Made by a program: the position numbers and the translations under genes
Shown: one piece after another, positions 1-61,235 of the stretch
Position numbering within the stretch: position 1 is the stretch's first letter
How the letters are laid out: each line of letters begins with the position of its first letter
The notes under the pieces: generated by a model
Told to the model about the DNA's origin: nothing
The model's input: only the letters and a program-made list of their open reading frames with translations
Databases searched by the model: none
Origin: Borreliella garinii
Lineage (GTDB): Bacteria > Spirochaetota > Spirochaetia > JABEVK01
DNA length: 61,235 bases
Assembly: GCA_020720765.1 (NCBI GenBank)
Contig: DYOB01000005.1
Location: 1-61,235 of the forward strand
Direction: 5' to 3'

Positions 1-50
1 TGCATCCCGGCTCCCCGGTCCTGTATCAAAATCTCAAGCGCAACAGGCTC
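1..50 (+). mobile_element. 3' terminal 50 bp of an IS1182-like element, second copy, cut by the window edge
   Basis: Reverse complement of 1-50 matches 60835-60884 at 47/50 positions. It ends ...CAACAGGCTC and is followed by CTAG (51-54), the putative target site. Confidence 0.85.
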
Positions 51-87
51 CTAGTAAATCCGATGTATAAATAGATTAATCCTGTTT

Positions 88-672
88 TCAGAAGCTTTTT
101 TTGTCCTTGTAGTTAATTACACTGATTCTCGGTAAGAGGAAGAGGACGAGAAGAATACCTGAAAGGGTAATTTTCAGAACAGAGTCTATAAAACTTACTG
201 ATTTACCCTGTAGGAATGAAATTTCATAAATAATTTGGAAAATTGCCAGAGACACAAAGAGTAACCGGGCCCAACTAAAGTAATGGCTTTGTTTGTAAGG
301 CAATTCTATTCCTAACTTATAAAAGATATCTTTCAGTAGCATCTTATTCTTTACATTTGTTTGCTCCCAAAACTTTGGTTCATCTTTCATCTGATCAATA
401 ATTTCTTTAGCTTTTTCGTTAACCTGAATATCAAGAGGCTCAGGAGAATATTTAATTGCTCCGATTTCTTGAAGTGGAGAGAGACTTGTTCTAATATTTG
501 TACTTTTACTTTTGTGAAGAATTTCACCGGAAAGTTTTCTAAGTGAATCGTATTTTTTAAGTTGTCCAGATTGGTTTAAGACAAACAAGCAACAAAGAAC
601 GTGAATGTCCTTAGCTTTAACCTTATTCGACTTCCTATTATTAATAATTTGGGTGGAAGGGTCTCTTGACAT
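88..672 (-). CDS. Hypothetical protein: soluble N-terminal domain (possibly winged-helix-like) plus two C-terminal TM helices; AT-rich cargo
   Basis: 194-aa ORF with an AGGAG SD upstream; two hydrophobic segments near the C-terminus; AT-rich compared with the flanks. Confidence 0.7.
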   Translation of the reverse strand: MSRDPSTQIINNRKSNKVKAKDIHVLCCLFVLNQSGQLKKYDSLRKLSGEILHKSKSTNIRTSLSPLQEIGAIKYSPEPLDIQVNEKAKEIIDQMKDEPKFWEQTNVKNKMLLKDIFYKLGIELPYKQSHYFSWARLLFVSLAIFQIIYEISFLQGKSVSFIDSVLKITLSGILLVLFLLPRISVINYKDKKSF

Positions 673-814
673 AGTTAATTTCTCCTAAACGCTTTAATTC
701 AATATAACACAGTTCTGAGTAAGCTCCAGATGTTTACAGGTGTTTAGAAATTGAAAACAAATTTCTATCCTCAAATTCGTTTCCTGTGGTACCTTCGCTG
801 CAAGGAGGGCATAA

Positions 815-1045
815 ATGCTCAAAAAACACAACGGTTCCGATCAATTGGTTGGAAAAGCAGAAGCGGCGGAAATCCTGGGAGTTTCGCCAAAGACAATCAG
901 CGGGTGGATCCTGAAAAAGATCCTTCCCTTCCCGGTCTACCGTGTCGGGGGGCACCTGAGGTTCCGGGTTTCTGACCTGGAGAAGTACCTGGAAAGTCAC
1001 ATCGAGGATCATGGGACTAATCTTACACGGGGAGGTCGCTCGTGA
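815..1045 (+). CDS. Excisionase-family HTH (HTH_17/AlpA-like) DNA-binding protein
   Basis: EAAEILGVSPKTISGW...VGGHLRFRVSDLEKYL signature; GGAGG SD; GTGA overlap with the next gene. Confidence 0.85.
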   Translation: MLKKHNGSDQLVGKAEAAEILGVSPKTISGWILKKILPFPVYRVGGHLRFRVSDLEKYLESHIEDHGTNLTRGGRS

Positions 1046-2664
1046 CCCCAGAAGAAAAAACCCCGTTTCCGGCGGCCACCGAAAGCGGGGTACAGAAGAC
1101 GCCTAAGGAAGGCGCCGAACCTACATCTAACTCTATCGATTTTCCTGAGATAGGACAAGCCTCGGGAATCTTGGAAGGGTGGAAAACCTCTGGGAGAAAG
1201 CCAAATCGTGCGCCTATCAAGATTTCCACGAAACGTCCTGTCGCAGAAATAACCGCGGAGGTTGTAAAACTCATTCCCTTATTCAACAACCCTCCGATCC
1301 TTTTCACCAAAGACCGTAGCGTTCGGGTAGTAGAGAAAGATGGCGGTTCTATTCGGCTGGACGAGGTGGACGTTAATATTCTCTCACACCACCTCGACCG
1401 TTGGTTCCGGTTTGTCGATAGCGATTCCGGCCGCACTAACAAAGGGGCGCCTCTTCGTGTGGTTCGCGATCTTCTGGCACTACCGCAGTTGCCGTTTCCG
1501 GAGTTGGAGCGAATTACTACAGCTCCATTCTTCGACAAAGCAGGGTCTTATTGGTGCCTTCCGGGGTTTCACAATGGAACTTTGCTTTTGGGAAAGCGTC
1601 TGGAAAGGAAAAAGATTTGGACTCCTGTAGAAAGCCTACGATATCTTAAAGAAGAACTCCTAGGAGATTTCCCCTTCGAGTCTCCTGCTGACGGTACAAT
1701 GGCCTTGGCCCTTGGAGTGACTGTCCTGGCCCGGGAGCTCATCGATGGCCCGACGCCACTCTTCTCTATAGAAGCTCCGCAAGCGGGAACAGGGAAAACC
1801 CTGCTAGTTCGTTCCATTCTCCAGAGTATTCTCGGTAGTCCCTACGGTTGGAACCACATGAGCGCTGACATCTCAAACGAGGAAGAGTGGCGCAAGCGTC
1901 TTTTCTCGGTTATGCTCCTGGGTCTACCTGTCTTAGTACTCGACAACCTCAGTATCCCGCTAAATAGTAGCTCCCTATCCTCCATCCTCACGTCACAGAG
2001 TTATACAGACAGACTCTTAGGAAGGTCTTCAACGGCCAGCATTCAGGTAAGAAATGTGTGGATCCTCACGGGTAATAATCCTTCCTTCAGTTCCGAGCTG
2101 GCACGAAGGGTTGTTACTATCCGACTCAATGCAGCCTCAGAGAGTCCGCAACACCGTAGTGGTTTTAAATATGTCGACCTCTATGCATGGGTTACCGAAC
2201 ACCAAGCTGAATTGATTGGTGCTTGGGCCAGCCTGGTTCAGAATTGGATTAAACAGGGAAAACCACTTTACAGCGGAAAAACTCTTGGTGGTTTCGAAGC
2301 ATGGGTGCAAACTGTAGGCGGGATCCTGGAGGTAAATGGAGTGACAGGTTTCTTAGAAGGTCAAAGTAATAAAACCATCGTTCACGACATTGAAACCGAA
2401 GCCTTACAAGCTTTCATCCAAACCTGGTGGGACAAGTTTAGCAATCAAATTGTCGAAAGCATGAAAGACCTGGTTCCAATCGCGAGGTCCATCGACGGTT
2501 GGGATTTGGGTAGGCGTGAAGATCAAAACCTGTCCATTGCCCTCGGGAAAAAACTCAATTCCATCCGTAGCAGGAGGTTTCGGACACCAAATGGTCTGGT
2601 TGCCGTGCAATTTCTAACGAGAGTCCATGGAAAATCCCGTTACCAATTAGCCCTCATCGGGTAG
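1042..2664 (+). CDS. P-loop NTPase/helicase-like replication protein of the integrative element (primase-helicase C-terminal type)
   Basis: Walker A APQAGTGKT, Walker B-like VLVLDN, TGNN motif and LARR finger; follows xis and precedes an IR-rich putative ori. Confidence 0.75.
   Translation: MTPEEKTPFPAATESGVQKTPKEGAEPTSNSIDFPEIGQASGILEGWKTSGRKPNRAPIKISTKRPVAEITAEVVKLIPLFNNPPILFTKDRSVRVVEKDGGSIRLDEVDVNILSHHLDRWFRFVDSDSGRTNKGAPLRVVRDLLALPQLPFPELERITTAPFFDKAGSYWCLPGFHNGTLLLGKRLERKKIWTPVESLRYLKEELLGDFPFESPADGTMALALGVTVLARELIDGPTPLFSIEAPQAGTGKTLLVRSILQSILGSPYGWNHMSADISNEEEWRKRLFSVMLLGLPVLVLDNLSIPLNSSSLSSILTSQSYTDRLLGRSSTASIQVRNVWILTGNNPSFSSELARRVVTIRLNAASESPQHRSGFKYVDLYAWVTEHQAELIGAWASLVQNWIKQGKPLYSGKTLGGFEAWVQTVGGILEVNGVTGFLEGQSNKTIVHDIETEALQAFIQTWWDKFSNQIVESMKDLVPIARSIDGWDLGRREDQNLSIALGKKLNSIRSRRFRTPNGLVAVQFLTRVHGKSRYQLALIG
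1054..1123 (-). ncRNA. Predicted ~70-nt countertranscribed antisense RNA over the 5' end of the rep gene
   Basis: Minus-strand TTGTCC(1158-1153)-17-TAGAGT(1135-1130) promoter; internal stem GGCGCCT/AGGCGTC; terminator stem ACCCCGCTTTCGG/CCGGAAACGGGGT followed by a T tract (1091-1055). Confidence 0.55.
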
Positions 2665-2767
2665 GGAAAGGAGGAGGTGGAAGGGGATTTTTCTTACCAA
2701 CTAAATTTTTTGATAAAAAAAAATAAAAGAAGGTAAAAATCCCCCACCACTCCCTTCACCCCCTACC
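2660..2767. repeat. Imperfect ~37-bp inverted repeat (purine arm/pyrimidine arm) around an AT-rich core; putative replication origin
   Basis: GGTAGGG...GTGGAAGGGGATTTTTCTTACC versus GGTAAAAATCCCCCACCAC...CCCTACC, flanking TAAATTTTTTGATAAAAAAAAATAAAA, immediately after the rep gene. Confidence 0.55.
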
Positions 2768-2782
2768 TGGTCTCTTTTTATA

Positions 2783-2825
2783 GCCTCGTCGTTTCAAGCT
2801 TTTTCAAAGCTTGGAACGGAGAGGC
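2783..2825. terminator. Long hairpin between convergent genes (terminator or ori element)
   Basis: GCCTC..CGTTTCAAGCTTT-ttc-AAAGCTTGGAACG..GAGGC. Confidence 0.5.
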
Positions 2826-2923
2826 AACTTGCCAAATTTTATACATTCGGGTTACAGAAGGAAACGGGAGGAAGTTCCATATTAGGTGATGCATAGAACT
2901 TCCCGCACCCTTTTCACGGTGTA

Positions 2924-3760
2924 CTAGCTGACTTTGGGATAGAGATCCCGGCCTTTACGGCAAGCAAATCCCATTTGGATCAGTTTTCGATGGGCCCGCC
3001 TCAGGCGGCCCGTAGGGAGGATCCTCTCCTGCTCTAATTGCCCCCGTCCTCTCAGTGGAAGATCTGGTCCCCGGTAACTGGCTTCCAAAACTATTCTCAT
3101 ATCATCGTCCATCGATTCTCGCTGTAAGGGGCTCTTTGGATGTATTTCCTCAAATTGTTTGGAGAGCACAATAATCCCGGCTTCCAAGGTTAAGGCAAGA
3201 ATGCTGGCTAAGACCAGGACTAAGACTTGCGGAGTGGTGTTCAGTATTCTGGCCAAAACTGTTCGGAATGCAACACCTCCTGTCTGAGCCTGTCTAACTG
3301 GTTTCTGATCCCACACGGTTGATTTTCTAGCGTCTAAGGCGATAAGTGCTTCCGTTAAGCGGATGCGAGACGTCACCCAACCTGCTGGTAACCGGTCCCG
3401 TTCCAACACCAGAGCCGCGCGGTCGACTTCCAATGTGCGAAGAGTGTTTTCCCATTCAGTCGTTGCTTGAAAAAAAGATGCCTCCATGTCTTGACGTATC
3501 TCCAGCATATCGATCGTCAAACCCATGGTGGCTGCCAGGGAAAGTCCGGTGAAGACCATCCCGAAGATCAACGCGTAGACTTTCTTTTCAATGTGCCATC
3601 GCGACCATAGGACAACTTTAGAAAGTTCAAGACCCAAAGCCGTGAACGCCATAATCACTCCGGAGAGCCCTTCCCCAAGCGTATACCAGAACCAAATGCT
3701 GATAAGAGTAGCGGCTAGCCAAAGTACTGCTAATGCAATTTTTTGAAAGAAGTTATTCAC
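2924..3760 (-). CDS. Membrane protein (3 N-terminal TMs, coiled coil, TM, basic C-terminal domain), coupled to the integrase
   Basis: 278-aa ORF with a hydrophobicity pattern read by eye; overlaps the integrase stop by 8 nt. Confidence 0.75.
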   Translation of the reverse strand: MNNFFQKIALAVLWLAATLISIWFWYTLGEGLSGVIMAFTALGLELSKVVLWSRWHIEKKVYALIFGMVFTGLSLAATMGLTIDMLEIRQDMEASFFQATTEWENTLRTLEVDRAALVLERDRLPAGWVTSRIRLTEALIALDARKSTVWDQKPVRQAQTGGVAFRTVLARILNTTPQVLVLVLASILALTLEAGIIVLSKQFEEIHPKSPLQRESMDDDMRIVLEASYRGPDLPLRGRGQLEQERILPTGRLRRAHRKLIQMGFACRKGRDLYPKVS

Positions 3761-5045
3761 TGAATACCCCCTTGACCATCTGCCCTGCAGATTCAGCTAC
3801 GGGTCTTAGTTCTTCCAGCCGGGCATTATCATATTGTACGGTCATACGCTCGGACTTGTGACCCATAACACGGCGGGTATTCGCTCCTCCGACACGTCCT
3901 AAGAGATATGTTTCATAGTAGGATCGAAAAGAGTGAAAATTAAGTCCACGGCTTTTTTGTTCTTCTTTATTAATACCGATTTTTTCTAGTGCCTTAGACA
4001 GATTCCATCGAATTGTACGTACTGTTTCCGGATCACCATTTTCCCTTGATACCACATAACCCTCAGGGCGTCTTATAGTCATAAGAAAGTTTGATATTTC
4101 CGGGGCAAGTGGAGGAGTGGGGGCGGCTCCTGTTTTGGTTTCCGAAGTCTTTCCATCAACACCTAATTGCCTGTCAAGTCTGACATAAGGAATCGGGGAA
4201 TCAAGAAAAACCCTGTCCCATGTAAGACCGAGAATTTCATTGAGCCGACCACCCGTTGATGACGACAAGAAAGCAGAAAGCCAACTGTTAAAGCTCGATA
4301 TATTCAAACCCCAAATCTTGGACATGGTTTCATACTTAAACAGCATCAAAAACTCGTCCGGTTCAAGCAGTGTTCTTTCCCGCCTGTTTATTTCTGCTAC
4401 ACGCTCCACGGAATTAAGCGGATTATTGTCAATGATGGCCAACCTAGCAGCTTCTTTGAGAATTAACCCGAGGGCTTGAAAAATTTGGTTTACACGGCGC
4501 CCGCTTAGGTTGGCACCTGTAGACCTTACACCTTCATTTTCTTTTAACTCTAGTTTCCATTTTTCTAGATCAGAAGTTGTTATGTTGTTTAATTTCCATG
4601 ATGCCCATTTAGGCATGATGTACCGCTGTAAATCAGATATATAATTTCTAAGAGTCCCGGGTCTTAGGCCCTTACCTTCTGCAACACGTCGACGATTAAA
4701 AGGACACTTAGGACCGAACCATTCACCCGCCCATTCTTTAAAGGTAGGGATATGGCGCTCTTTCACCCACTGAAGGAAATAACCTTCACCCGGGCAAGGC
4801 GGCGCCCATTCAAGCACATAGGACGGTTTAGGCCGTGAACCATGAACCCACTGAAGAGTATTACCAGGATTTTGGAGACCATTCTCCTGAACATAGGTTC
4901 TAGCGAATAAATCAGCCCTAGTCTTGGACGTCTCCCCGGTGGATAGGCGGTGCCTGACACCATCATCTGAATAAAAATAAAAATAGTAGGCACCTGTGGA
5001 TTTTCTGCGCACTAATGAATAAGGAAGTTTCATTTTTCGACGCAT
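3753..5045 (-). CDS. int: Tyrosine recombinase/phage integrase
   Basis: Catalytic motifs TGGRLNE (R), HSFR (HxxR) and MGH...TVQY (H, Y) are intact; N-terminal arm-binding region YYFYFY...RLSTG. Confidence 0.95.
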   Translation of the reverse strand: MRRKMKLPYSLVRRKSTGAYYFYFYSDDGVRHRLSTGETSKTRADLFARTYVQENGLQNPGNTLQWVHGSRPKPSYVLEWAPPCPGEGYFLQWVKERHIPTFKEWAGEWFGPKCPFNRRRVAEGKGLRPGTLRNYISDLQRYIMPKWASWKLNNITTSDLEKWKLELKENEGVRSTGANLSGRRVNQIFQALGLILKEAARLAIIDNNPLNSVERVAEINRRERTLLEPDEFLMLFKYETMSKIWGLNISSFNSWLSAFLSSSTGGRLNEILGLTWDRVFLDSPIPYVRLDRQLGVDGKTSETKTGAAPTPPLAPEISNFLMTIRRPEGYVVSRENGDPETVRTIRWNLSKALEKIGINKEEQKSRGLNFHSFRSYYETYLLGRVGGANTRRVMGHKSERMTVQYDNARLEELRPVAESAGQMVKGVFSE

Positions 5046-5161
5046 AGCCCCCCCTTTTTATTGGCACTTATTTGATGCCACACCATAATATCATGGAAAA
5101 TAAGGAACTCAAAACCTTGACTTAAGGAAATAAGTCTATATGCTAAAATGATTTGTTTATT

Positions 5162-5233
5162 AGCGCCCAGTGGGAGTCGAACCCACGTCTTCAGCTTGGA
5201 AGGCTGAGGTAATAGCCGTTATACGACGGGCGC
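5162..5233 (-). tRNA. tRNA-Gly (anticodon TCC), CCA not encoded
   Basis: GCGCCCG acceptor stem, anticodon arm TCAGC-cTTCCAA-GCTGA, T-loop GGTTCGACTCC, U discriminator. Confidence 0.95.
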
Positions 5234-5245
5234 AAGGACTATGAA

Positions 5246-5274
5246 ATATTAGAGAAAACATGGTTCTTTGTCAA
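5246..5274 (-). promoter_or_regulatory. sigma70 promoter of tRNA-Gly
   Basis: TTGACA-17-TAATAT on the minus strand, 12 nt upstream of the tRNA. Confidence 0.75.
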
Positions 5275-5291
5275 GAAGTTTTCTTTCTAAC

Positions 5292-5864
5292 TTATTTAAC
5301 TATCCCGCTGAATCCCAGAAAAGCCAGGCTCATCAGGCCAGCTGTAATAAGGGCTAACGGAGCGCCACGCATAGGTTTGGGGACTACGTAAAGGTCGAGC
5401 TGTTCGCGGATGCCGGCAAAAAGTGTAAGAGCAAGGCCAAAACCGAGGGCCGTCGCAGCTGAAAAAAGTACTCCTTCACCGAGTCCGTAGCCTTTTTGGA
5501 CCGTAAGAATCGCTATTCCCAGGACTGCACAATTTGTGGTGATGAGCGGGAGAAATATTCCCAGGGCTTGGTAGAGGGGCGGTGCGGATTTTTTCAGAAT
5601 GATTTCCACCATCTGGACGAGGGCCGCAATGACTAGGATGAAGACTATGGTTTGAAGAAACTCGACATTCCAAGCGACCAAAAGTCCTTGAAGAAGCGAT
5701 GTCACAAGGGTGGCGAGTGCCATAACAAAAAGAACCGCTACCCCCATGCCCAAACTCGTCTCGACCTTTTTACTGACCCCGAGAAATGGGCAGACCCCGA
5801 GAAACTGTGTGAGGACGACGTTATTGACGAGTACGGCACCGATGATAATGAGGAAATAGGTCAT
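5292..5864 (-). CDS. rnfA: Rnf electron transport complex subunit A
   Basis: LVNNVVLTQFLGVCPFLGVS and LPLITTNCAVLG motifs; operon context. Confidence 0.95.
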   Translation of the reverse strand: MTYFLIIIGAVLVNNVVLTQFLGVCPFLGVSKKVETSLGMGVAVLFVMALATLVTSLLQGLLVAWNVEFLQTIVFILVIAALVQMVEIILKKSAPPLYQALGIFLPLITTNCAVLGIAILTVQKGYGLGEGVLFSAATALGFGLALTLFAGIREQLDLYVVPKPMRGAPLALITAGLMSLAFLGFSGIVK

Positions 5865-6460
5865 GCTTTAGCTCCTTTGAGTTTGGCGTATTGGAGGAGG
5901 GCAATAAGGAGTCCTAAGAGCAGAAAGGCTCCCGGGGCTAGGACAAATCCCGTCATGGTAAAATCTTCCGGTAGAATCTTGAGAGTAAACCACGTTCCGC
6001 TGCCGAGGATTTCCCTGACGCTTCCCAAGGCGGTAAGACCTAGGGTAAATCCTAGTCCCATTCCCAATCCATCCAGGATGCTGGGTAAGATGGGGTTTTT
6101 CGCAGCGAAGGCCTCGGCGCGGCCCAGGATAATACAATTGACCACAATAAGGGGAATAAAGATTCCCAAGGTTGCGTAGAGACTGGGAAGGTAGGCTTCC
6201 ATAAGAAGCTGTATCACTGTGACAAAGGTGGCGATGATCACTATAAAGGCGGGTATTCTGACCGTATCTGGGATGACTTTCCGAAGAAGGCTGATAATAA
6301 AGTTGGAACCTACCAAAACCGCAGCTGTGGCTAAACCCATACCTATGCCGTTGGCTGCGCTTGAGGTCACACCCAGAGTCGGACACATTCCGAGGAGAAG
6401 AACGAAGGTGGGATTCTCATCGATAAGTCCCTTGGTGAACTCTTTGAGGTTACTATTCAT
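5861..6460 (-). CDS. rnfE: Rnf subunit E
   Basis: ENPTFVLLLGMCPTL and IPLIVVNCIILGRAEAFA. Confidence 0.95.
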   Translation of the reverse strand: MNSNLKEFTKGLIDENPTFVLLLGMCPTLGVTSSAANGIGMGLATAAVLVGSNFIISLLRKVIPDTVRIPAFIVIIATFVTVIQLLMEAYLPSLYATLGIFIPLIVVNCIILGRAEAFAAKNPILPSILDGLGMGLGFTLGLTALGSVREILGSGTWFTLKILPEDFTMTGFVLAPGAFLLLGLLIALLQYAKLKGAKA

Positions 6461-7056
6461 GGCATGCCCTCCAGGGCTTTGGTATTTGCAGAGTCGAACG
6501 CTTCAGTAAGGGCGTTTTGGGCTTGGTTGAGGGCATCCAGAAAGGCTCTGCTGGAAATTGTTGCAGCGGTTAAAGCGTCGATACCGCCGCCGTCCTTCTT
6601 GACCTTTAAGGGAAATCCGCTGGCTTGAAGGTTTGGAAATTGGACGAGAAATTTTTCCTCTTTGAGCTTGGTACCAAGTCCAGGTGTCTCTTTCAGTTCG
6701 AGGACTGTTGCTTTAATAACTGAACCGTCGGTCCTGAATCCTGCGAGGATAACGATATCGCCCGCGTACCCTTTTGAAGTCACTGACCTGACTGCTATAC
6801 CCGAAAGTCCATCTTGGTTTCTCGCAGGATAAAAGGTCAGGTTGGGATAGGCTTCCAAGGTAAATTGTTCTGTACCCGGGTTATTGGTAAAGTTTTCGAG
6901 TACCGTTGCCAACGTGTCCTGAAGGCGTTGTGCTTTTCCCTGGACTATGACCGGAGAGGTAATCAGCTGGGTTGCACTGAGCAGGACACCGCTGATAAGA
7001 CTGATGGTCAGAAGGGATACTATAAGAGTTTTAAGGGTTTCAGATTTTTGCGACAT
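6457..7056 (-). CDS. rnfG: Rnf subunit G (FMN-binding)
   Basis: N-terminal TM, GYAG, ETPGLG, and DALTAATISS FMN attachment motif. Confidence 0.93.
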   Translation of the reverse strand: MSQKSETLKTLIVSLLTISLISGVLLSATQLITSPVIVQGKAQRLQDTLATVLENFTNNPGTEQFTLEAYPNLTFYPARNQDGLSGIAVRSVTSKGYAGDIVILAGFRTDGSVIKATVLELKETPGLGTKLKEEKFLVQFPNLQASGFPLKVKKDGGGIDALTAATISSRAFLDALNQAQNALTEAFDSANTKALEGMP

Positions 7057-8029
7057 AGTTCGTATTCCTTCCGAAGGGCCGGGGTTTGAAATATTTGTTC
7101 ATCAGGGGAACCACTGCATTCATTATGAGAATCGAGTAGGCGACGCCGTCCGGGTAGGTCCCCCAGAGTCTGATTACACCGCAGAGGATACCCGCGCTCA
7201 GTCCGTAGACTACCTGGGCATTCCCAAGCATCGGCGAGGTGGAATAGTCGGTAGCCATAAAAAATGCACCGAGCATCACCCCTCCCATTACGAGGTGGAA
7301 AAGAGGATCAGCGTATTGCGTCGGGTCCATCATCCATGCGGGAAGCAGTACGGCAACAAGTCCCAGGATATAGGTGAGGGGAATTCTCCAATTAATGACA
7401 CGGGTGGCTATAAGAAAAAGACCGCCCAGAAGAAGTGCAAGGGCGTAGATTTCGTAACTCCAGAGTTCCGGCTGGAAACCCCCGGCAAGTTTCTGTGTCC
7501 AGGATAAGACGCCCGTCGGATCCGTTTCTTTTAGAAGGGAAAGCGGTGTGGCACTGCTGACGGTATCCAGGCCGAACCAGCCGTGTGCGAAGGGTTTCGG
7601 CCAGGAGGTCATGGCTACCGGGAAACTCGCTAGTAGAAAAGCCCTTCCTACCAGTGCGGGGTTAAAGGGATTTCTGCCGATTCCCCCAAAGGCCATTTTA
7701 CCGAACCCGATGCTGATTACAGCACCGACAATTATCGGGTAGGCTGTCAGGGAACTAGGAACGTTAAGGGCTATCAGGACCCCGGTGAGTACGGCACTCA
7801 AGTCTCCTATCGTGTTGGGTCCTTTATACAGAAACTTTTGAATAAGGGCTTCCACGAGAACCGACGCCAGAATGCTTATTGCAAGAACGAACAGAAACGA
7901 GGTTCCAAAAAACCAGGTTTGCACAATGATGGCCGGCATCAGAGCAATGATCACCACACCCATGATCATGGAAATATTGACAGGTGCTTTAGCGTGCGGA
8001 CTTTGCGAAATATTGAGGAGGCTGCTCAT
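7040..8029 (-). CDS. rnfD: Rnf subunit D (start re-assigned to ATG 8029)
   Basis: SPH N-terminus, FGGIGRNPFNPALVGR, SSATPL FMN site, FFMATD; ATGA overlap with the rnfC stop. Confidence 0.95.
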   Translation of the reverse strand: MSSLLNISQSPHAKAPVNISMIMGVVIIALMPAIIVQTWFFGTSFLFVLAISILASVLVEALIQKFLYKGPNTIGDLSAVLTGVLIALNVPSSLTAYPIIVGAVISIGFGKMAFGGIGRNPFNPALVGRAFLLASFPVAMTSWPKPFAHGWFGLDTVSSATPLSLLKETDPTGVLSWTQKLAGGFQPELWSYEIYALALLLGGLFLIATRVINWRIPLTYILGLVAVLLPAWMMDPTQYADPLFHLVMGGVMLGAFFMATDYSTSPMLGNAQVVYGLSAGILCGVIRLWGTYPDGVAYSILIMNAVVPLMNKYFKPRPFGRNTNYVAKI

Positions 8030-9366
8030 GTGGGTTTTTTCTCCCGTTTCAGTTTGAGGATCTTTGTTTTTGCCGTTCGGATATAATCGAGAATGGGGCG
8101 GTTGGAGGGGCAAACCCACGAACACGAACCGCATTCCATGCAGTCTAAAATTCTGCGGTCTTCGGCCTCGGCAAGTTTTTGCCTTTCACCGAGTTTTTCA
8201 AGAAGGTAGGGTTCGAGACCCATAGGACAAACTTCTATGCATTTACCGCAGCGTATACAGCCTAAAATTTCACGTGGTCGGCACTCTTTTTCTGTGACTA
8301 TAACGATACCGCTCGTGCCTTTGGTAACGGGAAAATCAAGCGTCGAGCCCGATTTTCCCATCATAGGGCCGCCGGCAATGATCTTTTTGACTTCTTCAGG
8401 TTTGACTCCCGTTGCTAAAAGGAGGCTTTTGACCGGCGTTCCCACCCTGACTTTGTAATTTGAAGGACGCTCCACACTGAGCCCAGTGATGGTGACTATG
8501 CGCTCCATCAGGGGTTTGTGTTTCAGGACGGCTTCGTAAACTGCGAAAGCGGTGCCAATGTTATTCACAATACAACCGACGTCGATCGGCAGTTTTCCGC
8601 TCGGGACTTCCCGGTTCAAGGTGGCTTTAATCAGCTGTTTTTCACCGCCCTGGGGGTATTTGGTCTTGAGTGCCATAACCTCTATTTCCGAGCGGTGGCT
8701 GAAACTCTTTTCCACAAGGCCTTTGATGGCTTCGGGTTTATTCTCTTCGATGGCGATAATGGCCTTTTTGACGCCCAGTGCAATCATCATCAGGCGCACC
8801 CCGTGGAGGATCTCGTCGGGGCTTTCGAGCATAAGCCGGTGATCAGCGGTTAAATACGGTTCGCACTCGGCTCCATCGATAATCAGGTAATCCGGTTTTT
8901 TTCCTGGCGGAAGGGCGAGTTTGATATGGGCGGGAAAGGTCGCTCCACCCATCCCTACGACACCCGAATCCTTAACGGCCTGGACTATTTCTTCTGGAAG
9001 GATATTGCCTATGGCCATCAGTTCGGAGGAATGGATGATACCTGGTTCCCATTCATCGCCTTCGACCTTAATATACACCGATAAAATCTTGTACCCGTTG
9101 GCCTGGATAGCGTCCTCGATTTTCTGGACTGTACCGCTGACGCTTGAATGAATCCTCGCACTTAAAAAACCCTCTGCCTCTCCTAGAAGTGTACCGACCT
9201 TTACCTTGTCGCCTTTTTGCACCAGACACCTGGAGGGAGCGCCGACGTGCTGGCTTAAAGAAATAACGGCAACCTCCGGAAGGGGGAAAACCTCTATCGG
9301 GCTGTGTTCGCTGAGTTTATGTTCTTTTGGATGAATCCCGCCCATCGGAAAGGTGTGGAGTTTCAT
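8026..9366 (-). CDS. rnfC: Rnf subunit C (start re-assigned to ATG 9366)
   Basis: GGIHP, GMGGATFP, AECEPYLTAD, KYPQGGEK, and two CxxCxxCxxxCP clusters. Confidence 0.95.
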   Translation of the reverse strand: MKLHTFPMGGIHPKEHKLSEHSPIEVFPLPEVAVISLSQHVGAPSRCLVQKGDKVKVGTLLGEAEGFLSARIHSSVSGTVQKIEDAIQANGYKILSVYIKVEGDEWEPGIIHSSELMAIGNILPEEIVQAVKDSGVVGMGGATFPAHIKLALPPGKKPDYLIIDGAECEPYLTADHRLMLESPDEILHGVRLMMIALGVKKAIIAIEENKPEAIKGLVEKSFSHRSEIEVMALKTKYPQGGEKQLIKATLNREVPSGKLPIDVGCIVNNIGTAFAVYEAVLKHKPLMERIVTITGLSVERPSNYKVRVGTPVKSLLLATGVKPEEVKKIIAGGPMMGKSGSTLDFPVTKGTSGIVIVTEKECRPREILGCIRCGKCIEVCPMGLEPYLLEKLGERQKLAEAEDRRILDCMECGSCSWVCPSNRPILDYIRTAKTKILKLKREKKPT

Positions 9367-10247
9367 TCGGTCACCTCTTCTTTTAAATTCTTGTTTTCCA
9401 AAGTTGTAAGGATGGCTCCTGTGGGGCAGACTCCGACGCAACTGCCGCAGGCGGTGCATTTTAGGGGGTTGATGGTTGCAAGGTTATTCACTACTTCGAT
9501 GGCATCGACAGGGCAGATATCACGGCATTTTCCGCAGGCTATGCAGGTAACCTTGCAGGTCTTCATGGCTATGGGAGCTTTTTCGTGGTTTTGACACGCG
9601 ACCCATACCCTATTATTTTTTTTGCCCCTGGGAAGGATGGCAATAAGATTTCTAGGGCACGCCTTGACACACGCCCCGCAGCTGATACACTTTTCCGCAA
9701 TGATCACGGGTAACCCGGTGAGTGGATCCATATACATGGCCCCGTATTCGCAGGCGTCGACACAGTCGCCGAGCCTCAGGCATCCGCTGGAGCAGAGGCT
9801 TGCGCCTGCGCTGAGGTTATGCGCCAGAGAACACTTGTTTGGACCATTGTAATGAACCCTTTCCGGTGCTGCGGCGCGGCTGCCGCCGCAACGCAAAACA
9901 GCTACGGTCGGCTCGTGTTTTTCAACGCTTAGACCGAGAATACCCGAAACTTTTCCCATGACCGTTTGCCCTCCGGGCGGGCAAAAGAGTCCTGCGATAG
10001 AACCTTGTTTTGAAGACTTTAATAAGCCTTCAGAGAAACCCCTGCACCCAGGAAAACCGCAGCTTCCGCAATTGATCCCCGGAAGGACCTCAAGGATGGA
10101 ATTGACCCTGGGATCTTCCTGAACGGCAAATTTTTTCGAGGTGCCGTAGAGCAGCATCGAAGCGAGTAAAGCGATTGCACCCAGCAACCCAACGGCTACT
10201 CCTAGGATGACAAGGTTTCCGGCGTTAGCGGAAAGGAATTCAAACAT
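9363..10247 (-). CDS. rnfB: Rnf subunit B (polyferredoxin)
   Basis: N-terminal TM, LPGINCGSCGFPGC, and multiple 4Fe-4S motifs. Confidence 0.95.
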   Translation of the reverse strand: MFEFLSANAGNLVILGVAVGLLGAIALLASMLLYGTSKKFAVQEDPRVNSILEVLPGINCGSCGFPGCRGFSEGLLKSSKQGSIAGLFCPPGGQTVMGKVSGILGLSVEKHEPTVAVLRCGGSRAAAPERVHYNGPNKCSLAHNLSAGASLCSSGCLRLGDCVDACEYGAMYMDPLTGLPVIIAEKCISCGACVKACPRNLIAILPRGKKNNRVWVACQNHEKAPIAMKTCKVTCIACGKCRDICPVDAIEVVNNLATINPLKCTACGSCVGVCPTGAILTTLENKNLKEEVTE

Positions 10248-10635
10248 GCGGGCATTCTCCCTTTATCAAACGGGGTTGAAACCAGTGGGAATATTTTTTA
10301 CTGACTCTGGAGGTTATCAGCCAACCTAAAGCAACGGCTGCCAGGGATAAAAATGCTGCGAGTGTATCACCGCCACCCATCCCGAGTACCGAAAAAAGAG
10401 TGAGAAAGGCAAGAATGGTGGGCAACCCGAAGGCAAAGAATAAAGAAATGACGATTTGGCCACTCGTCAGTCCTATTTCCACCGAACTTCCTTGGGAAAG
10501 AGAAGAGTCGGGGGCGATGTCAATTTTTGCAATGCGGTTTGAACCGCCGCACTTTGTGCAAGATCCGCAACTTGAACCCATGGCGTAGGAAACCCACGCT
10601 TCCTGTTCGGATACCTTTTGTACTGTACCTATCAT
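10240..10635 (-). CDS. rseC: RseC/MucC family protein (start re-assigned to ATG 10635)
   Basis: SSCGSCTKCG Cys cluster plus two C-terminal TMs; first gene of the rnf operon. Confidence 0.8.
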   Translation of the reverse strand: MIGTVQKVSEQEAWVSYAMGSSCGSCTKCGGSNRIAKIDIAPDSSLSQGSSVEIGLTSGQIVISLFFAFGLPTILAFLTLFSVLGMGGGDTLAAFLSLAAVALGWLITSRVSKKYSHWFQPRLIKGECPHV

Positions 10636-10638
10636 TAT

Positions 10639-10656
10639 ATGTGAATGATAGCACAA
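10639..10656. promoter_or_regulatory. Rex-like operator overlapping the rnf -10 element
   Basis: ATGTGAA-TGAT-AGCACAA versus consensus TTGTGAA-N4-TTCACAA (11/14 matches). Confidence 0.6.
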
Positions 10657-10694
10657 AAAAAAGAATTGTCAATTGATAAAAAGCCCATTATGCT
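10645..10694. promoter_or_regulatory. Back-to-back sigma70 promoters with overlapping -35 hexamers (rnf operon and DHODH-like gene)
   Basis: Minus strand: TTGACA(10672-10667)-16-TATCAT with a TGn extension. Plus strand: TTGTCA(10666-10671)-17-TATGCT. Confidence 0.6.
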
Positions 10695-10717
10695 ACATGA
10701 TAGGTTAGGGGGCAGAA

Positions 10718-11704
10718 ATGCGATACGAAGAAAAACTGCTGACACATTTTCTAGGTATGGAACTTAAGAATCCCATTATCGTCGGTTCCTCGGCTCTGTC
10801 CGGCAGTCCGGATGGGGTTATAAAGGCTGAAAAAGCGGGTGCGGGCGCGGTGATTTTAAAGAGTCTCTTTGAAGAACAGCTCCGTTCAGAATCCGGGATC
10901 TACGGCAATGTCGATACCCTCCACCCTGAAAACTGGGATTATATGAACGGTTTTGGTATGCAGATACGCCCCATGGATTATATCAAGCTTGTAGAGTCCT
11001 GCAAACGTAGTGTCAAGATTCCCGTTATAGCCAGCATCAATTGCCAGGAAATCCCCCATTGGAACGAATTTGCCATCCTTCTCCAGAATGCGGGCGCCGA
11101 TGCCTTGGAACTCAATATCGCTCCTTTCAGCATGGACATTTCCCAAGCTCCAGGGGTTGCGGAGAATCTCATTCTTGAAATCGTGGATTCTGTAAGAAAA
11201 CACATCAAGATTCCGCTTATTCTCAAGATCAGCCAGCATTTTTCCGCTCTACCTTGGCTTGTAGACCAGGCCGGAATCAGGGGCGTTGGTGCAGTGACGC
11301 TTTTTAACAGACTGTACAGGCCCGATATTGATATCCACAACCTGACCTGGACAAGCGGGGACAGGTTTTCTTCTGAAAATGAATTCACTTCGATCCTTCG
11401 CTGGATTGCTGTTCTTTCTGGACGCGGACCCCAAGTCTCTGTTTCAGGAGGGATTCATTCTGGGGAGACTATGGTTAAAGCACTTCTAGCAGGTGCAACA
11501 ACGGTTCAACTAGCCTCGGCAATCTACCTGAATTCTATGGAGATTATTACAACGATCCTCGAAGGTGCTGTCCATTATATGGAGGAAAGAAGGTGGGAAT
11601 CACTGGAAGATTTCCAGGCCGCCTTTCGCTGGGACCGTGGTACAAACGCAGAGTTCCTTTCCCGCCGTCAATACATTCAAAATCTTATTGGAAAGGAAAA
11701 TTGA
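10718..11704 (+). CDS. Dihydroorotate dehydrogenase-like FMN protein
   Basis: LKNPIIVGSS, GAGAVILKSLFEEQ, PVIASIN, ADALELNI, LFNR and SGGIHSG motifs; the catalytic Cys after LELNI is absent. Confidence 0.85.
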   Translation: MRYEEKLLTHFLGMELKNPIIVGSSALSGSPDGVIKAEKAGAGAVILKSLFEEQLRSESGIYGNVDTLHPENWDYMNGFGMQIRPMDYIKLVESCKRSVKIPVIASINCQEIPHWNEFAILLQNAGADALELNIAPFSMDISQAPGVAENLILEIVDSVRKHIKIPLILKISQHFSALPWLVDQAGIRGVGAVTLFNRLYRPDIDIHNLTWTSGDRFSSENEFTSILRWIAVLSGRGPQVSVSGGIHSGETMVKALLAGATTVQLASAIYLNSMEIITTILEGAVHYMEERRWESLEDFQAAFRWDRGTNAEFLSRRQYIQNLIGKEN

Positions 11705-11747
11705 ATAATGGGCCTTAAAAAACCGTTAATAGAGAAAGAGGTTTTTC

Positions 11748-14690
11748 TTGGCCAAAACATACCGCTTATCTGTCGAGGAAGCTAAAACCTTTCTCCAGAA
11801 AAAAATTCAGGAACTCATAGGTCAGATACCGACCGAAGTTATTTCGGACATTCTTTATACTTCTTCCATATTCGGCCTCCAGCGAGTAACGGATATTTCC
11901 TATTGGTTAAAAGATTTTAAGACAACCGCAGGGGCTTCTGTCCTGGATCCGGCTCTTCTGGAGGAACTGAGATCGACCCTTTTAGGAATTTTAGATTCCT
12001 GGGAAATACCCCGGGGTTACGGCGAATTCGTCAAATCAAAAAACGTTGCCATGCGTCCCTTGTTTTCATCAGATGTGCCCATCAGGCCTTTGGTTGAAAA
12101 ACTTCATTCGGTAGTTAAGCCGAATTGGAATAACCGGATTTCCTTTAAACTGCCCGTTTCCATCAGCACGAGTTTTCCTTACGCCCTTCGGGTTCCTACT
12201 CGTTTTATCTCCCATGCGGATGAAGAGAATTCTTTAAGTCTGGTTTATATCGACTGGAATCACCAGAAAACTCTATCTTGGGTTGAAGCCGGGAAAATCC
12301 TCAAGCGATGGGAAGCCCAAGGAATACTTCTTTACCATGGCGCCCTGGAGATACCTGCAAATCAATTTTTGTCCCGGAATGATCTTTTACCCTACTATGC
12401 CCTTTTGCGTTTGCCGACATCCGGTGAACAATTCCTGCGTGAAGAGGGCCTCCTGGGACATGCCCTTCAGCTTCTTGGTCCTGAAAGCTATTCGGATGAC
12501 TTTGAGGATTTAGCCGAAGACAACGAAACTCCATCGCTCCTTAAGGAAGCGGAGCGTCGAAAACTCCGGGCGCATTCCCCTCAAAAACTCGACCCGGAGA
12601 CAGAAACTGATCAAGTTCTTCCTTCGCCCCATCTTGTTGCAAAAACCTTGGAACCGCTCAGCCTTATTCCTTTCCGTGTAGAGGATATCCAGAATCCCGA
12701 TTACACCTGGCCTAAACCCATGGCGGAAATACGGATGATGGAAACCGAAGGAAACGTCGAAACCGACCTTGTGGTTATAGATGAAAAACCTAGACTCTCG
12801 GTCGAAACTCCGCCCACCAAAAAGCTCAAAGTTGGAAAAAAGATCAAACCACCTAAACCCTGGAAAATGCGTTTACGGCTCGCACCTAAACTGATGATGA
12901 TGATGGCATTTTTCCTTGTTCTTAGCCTTTTAACTGTGACAACTTTCTCCGTCATATTCTTCAAGCAGGATGCTGCGAGCCGGGTAGAAGATTCGAACCT
13001 CCAGATTGTGACCATGACGGCTCTGAGTGTTCAGACCTCTTTTCGAGCTATGGAGGAAAAAACACGCATTATCTATAACAGTGCCTTATTAAACCCTGAA
13101 AAGTCATCAGCGCTTATCGAATCTTTTTGGGAAACAAATCCTCGGGTCTTAGCCATCGGGATTGCAACCGAACCCAGTGCTCCAACCTATAATAATACCA
13201 CCCTTATCAACGATTTAAAACTCGACGCGGGAAAATTTCAGTCGTTGTTCCTTGGTGAAAGCGAACGCTGGAAAAAAAGCCAAATTGGAGAATACCTTGT
13301 TACTAATTCAACGCTTTTCCTTCAGGTACCCAGCCTTGTTCTGAGTTTCCCGTGGGAATACCTTGGGAAAATCCATACCCTTTTTGCCGTTACGACCATT
13401 GACCCGTCTTTTCAGGAAACAGTAGCTTCGAATGGTCTGGCAGAAAGTTTTGTTCTTAACGACAGGAACGATCTTATCCTCCACAACGATCCGGAACAGC
13501 TTTCAAACCCGCAGCTTTTTCGAGGCCACCCTATAGTCGACCGTATTCAGACTGCACAGACCGACCGTCAGAACTTTATTTATAACGAGACGGGTATGGA
13601 TAATTATTTTGCCTCCATCAAGCTGATCCCGAGCTATGGATTGGTTGCAGTTTCACGGGTATCCGAGACCAAGATTTTAGAGGGTGTCAGGTTTATTGAA
13701 TATGGAAACTACTTTTTTACCGGCGCTTTGATCTTTGTGGTGATGATCTTTATCCTCTTTTTTTCCCGGTCCATCACCAAGCCCCTTGGAAAACTCACCG
13801 ATGCCGCGGACAAGATCATGAAGGGGGATTTTGATATTTCGATAAAGCCCTCATCGAAGGATGAGGTGGGTTTTCTTTCCTTGAGGTTTAATGAAATGAG
13901 CAAGGGGCTTTCCGAAAGGGAAAAACTAAAAGACGCCTTCGGCCGCTTTGTGAATAAGGAAATCGCCGAACTGGCCTCCCGCGGTGAACTGAAACTCGGC
14001 GGTGAAAGAAAAGACGCCACAATATTTTTCAGCGACATCCGAAGTTTTACGGCTATGAGTGAAATCCTGCCCCCCGAGGAAGTCGTTGTACTGCTCAACG
14101 AATACTTTTCAAAAATGGTCAATATTATATTCAGCACAAATGGGATTGTTGATAAATACATCGGGGATGCAATAATGGCCACCTGGGGGGTACCTCTTTC
14201 ACACGGTAACGATGCTTTTAACGCCGTCGATTCAGCTTTACTGATGCGAAAGGCCTTGCTGGAAATGAACGCCCTGAGAAAATCCAGGAAAAAACCCGAG
14301 TTCCATATCGGATGCGGTATCAATACAGGCCCTGTTCTAGCCGGACAGATAGGAAGCCAGGACAAGATGGAGTATACGGTTATCGGCGACGCTGTGAACC
14401 TTGCCAGCAGGATAGAAAGTCTCAATAAACCCATGGGTACGGATATTCTCATATCACAGCAGACATATGAATTGGTAAGAGAAACATTCCATACCCAGCC
14501 CATGGAAAAAATTACTGTTAAGGGAAAAACTGATGTCCTCCAGATTTACGCGGTCCTCGGACGGAGGGACGACCCACAGTGTCCGAAAGACCTTGTTGAT
14601 TTAAGGCTGAAGTTCGGGATTTCCGAACCCAAGGGTTCGGCAAACGAGGAAGAAGTCAAATACTCGATCAAAGGCGCTAAGTCCCCATGA
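11748..14690 (+). CDS. Class III adenylate cyclase: large unknown N-terminal cytoplasmic region, TM, Cache-like periplasmic domain, TM, HAMP, cyclase
   Basis: TIFFSDIRSFT, VDKYIGDAIMA (Lys indicates ATP specificity), EYTVIGDAVNLASRIES; HAMP SITKPL...DEVGFL. Confidence 0.93.
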   Translation: MAKTYRLSVEEAKTFLQKKIQELIGQIPTEVISDILYTSSIFGLQRVTDISYWLKDFKTTAGASVLDPALLEELRSTLLGILDSWEIPRGYGEFVKSKNVAMRPLFSSDVPIRPLVEKLHSVVKPNWNNRISFKLPVSISTSFPYALRVPTRFISHADEENSLSLVYIDWNHQKTLSWVEAGKILKRWEAQGILLYHGALEIPANQFLSRNDLLPYYALLRLPTSGEQFLREEGLLGHALQLLGPESYSDDFEDLAEDNETPSLLKEAERRKLRAHSPQKLDPETETDQVLPSPHLVAKTLEPLSLIPFRVEDIQNPDYTWPKPMAEIRMMETEGNVETDLVVIDEKPRLSVETPPTKKLKVGKKIKPPKPWKMRLRLAPKLMMMMAFFLVLSLLTVTTFSVIFFKQDAASRVEDSNLQIVTMTALSVQTSFRAMEEKTRIIYNSALLNPEKSSALIESFWETNPRVLAIGIATEPSAPTYNNTTLINDLKLDAGKFQSLFLGESERWKKSQIGEYLVTNSTLFLQVPSLVLSFPWEYLGKIHTLFAVTTIDPSFQETVASNGLAESFVLNDRNDLILHNDPEQLSNPQLFRGHPIVDRIQTAQTDRQNFIYNETGMDNYFASIKLIPSYGLVAVSRVSETKILEGVRFIEYGNYFFTGALIFVVMIFILFFSRSITKPLGKLTDAADKIMKGDFDISIKPSSKDEVGFLSLRFNEMSKGLSEREKLKDAFGRFVNKEIAELASRGELKLGGERKDATIFFSDIRSFTAMSEILPPEEVVVLLNEYFSKMVNIIFSTNGIVDKYIGDAIMATWGVPLSHGNDAFNAVDSALLMRKALLEMNALRKSRKKPEFHIGCGINTGPVLAGQIGSQDKMEYTVIGDAVNLASRIESLNKPMGTDILISQQTYELVRETFHTQPMEKITVKGKTDVLQIYAVLGRRDDPQCPKDLVDLRLKFGISEPKGSANEEEVKYSIKGAKSP

Positions 14691-17041
14691 AATGGAGGGA
14701 CTTGCCTTTCCTGCTTGTTCTATTAGCGGGTGCTTCGGGATTCTCCTACCTTCTCTACCAGCATTGGTTCGGTCCGCTTTCACCAACGGCACGCCAGCCT
14801 GTGGGTGATCTTGTAGAAACGACACTTACAATACAAAGACAGTTTGCGGACTCGACTTTGTGGAGGCCAATTCTGGTTGGAAACCAGCTGTTTGCTTTTG
14901 ATAAAATCCGCACCAACGAAGGCTCCCAAGCGACTGTTCGCCTGCTTGACGGGACCGTCTTCACAGTTCAGGCCCAATCCCTTGTTGTACTGAGTTGGTC
15001 GGAAGGCAGGCCGCTTCTATCCTTGGAAGAAGGTGACATCAAGGTTACCGCTGACGGTGAGTTCCAGGTCCAGGTGGGGGAGAATCTCGTGATACTCCCG
15101 GAAGGTACAGCACAAATCTCCAACGATGAATCCGGCCTCGAAGTCTCCTCCGAAACAGGAACTGTGAAGGTCCGAGTCGGAAACGAGGAAAGAATCATTG
15201 ACACTGATTCGATTTTAAATGTCGGTAGCTCCGGTGTCGTAGAATCTGTCCGAGGGTGGAGAGCCCTTTTTCCGACCCAGGGTTCACAGTACTACATCCA
15301 CGGTGACTCCCAGGAGGTCGAGTTTAAACAGTCGGTACTCGAAGGTTTTCAAATTACTTCATCACTGATCAAAAACCCATCCGGTGAAATATTTCCCCTT
15401 TCAGAAAACAATCGCGAAAACTGGACTCCTGGCACTTGGTTCTGGACGGTGAAAACCGAAAAGGACCGGGAAGTTAAAGAAGAAACTCTGCGTTTCGATA
15501 TCATAAAAGTTCCCATCCCAAGACTTGCCACACCTCCTGACGGTATGCTCTACTCGTTTTTAGACACGCCGCAACCCGTCCTCCTTTCATGGGAAGCTTT
15601 ACCCATGACACAAACATACAGGGTCAGTATTTCAAAAAATTCCGATCTTAGCGAACCCCAGTTAGAAATGATGACCCAATCTTCTTCCTTAAACCTGTCA
15701 AATCTTGCAGAAGGGACCTGGTATTGGGGGGTCGAACCGGTTTTTGCAAGAGATGTTTTAGGAAGTCCGGCAGAAAGGGAAACCCGTACTTTTCAAATTT
15801 CCAGGGTGTCCTTGGATTTTGAGCCGCAAATCATCCTCCCAAGTGCAGATGAGAGTTTTTCCCTTGTCGATGTGGCGGAAGAAGGGATTGTTTTTCAATG
15901 GAAGGTCCCCGTCGACGGTTTGGATACCGAACTATCGATTTTTTCCGATGAAACTCGGACTCTTCTCGTTGAAAGGTTTTTAGGGAAATCGGTTTTAACG
16001 GCGTTTTTTGAGTTTAAACCAGGTACCTATTATTACACCCTTCGTTCCCGGGCTTCGGAAAATAGGTATTCTCGGAGCAGTCTGGGTAGTTTTAAAATAC
16101 GTGAACAAGCCACCAACCCGCAATGGCTGGAACCCCGTCCAGGTACCGTTGCTATCCTGGATCCAGCAAATCCTTTGAAGTTTACCTGGGATAAGGGCGG
16201 TGCACCAATTCTCATTTTGCAATACACACAGGATTCAACGTGGGGTATTTTCGAAGCCTTACCCCGTTCTCAAAGCGATACGGTTGAATTTATGCCGCCC
16301 AGGTCGGGTCAATGGTTTTTCCGGCTCCGGGGTATCCAAAATAACGGCCAGTTTTTAGGTTTTTCCGAAGTTCTAACATTACAACTTAATCCACCTCCAC
16401 AGGGACCGCTTATCCTTACTCCCCTTGAAAATCGGGTCTTCACTTTTGTCGACGCCGTTCCACTTACCGCGACCTGGAAACTCGACGGAAGTGGACGCAT
16501 AGACTGGGAACTTACCGGACCCGATGGTTTTTCAAAAAAGGGTTCCGGAGAAAATCTTGAAAGTGTCGAACTCGACCCTGAAAAATGGCCTGATGGTAAG
16601 TATATTTGGAAGGTGAGCTTAATTTATGCACCGGATAAACCTCCGCTCGTTTCGGAAAGAGGATTTTCTCTTGTTACCCTGACAAGGTTAAGGGCCCCTT
16701 CGGGTCTTCAGCCTGGCGGAAACTTGGTGTTGAACATGGATTCAGGGGATACTTTTCGACTTTCCTGGATCGAACTCAACGAAGCCCAGTTTTACGAGGT
16801 GATAATCCGAGGTCCAGGCAACAGGGTATTGTTAAGCCGCCAGGGTATTCGCGATAATTTTCTGGATATCGAAACGAATCTTCTCCTTCAAGAGGGCACC
16901 TACCAGTGGCAGGTAAGGGCGATCCGGTTCAGGGAGGGGGTGGAAGATATCAGTTCTTGGACCACGGCAAGGTTCGAACTCACCTTACCGGTACTCACAG
17001 TTCCTGAAGTCACTGCCCCGGACGTCATCTATGTCGAATAA
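14687..17041 (+). CDS. FecR-domain protein with multiple FN3/Ig-like repeats
   Basis: N-terminal TM; FecR motif DKIRTNEGSQATVRLLDGT; repeated 'GtwyW.V' beta-sandwich units; ATGA overlap with the cyclase. Confidence 0.85.
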   Translation: MKWRDLPFLLVLLAGASGFSYLLYQHWFGPLSPTARQPVGDLVETTLTIQRQFADSTLWRPILVGNQLFAFDKIRTNEGSQATVRLLDGTVFTVQAQSLVVLSWSEGRPLLSLEEGDIKVTADGEFQVQVGENLVILPEGTAQISNDESGLEVSSETGTVKVRVGNEERIIDTDSILNVGSSGVVESVRGWRALFPTQGSQYYIHGDSQEVEFKQSVLEGFQITSSLIKNPSGEIFPLSENNRENWTPGTWFWTVKTEKDREVKEETLRFDIIKVPIPRLATPPDGMLYSFLDTPQPVLLSWEALPMTQTYRVSISKNSDLSEPQLEMMTQSSSLNLSNLAEGTWYWGVEPVFARDVLGSPAERETRTFQISRVSLDFEPQIILPSADESFSLVDVAEEGIVFQWKVPVDGLDTELSIFSDETRTLLVERFLGKSVLTAFFEFKPGTYYYTLRSRASENRYSRSSLGSFKIREQATNPQWLEPRPGTVAILDPANPLKFTWDKGGAPILILQYTQDSTWGIFEALPRSQSDTVEFMPPRSGQWFFRLRGIQNNGQFLGFSEVLTLQLNPPPQGPLILTPLENRVFTFVDAVPLTATWKLDGSGRIDWELTGPDGFSKKGSGENLESVELDPEKWPDGKYIWKVSLIYAPDKPPLVSERGFSLVTLTRLRAPSGLQPGGNLVLNMDSGDTFRLSWIELNEAQFYEVIIRGPGNRVLLSRQGIRDNFLDIETNLLLQEGTYQWQVRAIRFREGVEDISSWTTARFELTLPVLTVPEVTAPDVIYVE

Positions 17042-18347
17042 GCCGTATTTCCTTTTTACGTTTTATTTCTTTTTCTTTCTCGGAGCCGTTCCTACATTTT
17101 CCCAGGACACTCCGGCTAATGAGAGTTTTCTTTCATGGACCGCTGTTCCCGGGGCCAGGGAGTACCAAATAGAAATCCAAAATGAAAGCGAACAACTGTT
17201 ACTCGAAAGGCGGCTCTCAGAGACCCGGTTAAAACTCGACCTGCCTCCCGGTATCTACCGTTACCGTATCCGTGTAATTGACAGATTTAACCGTACAGCC
17301 GTAGGAGAATGGCGATCACTCACTGTCAGAAGAAACGCACAAGTTCTCCTTCCAGCCAGGGCTCTTAGGATCGAACCCGAATCTGTGGTTCAAGGCGGTG
17401 TTACCAGGGGTGTGTTTCTGAGCTTGGAAAACGCCTTGGAGACTGACAGGATAGTCTTTCGAGGGCCTAAGGAAATCATTCCCCTCTCTATTCTACGCAC
17501 CAGTCAGAGGTGGGAATTAGTCCTCGACTTGAAAGAGGCTCCAAATGGAAACTATGAAGTTTTTCTAGTTCGGAGTGACCAATTTATCGCTACTGGTATA
17601 AATTTGAGGCTGCTTCCACTCGTAACGGTGGCAGTAAACCAGGAAAAACCGCCCGAAGTTCCACCTGATGCTGTTAGGCTTGTGCAACAACGCGACAGGT
17701 TTTCAGGCCTTGCCTCCCTGCCTATTAGAAAACCTGAATTGCCCCTTCCCCTCCTTCTTCCAATTCCCCCTAATCCTCCTGAGGAAGTGTCAGTTCAAAT
17801 AGATACACCTCCGGAACTGCCCCCGGAGAATACTGCACCAGTACCGCTTTCACAATTAAGCATGACTTTAGGTTATTCAGTCCTTCTCCCGCAGGGATGG
17901 TTTGCAGAGATAGTTGAACCGAGTTTGATCGGAGGTCAGATTTTTATCCGGACGGATTCGGGAAACCTTGCTGTGGATGGTGGTTCGTTAATGGGGATGG
18001 GTCTTGAGCTTCAATATCATCTCTTTCCTGGTAAAGGAATTTTAACCAGCGGAACCTCCATACACCTCGCCCAGGGTTTTCTCCATCTCTATCTGAGAAC
18101 CCCCTGGCCAGAACCCGTGGCTTTTTTTCTCACAGGTGGAATAGGGGTTTCAATGAATTTCTTTTCAACCGAATCAGATTTTGCATTTCTTTCAACCGAT
18201 CCGGCGGTTCTTGCCGGTGCGATTCTCCGTTATAACGCCGGAAATTGGTGTATAGAGATTTCAGGTCAATACCACTGGTTTTTCTATATCAACAAGCCCA
18301 GCAGCGGGATGAATTTCTCGGTATCAACGGGGTTCCTTCTTCCTTGA
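17031..18347 (+). CDS. Exported protein: FN3 domain, Pro-rich linker, C-terminal beta-barrel-like domain
   Basis: Signal peptide; LSW.AVPGAREYQIEI...LPPGIYRYRIR FN3; PELPLPLLLPIPPNPP linker; alternating aromatic beta strands ending FSVSTGFLLP. Confidence 0.7.
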   Translation: MSNKPYFLFTFYFFFFLGAVPTFSQDTPANESFLSWTAVPGAREYQIEIQNESEQLLLERRLSETRLKLDLPPGIYRYRIRVIDRFNRTAVGEWRSLTVRRNAQVLLPARALRIEPESVVQGGVTRGVFLSLENALETDRIVFRGPKEIIPLSILRTSQRWELVLDLKEAPNGNYEVFLVRSDQFIATGINLRLLPLVTVAVNQEKPPEVPPDAVRLVQQRDRFSGLASLPIRKPELPLPLLLPIPPNPPEEVSVQIDTPPELPPENTAPVPLSQLSMTLGYSVLLPQGWFAEIVEPSLIGGQIFIRTDSGNLAVDGGSLMGMGLELQYHLFPGKGILTSGTSIHLAQGFLHLYLRTPWPEPVAFFLTGGIGVSMNFFSTESDFAFLSTDPAVLAGAILRYNAGNWCIEISGQYHWFFYINKPSSGMNFSVSTGFLLP

Positions 18348-19576
18348 AATACGAGGTTACTAAAGATAACTGGGAAAATTTTCCTTTGTGGGGTTTTTTA
18401 CAGGATGAATCGAAGGAAGCCCTCCTTTCACTGGGGAAGACCTATCGATGGACATATCAGGAAAAGCGTATTCTTATCGACACCCTTCGTGAAAGGGAAC
18501 AGGCGGGGAGAAAGGGGTTTGATTGGACTTTTCTCCATGGATTAGAGAAAAAACGGTGGTGGATACAGTTCACCGAAATCATGAAGAAGGAAAAGGGCAA
18601 AAGGGATTTATGGGAGAATTTCTCCCCGAGTTCTGCACAAACGCCGACGCTTCTCCAGGAAGAAGGTCTGGTATTGGGGCTGGGAAGGTGCCCTGTATAC
18701 AGCCCTAAAACACGGTGTTGTGGGCTTTATACCCTTGATGTCGTTCAGGGATGCGGGTTTTCATGCAGGTACTGTAGTTTGGGGGCCTTTCTTGAACCCG
18801 GTGAAGGTAAAATTGCTGTGGATGCGGCGGATCAAATACGGAAAATAAACCTAGGTCCCGAGGTAGGACACCTTGGCACAGGCCAGAGTTCCGATAGTCT
18901 CTTCTGGGGAAATGCCGGAGGGGTTCTCGATGCGGTCCTGGACCTTGCGGAACGCCATCCAGGAACCGTCATTGAACTTAAAACAAAATCCGTCAATGTA
19001 GGCGGATTAAAAAATCGAAAGATTCCTCCAAACCTTGTCGTAACTTGGAGTTTGAACACAGACATAGTCCAGGAAATGGAAGAATTGGGAACACCTTCGG
19101 TTGCCCGAAGAATTCAAACTGCCAGGGAAGTCGCGGATCTTGGGGTTAAAGTGGGTTTCCATTTCCACCCCATGATAGACTACCAAGGGTGTGAATCCGA
19201 TTATCTAGGAATCATCGAGAACCTCTCTAAGAATTTTGTAGAAAATGAAGTTGTGATGACGAGTTTTGGCATTCTCACCTATTCTCCAAGAGTTTTAAAA
19301 AAATTACGGGAAAGAGAATTAACTTCCCGTTTGTTCTCTCTCCCTTTAACCTCGTATGCAGGCAAACTGACCTATGATTTCGAAACGAAGTTGCGTCTTT
19401 TAACCCCGGTGGTCTCGATGCTAAAAAAGGATTGGCCCAATGTATTTATGTACCTGTGCATGGAAGAACCAGAACTCTGGCAACCGGTTTTAGGGCGTAC
19501 TTATCCCGATAACGACGCTTTTGAAATCGATATGGTAAAAACGTATAGGTTAAGAATGGGTTTGATAAAGGATTGA
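18344..19576 (+). CDS. Spore photoproduct lyase-like radical SAM protein (probable TTG start at 18344)
   Basis: CGFSCRYC, GTGQSSDSL, IELKTKS, WSLN, GFHFHP and YLCME motifs; TTGA overlap with the upstream stop. Confidence 0.85.
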   Translation: MKYEVTKDNWENFPLWGFLQDESKEALLSLGKTYRWTYQEKRILIDTLREREQAGRKGFDWTFLHGLEKKRWWIQFTEIMKKEKGKRDLWENFSPSSAQTPTLLQEEGLVLGLGRCPVYSPKTRCCGLYTLDVVQGCGFSCRYCSLGAFLEPGEGKIAVDAADQIRKINLGPEVGHLGTGQSSDSLFWGNAGGVLDAVLDLAERHPGTVIELKTKSVNVGGLKNRKIPPNLVVTWSLNTDIVQEMEELGTPSVARRIQTAREVADLGVKVGFHFHPMIDYQGCESDYLGIIENLSKNFVENEVVMTSFGILTYSPRVLKKLRERELTSRLFSLPLTSYAGKLTYDFETKLRLLTPVVSMLKKDWPNVFMYLCMEEPELWQPVLGRTYPDNDAFEIDMVKTYRLRMGLIKD

Positions 19577-19601
19577 CAAAAGGTGCGATCCTACATAAAA
19601 T
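19573..19601 (+). promoter_or_regulatory. Near-consensus sigma70 promoter
   Basis: TTGACA-17-TAAAAT. Confidence 0.8.
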
Positions 19602-19626
19602 AGGTTGATTTTCATAGGGAGTGATT

Positions 19627-19803
19627 ATGGGAAAGAATGCTGGTGTATCAAAAAACGCAAGGCGCGAAGGGGCTAAAGAGGTTCTTTCTCGTTGGGGTGG
19701 AAAAATTATCATGCGGTCGGTCTTTGAAAATGGTAAAATGAAGCATTTCGCCGTTTGTGAAAAAACCGGCACCCAGGCTCGTAAACCTAGCGAGCTGATG
19801 TAA
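19627..19803 (+). CDS. Small basic monocistronic protein (58 aa), possibly the spirochaete ribosomal protein bL38-like
   Basis: Strong promoter, GGGAG SD and own terminator; K/R-rich sequence. The resemblance to bL38 is from memory and unverified. Confidence 0.6.
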   Translation: MGKNAGVSKNARREGAKEVLSRWGGKIIMRSVFENGKMKHFAVCEKTGTQARKPSELM

Positions 19804-19822
19804 TTTTTCTCGTCATTAAAAC

Positions 19823-19846
19823 AAGCGGGGAAAACCCGCTTTTTTT
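19823..19846 (+). terminator. Rho-independent terminator
   Basis: AAGCGGG-gaaaa-CCCGCTT followed by TTTTT. Confidence 0.85.
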
Positions 19847-19892
19847 ATTGACAGGGTTTGACAGTTTAAGTTAAAAAAGGGTAGTATTCCCT

Positions 19893-20165
19893 ATGTTTGT
19901 ATCCACTGCGTGCGATTTAGGAAGCGAAGACAGCCGCATAAAGGTTCATGATCTTCTTATTCAATATGGGTTTAAAAAAATTCAGAATCAGCTCTACGAA
20001 ACTGCGAGTCTCAACGAAAAAAATGTAGCGAGAATGAAAGTGGACATTGATAAGATTACGGATTTCTATGACAAGATCCGGATTTATCAGTACCCTGTTG
20101 AAGGTACTCTGATTATTACCTCGCTTGAAGGTAAAAAATGGCGCCGGCTAACGGCAGTAGTCTAG
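19893..20165 (+). CDS. Orphan Cas2-like (ferredoxin-fold) protein
   Basis: Beta1 ending in Asp8 (FVSTACDL), LIQYGFKKIQNQLYE and DKIRIY match the Cas2 pattern; no cas1 or array in the window. Confidence 0.7.
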   Translation: MFVSTACDLGSEDSRIKVHDLLIQYGFKKIQNQLYETASLNEKNVARMKVDIDKITDFYDKIRIYQYPVEGTLIITSLEGKKWRRLTAVV

Positions 20166-20173
20166 GAGGATTT

Positions 20174-21290
20174 ATGTTAACCGATTTCACACAGAAAATT
20201 TCTGCACTTCACGATCAAGCCCTGACGACATGGGGGCGTCTTTGACCCGGAACGATTAAAACTCCTCGTTGAAGACCTTGAGAGAAAAACCGAGGCACCC
20301 GATTTCTGGAATGTCCGGGAAAAGGCGGAAAAAACCCTCTCAGAAATTCGAAAGATTAAAGCGAAAATCGAACCCTGGAAAGAACTCGTCGACAGATTGA
20401 ACGAGCTCAGGGAACTCCAACAGATGGCACTTGAAGAGAACGACGAGAGCCAAGAACCCGATATTGTTCAGATTTTTGAAAAAGCCCAGGTGGATTTGGA
20501 AAGGATGAATATCCTGGAGATGCTTTCAGAGCCCGAGGATAGCGCCGACGCTTTTTTATCCATCCATTCAGGAGCCGGGGGCACCGAGGCCTGCGATTGG
20601 GCGAGTATGCTTTTAAGGATGTACCAACGCTGGGCTGAAAGACGAGGGTTTAAAACAGAAATGCTCGACCTCCTTGAAGCAGAAGGCGGGGTTAAGAACG
20701 TCACCCTCCAGATAACAGGGGACAATGTTTTCGGGTTTTTAAAGAGCGAGAACGGGGTTCATAGGCTTGTTCGCATCAGCCCCTTTGATTCCAATGCACG
20801 CAGGCATACAAGTTTTGCTGCAGTCAACGTGAGTCCTGTACTGGACGATGAAATCGTTGTTGATATACAGGATAAGGACCTGAGGGTCGATACCTACCGC
20901 TCAAGCGGTGCGGGCGGCCAGCACGTCAATAAAACCGACAGTGCAGTACGGCTTACCCATTTGCCAACGAATATCGTTGTGGCCTGCCAGCAAGAAAGAA
21001 GCCAGGTAAAAAATAAAGAGCTTGCTATGAAGCTCTTAAAATCCAAGCTCTATGAATTCTATAAAGAACAGAGGGACCTTGAAAGGGAAAGCAAGGCTCC
21101 TGAAAAAACCGACAATGCTTGGGGTAACCAGATTCGAAGTTATGTGTTTCAACCTTATACGATGGTAAAAGACCATAGGAATAAATGTGAAACAGGGAAT
21201 ATCCAAGCCGTGATGGATGGTGACATCGATAGTTTTATCGAGGCCCAGCTGAGGTATATTTGGATAAAGAAGACACAGCCTGAAGGATGA
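20174..21290 (+). CDS. prfB: Peptide chain release factor 2, expressed by programmed +1 frameshift
   Basis: ATG 20174 after AGGAGG; 23 codons, then GGGGG-CGT-CTT-TGA-C (CTT 20240-42); the +1 frame continues into the ORF with SPF and GGQ motifs. Confidence 0.97.
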
Positions 21291-22699
21291 TCCGAAACAC
21301 GCTCCTTCTTTTTTTCATGGCCTTTTCACTCGTTCTAAATGCCCAGGAAAAACCGCAGTGGAAGTGGGCCATCCTCCCTCTAGTAGTAAATTCGGAACAA
21401 TATAAGAAAACAGCACAAAACATTGAACGCAATCTATCGCGAATTCTTATAGAAGGTCTTTTCCGGGAACCCAGCCAGCTCGATGTTGATAGACTCGTGG
21501 AAAAGATATTCCAGGATCAGCTTTTGCAAAAAGCCAAGGCTGAAGCTACAGCGAGGGAACAATGGGAAAGATTAAAACTCTTGAACATCGTTGAGAACCT
21601 TGAAGTCCTGAAAGCCCAGGCTGCCTACGAAGCTGCTAGACTTTTAAGGGTACAAACCGAGGAAGCCGGCGCAGTGGCTTACACGGATACACAGCCCTGG
21701 GCTATGGCACAATGGCCCCAAACAGGGGTTGTTGCTGATAAGCCCACCTTGGAACTTAAAGATTGGGTTCATCAGAATCAACTTTCTGCCTTTGTCACGG
21801 GGGAATTGATCGAATTGCGGGGATACCTCGGCATTAAACTCTCTGTAAGAAATCAGGAGCTTAGCGTTATTTCAAATTGGGAAGAATGGATGAGCCCTGA
21901 AGAAGTTCCCATGAGGATACCCTCGCTGGAAGGATGGCTGAGAGGCGTCCTTCTTCAGAGGCCTTGGGCGAGGCTAAGCATAAAAGTTGAACCGCCTACA
22001 GCCGAGATTTGGGTGAATAACCAGCTTCGTGGCTTAGGCGCCCTCGATCTAGGAATCCTTACGCCGGGCGACTATTCCATCACCCTACGTAACGAGGGGT
22101 TTGAAACTTACCAGGAGATTGTCACGATCGAAGAGTCAAGTGAACTCAGCCTTCTTAAAACTCTCACGACACTGCAAAAAGATTTTACTCTGATTCAAAC
22201 AGACCCAGAAGGCGCAAAAGTTTATGTAGGTGGTGTTTTTCAGGGAATCACCCCGCTTGAAATCCCAAGTTCCGGTGACGCTAAATACTTGGAAATTCTT
22301 AAAGAGGGTTTTAATCCTATAACCTACAGCCTTCTCCCAGGTATGCCTGTCCAACCTTGGGTTCTTATACCGTCGAGTCCAAAAGCCAGCATTGAAGATG
22401 CACGGGGATGGTTCTACTTTGCCTTAGGAAGTTTCACGGTCAGCTTTTTTACAACAGTCATGTTCCGAGGTTTCGAAGCTGAATACAAACAACTTTCTGA
22501 CGCCTACGTCAGGGATTATTTGAATACAAATGTCGCCTTAAGAACGCAAGAGCAACTCGACAAGGTTCACCAGAGTTATACTTACCAGCAAATCTTTCAA
22601 AAAGGCGGTTACACCTTGATGGGAGTGACTGCTGTTCTCTTTGGATGGACTATCTGGGAACTCTCCCGGTATATTGATGCGGCAGAGGAAGGGGAATAG
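21287..22699 (+). CDS. PEGA domain-containing membrane/exported protein
   Basis: Signal peptide; two PEGA repeats (LSIKVEPPTAEIWVN, TDPEGAKVYVGG); C-terminal TMs. Confidence 0.8.
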   Translation: MIRNTLLLFFMAFSLVLNAQEKPQWKWAILPLVVNSEQYKKTAQNIERNLSRILIEGLFREPSQLDVDRLVEKIFQDQLLQKAKAEATAREQWERLKLLNIVENLEVLKAQAAYEAARLLRVQTEEAGAVAYTDTQPWAMAQWPQTGVVADKPTLELKDWVHQNQLSAFVTGELIELRGYLGIKLSVRNQELSVISNWEEWMSPEEVPMRIPSLEGWLRGVLLQRPWARLSIKVEPPTAEIWVNNQLRGLGALDLGILTPGDYSITLRNEGFETYQEIVTIEESSELSLLKTLTTLQKDFTLIQTDPEGAKVYVGGVFQGITPLEIPSSGDAKYLEILKEGFNPITYSLLPGMPVQPWVLIPSSPKASIEDARGWFYFALGSFTVSFFTTVMFRGFEAEYKQLSDAYVRDYLNTNVALRTQEQLDKVHQSYTYQQIFQKGGYTLMGVTAVLFGWTIWELSRYIDAAEEGE

Positions 22700-22701
22700 A
22701 G

Positions 22702-23565
22702 ATGGGAATATGGTCGAAAATGGTTTCCTTTCTGACCGGCGACCATTTTTCTGAAGAACTGTACGAGAAATGGGAAGACGTTCTTATCGAGGCAGATTTT
22801 GGATATCAGAACGCAGCAGATATTTTAGCCCGGTTAAGAACCTACGCTAAAGAAGGGCGGCTCAAGGATCCTGAAGCCTTAAAACTCAAGTTATTAGAAG
22901 ACGTTTCCTCGCTGGTTCGTTTTCAGAACCTTGAATTTACCGGGCCGAAACCGCACGTAATCCTTTTTCTCGGCGTCAACGGGGTGGGCAAGACGACAAG
23001 TTTAGCGAAACTAGCCCAGTGGCATATCCAAAGAGGCATGAAAAAAGTTGTTTTGGCCGCCGGGGACACATTCCGCTCAGCCGCTACGGACCAGCTTCAA
23101 ATATGGGGTGAGAGGTTGGGATTGCGTGTTGTTTCCCAGGGGCAGGGAGCCGATCCTGGTGCTGTCATCTTCGATGCGATCGAGTCCGCCAAGTCCCGCA
23201 GCGATGAACTTATTCTTGCGGACTCCGCCGGCCGCCTCCACAATAAGACGAACCTTGTGAAAGAACTGATGAAGGTCGATAAAATCATTTTAAATAAGGT
23301 AGGCAGGGATTCCTACAAGAAACTCCTTGTTATAGACACAGTTACAGGCCAGAATGCTGTACAACAAGCAGCGGTCTTTCACGAAGCTGTGGGAATCGAT
23401 GCACTCATTCTTTCAAAATGGGACAGCTCGGCGAAAGGCGGTGCCGTTTTGAGCATTGCTAAAAAATTCAATATCGGTGTAGCTTTTGTAGGTACCGGAG
23501 AAAAAGCCCAGGACTTCAAGGAATTTGACGTTCATGATTTTGCGAAGGTAGTCCTAGAATCGTGA
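22702..23565 (+). CDS. ftsY: SRP receptor FtsY (NG domain only)
   Basis: GVNGVGKTT, AAGDTFRSAA, DSAGRLHNK, GQNA and VGTGE motifs. Confidence 0.95.
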   Translation: MGIWSKMVSFLTGDHFSEELYEKWEDVLIEADFGYQNAADILARLRTYAKEGRLKDPEALKLKLLEDVSSLVRFQNLEFTGPKPHVILFLGVNGVGKTTSLAKLAQWHIQRGMKKVVLAAGDTFRSAATDQLQIWGERLGLRVVSQGQGADPGAVIFDAIESAKSRSDELILADSAGRLHNKTNLVKELMKVDKIILNKVGRDSYKKLLVIDTVTGQNAVQQAAVFHEAVGIDALILSKWDSSAKGGAVLSIAKKFNIGVAFVGTGEKAQDFKEFDVHDFAKVVLES

Positions 23566-24662
23566 AAGTAGCTGTCTTGGTGTTTCTTTTCTTTACTGCC
23601 TTCTTCCTTACTGCCCAGCCGCGGACCGTACCCGAAGGAGAATGGTACCGTTCAAACGCCCTAGGCGCACTTCTTGAGGAAACCCAGTGGTTCCGCCGTG
23701 AAGAATGGGAATGGGTAGTTCAAAAGAAGGCTCGCGAAAACGGTGATACTCTTATACTTTACCAGAACAATGTTGCCCTGGAAACACGAATCCGTGATTT
23801 TGACGAAGAAAAAAGGGTGAGAAAAGTCAAGGTCATTCGAAAAAATCAGACACGAGAACTTTATGATCTGGATGAAACAGGTATGATAACCCGTGAAGAA
23901 TTTTGGGTGGAAGGCCGCAAGACGGGAGAAGTACGGTACGTCTATGAAAACGGTGTCCTGCTGGGGCGCCAGTTTCGCGGTATCAATAATCGGTTGGAAT
24001 GGACCGATGAAATATTCCGAACACCTACAGGCCGTATACGCAGGGTGGTGAGAACGGGAAACCAAGGTGCCAGAGAATGGAACACGTGGAGTTGGGGTAC
24101 CAGGGGCTTGGGTACCGAATCGGGACTCCAGGGGGTGGAAAGATTTTTTAGCGCCTACGAACCCGGTGGTCTCGTGCGGAGACGTGAACTGAGTATTGGG
24201 AATGAATTGACCCAGGTGTCCGAGTTTCAGTATTTAGAAGGGGTTGTCGTACGCAGGGTCGACCAGATAGTCCCTGAAGGTTTTCAGGAAACTCGGCGCT
24301 TTGACGGTGAGGGGAGGTTGATCCTCCTTGAGATTCGAAGGAATTCACGTTTGAGCGCGCAGGAAAGACGAACCTATACTTCCGATCTCCTTTCCCAGAT
24401 CGAGAGAGTATCCGGCGGCGTAAGGGAGCTTCGTAGCTTGACCTATAATGAAAAGAATGAACTCATAAAAGAGGAAATCAGGCAAAACGAGGTGCTCCAG
24501 GGAATACTCATGTATGAAGATGAGAAACTGGTGCTTGAAGAGGTTTATCTTGACGGAAGAAAGGTTATTCTGATCCTATGGGAAAACGGCGAGAAGGTGG
24601 AGGAAACATATTTTGACAGTTCCGGCAATTCCAGGGTCCGCGACCCGCGAAGGTCTTCATGA
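23562..24662 (+). CDS. Exported beta-hairpin repeat protein (MORN-variant/YwqK-like), function unknown
   Basis: Signal peptide; recurrent 'Y..G.L..E' repeats. Confidence 0.6.
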   Translation: MKVAVLVFLFFTAFFLTAQPRTVPEGEWYRSNALGALLEETQWFRREEWEWVVQKKARENGDTLILYQNNVALETRIRDFDEEKRVRKVKVIRKNQTRELYDLDETGMITREEFWVEGRKTGEVRYVYENGVLLGRQFRGINNRLEWTDEIFRTPTGRIRRVVRTGNQGAREWNTWSWGTRGLGTESGLQGVERFFSAYEPGGLVRRRELSIGNELTQVSEFQYLEGVVVRRVDQIVPEGFQETRRFDGEGRLILLEIRRNSRLSAQERRTYTSDLLSQIERVSGGVRELRSLTYNEKNELIKEEIRQNEVLQGILMYEDEKLVLEEVYLDGRKVILILWENGEKVEETYFDSSGNSRVRDPRRSS

Positions 24663-25951
24663 GTCTTAGATGGATCCCCTTTCTAGCCCGAAGATACCTA
24701 TGGAAGAAAAAAAATAAGGGTATAACCTCGGCGGGGCTTTCCATCCTCGGCATTGCAGTAGGAGTCATTACCCTGAATGTCGTCCTTGGCGTTATGAACG
24801 GATTCCAAATGGGATTTATGGAGACCCTTCTCGAAGTGTCGTCTTCGCATATCCGTATAGAAATGCCTTCCAACAGGGAGCTGACAGCGGATGTTCAGCA
24901 TAAAATTTTACAGGATACGAGTATACGAAATCTTATCCCCTACTATGACTCCCAAACCCTCATTAATGGTTTTTATGGTACACCCAGAGGCGCATTTATC
25001 CGCGGCTTACCGGAGAAAGCGATATTTGAAGACCCTGAATTCGGAAGACACCTTGAGATGATAGAGGGAAGCTGGGACTTAGAACGCGGGGAGAAAATTG
25101 TTTTAGGAGCCGAACTTGCGCGTTCACTCGGTGCAAGGGTAGGCGACCGGGTGAGTTTACTCGCTCTAGGTGGAGAAAATTTCAGCCTTTTGCGGCCCAA
25201 GGAAGTCTTTTTCCAGGTTACAGGTGTTTTTCGAAGCGGTTTTTACGACATTGATCTGGGTTGGGGTTTTATGAATATCGAAAATGCTTCAGATTTTTTC
25301 GGCGCTGAAGCCCAGAGGATTTTCGGCATTAAACTCAAGAACCATTTTGATGATCTTAAAAGTCTACCTCTCATTTCATCCATCGTTGTCCCCTTGGGGG
25401 GAAAGGTTGAATCCTGGCGTGAATTCAATAAGGCTTTCTTTGGCGCTCTTAGGTTGGAGAAACTCACGATGATGGTACTCATTGCCTTGATTTTTCCAGT
25501 TGTATGGCTGAATATCCAACATAGTCTAAGGCGGACCATACGCGAAAGGCGGGAAGACATAGGAATTATGAAAGCCCTAGGTGCTTCAATCCAGCCAATA
25601 AGGATAGTATTCCTTTCTGAAGGGGCCTTCATCGGTTTTATTGGCGGAGTCATAGGGACCTTGGTGGGTTTATTAATTACAGTCAATATGAACAGCATAC
25701 TTTTCTGGATGGAGGATGCAGTTTCCTTTGTTCTTCAAATTTGGACGAAGTGGACCACGGGGTCGATGGGCAACCGCTTGAATATTATTTCCGGAGGCGT
25801 CTTTTATTTGAAGGATATTCCAGTACGTGTTCTAGCCCATGAAGTTTGGATCATTTTTCTTTTTGCCCTTGGCTCGGCTAGTGCTTCAGCCTGGATGGCT
25901 TCGGGCGAAATTCTAAAAATCAGGACCAAGGAGGTCTTACGGAACGAATGA
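24659..25951 (+). CDS. LolC/E-family lipoprotein-releasing ABC permease
   Basis: LSILGIAVGVITLNVVLGVMNGF, MacB periplasmic domain, FtsX C-terminus. Confidence 0.9.
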   Translation: MSLRWIPFLARRYLWKKKNKGITSAGLSILGIAVGVITLNVVLGVMNGFQMGFMETLLEVSSSHIRIEMPSNRELTADVQHKILQDTSIRNLIPYYDSQTLINGFYGTPRGAFIRGLPEKAIFEDPEFGRHLEMIEGSWDLERGEKIVLGAELARSLGARVGDRVSLLALGGENFSLLRPKEVFFQVTGVFRSGFYDIDLGWGFMNIENASDFFGAEAQRIFGIKLKNHFDDLKSLPLISSIVVPLGGKVESWREFNKAFFGALRLEKLTMMVLIALIFPVVWLNIQHSLRRTIRERREDIGIMKALGASIQPIRIVFLSEGAFIGFIGGVIGTLVGLLITVNMNSILFWMEDAVSFVLQIWTKWTTGSMGNRLNIISGGVFYLKDIPVRVLAHEVWIIFLFALGSASASAWMASGEILKIRTKEVLRNE

Positions 25952-26625
25952 GCAACATACTCGAAATCCATCAAGTGACCAAAAGATTTAATACCGACGG
26001 TGAAAGCCTGCTTATTCTCGAAGACCTCGATTTTTCCTTGAAAGAAGGTGAAACAGCTTCCATCATCGGAGAAAGCGGGAGCGGGAAAAGTACCCTCTTG
26101 CATTTGATTGCCGGCTTGGACAGTGTCAGTTCAGGGATGGTGATAGCATGCGGCATTCCCGTTTCTGAAATGAATGAAGAAGATCTGACGAACTATCGAC
26201 GGCATAAAGTTGGAATGGTTTTCCAGTTTCACTTTCTTTTGCCTGAACTTACAGTCTTGGAAAATGTTCTTATGCCTGCTTGGATGTCCGGACTTCAAAA
26301 ACCTGTGGCAGAGAGAAAGGCAAGGGAACTTCTCGATCAAACCGGGATGTCAACCAGACTTGATTTCTATCCTTACCAACTCAGCGGGGGTGAGCGTCAG
26401 AGGACTGCTCTGGCGAGGGCTCTTGTCAACGATCCTGAAATTATCCTCGCCGATGAGCCCACTGGAAATCTCGATGAAGACAATTCAAAGATTGTGGAGG
26501 ACCTTCTTCTCGGACTAGTAAGAGACCACGGGAGAACCCTCGTCCTTGTAACGCACGACGCCAAGCTTGCGAACCGGGCTTCCCGAAAATACAGGATGGA
26601 GCATAAGAAACTGTGGACCCTATAA
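25948..26625 (+). CDS. lolD: LolD-like ABC ATPase
   Basis: GESGSGKST, GMVFQFHFLLPE, LSGGERQR and ILADEPTGNLD. Confidence 0.9.
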   Translation: MSNILEIHQVTKRFNTDGESLLILEDLDFSLKEGETASIIGESGSGKSTLLHLIAGLDSVSSGMVIACGIPVSEMNEEDLTNYRRHKVGMVFQFHFLLPELTVLENVLMPAWMSGLQKPVAERKARELLDQTGMSTRLDFYPYQLSGGERQRTALARALVNDPEIILADEPTGNLDEDNSKIVEDLLLGLVRDHGRTLVLVTHDAKLANRASRKYRMEHKKLWTL

Positions 26626-27917
26626 AAGAACCTTCGCTGTGGTACCTGGTCTCAAAATTTTTTAATAATGTAATTAAGGGCAGGGAAGAGAGCAGGGCTC
26701 TAAGAGGGAGTATTTTGGGAATGGCTTTGGGTCTTGTTCCCCTATTGACTGTGATCGTTGTGGCTGACGGTATGATAGACGGGATAACGGCACGGTATAG
26801 AGAAACCCTCAGTTACCATTTACAAGCGCATCCCTTCGGTCTTTCAGCACCCGAGGATATCGGCCAAATCAAGGCCACCCTCGCCGGTATCGAGGGAATA
26901 TCAGGTTCTTTTGAGGAACGACAGGGTTTTGGACTCGCGTATGCAGGGTCGAAGAGAACCGGAGTGACACTGAGGGGTTTGGATGATGCACTGCTAAACG
27001 ACCCTGGTTGGAAATCTTATATTAATTTTTCGAGCGGCGGACCGAATTTCCATCATGACCGTGAAGTTCTACTCGGTGAGGAAGTTGCTAGAAAACTCGG
27101 TGTTAGCGTCGGAGATGATATCAAGATTCTCACCACGAGAAGGGCTGAAGGGAGAAGTTTTCTCCCTAAAATCACCACCCTTCAAGTTGGCGGAATTTTT
27201 TCCACCGGATACCAGGATCTCGATAGGCTTTGGGTGTTGATCCCCATCGAGGCTGCTAAAAGACTCTTACCCGAAGGTGATTATTTCAGCATCATTGGAA
27301 TAAAAATCGAAGACCTGACTCAGCTTACGGAAAAATCCTGGGAAATTCAGGAGAAAATACTGGTCGGTTGGAGGGTGAAAACATGGTTCGAGATCAATAG
27401 GAACCAGTACCAAAATTACCAGACAACGAGGGCGCTGCTGATGATCATCATGAGCATGATACTCCTCGTTTCCGCGGTCAGTATTTCCTCATCTTTACTG
27501 ATGACGTATTTAGAGAGGAGAAAGGAACTCGCCATTCTCAAAAGCCTGGGTTTCTCGCCCAGCTTTATTCACAGGTATTTTGCCCTCTTGGGTTTCTTTT
27601 CAGGTTTGATAGGAACGACTCTCGGTATTTTTCTCGGAACATTAACAGCGGTGAATATCAACGGTATCATCCGTGGGATAGAGTCCTTCCTTACCTGGGC
27701 GACATCTGCTATTGCTTTACTCACAGGTCAACCGGCCGACCCTAATTTTAAACTCTTGAGCGATGCCTATTACCTTGAAACTATTCCCATCAATCTAGAC
27801 CTTTCGACTATGTTTTTGGTTGCACTCTTAAGTCTTCTTTTTTCAGTCACAGCGTCTTGGATCCCTGCACTTCAGGCAAGTAAACTCAAGCCTTTAAGTA
27901 TCCTCAGAAAAATATGA
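26613..27917 (+). CDS. LolC/E-family ABC permease
   Basis: Four-TM MacB/FtsX architecture; ERRKELAILKSLG. Confidence 0.88.
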   Translation: MDPIKEPSLWYLVSKFFNNVIKGREESRALRGSILGMALGLVPLLTVIVVADGMIDGITARYRETLSYHLQAHPFGLSAPEDIGQIKATLAGIEGISGSFEERQGFGLAYAGSKRTGVTLRGLDDALLNDPGWKSYINFSSGGPNFHHDREVLLGEEVARKLGVSVGDDIKILTTRRAEGRSFLPKITTLQVGGIFSTGYQDLDRLWVLIPIEAAKRLLPEGDYFSIIGIKIEDLTQLTEKSWEIQEKILVGWRVKTWFEINRNQYQNYQTTRALLMIIMSMILLVSAVSISSSLLMTYLERRKELAILKSLGFSPSFIHRYFALLGFFSGLIGTTLGIFLGTLTAVNINGIIRGIESFLTWATSAIALLTGQPADPNFKLLSDAYYLETIPINLDLSTMFLVALLSLLFSVTASWIPALQASKLKPLSILRKI

Positions 27918-28807
27918 CACCAGATCAATTAAAGGAACTCCGACAAACCCGCGAAGAAAGAAGTTTATCAGCAGAAAAGGAAGGTGTTGAGGCTTTTAGG
28001 GTATGGGAATCTGAATCCCTGGGGTTAAGCCTGGATGTTTTCGGAGGAACCTACATCCTTTGGGTATCTAAAGAAGCGCCATCCGATAAAAACCTTATCG
28101 CCCAGGCTTTAAATATAGATGTTTCTAACTTGATCGTTAAAAAAAGGACCATTCAAACCCGGGATTTGAAATATCAAAAGATGGCTAAAAGCCCGTGCGG
28201 ATTTTGGATTCAGGAAAAGGGGTTGAAGTTCTGGGTCGATCCGTGTACTTACCACGATGTCGGTCTTTTTTTAGACCAAAGAATCTCTAGAAACCTCATT
28301 TCTTCTTGGTCCAAAGGGAAAAAGGTGCTAAACTTATTTTGTTATACAGGTTCCTTCTCAGTATACGCTGGGGCTGGTGGTGCTAGGGAGGTACACAGTC
28401 TTGACATGAATGAAAATTACCTTACTTGGGCAAAAAAAAATTGGGAAGCCAATTCTCTTGGTAAAACCCTCTCTCGCTGGTTATCCAGGGATGCCCTTGA
28501 GTATCTTCGGTCCCAGACACCCCAGAAGTACGATATGATAATCCTTGATCCTCCCACATTCTCTTCAGGGAAAAAAATGCGCGAAAGTTGGGATGTCCAA
28601 CGAGATCACGTTTGGGCCCTGAAAAAATGTTTTCAACTTCTCGAACCGGGCGGGATGGTGTATTTCTCGACGAACTTTAGCCACTTCAAACCCGATAAAT
28701 CCCTAGTTCTATCTGAAAATTTCAAGGAACTGACCAAGGAAACACGGACCTTTGATTTTCCAAAAGGCGGACACAGAGCATTTATTTTCAGGGACGTCAA
28801 ACAATGA
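27914..28807 (+). CDS. Class I SAM-dependent rRNA methyltransferase (RlmK/RlmI-like)
   Basis: DVGLFLDQR, VLNLFCYTGSFSV, DPPTFS and YFSTN. Confidence 0.88.
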   Translation: MTPDQLKELRQTREERSLSAEKEGVEAFRVWESESLGLSLDVFGGTYILWVSKEAPSDKNLIAQALNIDVSNLIVKKRTIQTRDLKYQKMAKSPCGFWIQEKGLKFWVDPCTYHDVGLFLDQRISRNLISSWSKGKKVLNLFCYTGSFSVYAGAGGAREVHSLDMNENYLTWAKKNWEANSLGKTLSRWLSRDALEYLRSQTPQKYDMIILDPPTFSSGKKMRESWDVQRDHVWALKKCFQLLEPGGMVYFSTNFSHFKPDKSLVLSENFKELTKETRTFDFPKGGHRAFIFRDVKQ

Positions 28808-29070
28808 AAAAAGAAACCTCCGGATTCTGCACCCATTGCGGTTTGACAAAAAAAGAATGGAATGAAACCCATTCACTGGGGTGTTCCCGATGTTATGTCA
28901 TATTTGCAGATGAGGTTGAGGCCTACCTAAAAAAAAGGAACTTCTCGACAAATTATACCGAAGGCCTGAATTCTACGCTCGAATGGTCCTTAAAACAGGC
29001 ATTAAAACGGGAAGATTATGAAGAAGCTGCGAGAATTAGGGATGTCCTTCAGCACTCGGAGGAAAAATGA
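28804..29070 (+). CDS. mcsA: Short McsA-like protein (CxxC...GCxxC plus UVR motif)
   Basis: CTHCG...LGCSRCY and ALKREDYEEAARIRD; upstream of mcsB-clpC. Confidence 0.8.
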   Translation: MKKETSGFCTHCGLTKKEWNETHSLGCSRCYVIFADEVEAYLKKRNFSTNYTEGLNSTLEWSLKQALKREDYEEAARIRDVLQHSEEK

Positions 29071-30128
29071 AGAGTTCATTATTTCAAGCCCTCCATCCAG
29101 ACTGGGTTTCAGAGGCGGGTAATTTCCAGGAAGTTATCATGAGCACGCGTTTGAGGCTTTCAAAAAATATCGTTGACTATCCATTCCCAAACCAGATGAA
29201 CATAAACCAAAAAGCTAAATTCTTGAATTCGGTAAAAGTTTATCTTGAAAAGTTTCAAAAAGACCATGTATGGAACGAGTTTGGAAACCTCAGTGCCCTT
29301 CAAAAAAAACTAACAACGGAAAGGCGATTGATCCACACAAGCCAAATTTTGGATTCATCCCAAATTATCTGCCTTGGAAACAAGGAAAACGAAGCTGTAA
29401 CGACATCGGGCGTAGACCATTTTCAGTTTATCGGGTTTAGCGGCGGATGGAATTGGTCGAAGGCTTATGAAAGGGTTTCTTCTCTTTGGGAAAAATGGTC
29501 AGAGTCATGGAATTGGGCTTACAAAGAAGGGCTTGGCTGGCTCTCCTGTGAACCTAAAAACTTGGGATCGGGTATAAAGATATCGGTAATAGCGCATTTA
29601 CCTGCTTTAGAGATGAGTGGAAAACTTATTGACGCCATGGAATTGGCGGAAGAGAACAGACTTATCTTTCGGGGATTCGCTGGCGGCGGGGATAAGAGCC
29701 GGGGGTGTATTTATCAGATATCAACCGGAGCCAGTACGGGAAAATCAGTCAACGATCTAGCCGAAGAGCTCCATGAATGGGTTTCAAAACTGAATGCGAT
29801 GGAAACACACGAAAGGGAGAATTTGAAGTCGAGGTCTTTTAACCATATTGAAGACCTGGTTTGCCGCGCTCTGGGAATGTTGATTCATGCCAGGATGATG
29901 TCGGAAGAAGAGGCACTCGAACATCTTTCCTATTTGCGATTTGGCGTCCTTGTGGGTATATTTAAAAATATAAGTATGGGAGAAATAAACCGATTATATT
30001 ATGGGATCCAGCGCGGCCATTTGATGTTTTGGGCGGAGGCGAGAAATCTGCAAACCACCGACTGGGATAGAATGAGGTCAACGTATTTAAGGGATTCCCT
30101 GAAGGATGGTACTTTTTATGATGTTTAA
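29067..30128 (+). CDS. mcsB: McsB-like ATP:guanido phosphotransferase, catalytically degenerate
   Basis: [29 protein letters not shown] and IYQIS match McsB; NEEDH and GEG motifs are altered. Confidence 0.85.
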
Positions 30129-32616
30129 AGGGCTTACTCAAAGGGCTCAAAGAATTCTCACTGTTGTTGCTCAAGAAGAAGCAAAAAGGTTTCATTCCGA
30201 CCAGCTCCACCCCGAGCACGTCGTTTTAGCTTTACTGCGCGATGGTGAAGGGATAGGCTACAAGGCCCTCCGCTCAATGAATATCGACCCTATGCTGATG
30301 TTCAGGGAAATAGAATCCCTTATCCCTAAAAAGCAGGGGGGATTCATCCTTGGTGATGTCCCGCCGTCCCGAAGAGGGAAAAAAATCCTCGAGGACAGCG
30401 CCGTTGAAGCACATATACTTGGTCATGACTACATTGGTACAGAACACCTACTCCTCGCCGCAGTTGCCGAAGCCGGAAGTGCGGTACAGAATTATCTACT
30501 TTCAAAAAACGTCGGCATTGAAGCCTTGCGTGAACTCATCCACGAGTTTTCCGGCGGCGGTGGCAAGTTAAGGGAAGAACCCGCAGCGTCACAACCAAAA
30601 TGGAAAAAACCCCAAACAACTTTTGTTAAAAAACCCACACCCGTTCTGGATGAGTTTTCACGGGATCTGACGCTTCTCGCCGCCAAACATTCCCTAGATC
30701 CTGTTGTCGGTAGAGAAAAAGAGATCAATAGGGTTATTCAGATTCTGGCAAGAAGGACAAAAAATAACCCGGTCCTTATCGGTGAACCAGGGGTAGGCAA
30801 GACGGCCATCGTGGAAGGTTTGGCCCAAAAAATTAATGACGGGGAAGCACCCGAACTCCTCCTTAATAAGAGAGTTGTATCCCTCGACCTTGCCGCTCTC
30901 GTTGCCGGAACAAGGTATAGGGGAGAATTCGAGGAAAGACTGAAAAAACTTCTTAAGGAACTGACTTCAACGGGGAATGTTATCCTTTTTATCGACGAGC
31001 TTCATACGCTTATCGGAGCCGGTGCTGCCGAAGGTGCAATAGATGCTTCCAATATCCTCAAACCTTCCCTGAGCCGTGGCGAGATTCAGTGCGTTGGTGC
31101 AACCACTATGAATGAGTATAAAAAATACATTGAGAAAGACGCTGCCCTCGAAAGACGGTTTCAGAGCGTCCTGGTGAAGGAACCCAGTGTTGAAGAGTCC
31201 GTAGAAATTCTAAAAGGGCTGGCTTCACGTTATGCCCAGTTTCACCATGTCAGGTATACCCAGGGTTCCCTGGAAGCTTCAGCCCACCTTTCACACAGGT
31301 ATATTTCCGAGCGTTTTCTCCCGGATAAAGCTATAGACCTTATGGATGAGGCCGGCTCGAAAAAAAAGATCAGCCAGGCAGGGGTGCCACCCGAAGTTGT
31401 CGAATTTGAATCACAGGTCGAGGCCCTTCTCAGAGAGAAATCCGAACTCGTCAACGGACAGAATTACGAGAGAGCCGCCGAGATCAGAGATGAGATCCGA
31501 TTGCTCCGTGAAAAAATAGAAGAATTGAGGTTATCTTGGCAGACCAGGTCGCTCGAAACCGCCCCAGAAGTCACGGAGGAGGATATTCAGTCCGTGATCA
31601 GCGAAATCACAGGAATACCCCTGGATAATATTGCAGCAGGGGAAGCAGAGAAACTCCTAAAGATGGAATCCGTTCTCCAAGGAAATGTTATCGGTCAAAT
31701 CGAAGCCGTTCAAGCTGTTTCGTCTGCCATACGTAGGTCACGCACTGGGATGAATTCCCCGAAACGCCCTTTAGGTTCTTTTATTTTCTTAGGACCTACG
31801 GGTGTGGGTAAAACCCTCCTAGCTAAGACACTTGCTCAGTTTCTCTTCGGAAATCAGGAATCCCTTGTGCGCATCGATATGAGCGATTATATGGAGAAGC
31901 ACAATGTCTCAAGGCTCGTTGGTGCTCCTCCGGGGTATATTGGATACGACGAGGGCGGGGTTCTCACAGAAAAGATCAGAAAGAAACCCTATTGCGTTGT
32001 TCTTCTCGACGAGATTGAAAAAGCACACCCCGATGTTTTTAATCTACTTTTACAGATACTGGAAGAAGGTGAACTTCAGGATAATCTAGGCCACACGGTG
32101 AACTTTAGGAATACCATTTTCATCATGACAAGCAACGCCGGTGCCCGTCAGATTACTAAAACGGGTTCGCTTGGGTTCCAAACCGGCACTCAGGAATTGA
32201 GCCATAACGAAATCAGGTCGAGCGCCATGGGTGAATTAAAACGGCTGTTCCGGCCGGAGTTTCTCAATAGGGTCGACGAAATCGTTGTTTTCAGGGCTCT
32301 CACCACCCAAGATGTGGAAAAGATTTTTGACTTGCTTTTCGCTGAAATCCAGGACCGCCTACTTGAACGCAATATGAGGCTCGAACTTTCTCCTAAAGGC
32401 CGTCAATACTTTGTTGAACAAGGTTACGATCCGACTTTCGGAGCCAGGCCTTTAAGAAGACTGATCCAGAAAGAACTCGAAGATCCTTTAGCCACTGAAA
32501 TTTTAAAAGGAACCTTTAAAGCGGGGGACTTGATACTGGCGGAGTTTAAAAAGGATAACCTCACCTTCCGTTTAAAGGACCGCACGGTGTACGAAGTGAA
32601 TGTTAGCCAAGGCTAG
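30121..32616 (+). CDS. clpC: ATP-dependent Clp protease ATPase ClpC
   Basis: Clp-N repeats, [11 protein letters not shown] middle domain, GPTGVGKT and LGF loop. Confidence 0.95.
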
Positions 32617-35383
32617 TATACTCTTTCTTCTCTTAGTAAATATTTACCTAACAGCCCAGACTCCGGAGGAGGATTTTGCCCGCATCCGTGGTCTGTATTC
32701 AACACAACAGTACAGACTTGCTGTAAGGGACCTGACGAGGTTTTTGGAAAGATACCCTACTTCCCAAGATAAAGACGACGCAGAATACCTTCTTGGTGTG
32801 TGCCGTTTTGAAATACAGGATTATTCAGGGGCCTTGAGCGTTCTGCGCCGCTTTGAGAGGTCTTACCCCGACTCCCCCTACCTGAAAAGGATTTATTTTT
32901 GGAGAGGGCAAGCCTTAAAGGCAACGGGGCAAAATTCAGAAGCCCAAAGGGAATTTGAAAATCAAATCCAGATGGAACCCCAAGGTCCTTTTTTCGGACC
33001 GTCTCTTTTCTTTTTGGGCCAGGTTCTTGAATCGCAGGAAAAATTATCGGAAGCGGAACAGACCTACGCCCGAGCCGCACGTGCACTCAGCCTCAGACCA
33101 CACGGCGCAGCAAGTATTCTCAACAGAGCCAGGCTACTCCGGCGTCTAGGGAGAAACCCTGAGGCCAGGGATGTTCTCAACCAGGTTTTAAACCAAGGTG
33201 ATTTGCCCAATTCCAGAGAGTTGATTCTTGAGTACTCCAGAGTCCTGGTCTCCCTCGACGATTCTGAAGGTTCGAAACGTCAACTTGAACGTCTTTTAAC
33301 TGGATCTCTCAGGGATGAAATTTATTACAACGCTGTGAGAGAATACTTTGCACTCTGTGTAAAGCTGGGTGAGAAAGAAAAGGCACTCGAACTTTATGCT
33401 CGGGCTGAACCCTTGTGGCAAACCCGTGAAGACATTCTTTCCCTTCGTGCAGACCTTTTACGGGAAACAGGAGACATAAAAACAGCCCGGGATATTTGGA
33501 GAACCTTGGTCCAGAAAACGGGCACCCCTGTCGCTCAAGCAGCAGCTTGGAACCTAGCTGTCTCTTTAAAAAGCGAGAACCCGCAGGAGTCGGGTGTTTT
33601 TTTTCTTATCTGTGAAAACGGTCCCGACGAGGTGGTTTCCCGCAATGCAAGATGGGCGCGGAGTTATTCTTTAGAGGGTGAAGAACTTTTCAACTTGCTG
33701 GATCAAGTGGTTTCGGACGAAAAAGATAAGAACCGTCATTATTCCGCCTTACTCCGGCTTCTTGAATGGGGACAAAAGAAAGGAGACGCGGTGGTTCTAA
33801 TTAGAGTCTTGGATATGCTGCTCAAGGATTATGCTGAATCGCCCGCTTATGATACTTTTTTATACACTCGCGCCCGTTTGAGAGGGGCTGAAGAATCCGA
33901 TCTCGCCCTTGCTGAATTGCAGACTTTATTAAAAGATTTTCCGGGTTCCATCCACCGTGCAGAGGTTTTGTATTTTATCGGAAATATTTATGCCCGGAAT
34001 GCTGAGTTTTTAAGAGCTGAAGGATTCTTTCATAATGCTTCCCAGGTGGCTCAAGGCGAACTCAAAGAACGGTCCCTTCTTTCACGTGGTATTTCTCTTA
34101 TCAACGGGGATAGGCGAGAATTAGGGATAACAGTATTTCAGCGGCTGCTTTCCGAGTATCCAGAAACAACCCATAGGGTTCAAGCATCCCTGACGCTGGC
34201 ACAATCTTTAACCCAAACCAAAAGGTACTCTGAAGCAGAAACGCTCCTTCTTGAAACCGCCTCCAGGGTTCCAATCATGGAGGCGGAAGTATGGACTGAA
34301 ATGGGCTTTGTAAAAATAAAACAGGGCGACTTTTCATCGGCATCATCCTGGTTTCAACGAACGCTTGGAAAACAGGGTTCAGATTCAAGGTTAATTGTAA
34401 GGGCTCTGGAAGGTTTAGCAACCTCCCAAATCGCTTCTTCCCAGTGGCGTGAGGCAGAAACCACCTTAAATCACCCAGCCTGGTCTTCAACGCAGAAAGA
34501 GCCGGTAAGACTTGCCTTTCTCGCCTTGGTCTACGCTGAGACTTCAAGGTACAACCAGGCCTTTTCAGTGACAGACACCCTTTATCAAAATTACCGAACC
34601 AGCTTATCCGCTAGGTCGGTCCTCCTCGATCTGGCTACCCGCGAAAGCATCCCTCCGGCTCAAGGTCTCAGGGCCCTCAACCTCCTCAAGCAACGTTTTC
34701 CTGAGTCTGAAGAAAATTATCAGGGAATGTTAAGGATTGCTGTCATCTATTTGCAACTTAAACAATCCTCTTTACTGGAACAGTCTATTCAGGAATGGCT
34801 GGAAAAGTTTGGGAAGGATTCCTTGCGTTTTTCGGGTGCAAGAGTCCTTGCAAAATTGTTCAATGAAATATCAGATAGGGAAATACTCGAAAGAATTGTT
34901 AATAGCGGTTCGAATCTTTCAGCCTCGATTTCCGCCGAATTCTACCTCATAAGAGCAAGACAGCTGATGGAGGCTGACGAAGACCGGGCTAAAACTTTGC
35001 TTCAGAGAATCATGCAAAATCTAACCACCGCCTCCCAAAAAGAAGAAGCAAACGAAATCCTAGCCGGAGCCTCGCTGAGAAAACGGGAATACGAGGAAGC
35101 CGATACGATTTACCGCCGACTTACTCTCAGCCAGGATTCTGAAATGAGGTCTTCGGGTTTCCTGGGCTTGGGTTTGGTTTTAAAGGCACGCGGGATTTCT
35201 TTGGAAGCTGCACAAAATTTCCTTCTTTCCGGAAAACAGGGCCCGTGGGAAAATAGCGCGAGGGGACTATGGGAAGCGGTTCAAATGTATAAGGGTTTGG
35301 GAAACAGTGTAGAAGTAGCGAGGATTTCAGCACAACTCAGGACCGATTTCCCTGACAGCCCCTGGACCCGACGGCTCGAGTAA
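32600..35383 (+). CDS. Large exported TPR-repeat protein (CpoB/BamD-like repeats)
   Basis: Signal peptide; repeated 'F..FL..YP.S....A.Y.LG' units. Confidence 0.85.
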
Positions 35384-35391
35384 TTTACAAT
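35363..35391 (+). promoter_or_regulatory. Internal promoter giving a probably leaderless murC transcript
   Basis: TGGACC-17-TACAAT, then 6 nt, then ATG; no SD. Confidence 0.55.
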
Positions 35392-35397
35392 CACACT

Positions 35398-36834
35398 ATG
35401 TTGGTTGAAAAAATTGAACAGTTAGCCGGCTTGCAGGTTTATATGGTGGGTATTAAGGGAACGGGAATGGCCGCCCTTGCAGAACTTATCCACGCGGATG
35501 GAGCTATCATCAGCGGTTCGGATGTTCCTGATCATTTTTTTACAGAAGAACTTTTAAACTCGCTGAATATCCCCTATTTCGCAGGGTTCAAAGCCCTCAA
35601 TGTTCCAAAAGACTGTGATATCGTTATCCATTCGGCCGCCTACGATTCCAGAACGCATATCGAACTTCTGCGGGCAGAAGAGCTGGGTATTCCCGTCATC
35701 AATTATTCCCGCGCTTTGGGTCTATATTCGCGTCTGTTTACCAGCGCGGGAATAGCAGGTGTCCACGGCAAAACCACCACCACAGCCATGACTGGCCTCG
35801 TATTAAGAGGGCTGAAATTTCCTTTCCGGCTTCTTACGGGTTCCGTTGTTCCCGATTTTGGCAATTCCGCCACTCTTAAACTCGGCGGCCAGGATTTTAT
35901 CGCTGAAACCTGTGAATACCGGCGGCATTTCCTCGAGTTTCAACCCAGCACGATTCTTTTAACCTCGGTAGAAGAGGACCACCAGGACTATTATCCTGAC
36001 CTCAAGTCCATAACAATGGCGTTCTCCGAGTACATACACAGCCTGCCTCCGAATGGCGCCCTGGTTTACTGCAACGATAATACGAACGCCCGCAAACTTT
36101 GCGAGGCCTTCAAACTCGAAAGGCCCGATATTCAACTTTTACCGTATGGGTTCAGCGCCGAGGGTGCATATCAGATTATCAATTACCAGAGCTTGGAAGG
36201 TGAGACGCGTTTTCAATTGTCCGGTTTCTCTTTAGAATTTAAAATGCACATCCCTGGAAGCCATAATGTCTTAAACGCCGCCGGTGCCTGGGCGCTGGGT
36301 TTATGCGTTTACCGCAATAGGTTGAAGAGAAATCCAACTCTAATTGAAATGGAAGACGCTCTTGATGCCCTTTCCCGGTACAAATCCTGCAAAAGAAGGT
36401 CGGAAATCGTGGGCGAGAAAGACGGAATCCTCGTGCTCGATGACTACGCACACCATCCTACCGCCATCCGGTTAACACTCAGGGGGATGAAAGAGTTTTA
36501 TAAAAACCGAAGACTCGTCGTGAGTTTTATGAGCCATACGTATTCCCGTACCCAGGCCTTATGGGAGGAATTCTCGAAGGCCTTTGAGGATGCCGATCTC
36601 CTTATCCTCCATAAAATCTATGCTTCTGCGAGGGAACAGGCCCATACAGGCGTCAGCGGTGAGGAACTTTTCAAAGAGACTAAAAAATTCCATAGCAACG
36701 TGCTATACTTTAAAGAACCTGAAGAATCTCTTAAATATTTGACTGCTCACCTTACAAAAGGCGATATATTTCTTACTATGGGTGCAGGGGATAATTGGAA
36801 AATTGGAAAAATGTTTTTGGAGGCACGTGAATGA
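35398..36834 (+). CDS. murC: UDP-N-acetylmuramate--L-alanine ligase
   Basis: VGIKGTGMAALA, AGVHGKTTTT, DDYAHHPT and TMGAGD. Confidence 0.95.
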   Translation: MLVEKIEQLAGLQVYMVGIKGTGMAALAELIHADGAIISGSDVPDHFFTEELLNSLNIPYFAGFKALNVPKDCDIVIHSAAYDSRTHIELLRAEELGIPVINYSRALGLYSRLFTSAGIAGVHGKTTTTAMTGLVLRGLKFPFRLLTGSVVPDFGNSATLKLGGQDFIAETCEYRRHFLEFQPSTILLTSVEEDHQDYYPDLKSITMAFSEYIHSLPPNGALVYCNDNTNARKLCEAFKLERPDIQLLPYGFSAEGAYQIINYQSLEGETRFQLSGFSLEFKMHIPGSHNVLNAAGAWALGLCVYRNRLKRNPTLIEMEDALDALSRYKSCKRRSEIVGEKDGILVLDDYAHHPTAIRLTLRGMKEFYKNRRLVVSFMSHTYSRTQALWEEFSKAFEDADLLILHKIYASAREQAHTGVSGEELFKETKKFHSNVLYFKEPEESLKYLTAHLTKGDIFLTMGAGDNWKIGKMFLEARE

Positions 36835-37694
36835 TCAGCATGACCGGATTCGGATTTACTGAAGGCGAGTCCGACGGTTGGTCGTATACCATCGACTTAA
36901 AAAGTTACAACAATAGGTATTTAGATATGATGGTCAACCTACCGCCCATACTCCAGCCCAAAGAATCCCTAATCAGGGATTTTTTTCAAGGAAGAATATC
37001 TCGGGGCAGGGTTGAATTTACAATTAGGATGAAAGAAAGCCAAGGATCCTTTCACCTTGAGGTGAACCCTCTAGCAGTAAAAAACCTTGTTCAGGTCCTG
37101 GTTCAAGTCCGGGATACGGCCGAGATCGGCGGACCTATCCAACTTTCCCATATTCTTTCCTTTCCGGAAATCTTTAAAGAAAAAAATACCAGCGATATTG
37201 AAAGGCTTTGGAGTATCGTTAAAGGACCCTTTGAAAATACCTTCGAAGACTTTCACAAATCCCGTCAGAAGGAAGGCCACAGAACCAAGGTGGATATCCT
37301 CAACCACCTACAGCTTATAGAAGAAGGAAGACAGAGAATTGCCCAACGCGCCTCGGAGCTGGAAGATATCCTTAAAAGCAACCTTAAAAAAAGATTTCTG
37401 GAACTGCTGGACGAAGTCGATGAGAACCGGATTCATACAGAAACCGCCGTTCTCCTTATGCGTTACGGGATCAATGAAGAACTTTCAAGACTCGACAGCC
37501 ATCTTATAAGTTTTAGAGACTACTCGGAGGCGGAAATACCGATCGGGAAAAAACTTGATTTCCTCTGCCAGGAGATCAGCAGAGAGATCAATACCATCGG
37601 TTCAAAGACAATGCTTGCTGAAGTTCAGAATATAGTCGTAGAAATGAAAGATGCCGTGGAAAATATCAGGGAGCAGCTCCGAAATGTGGAATGA
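36831..37694 (+). CDS. yicC: YicC/YloC family endoribonuclease
   Basis: MISMTGFG, KSYNNRYLD, GKKLDFLCQEISREINTIGSK and REQLRNVE. Confidence 0.95.
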   Translation: MISMTGFGFTEGESDGWSYTIDLKSYNNRYLDMMVNLPPILQPKESLIRDFFQGRISRGRVEFTIRMKESQGSFHLEVNPLAVKNLVQVLVQVRDTAEIGGPIQLSHILSFPEIFKEKNTSDIERLWSIVKGPFENTFEDFHKSRQKEGHRTKVDILNHLQLIEEGRQRIAQRASELEDILKSNLKKRFLELLDEVDENRIHTETAVLLMRYGINEELSRLDSHLISFRDYSEAEIPIGKKLDFLCQEISREINTIGSKTMLAEVQNIVVEMKDAVENIREQLRNVE

Positions 37695-38232
37695 CGTGAA
37701 GATAGCAGTTTCGGGTAAGAGCGGCTGCGGAAATTCCACACTCTCACGCTTGTTGTCTGAAATCATGGGTGTCAGGCTTATCAACTTTACCTTTCACACC
37801 CTGGCGGAAGAGATGAATATGGACTTCGAGGCTTTTTGCCAGATGGCCGAATTGGATTCCCAATGGGATAAGTTCGTCGACCAGCGACAGGTAGAATTAG
37901 CAAATTCGGGGCCATGTGTTCTCGGATCAAGACTCGCTATCTGGATTTGGAAAGAAGCTGAATTCCGTGTCTATTTGGATGCCACCCCGGAAGTCCGTGC
38001 TTCAAGGATCCAAAAAAGGGAAGGGGGGGATTTCACCTCTGTCCTGGAAAGGACCGTTCAACGTGACAAGCGGGACCATGAACGCTACCTACGGCTCTAT
38101 AATATCGACAATAATAACTTTGAGCCGGCGGACTTGATTATCGACGTAACTTTTCTAAGTCCGGATCAAGTTGCTTCAAAAATCTTGGAGGAGTATTCCC
38201 GGCTGAGGGGCTTGAAGAATCCCAGGGTGTAG
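37684..38232 (+). CDS. Cytidylate kinase-like protein (short archaeal-type CMK); start ATG 37684 or GTG 37696
   Basis: IAVSGKSGCGNST, VLGSRLA, RASRIQKREG and YLRLYNID. Confidence 0.8.
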   Translation: MWNDVKIAVSGKSGCGNSTLSRLLSEIMGVRLINFTFHTLAEEMNMDFEAFCQMAELDSQWDKFVDQRQVELANSGPCVLGSRLAIWIWKEAEFRVYLDATPEVRASRIQKREGGDFTSVLERTVQRDKRDHERYLRLYNIDNNNFEPADLIIDVTFLSPDQVASKILEEYSRLRGLKNPRV

Positions 38233-38240
38233 GGTATTGT
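38212..38240 (+). promoter_or_regulatory. Promoter for a probably leaderless rpoZ transcript
   Basis: TTGAAG-17-TATTGT, then 6 nt, then ATG. Confidence 0.55.
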
Positions 38241-38246
38241 TGGGCT

Positions 38247-38438
38247 ATGGCAGTACCCTTAGATCAAATCATTAATTTCAACGGAAATAAATACGAGATG
38301 TCGAACGCTGTGATTAAGCGCGCGCGACAAATTACCGAGATTGGCGACGAGGACCTTTTGGTCCATGGTTACAAGGTAGTAAGCACGGCCCTGGATCACG
38401 TTCTGAACCATAAAATTTATTATCAGCTCCAAGACTAA
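38247..38438 (+). CDS. rpoZ: RNA polymerase omega subunit-like
   Basis: 63 aa; GNKYEMSNAVIKRARQI and KVVSTAL match the omega pattern; yicC-kinase-rpoZ context. Confidence 0.75.
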   Translation: MAVPLDQIINFNGNKYEMSNAVIKRARQITEIGDEDLLVHGYKVVSTALDHVLNHKIYYQLQD

Positions 38439-39330
38439 ACAGCTTGTTTTTACCGGGCCGACAGGTTCGGGAAAATCGCACCTCCTACTTGAGACTCTCC
38501 AAAAAAAAGCAGAAATCATCTCCTGTGACTCGGTTCAGGTTTACCGCGGACTGGATATAGGGAGTGCAAAACCGACTCTGGCAGAACGCTCATTGATAAC
38601 CCACCACCTTGTGGATGTTCTGGACCCTATAGAACCGATGACCTTGGGTTTCTTTATCAGGGAGGCAAGTTCGGCGGTTAAAAATATTGAAAATAAGGGT
38701 TTGCTACCTGTTATCGCGGGCGGAACTATCTATTACCTTAGGCACTGGCTTCTGGGACCCCCCGAGGCACCACCTGTCGATGACCTTATCCGAAAGAAAG
38801 TCGAGGAACAGGTGAGAACCATGGGAATAGAAGAAGCCTACAAAAAGCTCTGTGAGGTCGATGAAACCAGCGGAAAAAGAATCCATCCCAACGACCATTA
38901 CCGCATTAAGAGGGCCTTGGAAGTCTGGGAACAGTCGGGCAAGCCCCTGTCCACTTTCTCTCAAACATCAAGGACGTCTATTGATCAATCCATAAGAGTT
39001 GTCTCCATTGAAGTCGAACGCGATGTGCTGAGAAAGACCTTGAGACAGAGGTGTGTTGAAATGTTTAAAAACGGCTGGGTGGATGAGGTGGCGACTCTTT
39101 TGAAAATGGGATTGCCTCCAGATTCTGAAGGACTCCGCACCTTGGGATATGCCCAGATCACCAGGGAGTTAACAGCGGGAAGAAACCCCGAACTTATAGT
39201 CGATGAAATCGTCCATCTTACCCAGCATTACGCAAAACGGCAAATGACCTTTCTCAGGTCACTTCCTGAAGTCACTTGGATACCTCCAGTAAAAGACCAT
39301 GTATTAAAAATTCTTGACGAGATGAATTAA
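38410..39330 (+). CDS. miaA: tRNA dimethylallyltransferase; needs a non-canonical start (ATA 38410, ATT 38419 or ATC 38422)
   Basis: GPTGSGKS and ISCDSVQVYRGLDIGSAKPT lie in frame upstream of the called TTG 38593; GGT, RIKRALEV and HYAKRQMTF lie downstream; in-frame stop at 38404. Confidence 0.9.
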   Translation: MKFIISSKTKQLVFTGPTGSGKSHLLLETLQKKAEIISCDSVQVYRGLDIGSAKPTLAERSLITHHLVDVLDPIEPMTLGFFIREASSAVKNIENKGLLPVIAGGTIYYLRHWLLGPPEAPPVDDLIRKKVEEQVRTMGIEEAYKKLCEVDETSGKRIHPNDHYRIKRALEVWEQSGKPLSTFSQTSRTSIDQSIRVVSIEVERDVLRKTLRQRCVEMFKNGWVDEVATLLKMGLPPDSEGLRTLGYAQITRELTAGRNPELIVDEIVHLTQHYAKRQMTFLRSLPEVTWIPPVKDHVLKILDEMN

Positions 39331-39372
39331 ACCAGCCTTTTCTAAGGAGTTGATAATGATTATCCTTTCTGC

Positions 39373-40290
39373 ATGGAGTCCATCCAAAACACCAACCATT
39401 TAGAAAAGAAGAAGCCTCTTCTCGGCCCTAAACCCGAGTGGCTGAAAATCACCAGCGTAAAGAACGAAGAATGGTCGGATATACGTGTTCAGTTAAAAAA
39501 ACGAAGACTCCATACTGTCTGTGAGGAAGCGTCGTGTCCGAATATCCATGAATGTTGGTCGGCCCGAACGGCGACCATTATGATTCTCGGTGACACCTGC
39601 ACCCGCGGCTGTAGATTTTGCAACGTAAAAACAGGAAATCCCGCAGGTCTTATCAACCACTCGGAGATAACAGGTACAAGCGAATTGGTGGCCTTGATGA
39701 AACTCAGGTACATTGTACTGACAAGCGTAGACCGGGACGACCTGAAGGACCATGGAGCTGGACATTTTGCCATGGTTATTGAAAGAATACACCTGGATCA
39801 CCCGGACGTTTATGTCGAGGCTTTAGTACCTGATTTTGGCGGGGACGAGGCGCGGATGGATATTCTTGCGGCTTCGAAGCCCTACGTTGTCGCACAAAAC
39901 ATGGAGACTGTTCGGCGTTTGACGCATCCTGTCAGGGATATCAGGGCGGGTTACGACATTACCTTGAGTTGCTTAAAATATTACAAAGAAAAGCACTCTA
40001 TGAGAACCAAAACCTCCTTGATGGTGGGCCTCGGTGAAATCTTAGATGAAATTGTTGCTACCCTGGATGATTTGCGTTCGGTTGGGTGTGATATCATCAC
40101 CTTCGGGCAATACCTCCAACCCACGTCCCGCCACTTGCCGGTTCAGAAATACTATACCCCCGAGGAGTTCCGGGAATTGAAAAAAATAGCTTACGAAAAG
40201 GGCTTTTCTTTTGTGGCTTCGGGACCGCTTGTCAGAAGTTCGTATAAAGCCGCAGACTATCTTGAATTTCAGCAAAAGGATCAAAGGTAA
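39373..40290 (+). CDS. lipA: Lipoyl synthase
   Basis: CEEASCPNIHEC, CTRGCRFC and RSSY. Confidence 0.95.
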   Translation: MESIQNTNHLEKKKPLLGPKPEWLKITSVKNEEWSDIRVQLKKRRLHTVCEEASCPNIHECWSARTATIMILGDTCTRGCRFCNVKTGNPAGLINHSEITGTSELVALMKLRYIVLTSVDRDDLKDHGAGHFAMVIERIHLDHPDVYVEALVPDFGGDEARMDILAASKPYVVAQNMETVRRLTHPVRDIRAGYDITLSCLKYYKEKHSMRTKTSLMVGLGEILDEIVATLDDLRSVGCDIITFGQYLQPTSRHLPVQKYYTPEEFRELKKIAYEKGFSFVASGPLVRSSYKAADYLEFQQKDQR

Positions 40291-40295
40291 GAATT

Positions 40296-40673
40296 TTGGA
40301 AAAAAAATACAGCGTCAGTGGTGAATGGATTCAGCGTCACGGTGCACTTTATCGCCTGGGAATGAGCCGGCTCAACGCCGATGAGTTGGGTGAAGTGACC
40401 TATGTCGGAAGCGCTGAAAAGGGAAAGATCCTGAAGGCCGGCGAGCCTGTTCTGGGTTTGGAGGCTGTTAAAGCCGCCATGGATTTTTATTCGCCGGTGG
40501 ACGGTGTTGTCGTTGCGACAAATCCGCTTTTAATCGAACAACCCCAGCTGGTCAATGAAAAACCCCTGGACGAAGGGTGGCTTGTCGAAGTCGAACTTGA
40601 AAAGGTCTCACAGTTGGAAGGTCTGCTTAGTGAAGAAGAGTATTTAAAAAGTCAGGGTGAAAACAACGCGTAG
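40296..40673 (+). CDS. gcvH: Glycine cleavage H-like lipoyl carrier protein
   Basis: LGEVTYV, EAVKAA (lipoyl Lys), YSPVDG and VNEKP...GWL. Confidence 0.85.
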   Translation: MEKKYSVSGEWIQRHGALYRLGMSRLNADELGEVTYVGSAEKGKILKAGEPVLGLEAVKAAMDFYSPVDGVVVATNPLLIEQPQLVNEKPLDEGWLVEVELEKVSQLEGLLSEEEYLKSQGENNA

Positions 40674-41397
40674 TTATCTCTGGCTTAGCGGAGCCTCCGA
40701 TGGCAAAACCAATATGGATAAGGACCGTGGTCTCTATGAAAAAGTCGAGACCGGGTGGGAGGGTTTCGTCCTCAGGTTGTACCGGTGGAAACCAGCTGCT
40801 CTGAGCCTGGGTGCAAATCAGGAATTGGAAAGTGTCGATACGTCTCTCGCAGAAAAACGATCGATCCCGGTTGTAAGACGGATAACCGGCGGGGGTGCCA
40901 TCCTCCACGACGACGAACTGACGTACAGCCTCGTTATGCCTCGGAGCTTTTTGAGTGATACTTCCGTTCCAGCGAGCCTTGAATTATTTTCCCGTTGCCT
41001 CAAAGAGTTTTATTCAGGATTAGGACTGTCACCGGTGTTAGCAAAAGATGGAGATATACAAGGCACCTTCGGAATGCGGACTAGTGCGTGCTTTGCCGGA
41101 AACGAAAAATGGGATTTATTGATAGGTGGAAGAAAACTTGGGGGTAACGCGCAGAAACGCGGAAGAAAGGCCGTATTCCAGCATGGTTCGATACCTCTGA
41201 CTCTGGATTGGCCTCTTGTATGTTCTCTGACAAGGACTTTTCCCACGCCTTCGGTTCCCCAGAGTCTAACCGATGCCTTGGAAGTTTTGGGCGAAACCCT
41301 TCCCAATTCAGAGGAGCTTGAAAGGCGTTTGGCTGAAGCGTTCGGGCGTGTTCTGGGTTGTGAATGGATCAATTTTAAGGAGGAAAATCTTGGCTGA
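40657..41397 (+). CDS. Lipoate-protein ligase/octanoyltransferase (LipM/LplA family)
   Basis: NMDKD, LRLYRW, VVRRITGGGAILHD, RKLGGNAQ and QHGSI. Confidence 0.9.
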   Translation: MKTTRSYLWLSGASDGKTNMDKDRGLYEKVETGWEGFVLRLYRWKPAALSLGANQELESVDTSLAEKRSIPVVRRITGGGAILHDDELTYSLVMPRSFLSDTSVPASLELFSRCLKEFYSGLGLSPVLAKDGDIQGTFGMRTSACFAGNEKWDLLIGGRKLGGNAQKRGRKAVFQHGSIPLTLDWPLVCSLTRTFPTPSVPQSLTDALEVLGETLPNSEELERRLAEAFGRVLGCEWINFKEENLG

Positions 41398-42100
41398 AAT
41401 CAAACTTCCAGTGCTAGGCGGGGGCGAAGTCACGCTCAATCCTAGAAATCTCATCGCAGTAGGTTTAAATTACCGCGAGCACGTTGCAGAAAGTCTGAAC
41501 TACAACGTCGATGAACTGGGTATACCAGCCAGACCTATTTTGTTCAACAAACTTCCGGGTGTCTTGCTGGCCCCTGGAGAGGCTATTATCCTTCCAAGGC
41601 TTCCGCAGGAAGAAGGTTGGGAGCAGCCTCGCACGGACTACGAGGCCGAGTTGGCTTGTGTCCTGACGAGCGGGGGAAAAAACCTGACAGAGGAAGAAGC
41701 ATTCCTTTCGATAGGTTACTACACTTGCTTCAATGACGTCAGCCAGAGGGACATCCAGAAAAACGACGCCTCGGGATGGTTTAGAGGTAAGAGTTTCGAT
41801 ACCTTTGGACCGGTAGGGCCTGTTCTAGTCCCAAGAGAAACACTTGGAAAGGCGGGGAATTTAAGAATTCAGGCGCAGTTGAACGGTAAGTTAGTCCAGG
41901 ACGCCAGCACTTCCCAGATGATCTTTTCTCCCACGCAGTTGATTTCATATATCAGCAGGAACTTTACTCTCTACCCCGGGGATATCATCATCACAGGAAC
42001 CCCCGGAGGTATCGGCCCCCTCCACGAAGGGGACACTATCGAGATTATCATCGAAGGTATTGGAACCTTGACCAATACCGTCCAGGACGAATTATTCTAA
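41390..42100 (+). CDS. Fumarylacetoacetate hydrolase family protein (TTG start at 41390)
   Basis: AVGLNYREH, DYEAEL, NDVSQRD, GKSFDTF and PGDIIITGTPGG; AGGAGG SD. Confidence 0.92.
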   Translation: MAEIKLPVLGGGEVTLNPRNLIAVGLNYREHVAESLNYNVDELGIPARPILFNKLPGVLLAPGEAIILPRLPQEEGWEQPRTDYEAELACVLTSGGKNLTEEEAFLSIGYYTCFNDVSQRDIQKNDASGWFRGKSFDTFGPVGPVLVPRETLGKAGNLRIQAQLNGKLVQDASTSQMIFSPTQLISYISRNFTLYPGDIIITGTPGGIGPLHEGDTIEIIIEGIGTLTNTVQDELF

Positions 42101-42469
42101 GACGGCTATAAGCTCGATCTCCACCAGGGCTTTCCTCGGAAGGCCAGCCACAGCAACCGTGCTTCGCGCGGGTTTATGAGGTCCGAAATGCTCCTCGTAA
42201 ACCTTGTTAAATTCTGCAAAATGTGCCATGTCCGTAAGAAAAGCTGTTGTCTTGACGACATGGGAAAAGTCCATCTTAGCCGCTCGAAGCACCGCTTCCA
42301 GGTTGAGGAGGACTTGGTGGGTTTGTTCCTGGATCCCTCCGCTAACGAGTTCGCCCGTTTTAAGGTCTATTCCCAGCTGACCGCTCAACCAGAGGTGTTT
42401 ACGCACCTTGATCCCTTGCGAGTACGGGCCAATCGCTTTAGGCGCCTCTTTTGATTCTATGATTTCCAT
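42092..42469 (-). CDS. ridA: RidA/YjgF enamine-imine deaminase
   Basis: APKAIGPYSQ, SGQL, PARSTVAV and LVEIE. Confidence 0.93.
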   Translation of the reverse strand: MEIIESKEAPKAIGPYSQGIKVRKHLWLSGQLGIDLKTGELVSGGIQEQTHQVLLNLEAVLRAAKMDFSHVVKTTAFLTDMAHFAEFNKVYEEHFGPHKPARSTVAVAGLPRKALVEIELIAVLE

Positions 42470-44010
42470 GATTCCTCCTTAAAAAAATTCCATCCTCTTT
42501 TCCATCGTGTTAACCAAGCTAACCGGGCACCCTCGCTAGGCCACCTTTCCAAGGTTGCGGCGGCGGGTTTCAACCATTCCTCCCACGTGTGAAAAAGAAG
42601 GGGGTTTTGAGGTTGAATCGGGTTAGCTTTAAGTTTCAAGTATTCCATCCGGCAGTCTTCCCACCGTGAAGTTGTTGGAATATCTGTTTGTGGAGTTTTA
42701 GGTTCGGGAAGTTCTCCGCCCCGGGTCAGTTCTTTCCAGTCCGCGCTTTCAGCAACGCGTAGTCCTTGAACGGGCCAGCCTGGGGAGGCTCGGACTCCCG
42801 GAGGAATCCAGGAATTCGAGAGTGCCCCCTCCATCCATTTAGCGTAGAGCGGCATGCGCTGGTCGCTGAGCCAAAGAGAGCCTTCCTCATCCCTTGTCCT
42901 CATGAGTTTCGAGGACCAGAAAGTTGAACTGTTCAGTGTCTCGAGGGGCGATAACCTGTTTACAGCCCTTTGGTGCAGTTTGTGGATAAGGCTGGGTCTT
43001 GAATGACTCCTCCAGCCCGAATAGGCCAGGTCCAGGCCCACCCAAATAATCTGTTTGACGCCGAGATATCCTGCTAGAGTACCTGCCGCCATGGCGACGC
43101 TTCCGCCGCTGTACAAATGGGGAAGGGAGTCCGCCTCGATATCCTTAAGCATGGGAATCGAGGAACCCGAAAGATAAACCCGGCCGCGGTACCTTCGAAG
43201 GACGCTTGGCGGCGTCACCCATTCGCCTACGAGCAGCGTATTATTAGGCAGGGTGAGGTCCATATGCCGGCTGTTCCAGTACTGCGAATCCATACTGACC
43301 ACGATGTCGGGTTCGACACCGTGACTGAGCAGGGTCGAAATGGCTGTGTCAACTGCAATCATCACAAAAGCTTTCTCTTTTGTAAGGGTTTTTAGCCGAG
43401 CAATTTGTCCTTCAAGACTAGGGCCGGCAGCAAAGATAACGGCGTTTTTTCCCTTGTAAACTTCTTTCAAATTGTTAAGAGAATAATATCCGCTGCACGA
43501 ACCGATATTTTTTTGTGCCTGCCTTCCCCATAAGGATCCAAAGCGCTCTAAAGTTCTTTCGTTGACGTTAAGTCTGTCCAAAGTATCGCATAGACTCTGG
43601 TGGGCTGTTTTGATCTCGGGTTCGTCCTCGAGCCCCGGGTGTATTAGGATGTGGATGTGTTCGGGAAGGAAACCTTGGAGAAGCGGCGTCGGCACTCCCT
43701 CCTGACCCGAGAGAAACACAATCCAAGGATCGCTCTCAGACCAACCGGGGTAGGACCGGGAGGCCTGGGCCCTTTCGTTATGCGGTTCCCAAGCCACCAG
43801 GACCCTTTCGGGCTGATGTTGTCGGAGAGCCTTGATAAGGTGTCCGCTTCCCCATCCTAGTAAAACCAGAGCCGCACCAGTCGTGAGGGCAGAGGCCCTT
43901 CTACGAGCGTCTTCATCAGGTTTATAGGAACTCGTGAGGGTTTTTCCCTTCCAGGTGATTCCAATTCCGCCAGGTCCGGGTTTTTGAACCCAATCGGAAC
44001 TTGGGATCAT
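42457..44010 (-). CDS. Maf/DUF115 (motility accessory factor, MptE-like) family protein
   Basis: AAGPSL, IAVDTA, PDIVVSMD, GGSVA and WVGLDLAY. Confidence 0.85.
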   Translation of the reverse strand: MIPSSDWVQKPGPGGIGITWKGKTLTSSYKPDEDARRRASALTTGAALVLLGWGSGHLIKALRQHQPERVLVAWEPHNERAQASRSYPGWSESDPWIVFLSGQEGVPTPLLQGFLPEHIHILIHPGLEDEPEIKTAHQSLCDTLDRLNVNERTLERFGSLWGRQAQKNIGSCSGYYSLNNLKEVYKGKNAVIFAAGPSLEGQIARLKTLTKEKAFVMIAVDTAISTLLSHGVEPDIVVSMDSQYWNSRHMDLTLPNNTLLVGEWVTPPSVLRRYRGRVYLSGSSIPMLKDIEADSLPHLYSGGSVAMAAGTLAGYLGVKQIIWVGLDLAYSGWRSHSRPSLIHKLHQRAVNRLSPLETLNSSTFWSSKLMRTRDEEGSLWLSDQRMPLYAKWMEGALSNSWIPPGVRASPGWPVQGLRVAESADWKELTRGGELPEPKTPQTDIPTTSRWEDCRMEYLKLKANPIQPQNPLLFHTWEEWLKPAAATLERWPSEGARLAWLTRWKRGWNFFKEESWKS

Positions 44011-45863
44011 TCGAATTCCAATGTCAGGGTCATTCCCTCCTGGAAAGGGGATCCCGCCGGAGGGTCTTGCTTCTTAACGTGGCCTTCTCCGAGAAACCGT
44101 ACTTGGATGTCGTCGCGGGCTAAAAGGGGAAGAAGCGTTCTTTTTGCCAATCCCCTGTAATCTGGAAGAGTATCGGCTATAGGCGGTAGGCTTGGGCGCT
44201 GGACCCTGATCTCTCCTTCATGGTCGAGTATCTGGTCTCCTTCCCTGGCTACCCCGTAGAGGAGCACAAGGTTTTCCGCAATTTCCCTTGCTGCCGGAGC
44301 TGCCACCATACCGCCGTGGATACTGGACCCTTGAGGGTTATTGACGGCGACGTAAATAATGTATTCGGGTTTCCGGGCTGGAATAAAGGTCATGATACTG
44401 GCTATAAACTGCGAATCGGAATAGGTTCCTGTTTCTTCGTCGAGCACCTGTGATGTTCCTGTTTTACCGCCTACCTCGACCCCTCTTATACTCGCTAGGT
44501 TCCCGAAACCCATATCGACGCTGGCCCTGAGCATTTCGAGCATTTCTGTGGACGTTTCCGGAGTGAGAACCCTGCGCATTTCCTCTCTCACGCTCTCATA
44601 AATGATTTCACCCCGTGGAGACAGGACCCTTCGGACGTAATGGGGTTTTAGCAAGACGCCCGAATTAGAGACAGCTGTTGCCGCCTGCATCAACTGAAGG
44701 GCCGTCAAGCCTATTTCCTGACCGAAAGCAACTGTAGGTTTTGTCCTGTAGGACCAACGGTTGACGGGTGCCAAAATTCCTTCTGATTCTCCGGAAAAAG
44801 GGGCACCCGTTGCACTCCCAAAACCAAAAGCCCTCAGTCCGTTGGAGAAGGTTTCCGGGTCGAGGTTATCGCTGGCCTGGGCAATTCCTGAATTACAGCT
44901 CACCTGGAGTATAGCCATGGGGTCGACGACCCCGTGAACACCGTTGCATTTGATACGGATAACCTCTGAGTTCGGGGCGGTTTTTTCATAGTATCCGTTG
45001 CAGACATACGTGGACCGTGTCGTGATGGCCCTGCTTTCTAAGAGTACGGAAAGGCTGAAGATTTTAAACACCGATCCCGGTTCATAAATCGTTTCAACCA
45101 TGTGGTTTTTACGGACATCCGGGGTGACGAGCCCGAATTGGCTTGGAGGAAAACCGGGGAGTTGAGTCATGGCGAGCATTTCACCTGTTGGAGCGTGGAG
45201 AACAAGAGCTGTTATTCTGTCTCCTTTATTAAGGGTAAGAGTTTTAGCTGCGATTTCTTCCACAAGGTATTGAAGTGAACTGTCCATGGTTAGATAAACA
45301 TCGGACCCTTGTAGGAAAGCCCTATCGTTGATCTCGGTCGGCATAAGAACGTTGTTATAGGAGTATTCAACCCCTGCCAGACCGACGTTATCCGTACCTA
45401 CAAACCCCAACCAGTGTGCTCCTAGGTTTTCCATGGGGTAGACCCTCCCGAATTCTTCCTGGAGCTGTACACCTGATAAAGCACCCGAACGCAATAATTC
45501 CTTCATGGCACGGCTTTCTGCGGGAAGGATTTTACGTTTGATATACAAGAAACCATCAGAATCCCGCATGCGTTGGAGCAGGGCCGATTCCTCGATGTTG
45601 AGCGTTTGGGAAAGCAACTTTGCCGTTGAGGCGACATCCTCGACGTTGGGCATCCAAGCACTTACTGTATCGAGCTTCACCGTTCCTGCCAGGAGTTTGC
45701 CGTTGCGGTCGTAGATATTTCCACGCTCTACGATGGGAAGTAGGATGGAGGGCTGACCATCCCCATCTGTGTCGAAAACCATGATTCGTGCGAATTGAAA
45801 AAGGATATAGAGTGCTAAAACTCCTAAAGCGATCACAATAACGAGGATACGTGTTCGGTTCAT
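44007..45863 (-). CDS. Class B penicillin-binding protein (FtsI-like) with a C-terminal PASTA domain
   Basis: ERGNIYDRNG, YEPGSVFK (SxxK), SCN and GKTGT motifs; C-terminal PASTA. Confidence 0.93.
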   Translation of the reverse strand: MNRTRILVIVIALGVLALYILFQFARIMVFDTDGDGQPSILLPIVERGNIYDRNGKLLAGTVKLDTVSAWMPNVEDVASTAKLLSQTLNIEESALLQRMRDSDGFLYIKRKILPAESRAMKELLRSGALSGVQLQEEFGRVYPMENLGAHWLGFVGTDNVGLAGVEYSYNNVLMPTEINDRAFLQGSDVYLTMDSSLQYLVEEIAAKTLTLNKGDRITALVLHAPTGEMLAMTQLPGFPPSQFGLVTPDVRKNHMVETIYEPGSVFKIFSLSVLLESRAITTRSTYVCNGYYEKTAPNSEVIRIKCNGVHGVVDPMAILQVSCNSGIAQASDNLDPETFSNGLRAFGFGSATGAPFSGESEGILAPVNRWSYRTKPTVAFGQEIGLTALQLMQAATAVSNSGVLLKPHYVRRVLSPRGEIIYESVREEMRRVLTPETSTEMLEMLRASVDMGFGNLASIRGVEVGGKTGTSQVLDEETGTYSDSQFIASIMTFIPARKPEYIIYVAVNNPQGSSIHGGMVAAPAAREIAENLVLLYGVAREGDQILDHEGEIRVQRPSLPPIADTLPDYRGLAKRTLLPLLARDDIQVRFLGEGHVKKQDPPAGSPFQEGMTLTLEFE

Positions 45864-46459
45864 CAGAAAGAGAATAACACCAAGCCCGTTAGAAAGGCAA
45901 TCGGGACGGTCCCGTAGTCTCGCGAATCGGTGCTTCGTGAATCATTGATGCCTACTAAAAAAACTCTGCCCTCGGGGACGGTCTTTAACCCCTGCAAGCC
46001 CTGTCGTTGATAGTCGAGGATGGGTGTCGGGCCAAAGCTCCATTCGAGTCCATTCCGGCTGAGTAGTATTTTTTCTCCGCCGGGTATTGCCACCATTTTC
46101 ATGGATTCCTTAAGGTGAACCGGGTGGTAAAATGTCACGACTTCTCCAACTGCAGGGGTCTTCCAAAAAAAGAGGTACTTGTTTAGGATAGGTAGGAGTG
46201 GACCGAATGCCCAACGAAAGACGACTACGTGCGAACCATTGCGGTAGGAAGGTTCCATCGACTCGCCGTTGACCGACTTGATTTCGAAGAGCGTGGTGAA
46301 AAGAAGGACAGAAAAACTCAGAATGAAAAGTATCAGTAGGATATTTTTTAAGGGGTTCTTGTCAGATTTAGGTAAATTGACAAGTTTATCAATCCGATGA
46401 TAAGAGGGGAGGGAGACATGATTGTTCCTGTTAGTACGCAAGAGATAAAACCCCGCCAC
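45863..46459 (-). CDS. lepB: Signal peptidase I family protein (start uncertain)
   Basis: TM followed by VNGESMEPS (Ser), SMKMV (Lys) and FLVGIN...STDSRDYG. Confidence 0.8.
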   Translation of the reverse strand: MAGFYLLRTNRNNHVSLPSYHRIDKLVNLPKSDKNPLKNILLILFILSFSVLLFTTLFEIKSVNGESMEPSYRNGSHVVVFRWAFGPLLPILNKYLFFWKTPAVGEVVTFYHPVHLKESMKMVAIPGGEKILLSRNGLEWSFGPTPILDYQRQGLQGLKTVPEGRVFLVGINDSRSTDSRDYGTVPIAFLTGLVLFSF

Positions 46460-47521
46460 AGATTCGTGGAAAACGCCAAGGTTCTAAATCCGGTGCTGAA
46501 AATACAATCAGCACTTTTAGGTTGGGAAAAGTCATTAAGACAAAGTATCCATAAACAGCCAGCCTTACAACTTCCCTTTCTTGCAGCGTTACCTATATTT
46601 TTTTTAACAGCAGCTATCATCGGACCCTTTGTGATGGTACAGAATGCTCCAAATTGGCTCGCCATGGGTTTTTCCCTTCCAGCTGATGCTTCTGTTGAAA
46701 ACCTTCTTCTTTCGATCAACGATCCCTACTCTCTGCCAGAAGCCGTCACCGATACCTCCGCAGGTCTTGAGGCGGAGGAAATCCAGGAAATTTTCCTTCC
46801 TGTCTCCTTTAAGGAACATTCGCTCGGCAGTGGGGAGTCCTTGTCAGGCTTGTCTTTAGAATATAATGTCCAGGTCGGAACGATCATAAGCTGGAATGAA
46901 ATTCGCAACGCCCGCCGTTTACCCGCCGGTGTCGACCTTGAGATACCATCTTACGACGGTGTCCGTTATACGGTTAAGCGCGGAGATAGTCTGAGCAGTA
47001 TAGCCCAGGCGAGGGCTGTAGATTATAATGCCATACTTGATGCAAATAATATGGACTCACCCGTTGTAACACCAGGACAAACGCTCTTCCTGCCCGGTGC
47101 AAGCATGACAAGAACAGAACTTCGTTCCGCCATGGGTGAGCTTTTTATCTTCCCAACCCAGGGACGACTATCCTCCCGCTACGGTTGGCGACGTGATCCT
47201 TTTACAGGGATACGGAGTTTCCATAACGGTATAGATCTGGCAAACAGGGTGGGTACACCTGTAAGAGCCTCGATGGAAGGCACAGTCAGCGATGTCGGTT
47301 ACCATTCGGGTTATGGAAATTATGTTGTGATTCGACATAGCGGTGGGTACCAGACACTTTACGGCCATCTCCAGAGTTACAGTATCAGAAAAGGTCAGAG
47401 CGTGGCTCAAGGTCAGGTCATAGCCAGGATGGGAAGTACAGGGTATTCCACGGGTAGCCACCTTCATTTTACAGTGTTTTTAAGAAATAAAGATATCGAT
47501 CCCATGAGAGTTCTGTATTAG
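46418..47521 (+). CDS. LysM-LysM-M23 peptidoglycan endopeptidase
   Basis: TM, two LysM domains, HNGIDL, TLYGHL and STGSHLHF; GGAGGG SD before ATG 46418. Confidence 0.93.
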   Translation: MIVPVSTQEIKPRHRFVENAKVLNPVLKIQSALLGWEKSLRQSIHKQPALQLPFLAALPIFFLTAAIIGPFVMVQNAPNWLAMGFSLPADASVENLLLSINDPYSLPEAVTDTSAGLEAEEIQEIFLPVSFKEHSLGSGESLSGLSLEYNVQVGTIISWNEIRNARRLPAGVDLEIPSYDGVRYTVKRGDSLSSIAQARAVDYNAILDANNMDSPVVTPGQTLFLPGASMTRTELRSAMGELFIFPTQGRLSSRYGWRRDPFTGIRSFHNGIDLANRVGTPVRASMEGTVSDVGYHSGYGNYVVIRHSGGYQTLYGHLQSYSIRKGQSVAQGQVIARMGSTGYSTGSHLHFTVFLRNKDIDPMRVLY

Positions 47522-47531
47522 GAAGGTAAAA

Positions 47532-47654
47532 ATGAGGATTACAGTGATTTTCGCCGCTATTCTTTTGGCGGTATTTGTCTCGGTGAGCGCACTTACAAGT
47601 GTCGTTGAACAACAGGTCCTAAATGTATCTTATGAGACTTCCGCCCCTTTATAA
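47532..47654 (+). CDS. Unannotated 40-aa small membrane/secreted peptide (MRITVIFAAILLAVFVSVSALTSVVEQQVLNVSYETSAPL)
   Basis: GGAAGG SD, ATG 47532, TAA 47652-54, N-terminal hydrophobic helix; below the ORF track cut-off. Confidence 0.55.
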   Translation: MRITVIFAAILLAVFVSVSALTSVVEQQVLNVSYETSAPL

Positions 47655-47726
47655 ATAAAAATATTGCCACACGGATTCATGAATAATCTCCTGGCATAGT
47701 TAGCTTTCATGGATTATGTTTGAACC

Positions 47727-49307
47727 ATGAACTATTATCAAAAGGCCGTACACGTAAGCCAGAGTCCAACCGCCCCGGGTAAACCCATTCCCCAAAAAGC
47801 CTTCGATATAACTGATTTATTTTCGGGTCCTTTGCGAGAAAATACAACGGATGATGCTCATTCGGTCCTCGATGAAAAACTCCGCAAGGCGTATTTTTGG
47901 GTAGTCAACCGGGCCCTTATCAGTCCTTTTTATGATATAGAATTCCATTCGGCTGTACCCCAGGAAATTCGTTTTGGAACCACCAGCAAACTTACCCTTC
48001 CTACCGGTCAAAGTTATTCAAGTTTTATTCTTCTTCCACTTTTAACCTTGATGGTACGCGGGAAATGTCTCTTTGTGGGTGGTCCAGGGCGTGGTAAAAC
48101 AGCCAGTGCTGTTTTGATGGGTTTGCTTGCCGGATACCCCCTCAAAGATATCCGGCGCGGAATCCAGCACGGACAGCCCCAGATGACGGTGTCGGACCTC
48201 TTGGGGAATCCCATTCCCTCAGATCTGATGAAAAGTGAAAACTTCGAATCTATCCGCATAGCCTGGAGAAAATGGCTTGGAATGAGGGTAAAAATCATCG
48301 ATGAATACAACCGGATTCCCACTAGAACCCAGAGTGCGCTGCTTACTGTTATGGCTGACAATTACGCCGAACTTATGGATCAAGTTTACGAATGCCCTGA
48401 TTCTGCTTGGTTTCTAACGGCAAATGACGACGCCGGAGGTGGGACCTACCAGGTCATCGAGGCCCTCCGCGACCGTATTGATGTCACAGTGCATGCCCCA
48501 CACTTTAACACGAGGTTTATCGGTGATCTTTTGGAGAGGGTGGAAAGTGATTACCACCCCGAAAAGGCAGTACCATCTGAAATAATTTTCTCAGAAGAAG
48601 AATTGAACCTGATCAATGACGCTGTCCGGGCCCAGCCCTTTCCCGACGGGATTAGAAAGAGGCTCGAATACTTTGCTGCCCAGTTTGAATTTATGGAAAG
48701 TGCCGGCGAAAGGATGGAATACAAAACCAAGGACCATATCAAACTCAGCGGTGAAGACTTCGGCCCTTGGTCGGAGAAGGAATCTTCCAAGGATAAAACC
48801 AAAGATCTCGGTTACCAGACTCAAAATGGATTAAGTGTCCGTAGCCTTTTTACATGCTTTAACTATATGAAAGCGCTTTCGTATTTCAGAGGAGCCCCGG
48901 AAGTCGAGCTCGAAGATGCACGGCAAATCCTGCCATTTGTTCTCCACGATAAACTTATCCCTTATAAAGAAGCCGCAATCTTTCAACAGGATGCTTACCA
49001 GGTCTTCCGTGTCGACCGTGTTTCCTGGATCAGAAAACTCTTCGATGAAAGTTGTAAACAGTACGAAAGCGCGGGTCTCGAAACTGCTGATATATCAGGG
49101 GCGCTTTCAAAGGAATTTATTAAAGGACTTGAAGGGTTGAGCGCGGGGGACACAAAGAAGAGAATGGCCCAAGTGGAGGCCCGTTTAAACGAAATAGCTT
49201 CGGGCAAAAAGATCTACGGACCAACCTTCGATGAGATTCTCCACCTCAAGTACCTCCATCAGCGCTACACGAATTATCTTGCCTGGGTCCAAACGAAGGC
49301 CCTATGA
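47727..49307 (+). CDS. MoxR-like AAA+ ATPase
   Basis: VGGPGRGKT Walker A, IIDEYNR Walker B, TQSALL, LTAN and EALRDR finger. Confidence 0.85.
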   Translation: MNYYQKAVHVSQSPTAPGKPIPQKAFDITDLFSGPLRENTTDDAHSVLDEKLRKAYFWVVNRALISPFYDIEFHSAVPQEIRFGTTSKLTLPTGQSYSSFILLPLLTLMVRGKCLFVGGPGRGKTASAVLMGLLAGYPLKDIRRGIQHGQPQMTVSDLLGNPIPSDLMKSENFESIRIAWRKWLGMRVKIIDEYNRIPTRTQSALLTVMADNYAELMDQVYECPDSAWFLTANDDAGGGTYQVIEALRDRIDVTVHAPHFNTRFIGDLLERVESDYHPEKAVPSEIIFSEEELNLINDAVRAQPFPDGIRKRLEYFAAQFEFMESAGERMEYKTKDHIKLSGEDFGPWSEKESSKDKTKDLGYQTQNGLSVRSLFTCFNYMKALSYFRGAPEVELEDARQILPFVLHDKLIPYKEAAIFQQDAYQVFRVDRVSWIRKLFDESCKQYESAGLETADISGALSKEFIKGLEGLSAGDTKKRMAQVEARLNEIASGKKIYGPTFDEILHLKYLHQRYTNYLAWVQTKAL

Positions 49308-50257
49308 AACTCTCGGGTAAGGTTGAAGAATTCTTAAAAATCCACCGTGACGAAGTCAATACACTTGTCCGCTCCAGTTCCTACCCGGGTTTTGACCAAG
49401 AAACAGCTGTATCAAACGGTTTGCTCTGGATGGAAAAAATTTTTCTTTTTTCGGGAAACTTAGGTTTTCAACCTTTAGTCCTCAGTCTCCAACTCACCCA
49501 AAAGGGATTGCTACAAAACAACTCTAACTTTCTTGCACCGATTGAAAGCTGGATTCGAGCCTTTCCTCGTGCTTTTTCAACTGATTCCATGGATGTCCTT
49601 ATAGACTGGACCCATCTCTTGCTGAGACTACGGCCTTATCCTGAAGTCCTCAACCGAGTTTTATCCTGGGTCACTCAGGTCTCTGGAAAAGATTTGAATG
49701 CTGATGCAGTACGTCGGTTATTGACAGCAGCTTCTTGGCTAGCCGGGCTTTCACCCTGGCGTCAAGCGGGTATGGAAAGCCTTGATGCCCTGCCGGTTTC
49801 GGTGTCTCGTGAGCTGAAAAATCTTGCTACTGGGACTTCAAACCCAGGGATTTGGTCTTCTCTCAAGATCAACCCTTTAGGGAATCAGTCCTGGACAAGG
49901 CTTATCGGCGGTGTTCAAGGGTTTTCAGGTGAATGGGCGAGTCCCCCTAAGGTTTTGAGTTTTAATGGAAAACTCCTGGTGCAGGCAGATTCTAGGACTT
50001 GGGAAATAGTTTCAGATTATTTCGGTAGCCTTCTGGTCCCATACAACGAAGAATTCCAGCAAAACCCTTCGGATCAAAAGAACACTGTGCAGTGGCGTGT
50101 CGCCGAAGATAACCTAATCAGCCCGAAAAATCTCCGCTATCCCTTCCCCTATGGTGACCCTCCTGGACTCGAAGGCGTAGAACTCTCTTCAGGATTGGCG
50201 GCGGTTGTAAGCCTGGAATTTTTTTCGGTTGTCCTCACCTTTAGGGGTATCGCGTGA
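49304..50257 (+). CDS. Hypothetical protein of the MoxR-VWA operon (helical N-terminus, beta-rich C-terminus)
   Basis: 317-aa ORF with ATGA/GTGA overlaps on both sides; IGGVQGFSGEWASPP motif. Confidence 0.75.
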   Translation: MKLSGKVEEFLKIHRDEVNTLVRSSSYPGFDQETAVSNGLLWMEKIFLFSGNLGFQPLVLSLQLTQKGLLQNNSNFLAPIESWIRAFPRAFSTDSMDVLIDWTHLLLRLRPYPEVLNRVLSWVTQVSGKDLNADAVRRLLTAASWLAGLSPWRQAGMESLDALPVSVSRELKNLATGTSNPGIWSSLKINPLGNQSWTRLIGGVQGFSGEWASPPKVLSFNGKLLVQADSRTWEIVSDYFGSLLVPYNEEFQQNPSDQKNTVQWRVAEDNLISPKNLRYPFPYGDPPGLEGVELSSGLAAVVSLEFFSVVLTFRGIA

Positions 50258-52005
50258 CCGAACCCGAAAGAGCTCTCCAGAAACTCTGGGCTGGAGATTG
50301 GACAACCGCTACGAAACTTTGGAGTCCCTATCTGAGGCTTCGTTATCCGTATTTTCTGTGGACCAAAGACCAGGAAAATGCCGAGGGTTTGACCGGAAGT
50401 TTTGCCATGATCCGGTTTATGGACACCCAGGTTGTGGTAAGCCTCCGTCAAGTTATACTCGAAGGGCTTGAGACTTTTGGTGTAATGATCTTAGCCCACG
50501 AGATAGGTCACCACATTTATGCCCCCGGAGATCTTACCCAACACGGACTTATGCTCGGTAGGATGAAGCGGATGTTACCGGGGGCCGAGACCCGGGCTGC
50601 AGAGATTGCCAACCTGTACACCGATTTGTTTATCAACAACAGGTTAAAAATCCGCCATGGTTTACCTCTTGAACAAATCTATGAAAAAATTTCCAATGAG
50701 CAGCAGACATCCCGGCTCTTTTTATGGTACTTGAGGATTTACGAGCTCCTTTGGGACTTAAAACAGAAAACCCTCGCTAAAGGAGACTTACTACCTGAAG
50801 AAGAAGGGGATGCAATTTTAGCGAGCCGCATTATCCGACGGTTTGCCGAACATCCGGTTCAAGCCGCAGGGCGTTTCGCCGCTTTGGCTTTATCCAGGCT
50901 CGAAGCGGATAAGGCTGGATCTAAAGAGAACCGCTTAAAATGGATGGATACCTTAAATTCGGCCCAAGGGTCGGAAATCCCTGAAGGGCTGATTTTTGAT
51001 GACATCGAGGGTGAAGATACCCAGCACCCTGCACTTGATACAACCCTGAATGATCTTAACTCCGAGGAGGCACCATCCTCTGAGAAGAAGGAAATTACTG
51101 GGGGCCCGGGCCAAAAACGGTCTCCCGACGCTTTTGTTCATTTGTTATACGATATGGGTTTGAAGATTCCGGTTGAAGACGCGGTGATGAAATATTACAG
51201 GGAATTGGCTGCACCACTTTTAATTCCATTTCCTAAACGTTCACGACCTCCATCGACGGAAACTTTGCCTGAAGGTCTGGATATTTGGGACGTAGGACGG
51301 CCTTTGGAAAAAATCGACTGGTTGGAATCCCTTCTCAGAGGTCCGTACGTCATCCCGGGAGTTACAACCGTCGAAAGGCTGGAAGGTGAGAGCCCGGGGG
51401 CCGAGAAGACCCATAAACCCCTGAACCTCGATATTTATGTCGACAGTTCGGGTTCTATCCCCGACCCCAGGGTCAATTTCAGTCCCTTATGCTTGGCGGG
51501 TGCGGTGATGGCTACGTCTGCCCTACGTGCGGGGGCTAAGGTCAGGGTCGTCCTTTGGAGTGATACGGGACAGGTAAAAAGCACGAAAGGTTTTACCCGG
51601 GATTTGAAGGACATCTTTCATACTCTTACAAGTTACTTCGGCTCCGGAACAGCCTTCCCGATACAAAACATGACCAACTTTTACGAGGCACCCACAGGGG
51701 CCGACCGTCTGGAAAAAGGGGAAAAAAACCATATTCTTGTTATCAGCGACGAAGGGATCAACACGATGTTGGTTTCTTCCGAAACTCCCGAGGCTGTCGA
51801 TGTTCGCCTTCGGGGCATCTTGGAAAAGGCGGGCGGCGGAGGCAGTCTCGTCCTCAATCTCTACGATCAAACGTGGATCAACGGTAATATAGGAAGACGT
51901 TTCACCAGCCAAGGATGGGTGGTTTATAGAGTACAGAGTTGGGAAGAGACGGTAATCTTTGCTAAGGATTTCAGCAAAAAAACCTGGGGAGGAAAGATTG
52001 AATAG
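50254..52005 (+). CDS. HExxH metallopeptidase-like domain fused to a C-terminal VWA domain
   Basis: LAHEIGHH followed by ANLYTDLFINNRL; MIDAS IYVDSSGS, SGTAFP and ILVISDEG. Confidence 0.85.
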   Translation: MTEPERALQKLWAGDWTTATKLWSPYLRLRYPYFLWTKDQENAEGLTGSFAMIRFMDTQVVVSLRQVILEGLETFGVMILAHEIGHHIYAPGDLTQHGLMLGRMKRMLPGAETRAAEIANLYTDLFINNRLKIRHGLPLEQIYEKISNEQQTSRLFLWYLRIYELLWDLKQKTLAKGDLLPEEEGDAILASRIIRRFAEHPVQAAGRFAALALSRLEADKAGSKENRLKWMDTLNSAQGSEIPEGLIFDDIEGEDTQHPALDTTLNDLNSEEAPSSEKKEITGGPGQKRSPDAFVHLLYDMGLKIPVEDAVMKYYRELAAPLLIPFPKRSRPPSTETLPEGLDIWDVGRPLEKIDWLESLLRGPYVIPGVTTVERLEGESPGAEKTHKPLNLDIYVDSSGSIPDPRVNFSPLCLAGAVMATSALRAGAKVRVVLWSDTGQVKSTKGFTRDLKDIFHTLTSYFGSGTAFPIQNMTNFYEAPTGADRLEKGEKNHILVISDEGINTMLVSSETPEAVDVRLRGILEKAGGGGSLVLNLYDQTWINGNIGRRFTSQGWVVYRVQSWEETVIFAKDFSKKTWGGKIE

Positions 52006-52549
52006 TATCCATTGGGAAGAACTCGACAACCACCTCAGAAGTATCAACACGCCCTGGTCTATCGGCGAGGCTGTTCCAATAAAGACGCTTTTCAACGAAC
52101 TCTTTCTCAGGCAATCGGGCCGGTTTCCGGATTACCAACTTTACAATTCCCTTATGGAACCGCTTGCGGAACCTGCATCAAAACTCCTCAAGTTGGTGCT
52201 GTGGATACTGACACAACCGATTTTTTATCTGAGTGGAGAATGGACAAGAGGGTTTTGGAATCTTCTAGAGAAGGTGGGAGTTCTTGCATCCTATGTTGCA
52301 CCGGGACTTTTTTTAAAAGACCCTGAGCGGCGTGAAGAGTTGGTGCGTCTAGTTATGTCGGGTATGAATGTCGGTGTTGAAGGTGAAACTCCTGAAAAAG
52401 GCCTGGAAAGAAGCGTGACTCTCGACTCAGTAGCGAGGGCCAAAATTCTCCAGGAAACCCGTGCGGCCCAGGCCCGTGCCCAAGCCATCCGTGAAGCCTT
52501 GGCCAAACAGCAGGCGGAAGAAGCTGCGAGCAAATACAACAGGGAATAG
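51998..52549 (+). CDS. Hypothetical helical protein with a C-terminal coiled coil (TTG start at 51998)
   Basis: GGAGG SD; DPERREELVR, GETPE...LDS and AEEAASKYNRE. Confidence 0.75.
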   Translation: MNSIHWEELDNHLRSINTPWSIGEAVPIKTLFNELFLRQSGRFPDYQLYNSLMEPLAEPASKLLKLVLWILTQPIFYLSGEWTRGFWNLLEKVGVLASYVAPGLFLKDPERREELVRLVMSGMNVGVEGETPEKGLERSVTLDSVARAKILQETRAAQARAQAIREALAKQQAEEAASKYNRE

Positions 52550-52557
52550 GGGTAAAG

Positions 52558-53895
52558 ATGCAGGATTTGATTTGGCCAGAATATATTAGCAGGATTCCAG
52601 GGTGGCAGGAAAATTTCAGGGAATCCATAATACTTTTAAATAACGAAGATGCACCTGTCTGGACAGGGTTCTGCGGCGACAGGAGGACTCGGGAGGATGA
52701 GGCTTTTATCGACGCCTTCGCTAATACATTACGTTACCCTTGGAATCGTTTTTCCTCTGATGTACCCGAAGGGATTTTAAATTGGGTTCAGGAGAGGAAG
52801 GATGACACGTTATGGTTTCGTAAAAATCTTCAGTTTCAGGATTTGGATCAATGGACGTCGCTCCCAACGATGACCCGTCACGACCTTGCATTGAGACTGG
52901 AAGAAATCATACCCGAGAACGCCGACTTGAAGGGGCTTGTGATCAACCCGACTTCCGGGACTTCAGGCCAGGTGCTCCTATGTCCCAACCATCCGCGGGC
53001 AGTGGGGTGTTACGATGCTGTGCTGGAATATGCCCTTGAACTCTACGGTATTCATTGGGATTTATCCCCGGGAAAAACAGTAGCCGTCCAGGTATGTTAC
53101 CAAACGGAGACACTGACGTATTGCACCACGCATGGTCGGCATAAGGGGGCTGGTTTTGCAAAAGTCAACCTCCATCCGGCTTATTGGTCCCGGGCCCAGG
53201 CCTGGTTTGACAAGGTCCGGCCGCAGATCCTTACGGGGGACCCCTGGAGTTTTCAGCAAATGGTAAAGTTGGGAATTAAAACTAAGCCCAAAGCGCTCCT
53301 TTCTACCAGCCTCCAGGTGACCGGGGAGCTTCGGGGTTTATGGGAGCAATTCTTTCAATGTCCGGTGATCGATCTGTATTCCCTTAACGAGACCGGGCCC
53401 TTGGGAATTTCACTCCCGGGGGAACCTTCTGTTTTCCGTCAGATCTCCGAGGATGTTTTTCTGGAAACCGACCCGATAACCGGTGAACTCCTCGTCACCG
53501 GGGGAAGAAACCCCTACCTTCCGCTTTTTCGGTACCGTACAGGGGATAAAGCAAGTTTTGTCCAGGGGAATGATTCTCATCCACGGTTCCAGCTTATACA
53601 ATCGCGCCAGCTTGTAGTTTGGGAAAAGGCGGATGGGTCGCACACCCAGCCGCTGGAAGTATCCCGGATTTTACGCGACTACCCCGAGGTTCTTAAACAT
53701 AACATCGAAGTTATCAACCCGAGGCATATTGTCTTGCATGTAAAAGTTGAGGGCGAAGCGCAAACGATAATACAAGAGGTTGAAGAAAGGCTTGCTTCTT
53801 TCTGGGAAGGTAACCTGGAGGCTGGGAAATCGGGACGCCGAGGGTTCGCATACACCTCGTCTAGTACAGTCCGCGTCGATACCTTGGTCGAATGA
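52558..53895 (+). CDS. CapK/phenylacetate-CoA ligase-like adenylate-forming enzyme
   Basis: PTSGTSG P-loop, DLYSLNETG and PLFRYRTGD. Confidence 0.85.
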   Translation: MQDLIWPEYISRIPGWQENFRESIILLNNEDAPVWTGFCGDRRTREDEAFIDAFANTLRYPWNRFSSDVPEGILNWVQERKDDTLWFRKNLQFQDLDQWTSLPTMTRHDLALRLEEIIPENADLKGLVINPTSGTSGQVLLCPNHPRAVGCYDAVLEYALELYGIHWDLSPGKTVAVQVCYQTETLTYCTTHGRHKGAGFAKVNLHPAYWSRAQAWFDKVRPQILTGDPWSFQQMVKLGIKTKPKALLSTSLQVTGELRGLWEQFFQCPVIDLYSLNETGPLGISLPGEPSVFRQISEDVFLETDPITGELLVTGGRNPYLPLFRYRTGDKASFVQGNDSHPRFQLIQSRQLVVWEKADGSHTQPLEVSRILRDYPEVLKHNIEVINPRHIVLHVKVEGEAQTIIQEVEERLASFWEGNLEAGKSGRRGFAYTSSSTVRVDTLVE

Positions 53896-54557
53896 ATATT
53901 TTTAGCGTAGAATTTTATCTCTTTGACCTTCTGGGATGGAAACCCAGCCTGATGGAAGTCTTAGGTGTAACCAGCGGATTTATGACCGTCTACCTCACTT
54001 CGAAGGAGCGGCTATCGAGTTGGCCCTGGGGAATGGCAAATGCACTCTTTTTTACCCTTGTGCTTTTTCAAGTTCAACTCTACTGGGACACCTTTCTCAA
54101 TGTCTTTTATTTTGTAGCGAGCGCTGTCGGTTGGTACGTTTGGCTCCACCCAGGAAAAAAAGACGCAACCCAAGAAAGCAGGGGAAGGGGGAGCCTTGCG
54201 GTGAGCGGACTTATCTTTCCTTGGCATTTTATTATTATTGGTATCATCGGAATCGGTACTGTCACGGGAGGATTCCTCGGAGCCCGTATTCATCTTTGGC
54301 TGCCCATGATCTTCAGCCAACAGGCCTCTTTACCCTACCTTGATGCTTTTGTTACTTTAACTTCACTGACAGCCTTCGGTCTCCAGTTAAGAAAAAAATG
54401 GGAGAGTTGGGTCCTTTGGATATTGGTTGATATCGTCTCCGTCATCCTTTTTTCATACAGAGGAATTTATTTGATGGCTTTCATCTACGCTGTTTTCGGT
54501 GGGGTTGCTTACTTGGGGTTAGGTCAATGGACCACGGCGAAGAAGCAAAAACAATGA
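53892..54557 (+). CDS. pnuC: Nicotinamide riboside transporter PnuC family
   Basis: EVLGV, SWPWG, LPYLDAFVT and KKWESWVLWILVD; multiple TMs. Confidence 0.9.
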   Translation: MNIFSVEFYLFDLLGWKPSLMEVLGVTSGFMTVYLTSKERLSSWPWGMANALFFTLVLFQVQLYWDTFLNVFYFVASAVGWYVWLHPGKKDATQESRGRGSLAVSGLIFPWHFIIIGIIGIGTVTGGFLGARIHLWLPMIFSQQASLPYLDAFVTLTSLTAFGLQLRKKWESWVLWILVDIVSVILFSYRGIYLMAFIYAVFGGVAYLGLGQWTTAKKQKQ

Positions 54558-55531
54558 ACCATACTGCACTTATTATTGGGAAATTCATGCCCTTCCATCA
54601 GGGTCACATCGAGTTGGTCGATTGGACCTTAACATGGGCTAGGGAGGTAATCGTCCTAGTCGGAGTCTTGGCAAAAGAACCGATAGGCGGGCCGCTTCGA
54701 TGGGAGTGGGTTAGCAGGTACTACCTGAACAATCCTCGAGTCCGGGTGGAATACACGGATGAAGCGCTCCCGACGGCTCCGGTACCCGACCCGGAAGTGA
54801 GTAAAGTTTGGGGTGCCTACTTAAAAAAAAGATTCCCTGACGCAACTTGTATCAGTGCGAGCGAAGGGTACGCTCCGATGGTCGCAGGTGCCATGGGAAT
54901 CAGCTCAAAGGTTTTTGATATTCAACGTGAAAAGGTGAATATCTCCGCCACTAAAATCAGGGCAAACCCCTGGAAATATTGGGAGTATTTGCCAGAGGTC
55001 GTGCGACCGTATTATAGAAAAAAGGTCGCACTTGTGGGTGCTGAATCCACAGGGAAAACAACGCTTGCCGAAAAATTGGCACGGCATTTTTCGACCTTAT
55101 GGGTTCCGGAACTGGCTCGTGCCATTATCGATAAAGCCGGGGGATATTCCGAAAAACTTCTGGGGAACATTGTTTGGAGCCAGGAAGAGGCTGTAAGGAA
55201 TGCAGCTGACAAGTTCCGCCGTTGGCTTTTTGTGGATTCGGACTTTCTGACGACGTGTTTTTACGCAAGGAAATTCTCCGGACCATCCTTTGTACCGCCC
55301 ATCACACCGCTTCTAAAATCTACCCATGATTACGACCTCTACCTTTTTTGCGAACCCGACATCCCCTATAAGAAAGACTCTCAACGGTCGGAAACCGATA
55401 ACCGTGCAGAGGATTCGCAGACGATGTTGGAAATGTACCAAAAAACAAAAACTCCCCTCTACCATGTTAAAGGTATAGGGGAGAATCGACTGAAAAATGC
55501 GTTGGAAATCCTTGGAAGTATCACTGATTGA
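54554..55531 (+). CDS. nadR: NadR-like bifunctional NMN adenylyltransferase/ribosylnicotinamide kinase (no HTH)
   Basis: GKFMPFHQGH (HxGH), NISATKIR, GAESTGKTT and YDLYL; ATGA overlap with pnuC. Confidence 0.9.
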   Translation: MNHTALIIGKFMPFHQGHIELVDWTLTWAREVIVLVGVLAKEPIGGPLRWEWVSRYYLNNPRVRVEYTDEALPTAPVPDPEVSKVWGAYLKKRFPDATCISASEGYAPMVAGAMGISSKVFDIQREKVNISATKIRANPWKYWEYLPEVVRPYYRKKVALVGAESTGKTTLAEKLARHFSTLWVPELARAIIDKAGGYSEKLLGNIVWSQEEAVRNAADKFRRWLFVDSDFLTTCFYARKFSGPSFVPPITPLLKSTHDYDLYLFCEPDIPYKKDSQRSETDNRAEDSQTMLEMYQKTKTPLYHVKGIGENRLKNALEILGSITD

Positions 55532-55533
55532 GA

Positions 55534-56142
55534 CTAAAGAGCTTTTTTATACAATTCTCCGACTTTATCCCAGTTGATAACGTTAAAAATTGCTGAAAGA
55601 TAGTCGGGTCTCTTATTCTGGTATTTGAGATAGTAGGCGTGCTCCCAAACATCAATACCCAGAATAGGAATATCCTTTTCCATAACCGGGCTGTCCTGGT
55701 TAGGGGTGCTGTAAACAGCTAAGGTTGAATCAGGTTTTACAACAAGCCAAGACCAACCAGATCCGAACCTTGACGCACCTGCTTTTGTCAAGAGGTCTTT
55801 GAGTTGATCGTAGCCGCCGAACGTTTCGTTGATCTTAGCAGAGAGCTCACCCACCGGCGACTTGGATCCTCCGGGTGTCAGAATCTCCCAGAAAAGGGTG
55901 TGATTTGCGTGACCGCCGCCGTTATTGCGGACTACTGTGCGTTTATCCTCCGGAAGTTTAGCCAGGTTTTGGAGAACCTTATCCAAATCCCAGTGTTCCG
56001 CCTCGTGGCCTGCTAAAGCGGCGTTGAGGTTGTTCACATAAGCCTGGTGATGTTTGCCATGGTGGATTTCCATAGTCAACGTATCAATAAAAGGCTCGAG
56101 AGAATTAGCGGGGTACGCCAAAGCCTGAAGGGAGAAAGCCAT
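55534..56142 (-). CDS. sodA: Superoxide dismutase (Mn/Fe family, Mn-type signature)
   Basis: [20 protein letters not shown] and DVWEHAYY. Confidence 0.95.
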
Positions 56143-56212
56143 ATTTTACTCCTTTATAAATATCTTCCTGAAAGATAAACATATTTTTTAAGATTAGGAA
56201 ATTTTTATGCGA

Positions 56213-56329
56213 GAACCGCTTTCAGAAATAAAAGACGATGCGAAAACCGGAGTTTACTGGGGGTAAATGAGGATTTGAGCGAGTTTTTTCACACTGATAA
56301 ACTCTCCGCAGGAGTTTTGAAAGCGGTTC
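56213..56329. mobile_element. 117-bp MITE/RPE-like palindromic element
   Basis: Perfect 12-bp terminal IR GAACCGCTTTCA/TGAAAGCGGTTC; central ACCGGAGTTTAC-n5-GTAAATGAGGATTTGAG core. Confidence 0.65.
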
Positions 56330-56332
56330 AAG

Positions 56333-56356
56333 GCATCCCTGAAGTTTCAGGGATGC
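56333..56356 (-). terminator. Hairpin downstream of the PPIase gene (terminator-like)
   Basis: GCATCCCTGAA-gt-TTCAGGGATGC perfect IR; U tract weak. Confidence 0.55.
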
Positions 56357-56363
56357 GCTAAAG

Positions 56364-57431
56364 TTATTGTACCTTGATCAGTGTGACTTCGAAGATAAGC
56401 CAAGAATTGGGAGGAATGACAGGAGGTGATCCTCTTTCACCGTACCCCAACTGGGGAGGAATTATTAAAGTGCGTTCCTCACCGGGCCGCATATCGATTA
56501 AAGCCTCGTCCCAACCCGAGATGACCATACCTATCCCAACTTGAAAATCGATAGGCTCTGAACGGCGGAAACTGGAGTCGAAGACACTGCCGTCTAAGAG
56601 TTTGCCTTCATAGTGTGCGCTGATGGTTGCACCTTTGGCGGGTTTGTTTCCATTTCCCGACTTTTTAACGATGTAGCGCAGACCCGAGCTGGTAATAGTT
56701 GCACCCGGCCAGCGTGATTCGATTTCAGCCATAACTGAAGCATTCCTCTCCGCTACGGCACGAATCTGCTGGGCCTGCATATCATCCATCATGGTCTGAA
56801 AACTTACTGCTGTCGGTCTAAAGGCTTCGGCTTCTGTCCCGTTGCGGATGATCGAAAGAGTGAGGATTTGGTCGCCTTTCTGAATGCTGTCTACCACGTC
56901 CTGGCCCTTAATCACGTGTCCAAAAACAGTATGTTTTCCATCAAGGTGGGGAGTGGGAACATGGGTAATAAAAAATTGCGAACCATTGGTTCCGGGACCA
57001 GCATTTGCCATGCTCAATATTCCGGGTCTATCGTGTTTCAGATCTGTGATTTCATCAGGAAATTTATAACCTGGGCCGCCCGTACCATTACCCAAGGGAT
57101 CTCCGCCCTGGATCATAAAACCGGCAATTACACGGTGGAAAACCAATCCGTCGTAAAAGGGTTGTCCTCTTCTCACCTGAGGTTCAAGCGCTCCCTCTGC
57201 CAATCCCACAAAATTTGCAACAGTGACGGGGGTTTTCTTGAATTCAAGAGAGAGTATAATATCACCCTTGTTGGTTTTCATCAGGGCAAATAATCCATTT
57301 CCCTGGTTTTTTATAAAGTCCACGCTTTCTCCTTGTATGGCCTGAGTTGAATTGTTACTCTGAGACTGGCTTCCGCACGATGTTAATACTCCGAAGATCA
57401 TGGGGAGAACCAAGAATAAATTTCGTTTCAT
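56364..57431 (-). CDS. Cyclophilin-FKBP dual-family peptidyl-prolyl isomerase, lipoprotein
   Basis: Lipobox VLTSC; cyclophilin [15 protein letters not shown]...SMANAG...NGSQFFIT; FKBP HYEGKL.DG..FDSS...VISGWDE...IPPNS.LIFEV. Confidence 0.95.
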
Positions 57432-57466
57432 ATTACCTCCACCCAGAATCTATCATAAGATTATCT

Positions 57467-57838
57467 CTATGAAAAGCAGTAGGTTTTAAGAAGGACTTCC
57501 AAATCCGACATACGTACGGGTTTGAGAAGGCTGGAGCTAAAACCCAAATTTTCAAGGTTTGTCTTATCTGAAAGAATATCGTCACCGCTGACCACGACCA
57601 TAGGGGGGCATGGGTGGATTTCAGCTTTAATACGGGCTGCGGTCTGAGTTCCGCTTATTCCGATAAGGTTCCAATCGAGTAAAATTAAATCGGCTTTTGA
57701 TTTTTTTAGCCATTCGACGGCGGGTTCTCCAGAGGCAAAGGCGGTGACAAAAGCGCCGAGCCGTCCCAAAAGACGGCTCAGCACCTCCCTGTTCCCTTGA
57801 TCGTCATCGACTAGGAGAACAGAACAGGGTTCTGACAA
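57467..57838 (-). CDS. Single-domain response regulator (receiver)
   Basis: VLLVDDD, DLILLDW, VVSG and LLKP. Confidence 0.9.
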   Translation of the reverse strand: MSEPCSVLLVDDDQGNREVLSRLLGRLGAFVTAFASGEPAVEWLKKSKADLILLDWNLIGISGTQTAARIKAEIHPCPPMVVVSGDDILSDKTNLENLGFSSSLLKPVRMSDLEVLLKTYCFS

Positions 57839-59014
57839 TCAGCGGCATCCAGCTATGATGCGTACCCTGACAACACCGTCTATTTCCCCAAGTGCTGCTA
57901 TAAGGTTTTCATCGACCTTTCCTGCAATGTCGATAATATTGTAGGCCACATCTCCTCTGTGCTTATTGATCATATCCTCAATATTGTTGTTCTGGGAGGC
58001 AAGAACCGTTGTAATCTGTCCCACCATATTGGGAACATTTTTATTGATGATCAAAAGCCTGTCTTTTCCAGCGGGGGCCATCTCACAGTCGGGGAAATTG
58101 ACTGAGTTCTTAATATTTCCACGCTCTAAGTATTCACGCATTTCATCGGCGGCCATAATGGCGCAATTATCTTCGCTCTCCGGGGTGCTTGCTCCAAGGT
58201 GGGGAATGCAGATAACTCCAGGTACGCCTAAGAGTTCTTCTTCGGGAAAATCTGTGATGTAGGCACTCAGGCGTCCTGAAGAGATTTCTTCCTTCACAGC
58301 AACATTGTCCACAAGACCCGAACGGCTGAAATTGATAATGCGGGCATTTTTCTTGGTACGTGCAAGGCGCTCTTTATTAAAAAGGCTTTTCGTTTCGGGT
58401 GTCAGAGGTACATGGATGGTGATATAGTCGCTCTCCGCCGCCAGAGTATCGAGACTAGCTGCTTTAACAACATCGCGGCTGAGTTTCCAGGCACCTTCGA
58501 CGCTGATGTAGGGGTCGTAACCTAAAACTTTCATACCAAGTGCTGTAGCTGCATTGGCTACCATAACGCCGATGGCGCCGAGACCTATAACGCCGAGGGT
58601 TTTTCCTTGGAGTTCGGGACCGACAAATTCGGCTTTGCCTTTTTCCACAAGTCCGGGAACTTCATCGCCCTTTCCCTTTAAGGACTGGGTCCACGCCATG
58701 CCTTCCGTGATCTTTCTCGAGGAAAGGAGCATGGCGGCAATGACAAGTTCTTTTACACCGTTGGCGTTCGCGCCGGGAGTGTTAAAAACTACGATTCCTT
58801 TTTCAGTGCACTGAGGTATGGGGATGTTGTTGGTACCCGCACCCGCACGGGCTACAGCCAGCAGGGAATCGGGAAGTTTCATGGCGTGCATTTCCTGGCT
58901 TCGTACCAGGATGCCCGCGGGGTTTTGAATATCCGTTGCGGTTTCGTAGGTCTCTCTGGGAAGTCTTTCGAGCCCGCAAGCGGCGATTTTATTGAGTGTT
59001 TGAATGGCAAACAT
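57839..59014 (-). CDS. serA: D-3-phosphoglycerate dehydrogenase with an ACT domain
   Basis: ARAGAGTNN, GVIGLGAIG, PHLGAST and C-terminal ACT NKNVPNM. Confidence 0.95.
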   Translation of the reverse strand: MFAIQTLNKIAACGLERLPRETYETATDIQNPAGILVRSQEMHAMKLPDSLLAVARAGAGTNNIPIPQCTEKGIVVFNTPGANANGVKELVIAAMLLSSRKITEGMAWTQSLKGKGDEVPGLVEKGKAEFVGPELQGKTLGVIGLGAIGVMVANAATALGMKVLGYDPYISVEGAWKLSRDVVKAASLDTLAAESDYITIHVPLTPETKSLFNKERLARTKKNARIINFSRSGLVDNVAVKEEISSGRLSAYITDFPEEELLGVPGVICIPHLGASTPESEDNCAIMAADEMREYLERGNIKNSVNFPDCEMAPAGKDRLLIINKNVPNMVGQITTVLASQNNNIEDMINKHRGDVAYNIIDIAGKVDENLIAALGEIDGVVRVRIIAGCR

Positions 59015-59023
59015 AGTTACTCC

Positions 59024-60124
59024 TTATCCGTTCTTTTTTTCAAAATCTCTAAGAAACTCAACGAGCTTCTCCACGCCGGCCTTAGGCATGGCGTTATAAA
59101 TACTGGCGCGCATACCGCCGACACTTCTGTGACCGGCTAAATTCACCAGCCCCGCAGCGTCGGCTTCCTTAACGAAGTTTTTATTCATCGTTTCGGCCTT
59201 TTCAGCATCCTCGATTCTTGTGATAAAAGGCACATTCATCAAACTTCTATCTTCAACCCGGACCGGGCTGTAGAAAAACTTGCTCGAGTCGAGAAAACTG
59301 TAGAGCATTTGAGCTTTTTCCTGGTTTGCCTTATACAGGACAGAGGCTCCGCCCATTTCGCGAATCCATTCCTGCACCAATTTAAAAATATAAATACTGT
59401 AGCATGGGGGAGTGTTGTAGAGGCTCTTATTTTCCGCCATCAGCTTGTAGCTCAGCATGGGAGGCAGGGTCTCTTTAGCTGGTGCCTTTTCAAGGTAGTC
59501 TTTTTTAAGGACCACCAGAGTCAATCCCGAAGGGCCGATATTTTTCTGGGCCCCGGCGTAGACCAGCGAAAACTTCTTAATGTCGAGAGGTTCGGAAAGA
59601 ATTCCCGAACTGATATCGGCTATTAAAGGAATCTTCCCGGTATTCGGGAGAGTATGGTACTGGGTACCTTCGATCGTGTTGTTATAAGTGATGTGGAAAT
59701 AATCAGCTTCGGGATCTGTGTTGGCGATTTCGGGAAGGTAGCTGAATTTTTTATCCTTGGATGAACCCACGACGTTGGCTTTTCCAAGACGGTTCACTTC
59801 TTCGATGGCTTTTTGAGCCCAAGCACCGGTGAGCGTGAAATCGGCCTTCTTCGAACCCGTGAGATAGTTCAAAGGAATCATGGTGAACTGAAGGCTGGCT
59901 CCGCCTTGGAGAAAGAGCACCTCATAGTCTTCCGGGATTTCCATATTGGTCCTTACAAGGGCCTCGGCATCCTGGATGATTTTCTCAAAGTGTTTGGAAC
60001 GGTGGCTCATCTCCATAACGCTTTGACCGCTTCCCCCCTGGTCCAGCATTTCTTCGGCAGCCTGTTTCAGAACAGGTTCCGGCAGGACAGCAGGCCCAGC
60101 TGCAAAATTAAATACCCGGCTCAT
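59024..60124 (-). CDS. serC: Phosphoserine aminotransferase
   Basis: NFAAGPA, EMSHRS, AGAQKNIG, YNTPP and GHRSVGGMRASIYN. Confidence 0.97.
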   Translation of the reverse strand: MSRVFNFAAGPAVLPEPVLKQAAEEMLDQGGSGQSVMEMSHRSKHFEKIIQDAEALVRTNMEIPEDYEVLFLQGGASLQFTMIPLNYLTGSKKADFTLTGAWAQKAIEEVNRLGKANVVGSSKDKKFSYLPEIANTDPEADYFHITYNNTIEGTQYHTLPNTGKIPLIADISSGILSEPLDIKKFSLVYAGAQKNIGPSGLTLVVLKKDYLEKAPAKETLPPMLSYKLMAENKSLYNTPPCYSIYIFKLVQEWIREMGGASVLYKANQEKAQMLYSFLDSSKFFYSPVRVEDRSLMNVPFITRIEDAEKAETMNKNFVKEADAAGLVNLAGHRSVGGMRASIYNAMPKAGVEKLVEFLRDFEKKNG

Positions 60125-60755
60125 GATTCTCTCCTTCGGTCATCTCTGCCAGCCGCCCGGCAAGGATGCACCACATTCCTTGAATTCCGCCGTTCACAAG
60201 AACGACACCTTTCGGCGGTTTTAATACCGCTGTCGTAAGATTTAAAACTCCCTTAACACCGCCCAAAACCAAACGCTCAAGCTGCCGTGCTGCGTTAGAC
60301 GCCGAGGTGGCAAGAATCGCAGCTCGCAGTCCATACTCGGCGACCCTTTGGGGTATCTCCGTGCTCGGAAAAAGCGGGATATCCAGGTTCGAGGTTTCCA
60401 GGCGGTTAGTCCTGCTGTCGAAACCAACCTTGATATCCAGACCGTTCATCAGGGGACCTTTTCCAAGAACCAGATTGACCACCCATTCCTCGAGACCTAC
60501 AAGGGCTGCCGGAACGCTTTGGTTAAGACCAAGAAAGGATTTCAGGCTTCGGGTCAATTCCTCCATAGTCCAAACAGCGCCGGGCTTTCCACGGCCCACG
60601 AACGTCAAATCCCTTCGCACGAGTTCAGGACTCGTCTCAAGCCAACGAGCTATGAGTTTGGAACTCATACTCCCTAAGTTTTCTGAATCCAGACTCAGTA
60701 GGTATAACCGTGTCAGCCTGTCCCGGACAGCTGGTGGAAGTTTTTTTCCAAGCAC
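60108..60755 (-). CDS. Rex-family redox-sensing repressor homologue, degenerate in the NADH-binding loop
   Basis: wHTH RLTRLY...SSKLIA...VRRDL..VG and Rossmann-like GFD...GVKGVLNL; the GxGxxG is replaced by VGLEEW. Confidence 0.8.
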   Translation of the reverse strand: MLGKKLPPAVRDRLTRLYLLSLDSENLGSMSSKLIARWLETSPELVRRDLTFVGRGKPGAVWTMEELTRSLKSFLGLNQSVPAALVGLEEWVVNLVLGKGPLMNGLDIKVGFDSRTNRLETSNLDIPLFPSTEIPQRVAEYGLRAAILATSASNAARQLERLVLGGVKGVLNLTTAVLKPPKGVVLVNGGIQGMWCILAGRLAEMTEGENHEPGI

Positions 60756-60761
60756 AGGGTG

Positions 60762-60790
60762 AGAATACGAAGGAAAACTGAAGCAGTCAA
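60762..60790 (-). promoter_or_regulatory. Promoter of the rex-serC-serA operon (leaderless GTG)
   Basis: TTGACT-17-TATTCT, then 6 nt, then GTG 60755. Confidence 0.65.
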
Positions 60791-60825
60791 GACATCCTGT
60801 GAAATAAATAACAGGATGTTTGACT
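60785..60825. promoter_or_regulatory. 41-bp palindrome with two outward-facing TTGACT hexamers and a central Rex-like box
   Basis: AGTCAAGACATCCTGT...ACAGGATGT-TTGACT; core CTGTGAA-ATAA-ATAACAG (60797-60814). Confidence 0.55.
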
Positions 60826-60834
60826 CTTTATTAG

Positions 60835-61235
60835 GAGCCTGTCGCACTTGAGATTTTGACACAGGACCGGGGAGCCGGGATGCACAGAGTGCCGAAGACT
60901 GAGGGCCATAGCTGGGCTCTGGCCCGATGGATGAGGTGTTCTGGGCGCCCGGAAACCCTGGTCTGTGTCAAAAAGCCTGAAAGAGTGCCTTTTCTACCCT
61001 TTATCTGACCAAAACCGCCAATCTTTTAAGGTTATAAGCACAGCTCACCAACTGCCACTCCAAATTGACTTTCCTTAACCCACGAAGCAAAAACTGCCGG
61101 AAGCCCAAGACCTGTTTGATGATTCCAAACACAGGTTCGACGGTACCCTTTTGCTTTTTGTAGAGTTCCTTCTCCAATTCCACAGCCCGGTCGTAACGAA
61201 TGCTTTTGTATCGTGTCGCCATGGGCAACAGAATA
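60835..61235 (-). mobile_element. IS1182-like insertion sequence, 3' part, cut by the window edge
   Basis: Transposase C-terminus plus an end shared with 1-50; TTAG flank at 60831-34. Confidence 0.85.
61001..61235 (-). CDS. Transposase C-terminal fragment (IS1182/DDE family), 5'-truncated by the window
   Basis: Y...KGTVEPVFGIIKQVLGFRQFLLRGLRKVNLEWQLVSCAYNLKRL. Confidence 0.9.
   Translation of the reverse strand, partial: ILLPMATRYKSIRYDRAVELEKELYKKQKGTVEPVFGIIKQVLGFRQFLLRGLRKVNLEWQLVSCAYNLKRLAVLVR

Follow-up and report, generated by a model that had tools for sequence, protein, structure and literature searches.

An undescribed, widely conserved gene set that joins a MoxR ATPase and a HExxH-VWA protein to an adenylate-forming ligase and NadR

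Seven closely packed genes in a spirochaete genome, in which a MoxR-type ATPase and a VWA protein stand beside an adenylating enzyme and genes for NAD salvage, raise the question of whether they form one functional system and, if so, what that system might do.

Identification of the operon

In the window (the whole 61,235 nt stretch of DNA that was analysed), the ORF listing places seven genes, g1–g7, on the + strand at 47727–55531, as originally predicted. Re-reading the junctions bore out the proposed coupling: ATGA overlaps join g1 to g2 (stop 49307, start 49304), g5 to g6 (stop 53895, start 53892) and g6 to g7 (end 54557, ATG at 54554), whilst g2 and g3 share a GTGA overlap (stop 50257, start 50254). 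The end of g3 (52005) overlaps the TTG start of g4 (51998) by 8 nt, with a GGAGG 8 nt 5' of that start, and an 8 nt gap separates g4 (end 52549) from g5 (start 52558). The listing also holds a longer alternative start for g4 at 51959, and g7 has an earlier in-frame ATG at 54527. The upstream edge is a 205 bp gap containing a terminator-like hairpin (47553–47572), called by pattern scan in a region where the count of such sites was not above that of shuffles; the downstream edge is a convergent sodA. Flanking genes are of the housekeeping type (PBP, signal peptidase, M23 peptidase, SodA and PPIase). For a RefSeq Leptospira genome, our ORF calls for six cluster genes coincided with six deposited proteins bearing consecutive accession numbers. 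The features are as follows.

47553..47572, + strand: terminator-like hairpin 3' of the upstream M23/LysM peptidase gene (pattern scan only)
47727..49307, + strand: g1, MoxR-type AAA+ ATPase of 526 aa, N- and C-terminal extensions flanking an AAA_3 core (Pfam, PDB, motifs)
49304..50257, + strand: g2, protein of 317 aa with a predicted helical N-domain (~1–190) and beta-rich C-domain (~197–313) (AF2 model)
50254..52005, + strand: g3, HExxH metallopeptidase-like domain (~1–222), linker (223–390) and VWA domain (391–580) with complete MIDAS (AF2, alignment)
50497..50511, + strand: g3 HEIGH codons, residues 82–86 (translation, alignment)
51442..51456, + strand: g3 MIDAS DSSGS codons, residues 397–401 (translation, alignment)
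51998..52549, + strand: g4, protein of ~183 aa with a variable N-terminal half and a conserved, Arg/Glu-rich C-terminal half ending KxxRE-COOH (alignments)
52541..52546, + strand: g4 terminal Arg-Glu codons, followed by the stop at 52547–52549 (translation, alignments)
52558..53895, + strand: g5, PaaK-like (ANL superfamily) adenylate-forming ligase with a ~100 aa N-terminal extension (family profile, motifs)
53892..54557, + strand: g6, PnuC-family nicotinamide riboside transporter (Pfam, TIGR)
54554..55531, + strand: g7, NadR-type bifunctional NMN adenylyltransferase and ribosylnicotinamide kinase without the HTH domain (TIGR, Pfam, motifs)

The gene products

Read directly in the translations, the motifs of g1, g3, g5 and g7 are intact, as had been noted before. 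The assignment of g1 as MoxR-like was upheld by Pfam matches to AAA_3 (31.5 bits, cut-off 27) and AAA_lid_2 and by PDB entry 2r44 (E 2.1e-7); its Walker motifs read GGPGRGKT (A) and IIDE (B). For g2, no Pfam or NCBIfam family was matched and the modelled fold (AF2, pLDDT 91.4) is not recognisable in structure searches: Foldseek gave no PDB match at E ≤ 1e-3, and a wide search with VIA reached a top Z of only 6.2, the background level. Its alignment (n = 30) contains few invariant residues, none of them catalytic-looking.

The proposed fusion of a HExxH domain to a VWA in g3 likewise stood. Eight residues (H82, E83, H86, D397, S399, S401, T466 and D499) are invariant in 19/19 aligned sequences. 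The VWA fold was matched by Foldseek (E 5e-5) and by VIA (Z 14.9, rmsd 2.8, 162 aligned), including the NorD VWA (9qh8_G, Z 12.4 by VIA; 9qhe also matched); the pLDDT of the whole AF2 model is 77.5, and its linker, 223–390, is of low confidence. Full-length structure matches in BFVD were to phage CobT-like/VWFA/metallopeptidase proteins (E 7e-8), and ESM Atlas gave a lead to DUF2201_N at 0.90. At the sequence level, the window protein matched no Pfam family, VWA_2 was weakly matched by 8 of 19 relatives, and PF13203 and PF09967 were unmatched by g3 at E ≤ 10 and by the 19 relatives at E ≤ 1.

The Arg-Glu tail of g4 is a new finding, absent from the original prediction. No Pfam or NCBIfam family includes this protein and longer fused forms were sought without any being found. 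All 29 aligned sequences share the terminal E, and in each the stop comes directly after it. Of 736 representatives matched at E ≤ 1e-3, the best 150, sampled at ≤ 50 % identity, have a final E in 144 cases and a final RE in 131, with REW in three and RD in one.

That g5 is an ANL-type ligase, of the PaaK kind, was corroborated by its family profile, which matched phenylacetate-CoA ligases (9s3l, 2.1e-20; 4r1l, 2.2e-17) and a PaaK-like ligase (6siw, 3e-11) in the PDB. PF00501 was found in 27/30 relatives, the window protein itself being unmatched; g5 carries TSGTSG, YSLNE and RYRTGD, and NCBI names its Leptospira homologue 'phenylacetate--CoA ligase family protein'. For g6, both PF04973 (138.8 bits, cut-off 27.3) and TIGR01528 (88.7 bits, cut-off 42.45) were matched. 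The g7 protein has the motifs HQGH, ISATKIR and GAESTGKT, and matches AAA_28 (97.6 bits) and TIGR01526 (E 3.3e-50), the latter at 171 bits and thus below the equivalog cut-off of 341. As NadD, NadE and NadA are encoded elsewhere in the window's genome, the cluster NadR is accessory.

Conservation of the gene set

At 90 % identity the g3 family falls into at least 1567 clusters, and relatives were confirmed at 572 stretches in species genomes. According to record titles, these lie in lineages including Spirochaetota, Acidobacteriota, Chloroflexota, Verrucomicrobiota and Planctomycetales, as well as Pseudomonadota, Longimicrobium, Syntrophaceae and one Clostridia-labelled MAG. In the closest 80 loci, g1, g2, g4 and g5 co-localize with g3 in the same order, as does NadR and often PnuC. 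Here g1 was found in 50 of the 60 loci with ≥ 4 kb upstream, and g4 and g5 each in 50 of the 65 with ≥ 2.5 kb downstream. With ≥ 6 kb downstream (n = 56), g5 was present in 44, g4 in 42, NadR in 35 and PnuC in 23; g4 and g5 occurred together in 41, g4 only in one, g5 only in three and neither in 11, and every locus with NadR or PnuC also had g5 (35/35). The two genes lie ≤ 400 nt apart on one strand in 42/50 loci, frequently with stop/start overlaps. Where g1 and g3 are both held, the g2 position is filled by an ORF of ≥ 302 aa (67/67 loci), and the median identity of g1 to its homologues in 67 related loci is 57 %. Because the same genes recur in the same order across phyla, the gene set is more than chance; the five core genes, treated as a unit in the original prediction, do co-occur as one elsewhere.

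Five genomes were checked from the 11 loci (among the 56) with no g4 or g5 nearby. All five encode both genes away from the g1-g2-g3 locus, with g4 and g5 adjacent in four and PnuC (plus NadR) beside them in three. As g4 mostly stays beside g5 in these split systems, it travels with the ligase rather than with the VWA gene. Blastocatellia-type loci have another layout, in which g4 adjoins g3 and PnuC-NadR stands between g4 and g5. The system has two modules, lying together or apart in the genome: module A (g1, g2 and g3) and module B (g4, g5, g7 and often g6). Amongst close relatives its occurrence is patchy (3/41 in one comparison and, in one Leptospira clade, 28/41).

Comparison with known systems

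The full gene set has no counterpart among the families of Pfam, NCBIfam or PADLOC, and a search for a published description found none, in line with the original claim that no characterized system has this composition. The reading that fits best is a widely conserved system, six to seven genes in size, that has yet to be described. Like NorQ-NorD, CbbQ-CbbO, RavA-ViaA and CoxD-CoxE, it couples a MoxR ATPase gene to a VWA with complete MIDAS, and the g3 VWA aligns structurally with that of NorD. Unlike in those pairs, g3 carries an invariant HExxH domain, g2, the RE-COOH protein, the ANL ligase and NMNAT are foreign to them, and the cluster encodes no metal-enzyme client. The Bat operon of Bacteroides and Leptospira, a further case of this kind, has DUF58 and BatA–E instead.

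Pup-PafA-Mpa-Dop, LysW-LysX-LysK and the pearlin carriers depend on a protein that works through its conserved C-terminal Glu and on an adjacent ATP-dependent ligase. The present cluster resembles these, by analogy only and with no claim of membership, in its C-terminal-Glu protein, neighbouring ligase, AAA+ ATPase and a metallopeptidase that might deconjugate or release. It differs in that the ligase is ANL/PaaK-type (PafA is glutamine-synthetase-like and LysX ATP-grasp), g4 is ~185 aa and unrelated in sequence, neither a proteasome nor tailoring enzymes are encoded, and there is a link to NMNAT. As in PnuC-NadR salvage, g6 passes the PnuC cut-offs and g7 has NMNAT and RNK domains with intact motifs; here, however, a complete NadA/NadD/NadE route makes the pair accessory, the two genes lie within a MoxR/ligase cluster and are inherited together with it, and g7 scores below the NadR equivalog cut-off. 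Some lineages do without PnuC or the RNK domain.

Group 2.2 jumbo phages have a MoxR plus metallopeptidase-vWA co-chaperone pair which, in the available part of its description, shares with g3 the N-terminal metallopeptidase, C-terminal vWA and MoxR partner, has a proposed role in virion assembly, and is mentioned with no g2, g4, ligase or NadR (PMC7824862). The BFVD matches to phage proteins and the DUF2201_N lead fit this pair and the Pfam DUF2201 (PF13203 plus PF09967) proteins, but a sequence-level match to g3 is absent.

Possible functions

What might these parts do together? The mechanism we favour, though only tentatively, is activation of the g4 tail. Using a nucleotide, g5 would activate the free C-terminal Glu of g4 as an acyl-adenylate and then couple it to an acceptor. 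This could be an amine on a protein, as in Pup-like tagging, or a small molecule assembled with g4 serving as its carrier, in the manner of LysW or pearlin. A hexamer of the MoxR ATPase, together with g2 and g3, may read the acidic tail or the conjugate via the MIDAS metal and remodel it with ATP, the HExxH domain cleaving or releasing it, and NadR (with PnuC) would sustain the NAD+/NMN pool drawn on by module B. The known substrates of ANL/PaaK enzymes are small carboxylic acids; we know of no case in which one acts on a protein C-terminus. Counted against tail activation are the Blastocatellia-type loci, with g4 beside g3 and apart from g5, and the fact that neither an acceptor nor a NAD-consuming enzyme was identified and that g2 has no catalytic-looking invariant residues. 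Furthermore, the invariant terminal acidic residue fits a MIDAS ligand equally well.

A somewhat less likely alternative is a dedicated maturation chaperone in the style of NorQ/NorD, CbbQ/CbbO or CoxD/CoxE. Here g1-g2-g3 would remodel or activate one client, g5 or NadR, with g4 as an adaptor placing its terminal Glu in the g3 MIDAS metal, and g5 would convert a small carboxylic acid into a small metabolite related to NAD. MoxR-VWA pairs are established client-specific chaperones, the g3 VWA matches that of NorD with an invariant full MIDAS, and the terminal Arg-Glu of g4 resembles known acidic MIDAS ligands (integrin ligands, Rea1-UBL); g4 also overlaps g3 in the window and adjoins it in Blastocatellia-type loci, and PaaK-family enzymes normally use small acids. 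In split systems, however, g4 follows g5 and not g3 (adjacent in 4/5), the invariant HExxH is left without a role, and the cluster encodes no client with a metal cofactor.

The original prediction also entertained a conflict or stress system. In a NAD-centred, anti-phage version, the MoxR-VWA would be sensor or switch, HExxH the effector, and NadR/PnuC would refill lost NAD. The available part of one paper proposes MoxR-vWA cores as anchors of NTP-dependent conflict systems, with a metallopeptidase rarely as effector (PMC7159879), and the patchy distribution, the NAD-salvage genes accessory to a complete housekeeping route and the seemingly repeated recruitment of NadR would fit. Nevertheless, we consider this reading improbable: the five core proteins had no PADLOC match at E ≤ 1, no relatives were found in 50,697 phage records (tblastn) or in viral contigs, the flanks are housekeeping genes, ORF clusters of 80 loci revealed no recurrent mobile or defence neighbours, and g1, at a median of 57 % identity across phyla, is unlike fast-evolving defence genes. 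Of the first interpretation, the unit, the MoxR, the HExxH-VWA, the ligase and the lack of a known match have held; the idea of a remodel-cleave-ligate machine is still conjecture, and the conflict reading found no positive evidence.

NadR as part of the system

NadR is the sole copy and lies inside the cluster in 5/5 genomes, and across 16/16 cluster homologues its NMNAT motifs are invariant. In 41 genomes of the Leptospira clade, g3 and NadR (2–3 kb downstream of g3) occur together in an identical set of 28 and are jointly unmatched in the remaining 13, and five Anaerolineales loci keep the NMNAT domain alone with its catalytic motifs intact. On the negative side, a tree of 19 rows does not unite the system NadRs: phage and free NadRs interleave with them, and a free-standing NadR from a spirochaete falls with two of them (100/99). 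Free NadR/NMNAT genes also occur in 5 relatives where g3, g4 and g5 were not found. That a salvage operon and a MoxR-VWA set are adjacent by accident of gene order is very improbable and largely refuted by the co-occurrence counts: PnuC-NadR is a self-sufficient pair elsewhere and in phages, free NadRs exist where the system was not found and PnuC is missing from many clusters (present in 23/56), but NadR sits inside the cluster in no fewer than eight lineages with different labels, its presence and absence coincide with g3 in 41/41 Leptospira-clade genomes, the NMNAT-only form is kept in Chloroflexi clusters and PnuC/NadR follow g4-g5 in split systems.

NadR, or minimally its NMNAT domain, is therefore an integral, co-inherited part and not an appended neighbour. 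The component proteins have their catalytic motifs in place and are inherited together, and g4 keeps its invariant tail; g1–g7 very probably form one functional system that includes NMNAT. As it turns up as a unit in many bacterial phyla and nothing described so far matches it, the gene set probably marks an unstudied pathway of protein modification or maturation.

Organization of the operon

ORF calling placed seven plus-strand genes, here termed g1–g7 in gene order, within 47727–55531. The original prediction had described these genes as coupled, and the ORF coordinates bear this out at every junction: ATGA/GTGA overlaps are found at 49304, 50254, 53892 and 54554, g4 begins with a TTG codon at 51998 (with GGAGG 8 nt upstream) and overlaps g3 by 8 nt, whilst g4 and g5 are separated by an 8-nt gap. 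All of the motifs named in that prediction are likewise present in the translations of the operon genes. The operon and the flanking features mentioned here are as follows:

42457–44010 (−): 517-aa protein, MptE-like (PF01973), situated 5′ of the PBP gene; a PseD-like match is weak
47533–47655 (+): small ORF of ~40 codons in the gap that separates g1 from the M23 peptidase gene, starting MRITVIFAAILLAVFVSVSALTSVVEQQ (by eye); hydrophobic and signal-peptide-like, overlapping the terminator-like hairpin at 47553–47572
47727–55531 (+): operon g1 (MoxR AAA+), g2 (no family), g3 (HExxH-VWA), g4 (no family), g5 (PaaK-like ligase), g6 (PnuC) and g7 (NadR)
56364–57431 (−): 355-aa ORF with fused cyclophilin-type and FKBP-type peptidyl-prolyl isomerase domains

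The flanks of the operon are housekeeping in character, encoding the MptE-like protein, a SpoVD/PBP2-type transpeptidase, signal peptidase I, the M23/LysM peptidase and the cyclophilin-FKBP isomerase. A 205-bp gap containing the terminator-like hairpin lies upstream of g1, and a convergent Mn/Fe superoxide dismutase gene is located 3′ of g7. A promoter/terminator scan of the region gave signal no higher than that of shuffled sequences, and an Rfam scan of the whole window contained no NAD riboswitch, a single tRNA being the only match.

Identities of the encoded proteins

The original prediction had named g1 as a MoxR ATPase, g3 as an HExxH-VWA fusion, g5 as an adenylating enzyme, g6 as PnuC and g7 as NadR, with g2 and g4 as unknowns, and our searches agree with these assignments. 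The 526-aa g1 product is assigned to the MoxR family of AAA+ ATPases, as it scores above the PF07726 cut-off (31.5 against 27 bits), matches the solved MoxR-like structure 2r44 (E 2.1e-7) and carries Walker A (GGPGRGKT) and Walker B (IIDE) motifs in its translation; AAA_lid_2 was matched below cut-off (19.5 against 22.7 bits), and extensions flank the AAA+ core on both sides. The g5 product is, by its sequence, a PaaK-like member of the ANL adenylate-forming superfamily: the family profile retrieved solved phenylacetate-CoA ligases (PaaK) from the PDB (E 2.1e-20), PF00501 was matched by 27/30 relatives (the window protein alone yields no match in Pfam), and the motifs TSGTSG, YSLNE and RYRTGD are found in its translation. 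This resemblance is at the family level only, with a score of 37.6 against a cut-off of 300 for the NCBIfam phenylacetate-CoA ligase equivalog. A PnuC transporter is predicted for g6, which exceeds the cut-offs of both PF04973 (138.8 against 27.3 bits) and TIGR01528 (88.7 against 42.45 bits). Finally, g7 is classed as a NadR-type NMN adenylyltransferase (NMNAT) and NR kinase that lacks the HTH domain; its motifs HQGH, ISATKIR and GAESTGKT (the P-loop) are intact and AAA_28 is matched at 97.6 bits, although it scores below the NCBIfam equivalog cut-offs (TIGR01526, 171.2 against 341.15 bits; NF005988, 138.3 against 201 bits). The NMNAT motifs are invariant in 16/16 NadR cluster homologues.

For g2, no Pfam or NCBIfam family was matched. 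Its predicted structure (pLDDT 91.4) comprises a helical domain and a beta-rich domain, for which Foldseek found no PDB match at E ≤ 1e-3, and a wide VIA fold search reached a top Z of only 6.2, the cyclin-like helices and propeller-blade-like sheets it retrieved not rising above background. The family profiles of g2 and g3 gave no significant match to PDB sequences. Similarly, g4 produced only scattered, chance-level matches in Pfam, no NCBIfam match for any of 29 aligned proteins and no usable match in the ESM Atlas.

The window g3 protein has no Pfam match even at E ≤ 10. In its family alignment, H82-E83-x-x-H86, D397-x-S399-x-S401, T466 and D499 are invariant in 19/19 sequences; T466 and D499 we take, from their position, to be MIDAS residues. 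The AlphaFold2 model (pLDDT 77.5) places the HExxH helix in an N-terminal domain, which a linker modelled at low confidence connects to a C-terminal VWA (Rossmann-like) fold in which the MIDAS, DxSxS...T...D, is complete. This fold matched VIA structures at Z up to 14.9 (rmsd 2.8, 162 aligned residues) and was recovered by Foldseek with a best E of 5.3e-5; it resembles Rpn10, integrin I domains, NorD and the MIDAS domains of Rea1/MDN1. Among 101 VIA chains with Z ≥ 8 for g3, the 50 entries listed were all VWA or I domains, and the PDB fold-search lists for the whole protein were occupied by VWA-domain matches. The only Pfam model matched by its relatives was VWA_2, weakly, in 8/19; PF13203/PF09967 (DUF2201) matched neither the window protein at E ≤ 10 nor any of the 19 relatives at E ≤ 1. 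For residues 1–225, the ESM Atlas returned DUF2201_N clusters (feature score 0.90), a lead only. The viral structure library BFVD contained full-length matches to phage CobT-like, VWFA and metallopeptidase proteins, with E from 7e-8. Iyer and colleagues (PMC7824862) describe a metallopeptidase-vWA architecture beside MoxR in jumbo phages. The g3 protein, with its N-terminal putative metallopeptidase, C-terminal VWA domain and MoxR partner, would share this architecture as a divergent branch beyond the reach of the Pfam models.

Two forms of g3 occur within one Leptospira clade (G046–G089): a long type of ~570–580 aa (~700 bits; 8 genomes), and a second type with an open frame of 544–608 aa, mostly 548–550, which is matched in two pieces (20 genomes) and accompanied by the full six-gene set in both genomes checked. 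In a Thermoflexales MAG (L057:7660–9855), the g3 relative adjoins not MoxR but a classical AAA ATPase with a variant winged-helix domain, which may be a different system with the same VWA-peptidase.

Conservation as a unit of two modules

At a 90 % identity threshold the g3 family forms at least 1567 clusters, none with a more specific name than 'VWA domain-containing' or 'hypothetical'. Pattern scanning, with each species represented by one genome, confirmed at least 572 stretches coding for a relative. Neighbourhood counts were made by tblastn with the seven window proteins on the 80 closest of these ≥ 572 loci; ORF starts are approximate at high-GC loci, and alignments A2–A5 are hand-picked subsets. 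Within 10 kb upstream of g3, g1 was detected in 50/60 loci with sufficient (≥ 4 kb) upstream flank. For g2, which is too divergent for tblastn in most loci, 32 matches were obtained; an ORF of ≥ 302 aa occupies the g1–g3 gap in 67/67 loci that have both genes. Twenty-nine of these 67, picked for a single clear ORF, were aligned and form a true family with 15–50 % identity to the window protein.

Downstream of g3, g4 and g5 were each found in 50 of the 65 loci with ≥ 2.5 kb of sequence. Where ≥ 6 kb was available (n = 56), g5 was present in 44, g4 in 42, NadR in 35 and PnuC in 23; g4 and g5 occurred together in 41 of these loci, g4 alone in one, g5 alone in three and neither in 11, and g5 accompanied NadR or PnuC in 35/35 cases. 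These two genes, g4 and g5, are at most 400 nt apart on one strand in 42/50 loci, often with overlapping stop and start codons. The commonest order is g1-g2-g3-g4-g5-(PnuC)-NadR. Co-occurrence of the core genes as a unit, on which the original prediction depended, recurs across lineages in the 80 loci: Leptospira and other Spirochaetota, Blastocatellia/Acidobacteriota, Anaerolineales/Chloroflexota, Verrucomicrobiota, Planctomycetales, Longimicrobium, Syntrophaceae, Steroidobacter/Peristeroidobacter/Cellvibrio and a Clostridia-labelled MAG.

Clustering of ORFs revealed no further family shared by more than ~14 of the 80 loci, and those that reached such numbers were mostly overlapping-frame artefacts. 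Variant neighbours are lineage-specific, and include an S8 peptidase, large CarboxypepD_reg repeat proteins and, in two Anaerolineales loci, a DAO-family FAD-dependent oxidoreductase between g2 and g3 (L023:7499–8863 and L028:8616–9959; E 6e-32 and 4e-33), which may serve the system as an additional enzyme in that lineage. Several Leptospira loci (L107:5671–6369 and L108:5434–6015, as well as L056, L061 and L065) have an additional ORF of ~190–230 aa directly upstream of g1, without a Pfam family and overlapping g1 by 4 nt in L107. In an acidobacterial locus (L011:8834–9943), the gene between g2 and g3 encodes a YhcG-type PDDEXK nuclease (DUF1016) and is probably a mobile insertion.

In genomes with a g1-g2-g3 locus that lacks g4 and g5, both genes were found elsewhere in 5/5 tested, adjacent to each other in four and on separate short contigs in the fifth. 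PnuC lies beside the distant g4-g5 pair in three of these split genomes, and NadR too in one. As the split genomes separate these sets, we divide the system into module A (g1-g2-g3) and module B (g4-g5 plus the NAD-salvage genes).

The C-terminus of g4

An alignment of 29 g4 proteins, covering the window and 28 of the 55 matched loci, shows a variable N-terminal half followed by a conserved Arg/Glu-rich stretch. All 29 end in ...KxxRE, with the stop codon directly after. A profile search of 1.84 billion representatives (50 % identity) returned 736 relatives at E ≤ 1e-3; among the best 150, 144 have a terminal Glu, with 131 ending in Arg-Glu, three in Arg-Glu-Trp and one in Arg-Asp. Longer, fused forms of g4 were not recovered by a profile search aimed at them, which is weak evidence. 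Because the chain end is fixed across the family, the free terminal residue of g4 itself would appear to be read or chemically used. The three Arg-Glu-Trp proteins (P0185, P0186 and P0252) encode one aromatic residue past the usual terminal Glu; under the NAD-linked reading given below, which we consider unlikely, this would hint at a terminal residue that can be removed or added.

NadR as a component of the system

The in-cluster gene was the sole NadR match in 5/5 genomes (two Leptospira, Steroidobacter, Peristeroidobacter and a closed metagenomic chromosome). In the genus-level clade of Leptospira sp. 'Mane', g3 is present in 28/41 genomes, and NadR in exactly those 28, on the same strand and 2–3 kb downstream of g3; the remaining 13 gave no match to g3 or NadR. 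These 41 genomes are kin rather than independent samples, and carry no completeness figures. Two closed Leptospira genomes with the shorter g3 have the order g1-g2-g3-g4(...KYNRE)-g5-NadR, with no PnuC. Five Anaerolineales loci in alignment A5 retain the NMNAT domain only, with GKFxPxHxGH and the SxxxxR motif intact.

The window's own genome (97.8 % complete) encodes NadD, NAD synthetase and NadA elsewhere, so that the NadR of the operon is not the housekeeping route; NAPRTase was not found in it. Among the window's 40 relatives, NadR matches of > 360 bits were confined to the window's own genome and two others, the three in which g3 is present. Three other relatives have weaker full-length NadRs and two more have NMNAT-only genes, and in these five g3, g4 and g5 were not found. 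A dedicated clade of system NadRs was not supported: a 19-row tree, weak in its deep branches, interleaves them with three free-standing and two phage NadRs. Recruitment or replacement of NadR seems to have happened repeatedly, which, on thin sampling, points to a need for NadR rather than common descent. NadR belongs to the system, though its distribution among the window's relatives is not simple.

Proposed function and competing explanations

From the parts, their intact catalytic motifs, their co-inheritance and the g4 tail, we infer a sequence of steps that we put forward as a plausible but tentative reading. The g5 ligase would activate the terminal glutamate of g4, the product of the neighbouring gene, and join g4 to an acceptor; MoxR, g2 and g3 would then bind, remodel and cleave, and the NMNAT would sustain an NAD/NMN requirement of module B. 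Such a reaction could tag proteins, in the manner of pupylation, or could build on g4 as a carrier protein, in the manner of LysW and pearlin. As in the Pup and LysW systems, g4 ends in Glu, by analogy only; those systems rely on a small protein ending in Glu or Gln and on glutamine-synthetase-like (PafA) or ATP-grasp (LysX) ligases, whereas g4 is ~185 aa without a family match and g5 is of the ANL type. LysW and the pearlin scaffolds (for the latter, PMC9303977) are the carrier-protein precedents. When g5, ATP, Mg and g4 (residues 14–196) were co-folded, ipSAE values of 0.29 and 0.23 were obtained against a mark of 0.32 and without controls, a result that counts neither way. This main reading is supported by the linkage of g4 and g5 when the system is split, in that g4 travels with the ligase and not with the VWA gene.

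The chief rival, a serious contender that we nevertheless regard as doubtful, holds that g4 serves as an adaptor and coordinates the MIDAS metal of g3 through its terminal Glu, the whole being a NorQD/CbbQO-like machine for client-enzyme maturation. Unlikely, in our estimation, is a new NAD-linked chemistry of protein C-terminus conjugation in module B, in which the PaaK-like enzyme would adenylate the Arg-Glu-COOH end of g4, possibly using AMP from NAD+ with release of NMN; g4 would be conjugated to targets or to a pyridine-nucleotide-derived group, and the MoxR/g2/VWA-HExxH complex would act as reader, unfoldase and deconjugase. NAD+ as the AMP source would explain why NMN adenylyltransferase is the one salvage step kept in every lineage.

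A conflict or stress system, as the original prediction had suggested, gained no positive support and appears improbable: the five core proteins have no PADLOC match, tblastn with g3 found no phage relatives, and none of 39 pattern matches in viral contigs was confirmed. The vWA-MoxR ternary conflict (VMAP) systems have a third component with effector domains, according to PMC7159879; no recognisable effector domains were seen in g2 or g4 (Pfam for both, fold search for g2), and these systems were set aside for that reason. CobS/CobT cobaltochelatase was rejected, as CobN is missing and HExxH is present, as was the Bat operon, in which the partners differ. Chance adjacency of two operons is very improbable, being contradicted by the sole in-cluster NadR (5/5) and the matched presence and absence in the 41 Leptospira-clade genomes.

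Significance of the gene set

The core of MoxR and a metallopeptidase-vWA protein is already known (PMC7824862); new in the full set are g2, the RE-COOH protein g4, the PaaK-like ligase and the co-inherited NMNAT. In agreement with the original prediction, no characterised system of the same composition was found: the full set is in no family library (Pfam, NCBIfam, PADLOC), no description was found in the openly accessible literature, and the available text of PMC9503650 contains no such cluster. The six Leptospira genes are named in RefSeq as ATPase, hypothetical, VWA domain-containing, hypothetical, phenylacetate-CoA ligase family and AAA family ATPase.

As AAA+ systems go, MoxR-VWA pairs rank with the most widespread and the least understood. 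In hundreds of species, culturable Leptospira and Steroidobacter among them, such a pair is accompanied by a fixed and unusually informative group of partners, and the invariant Arg-Glu-COOH tail beside an adenylating ligase, together with the obligate NMNAT link, gives the system two biochemically testable features. If the g4 tail is activated, g5 would be the first ANL-type enzyme to act on a protein C-terminus, and the system a new bacterial conjugation or carrier-protein chemistry; were this NAD-linked, bacteria would have a tagging system that parallels pupylation yet is assembled from unrelated parts. If the tail is instead a MIDAS ligand, it would define an adaptor-client pair for substrate choice by MoxR-VWA. 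Either reading gives context to the g2 and g4 families, which are now annotated 'hypothetical protein'.
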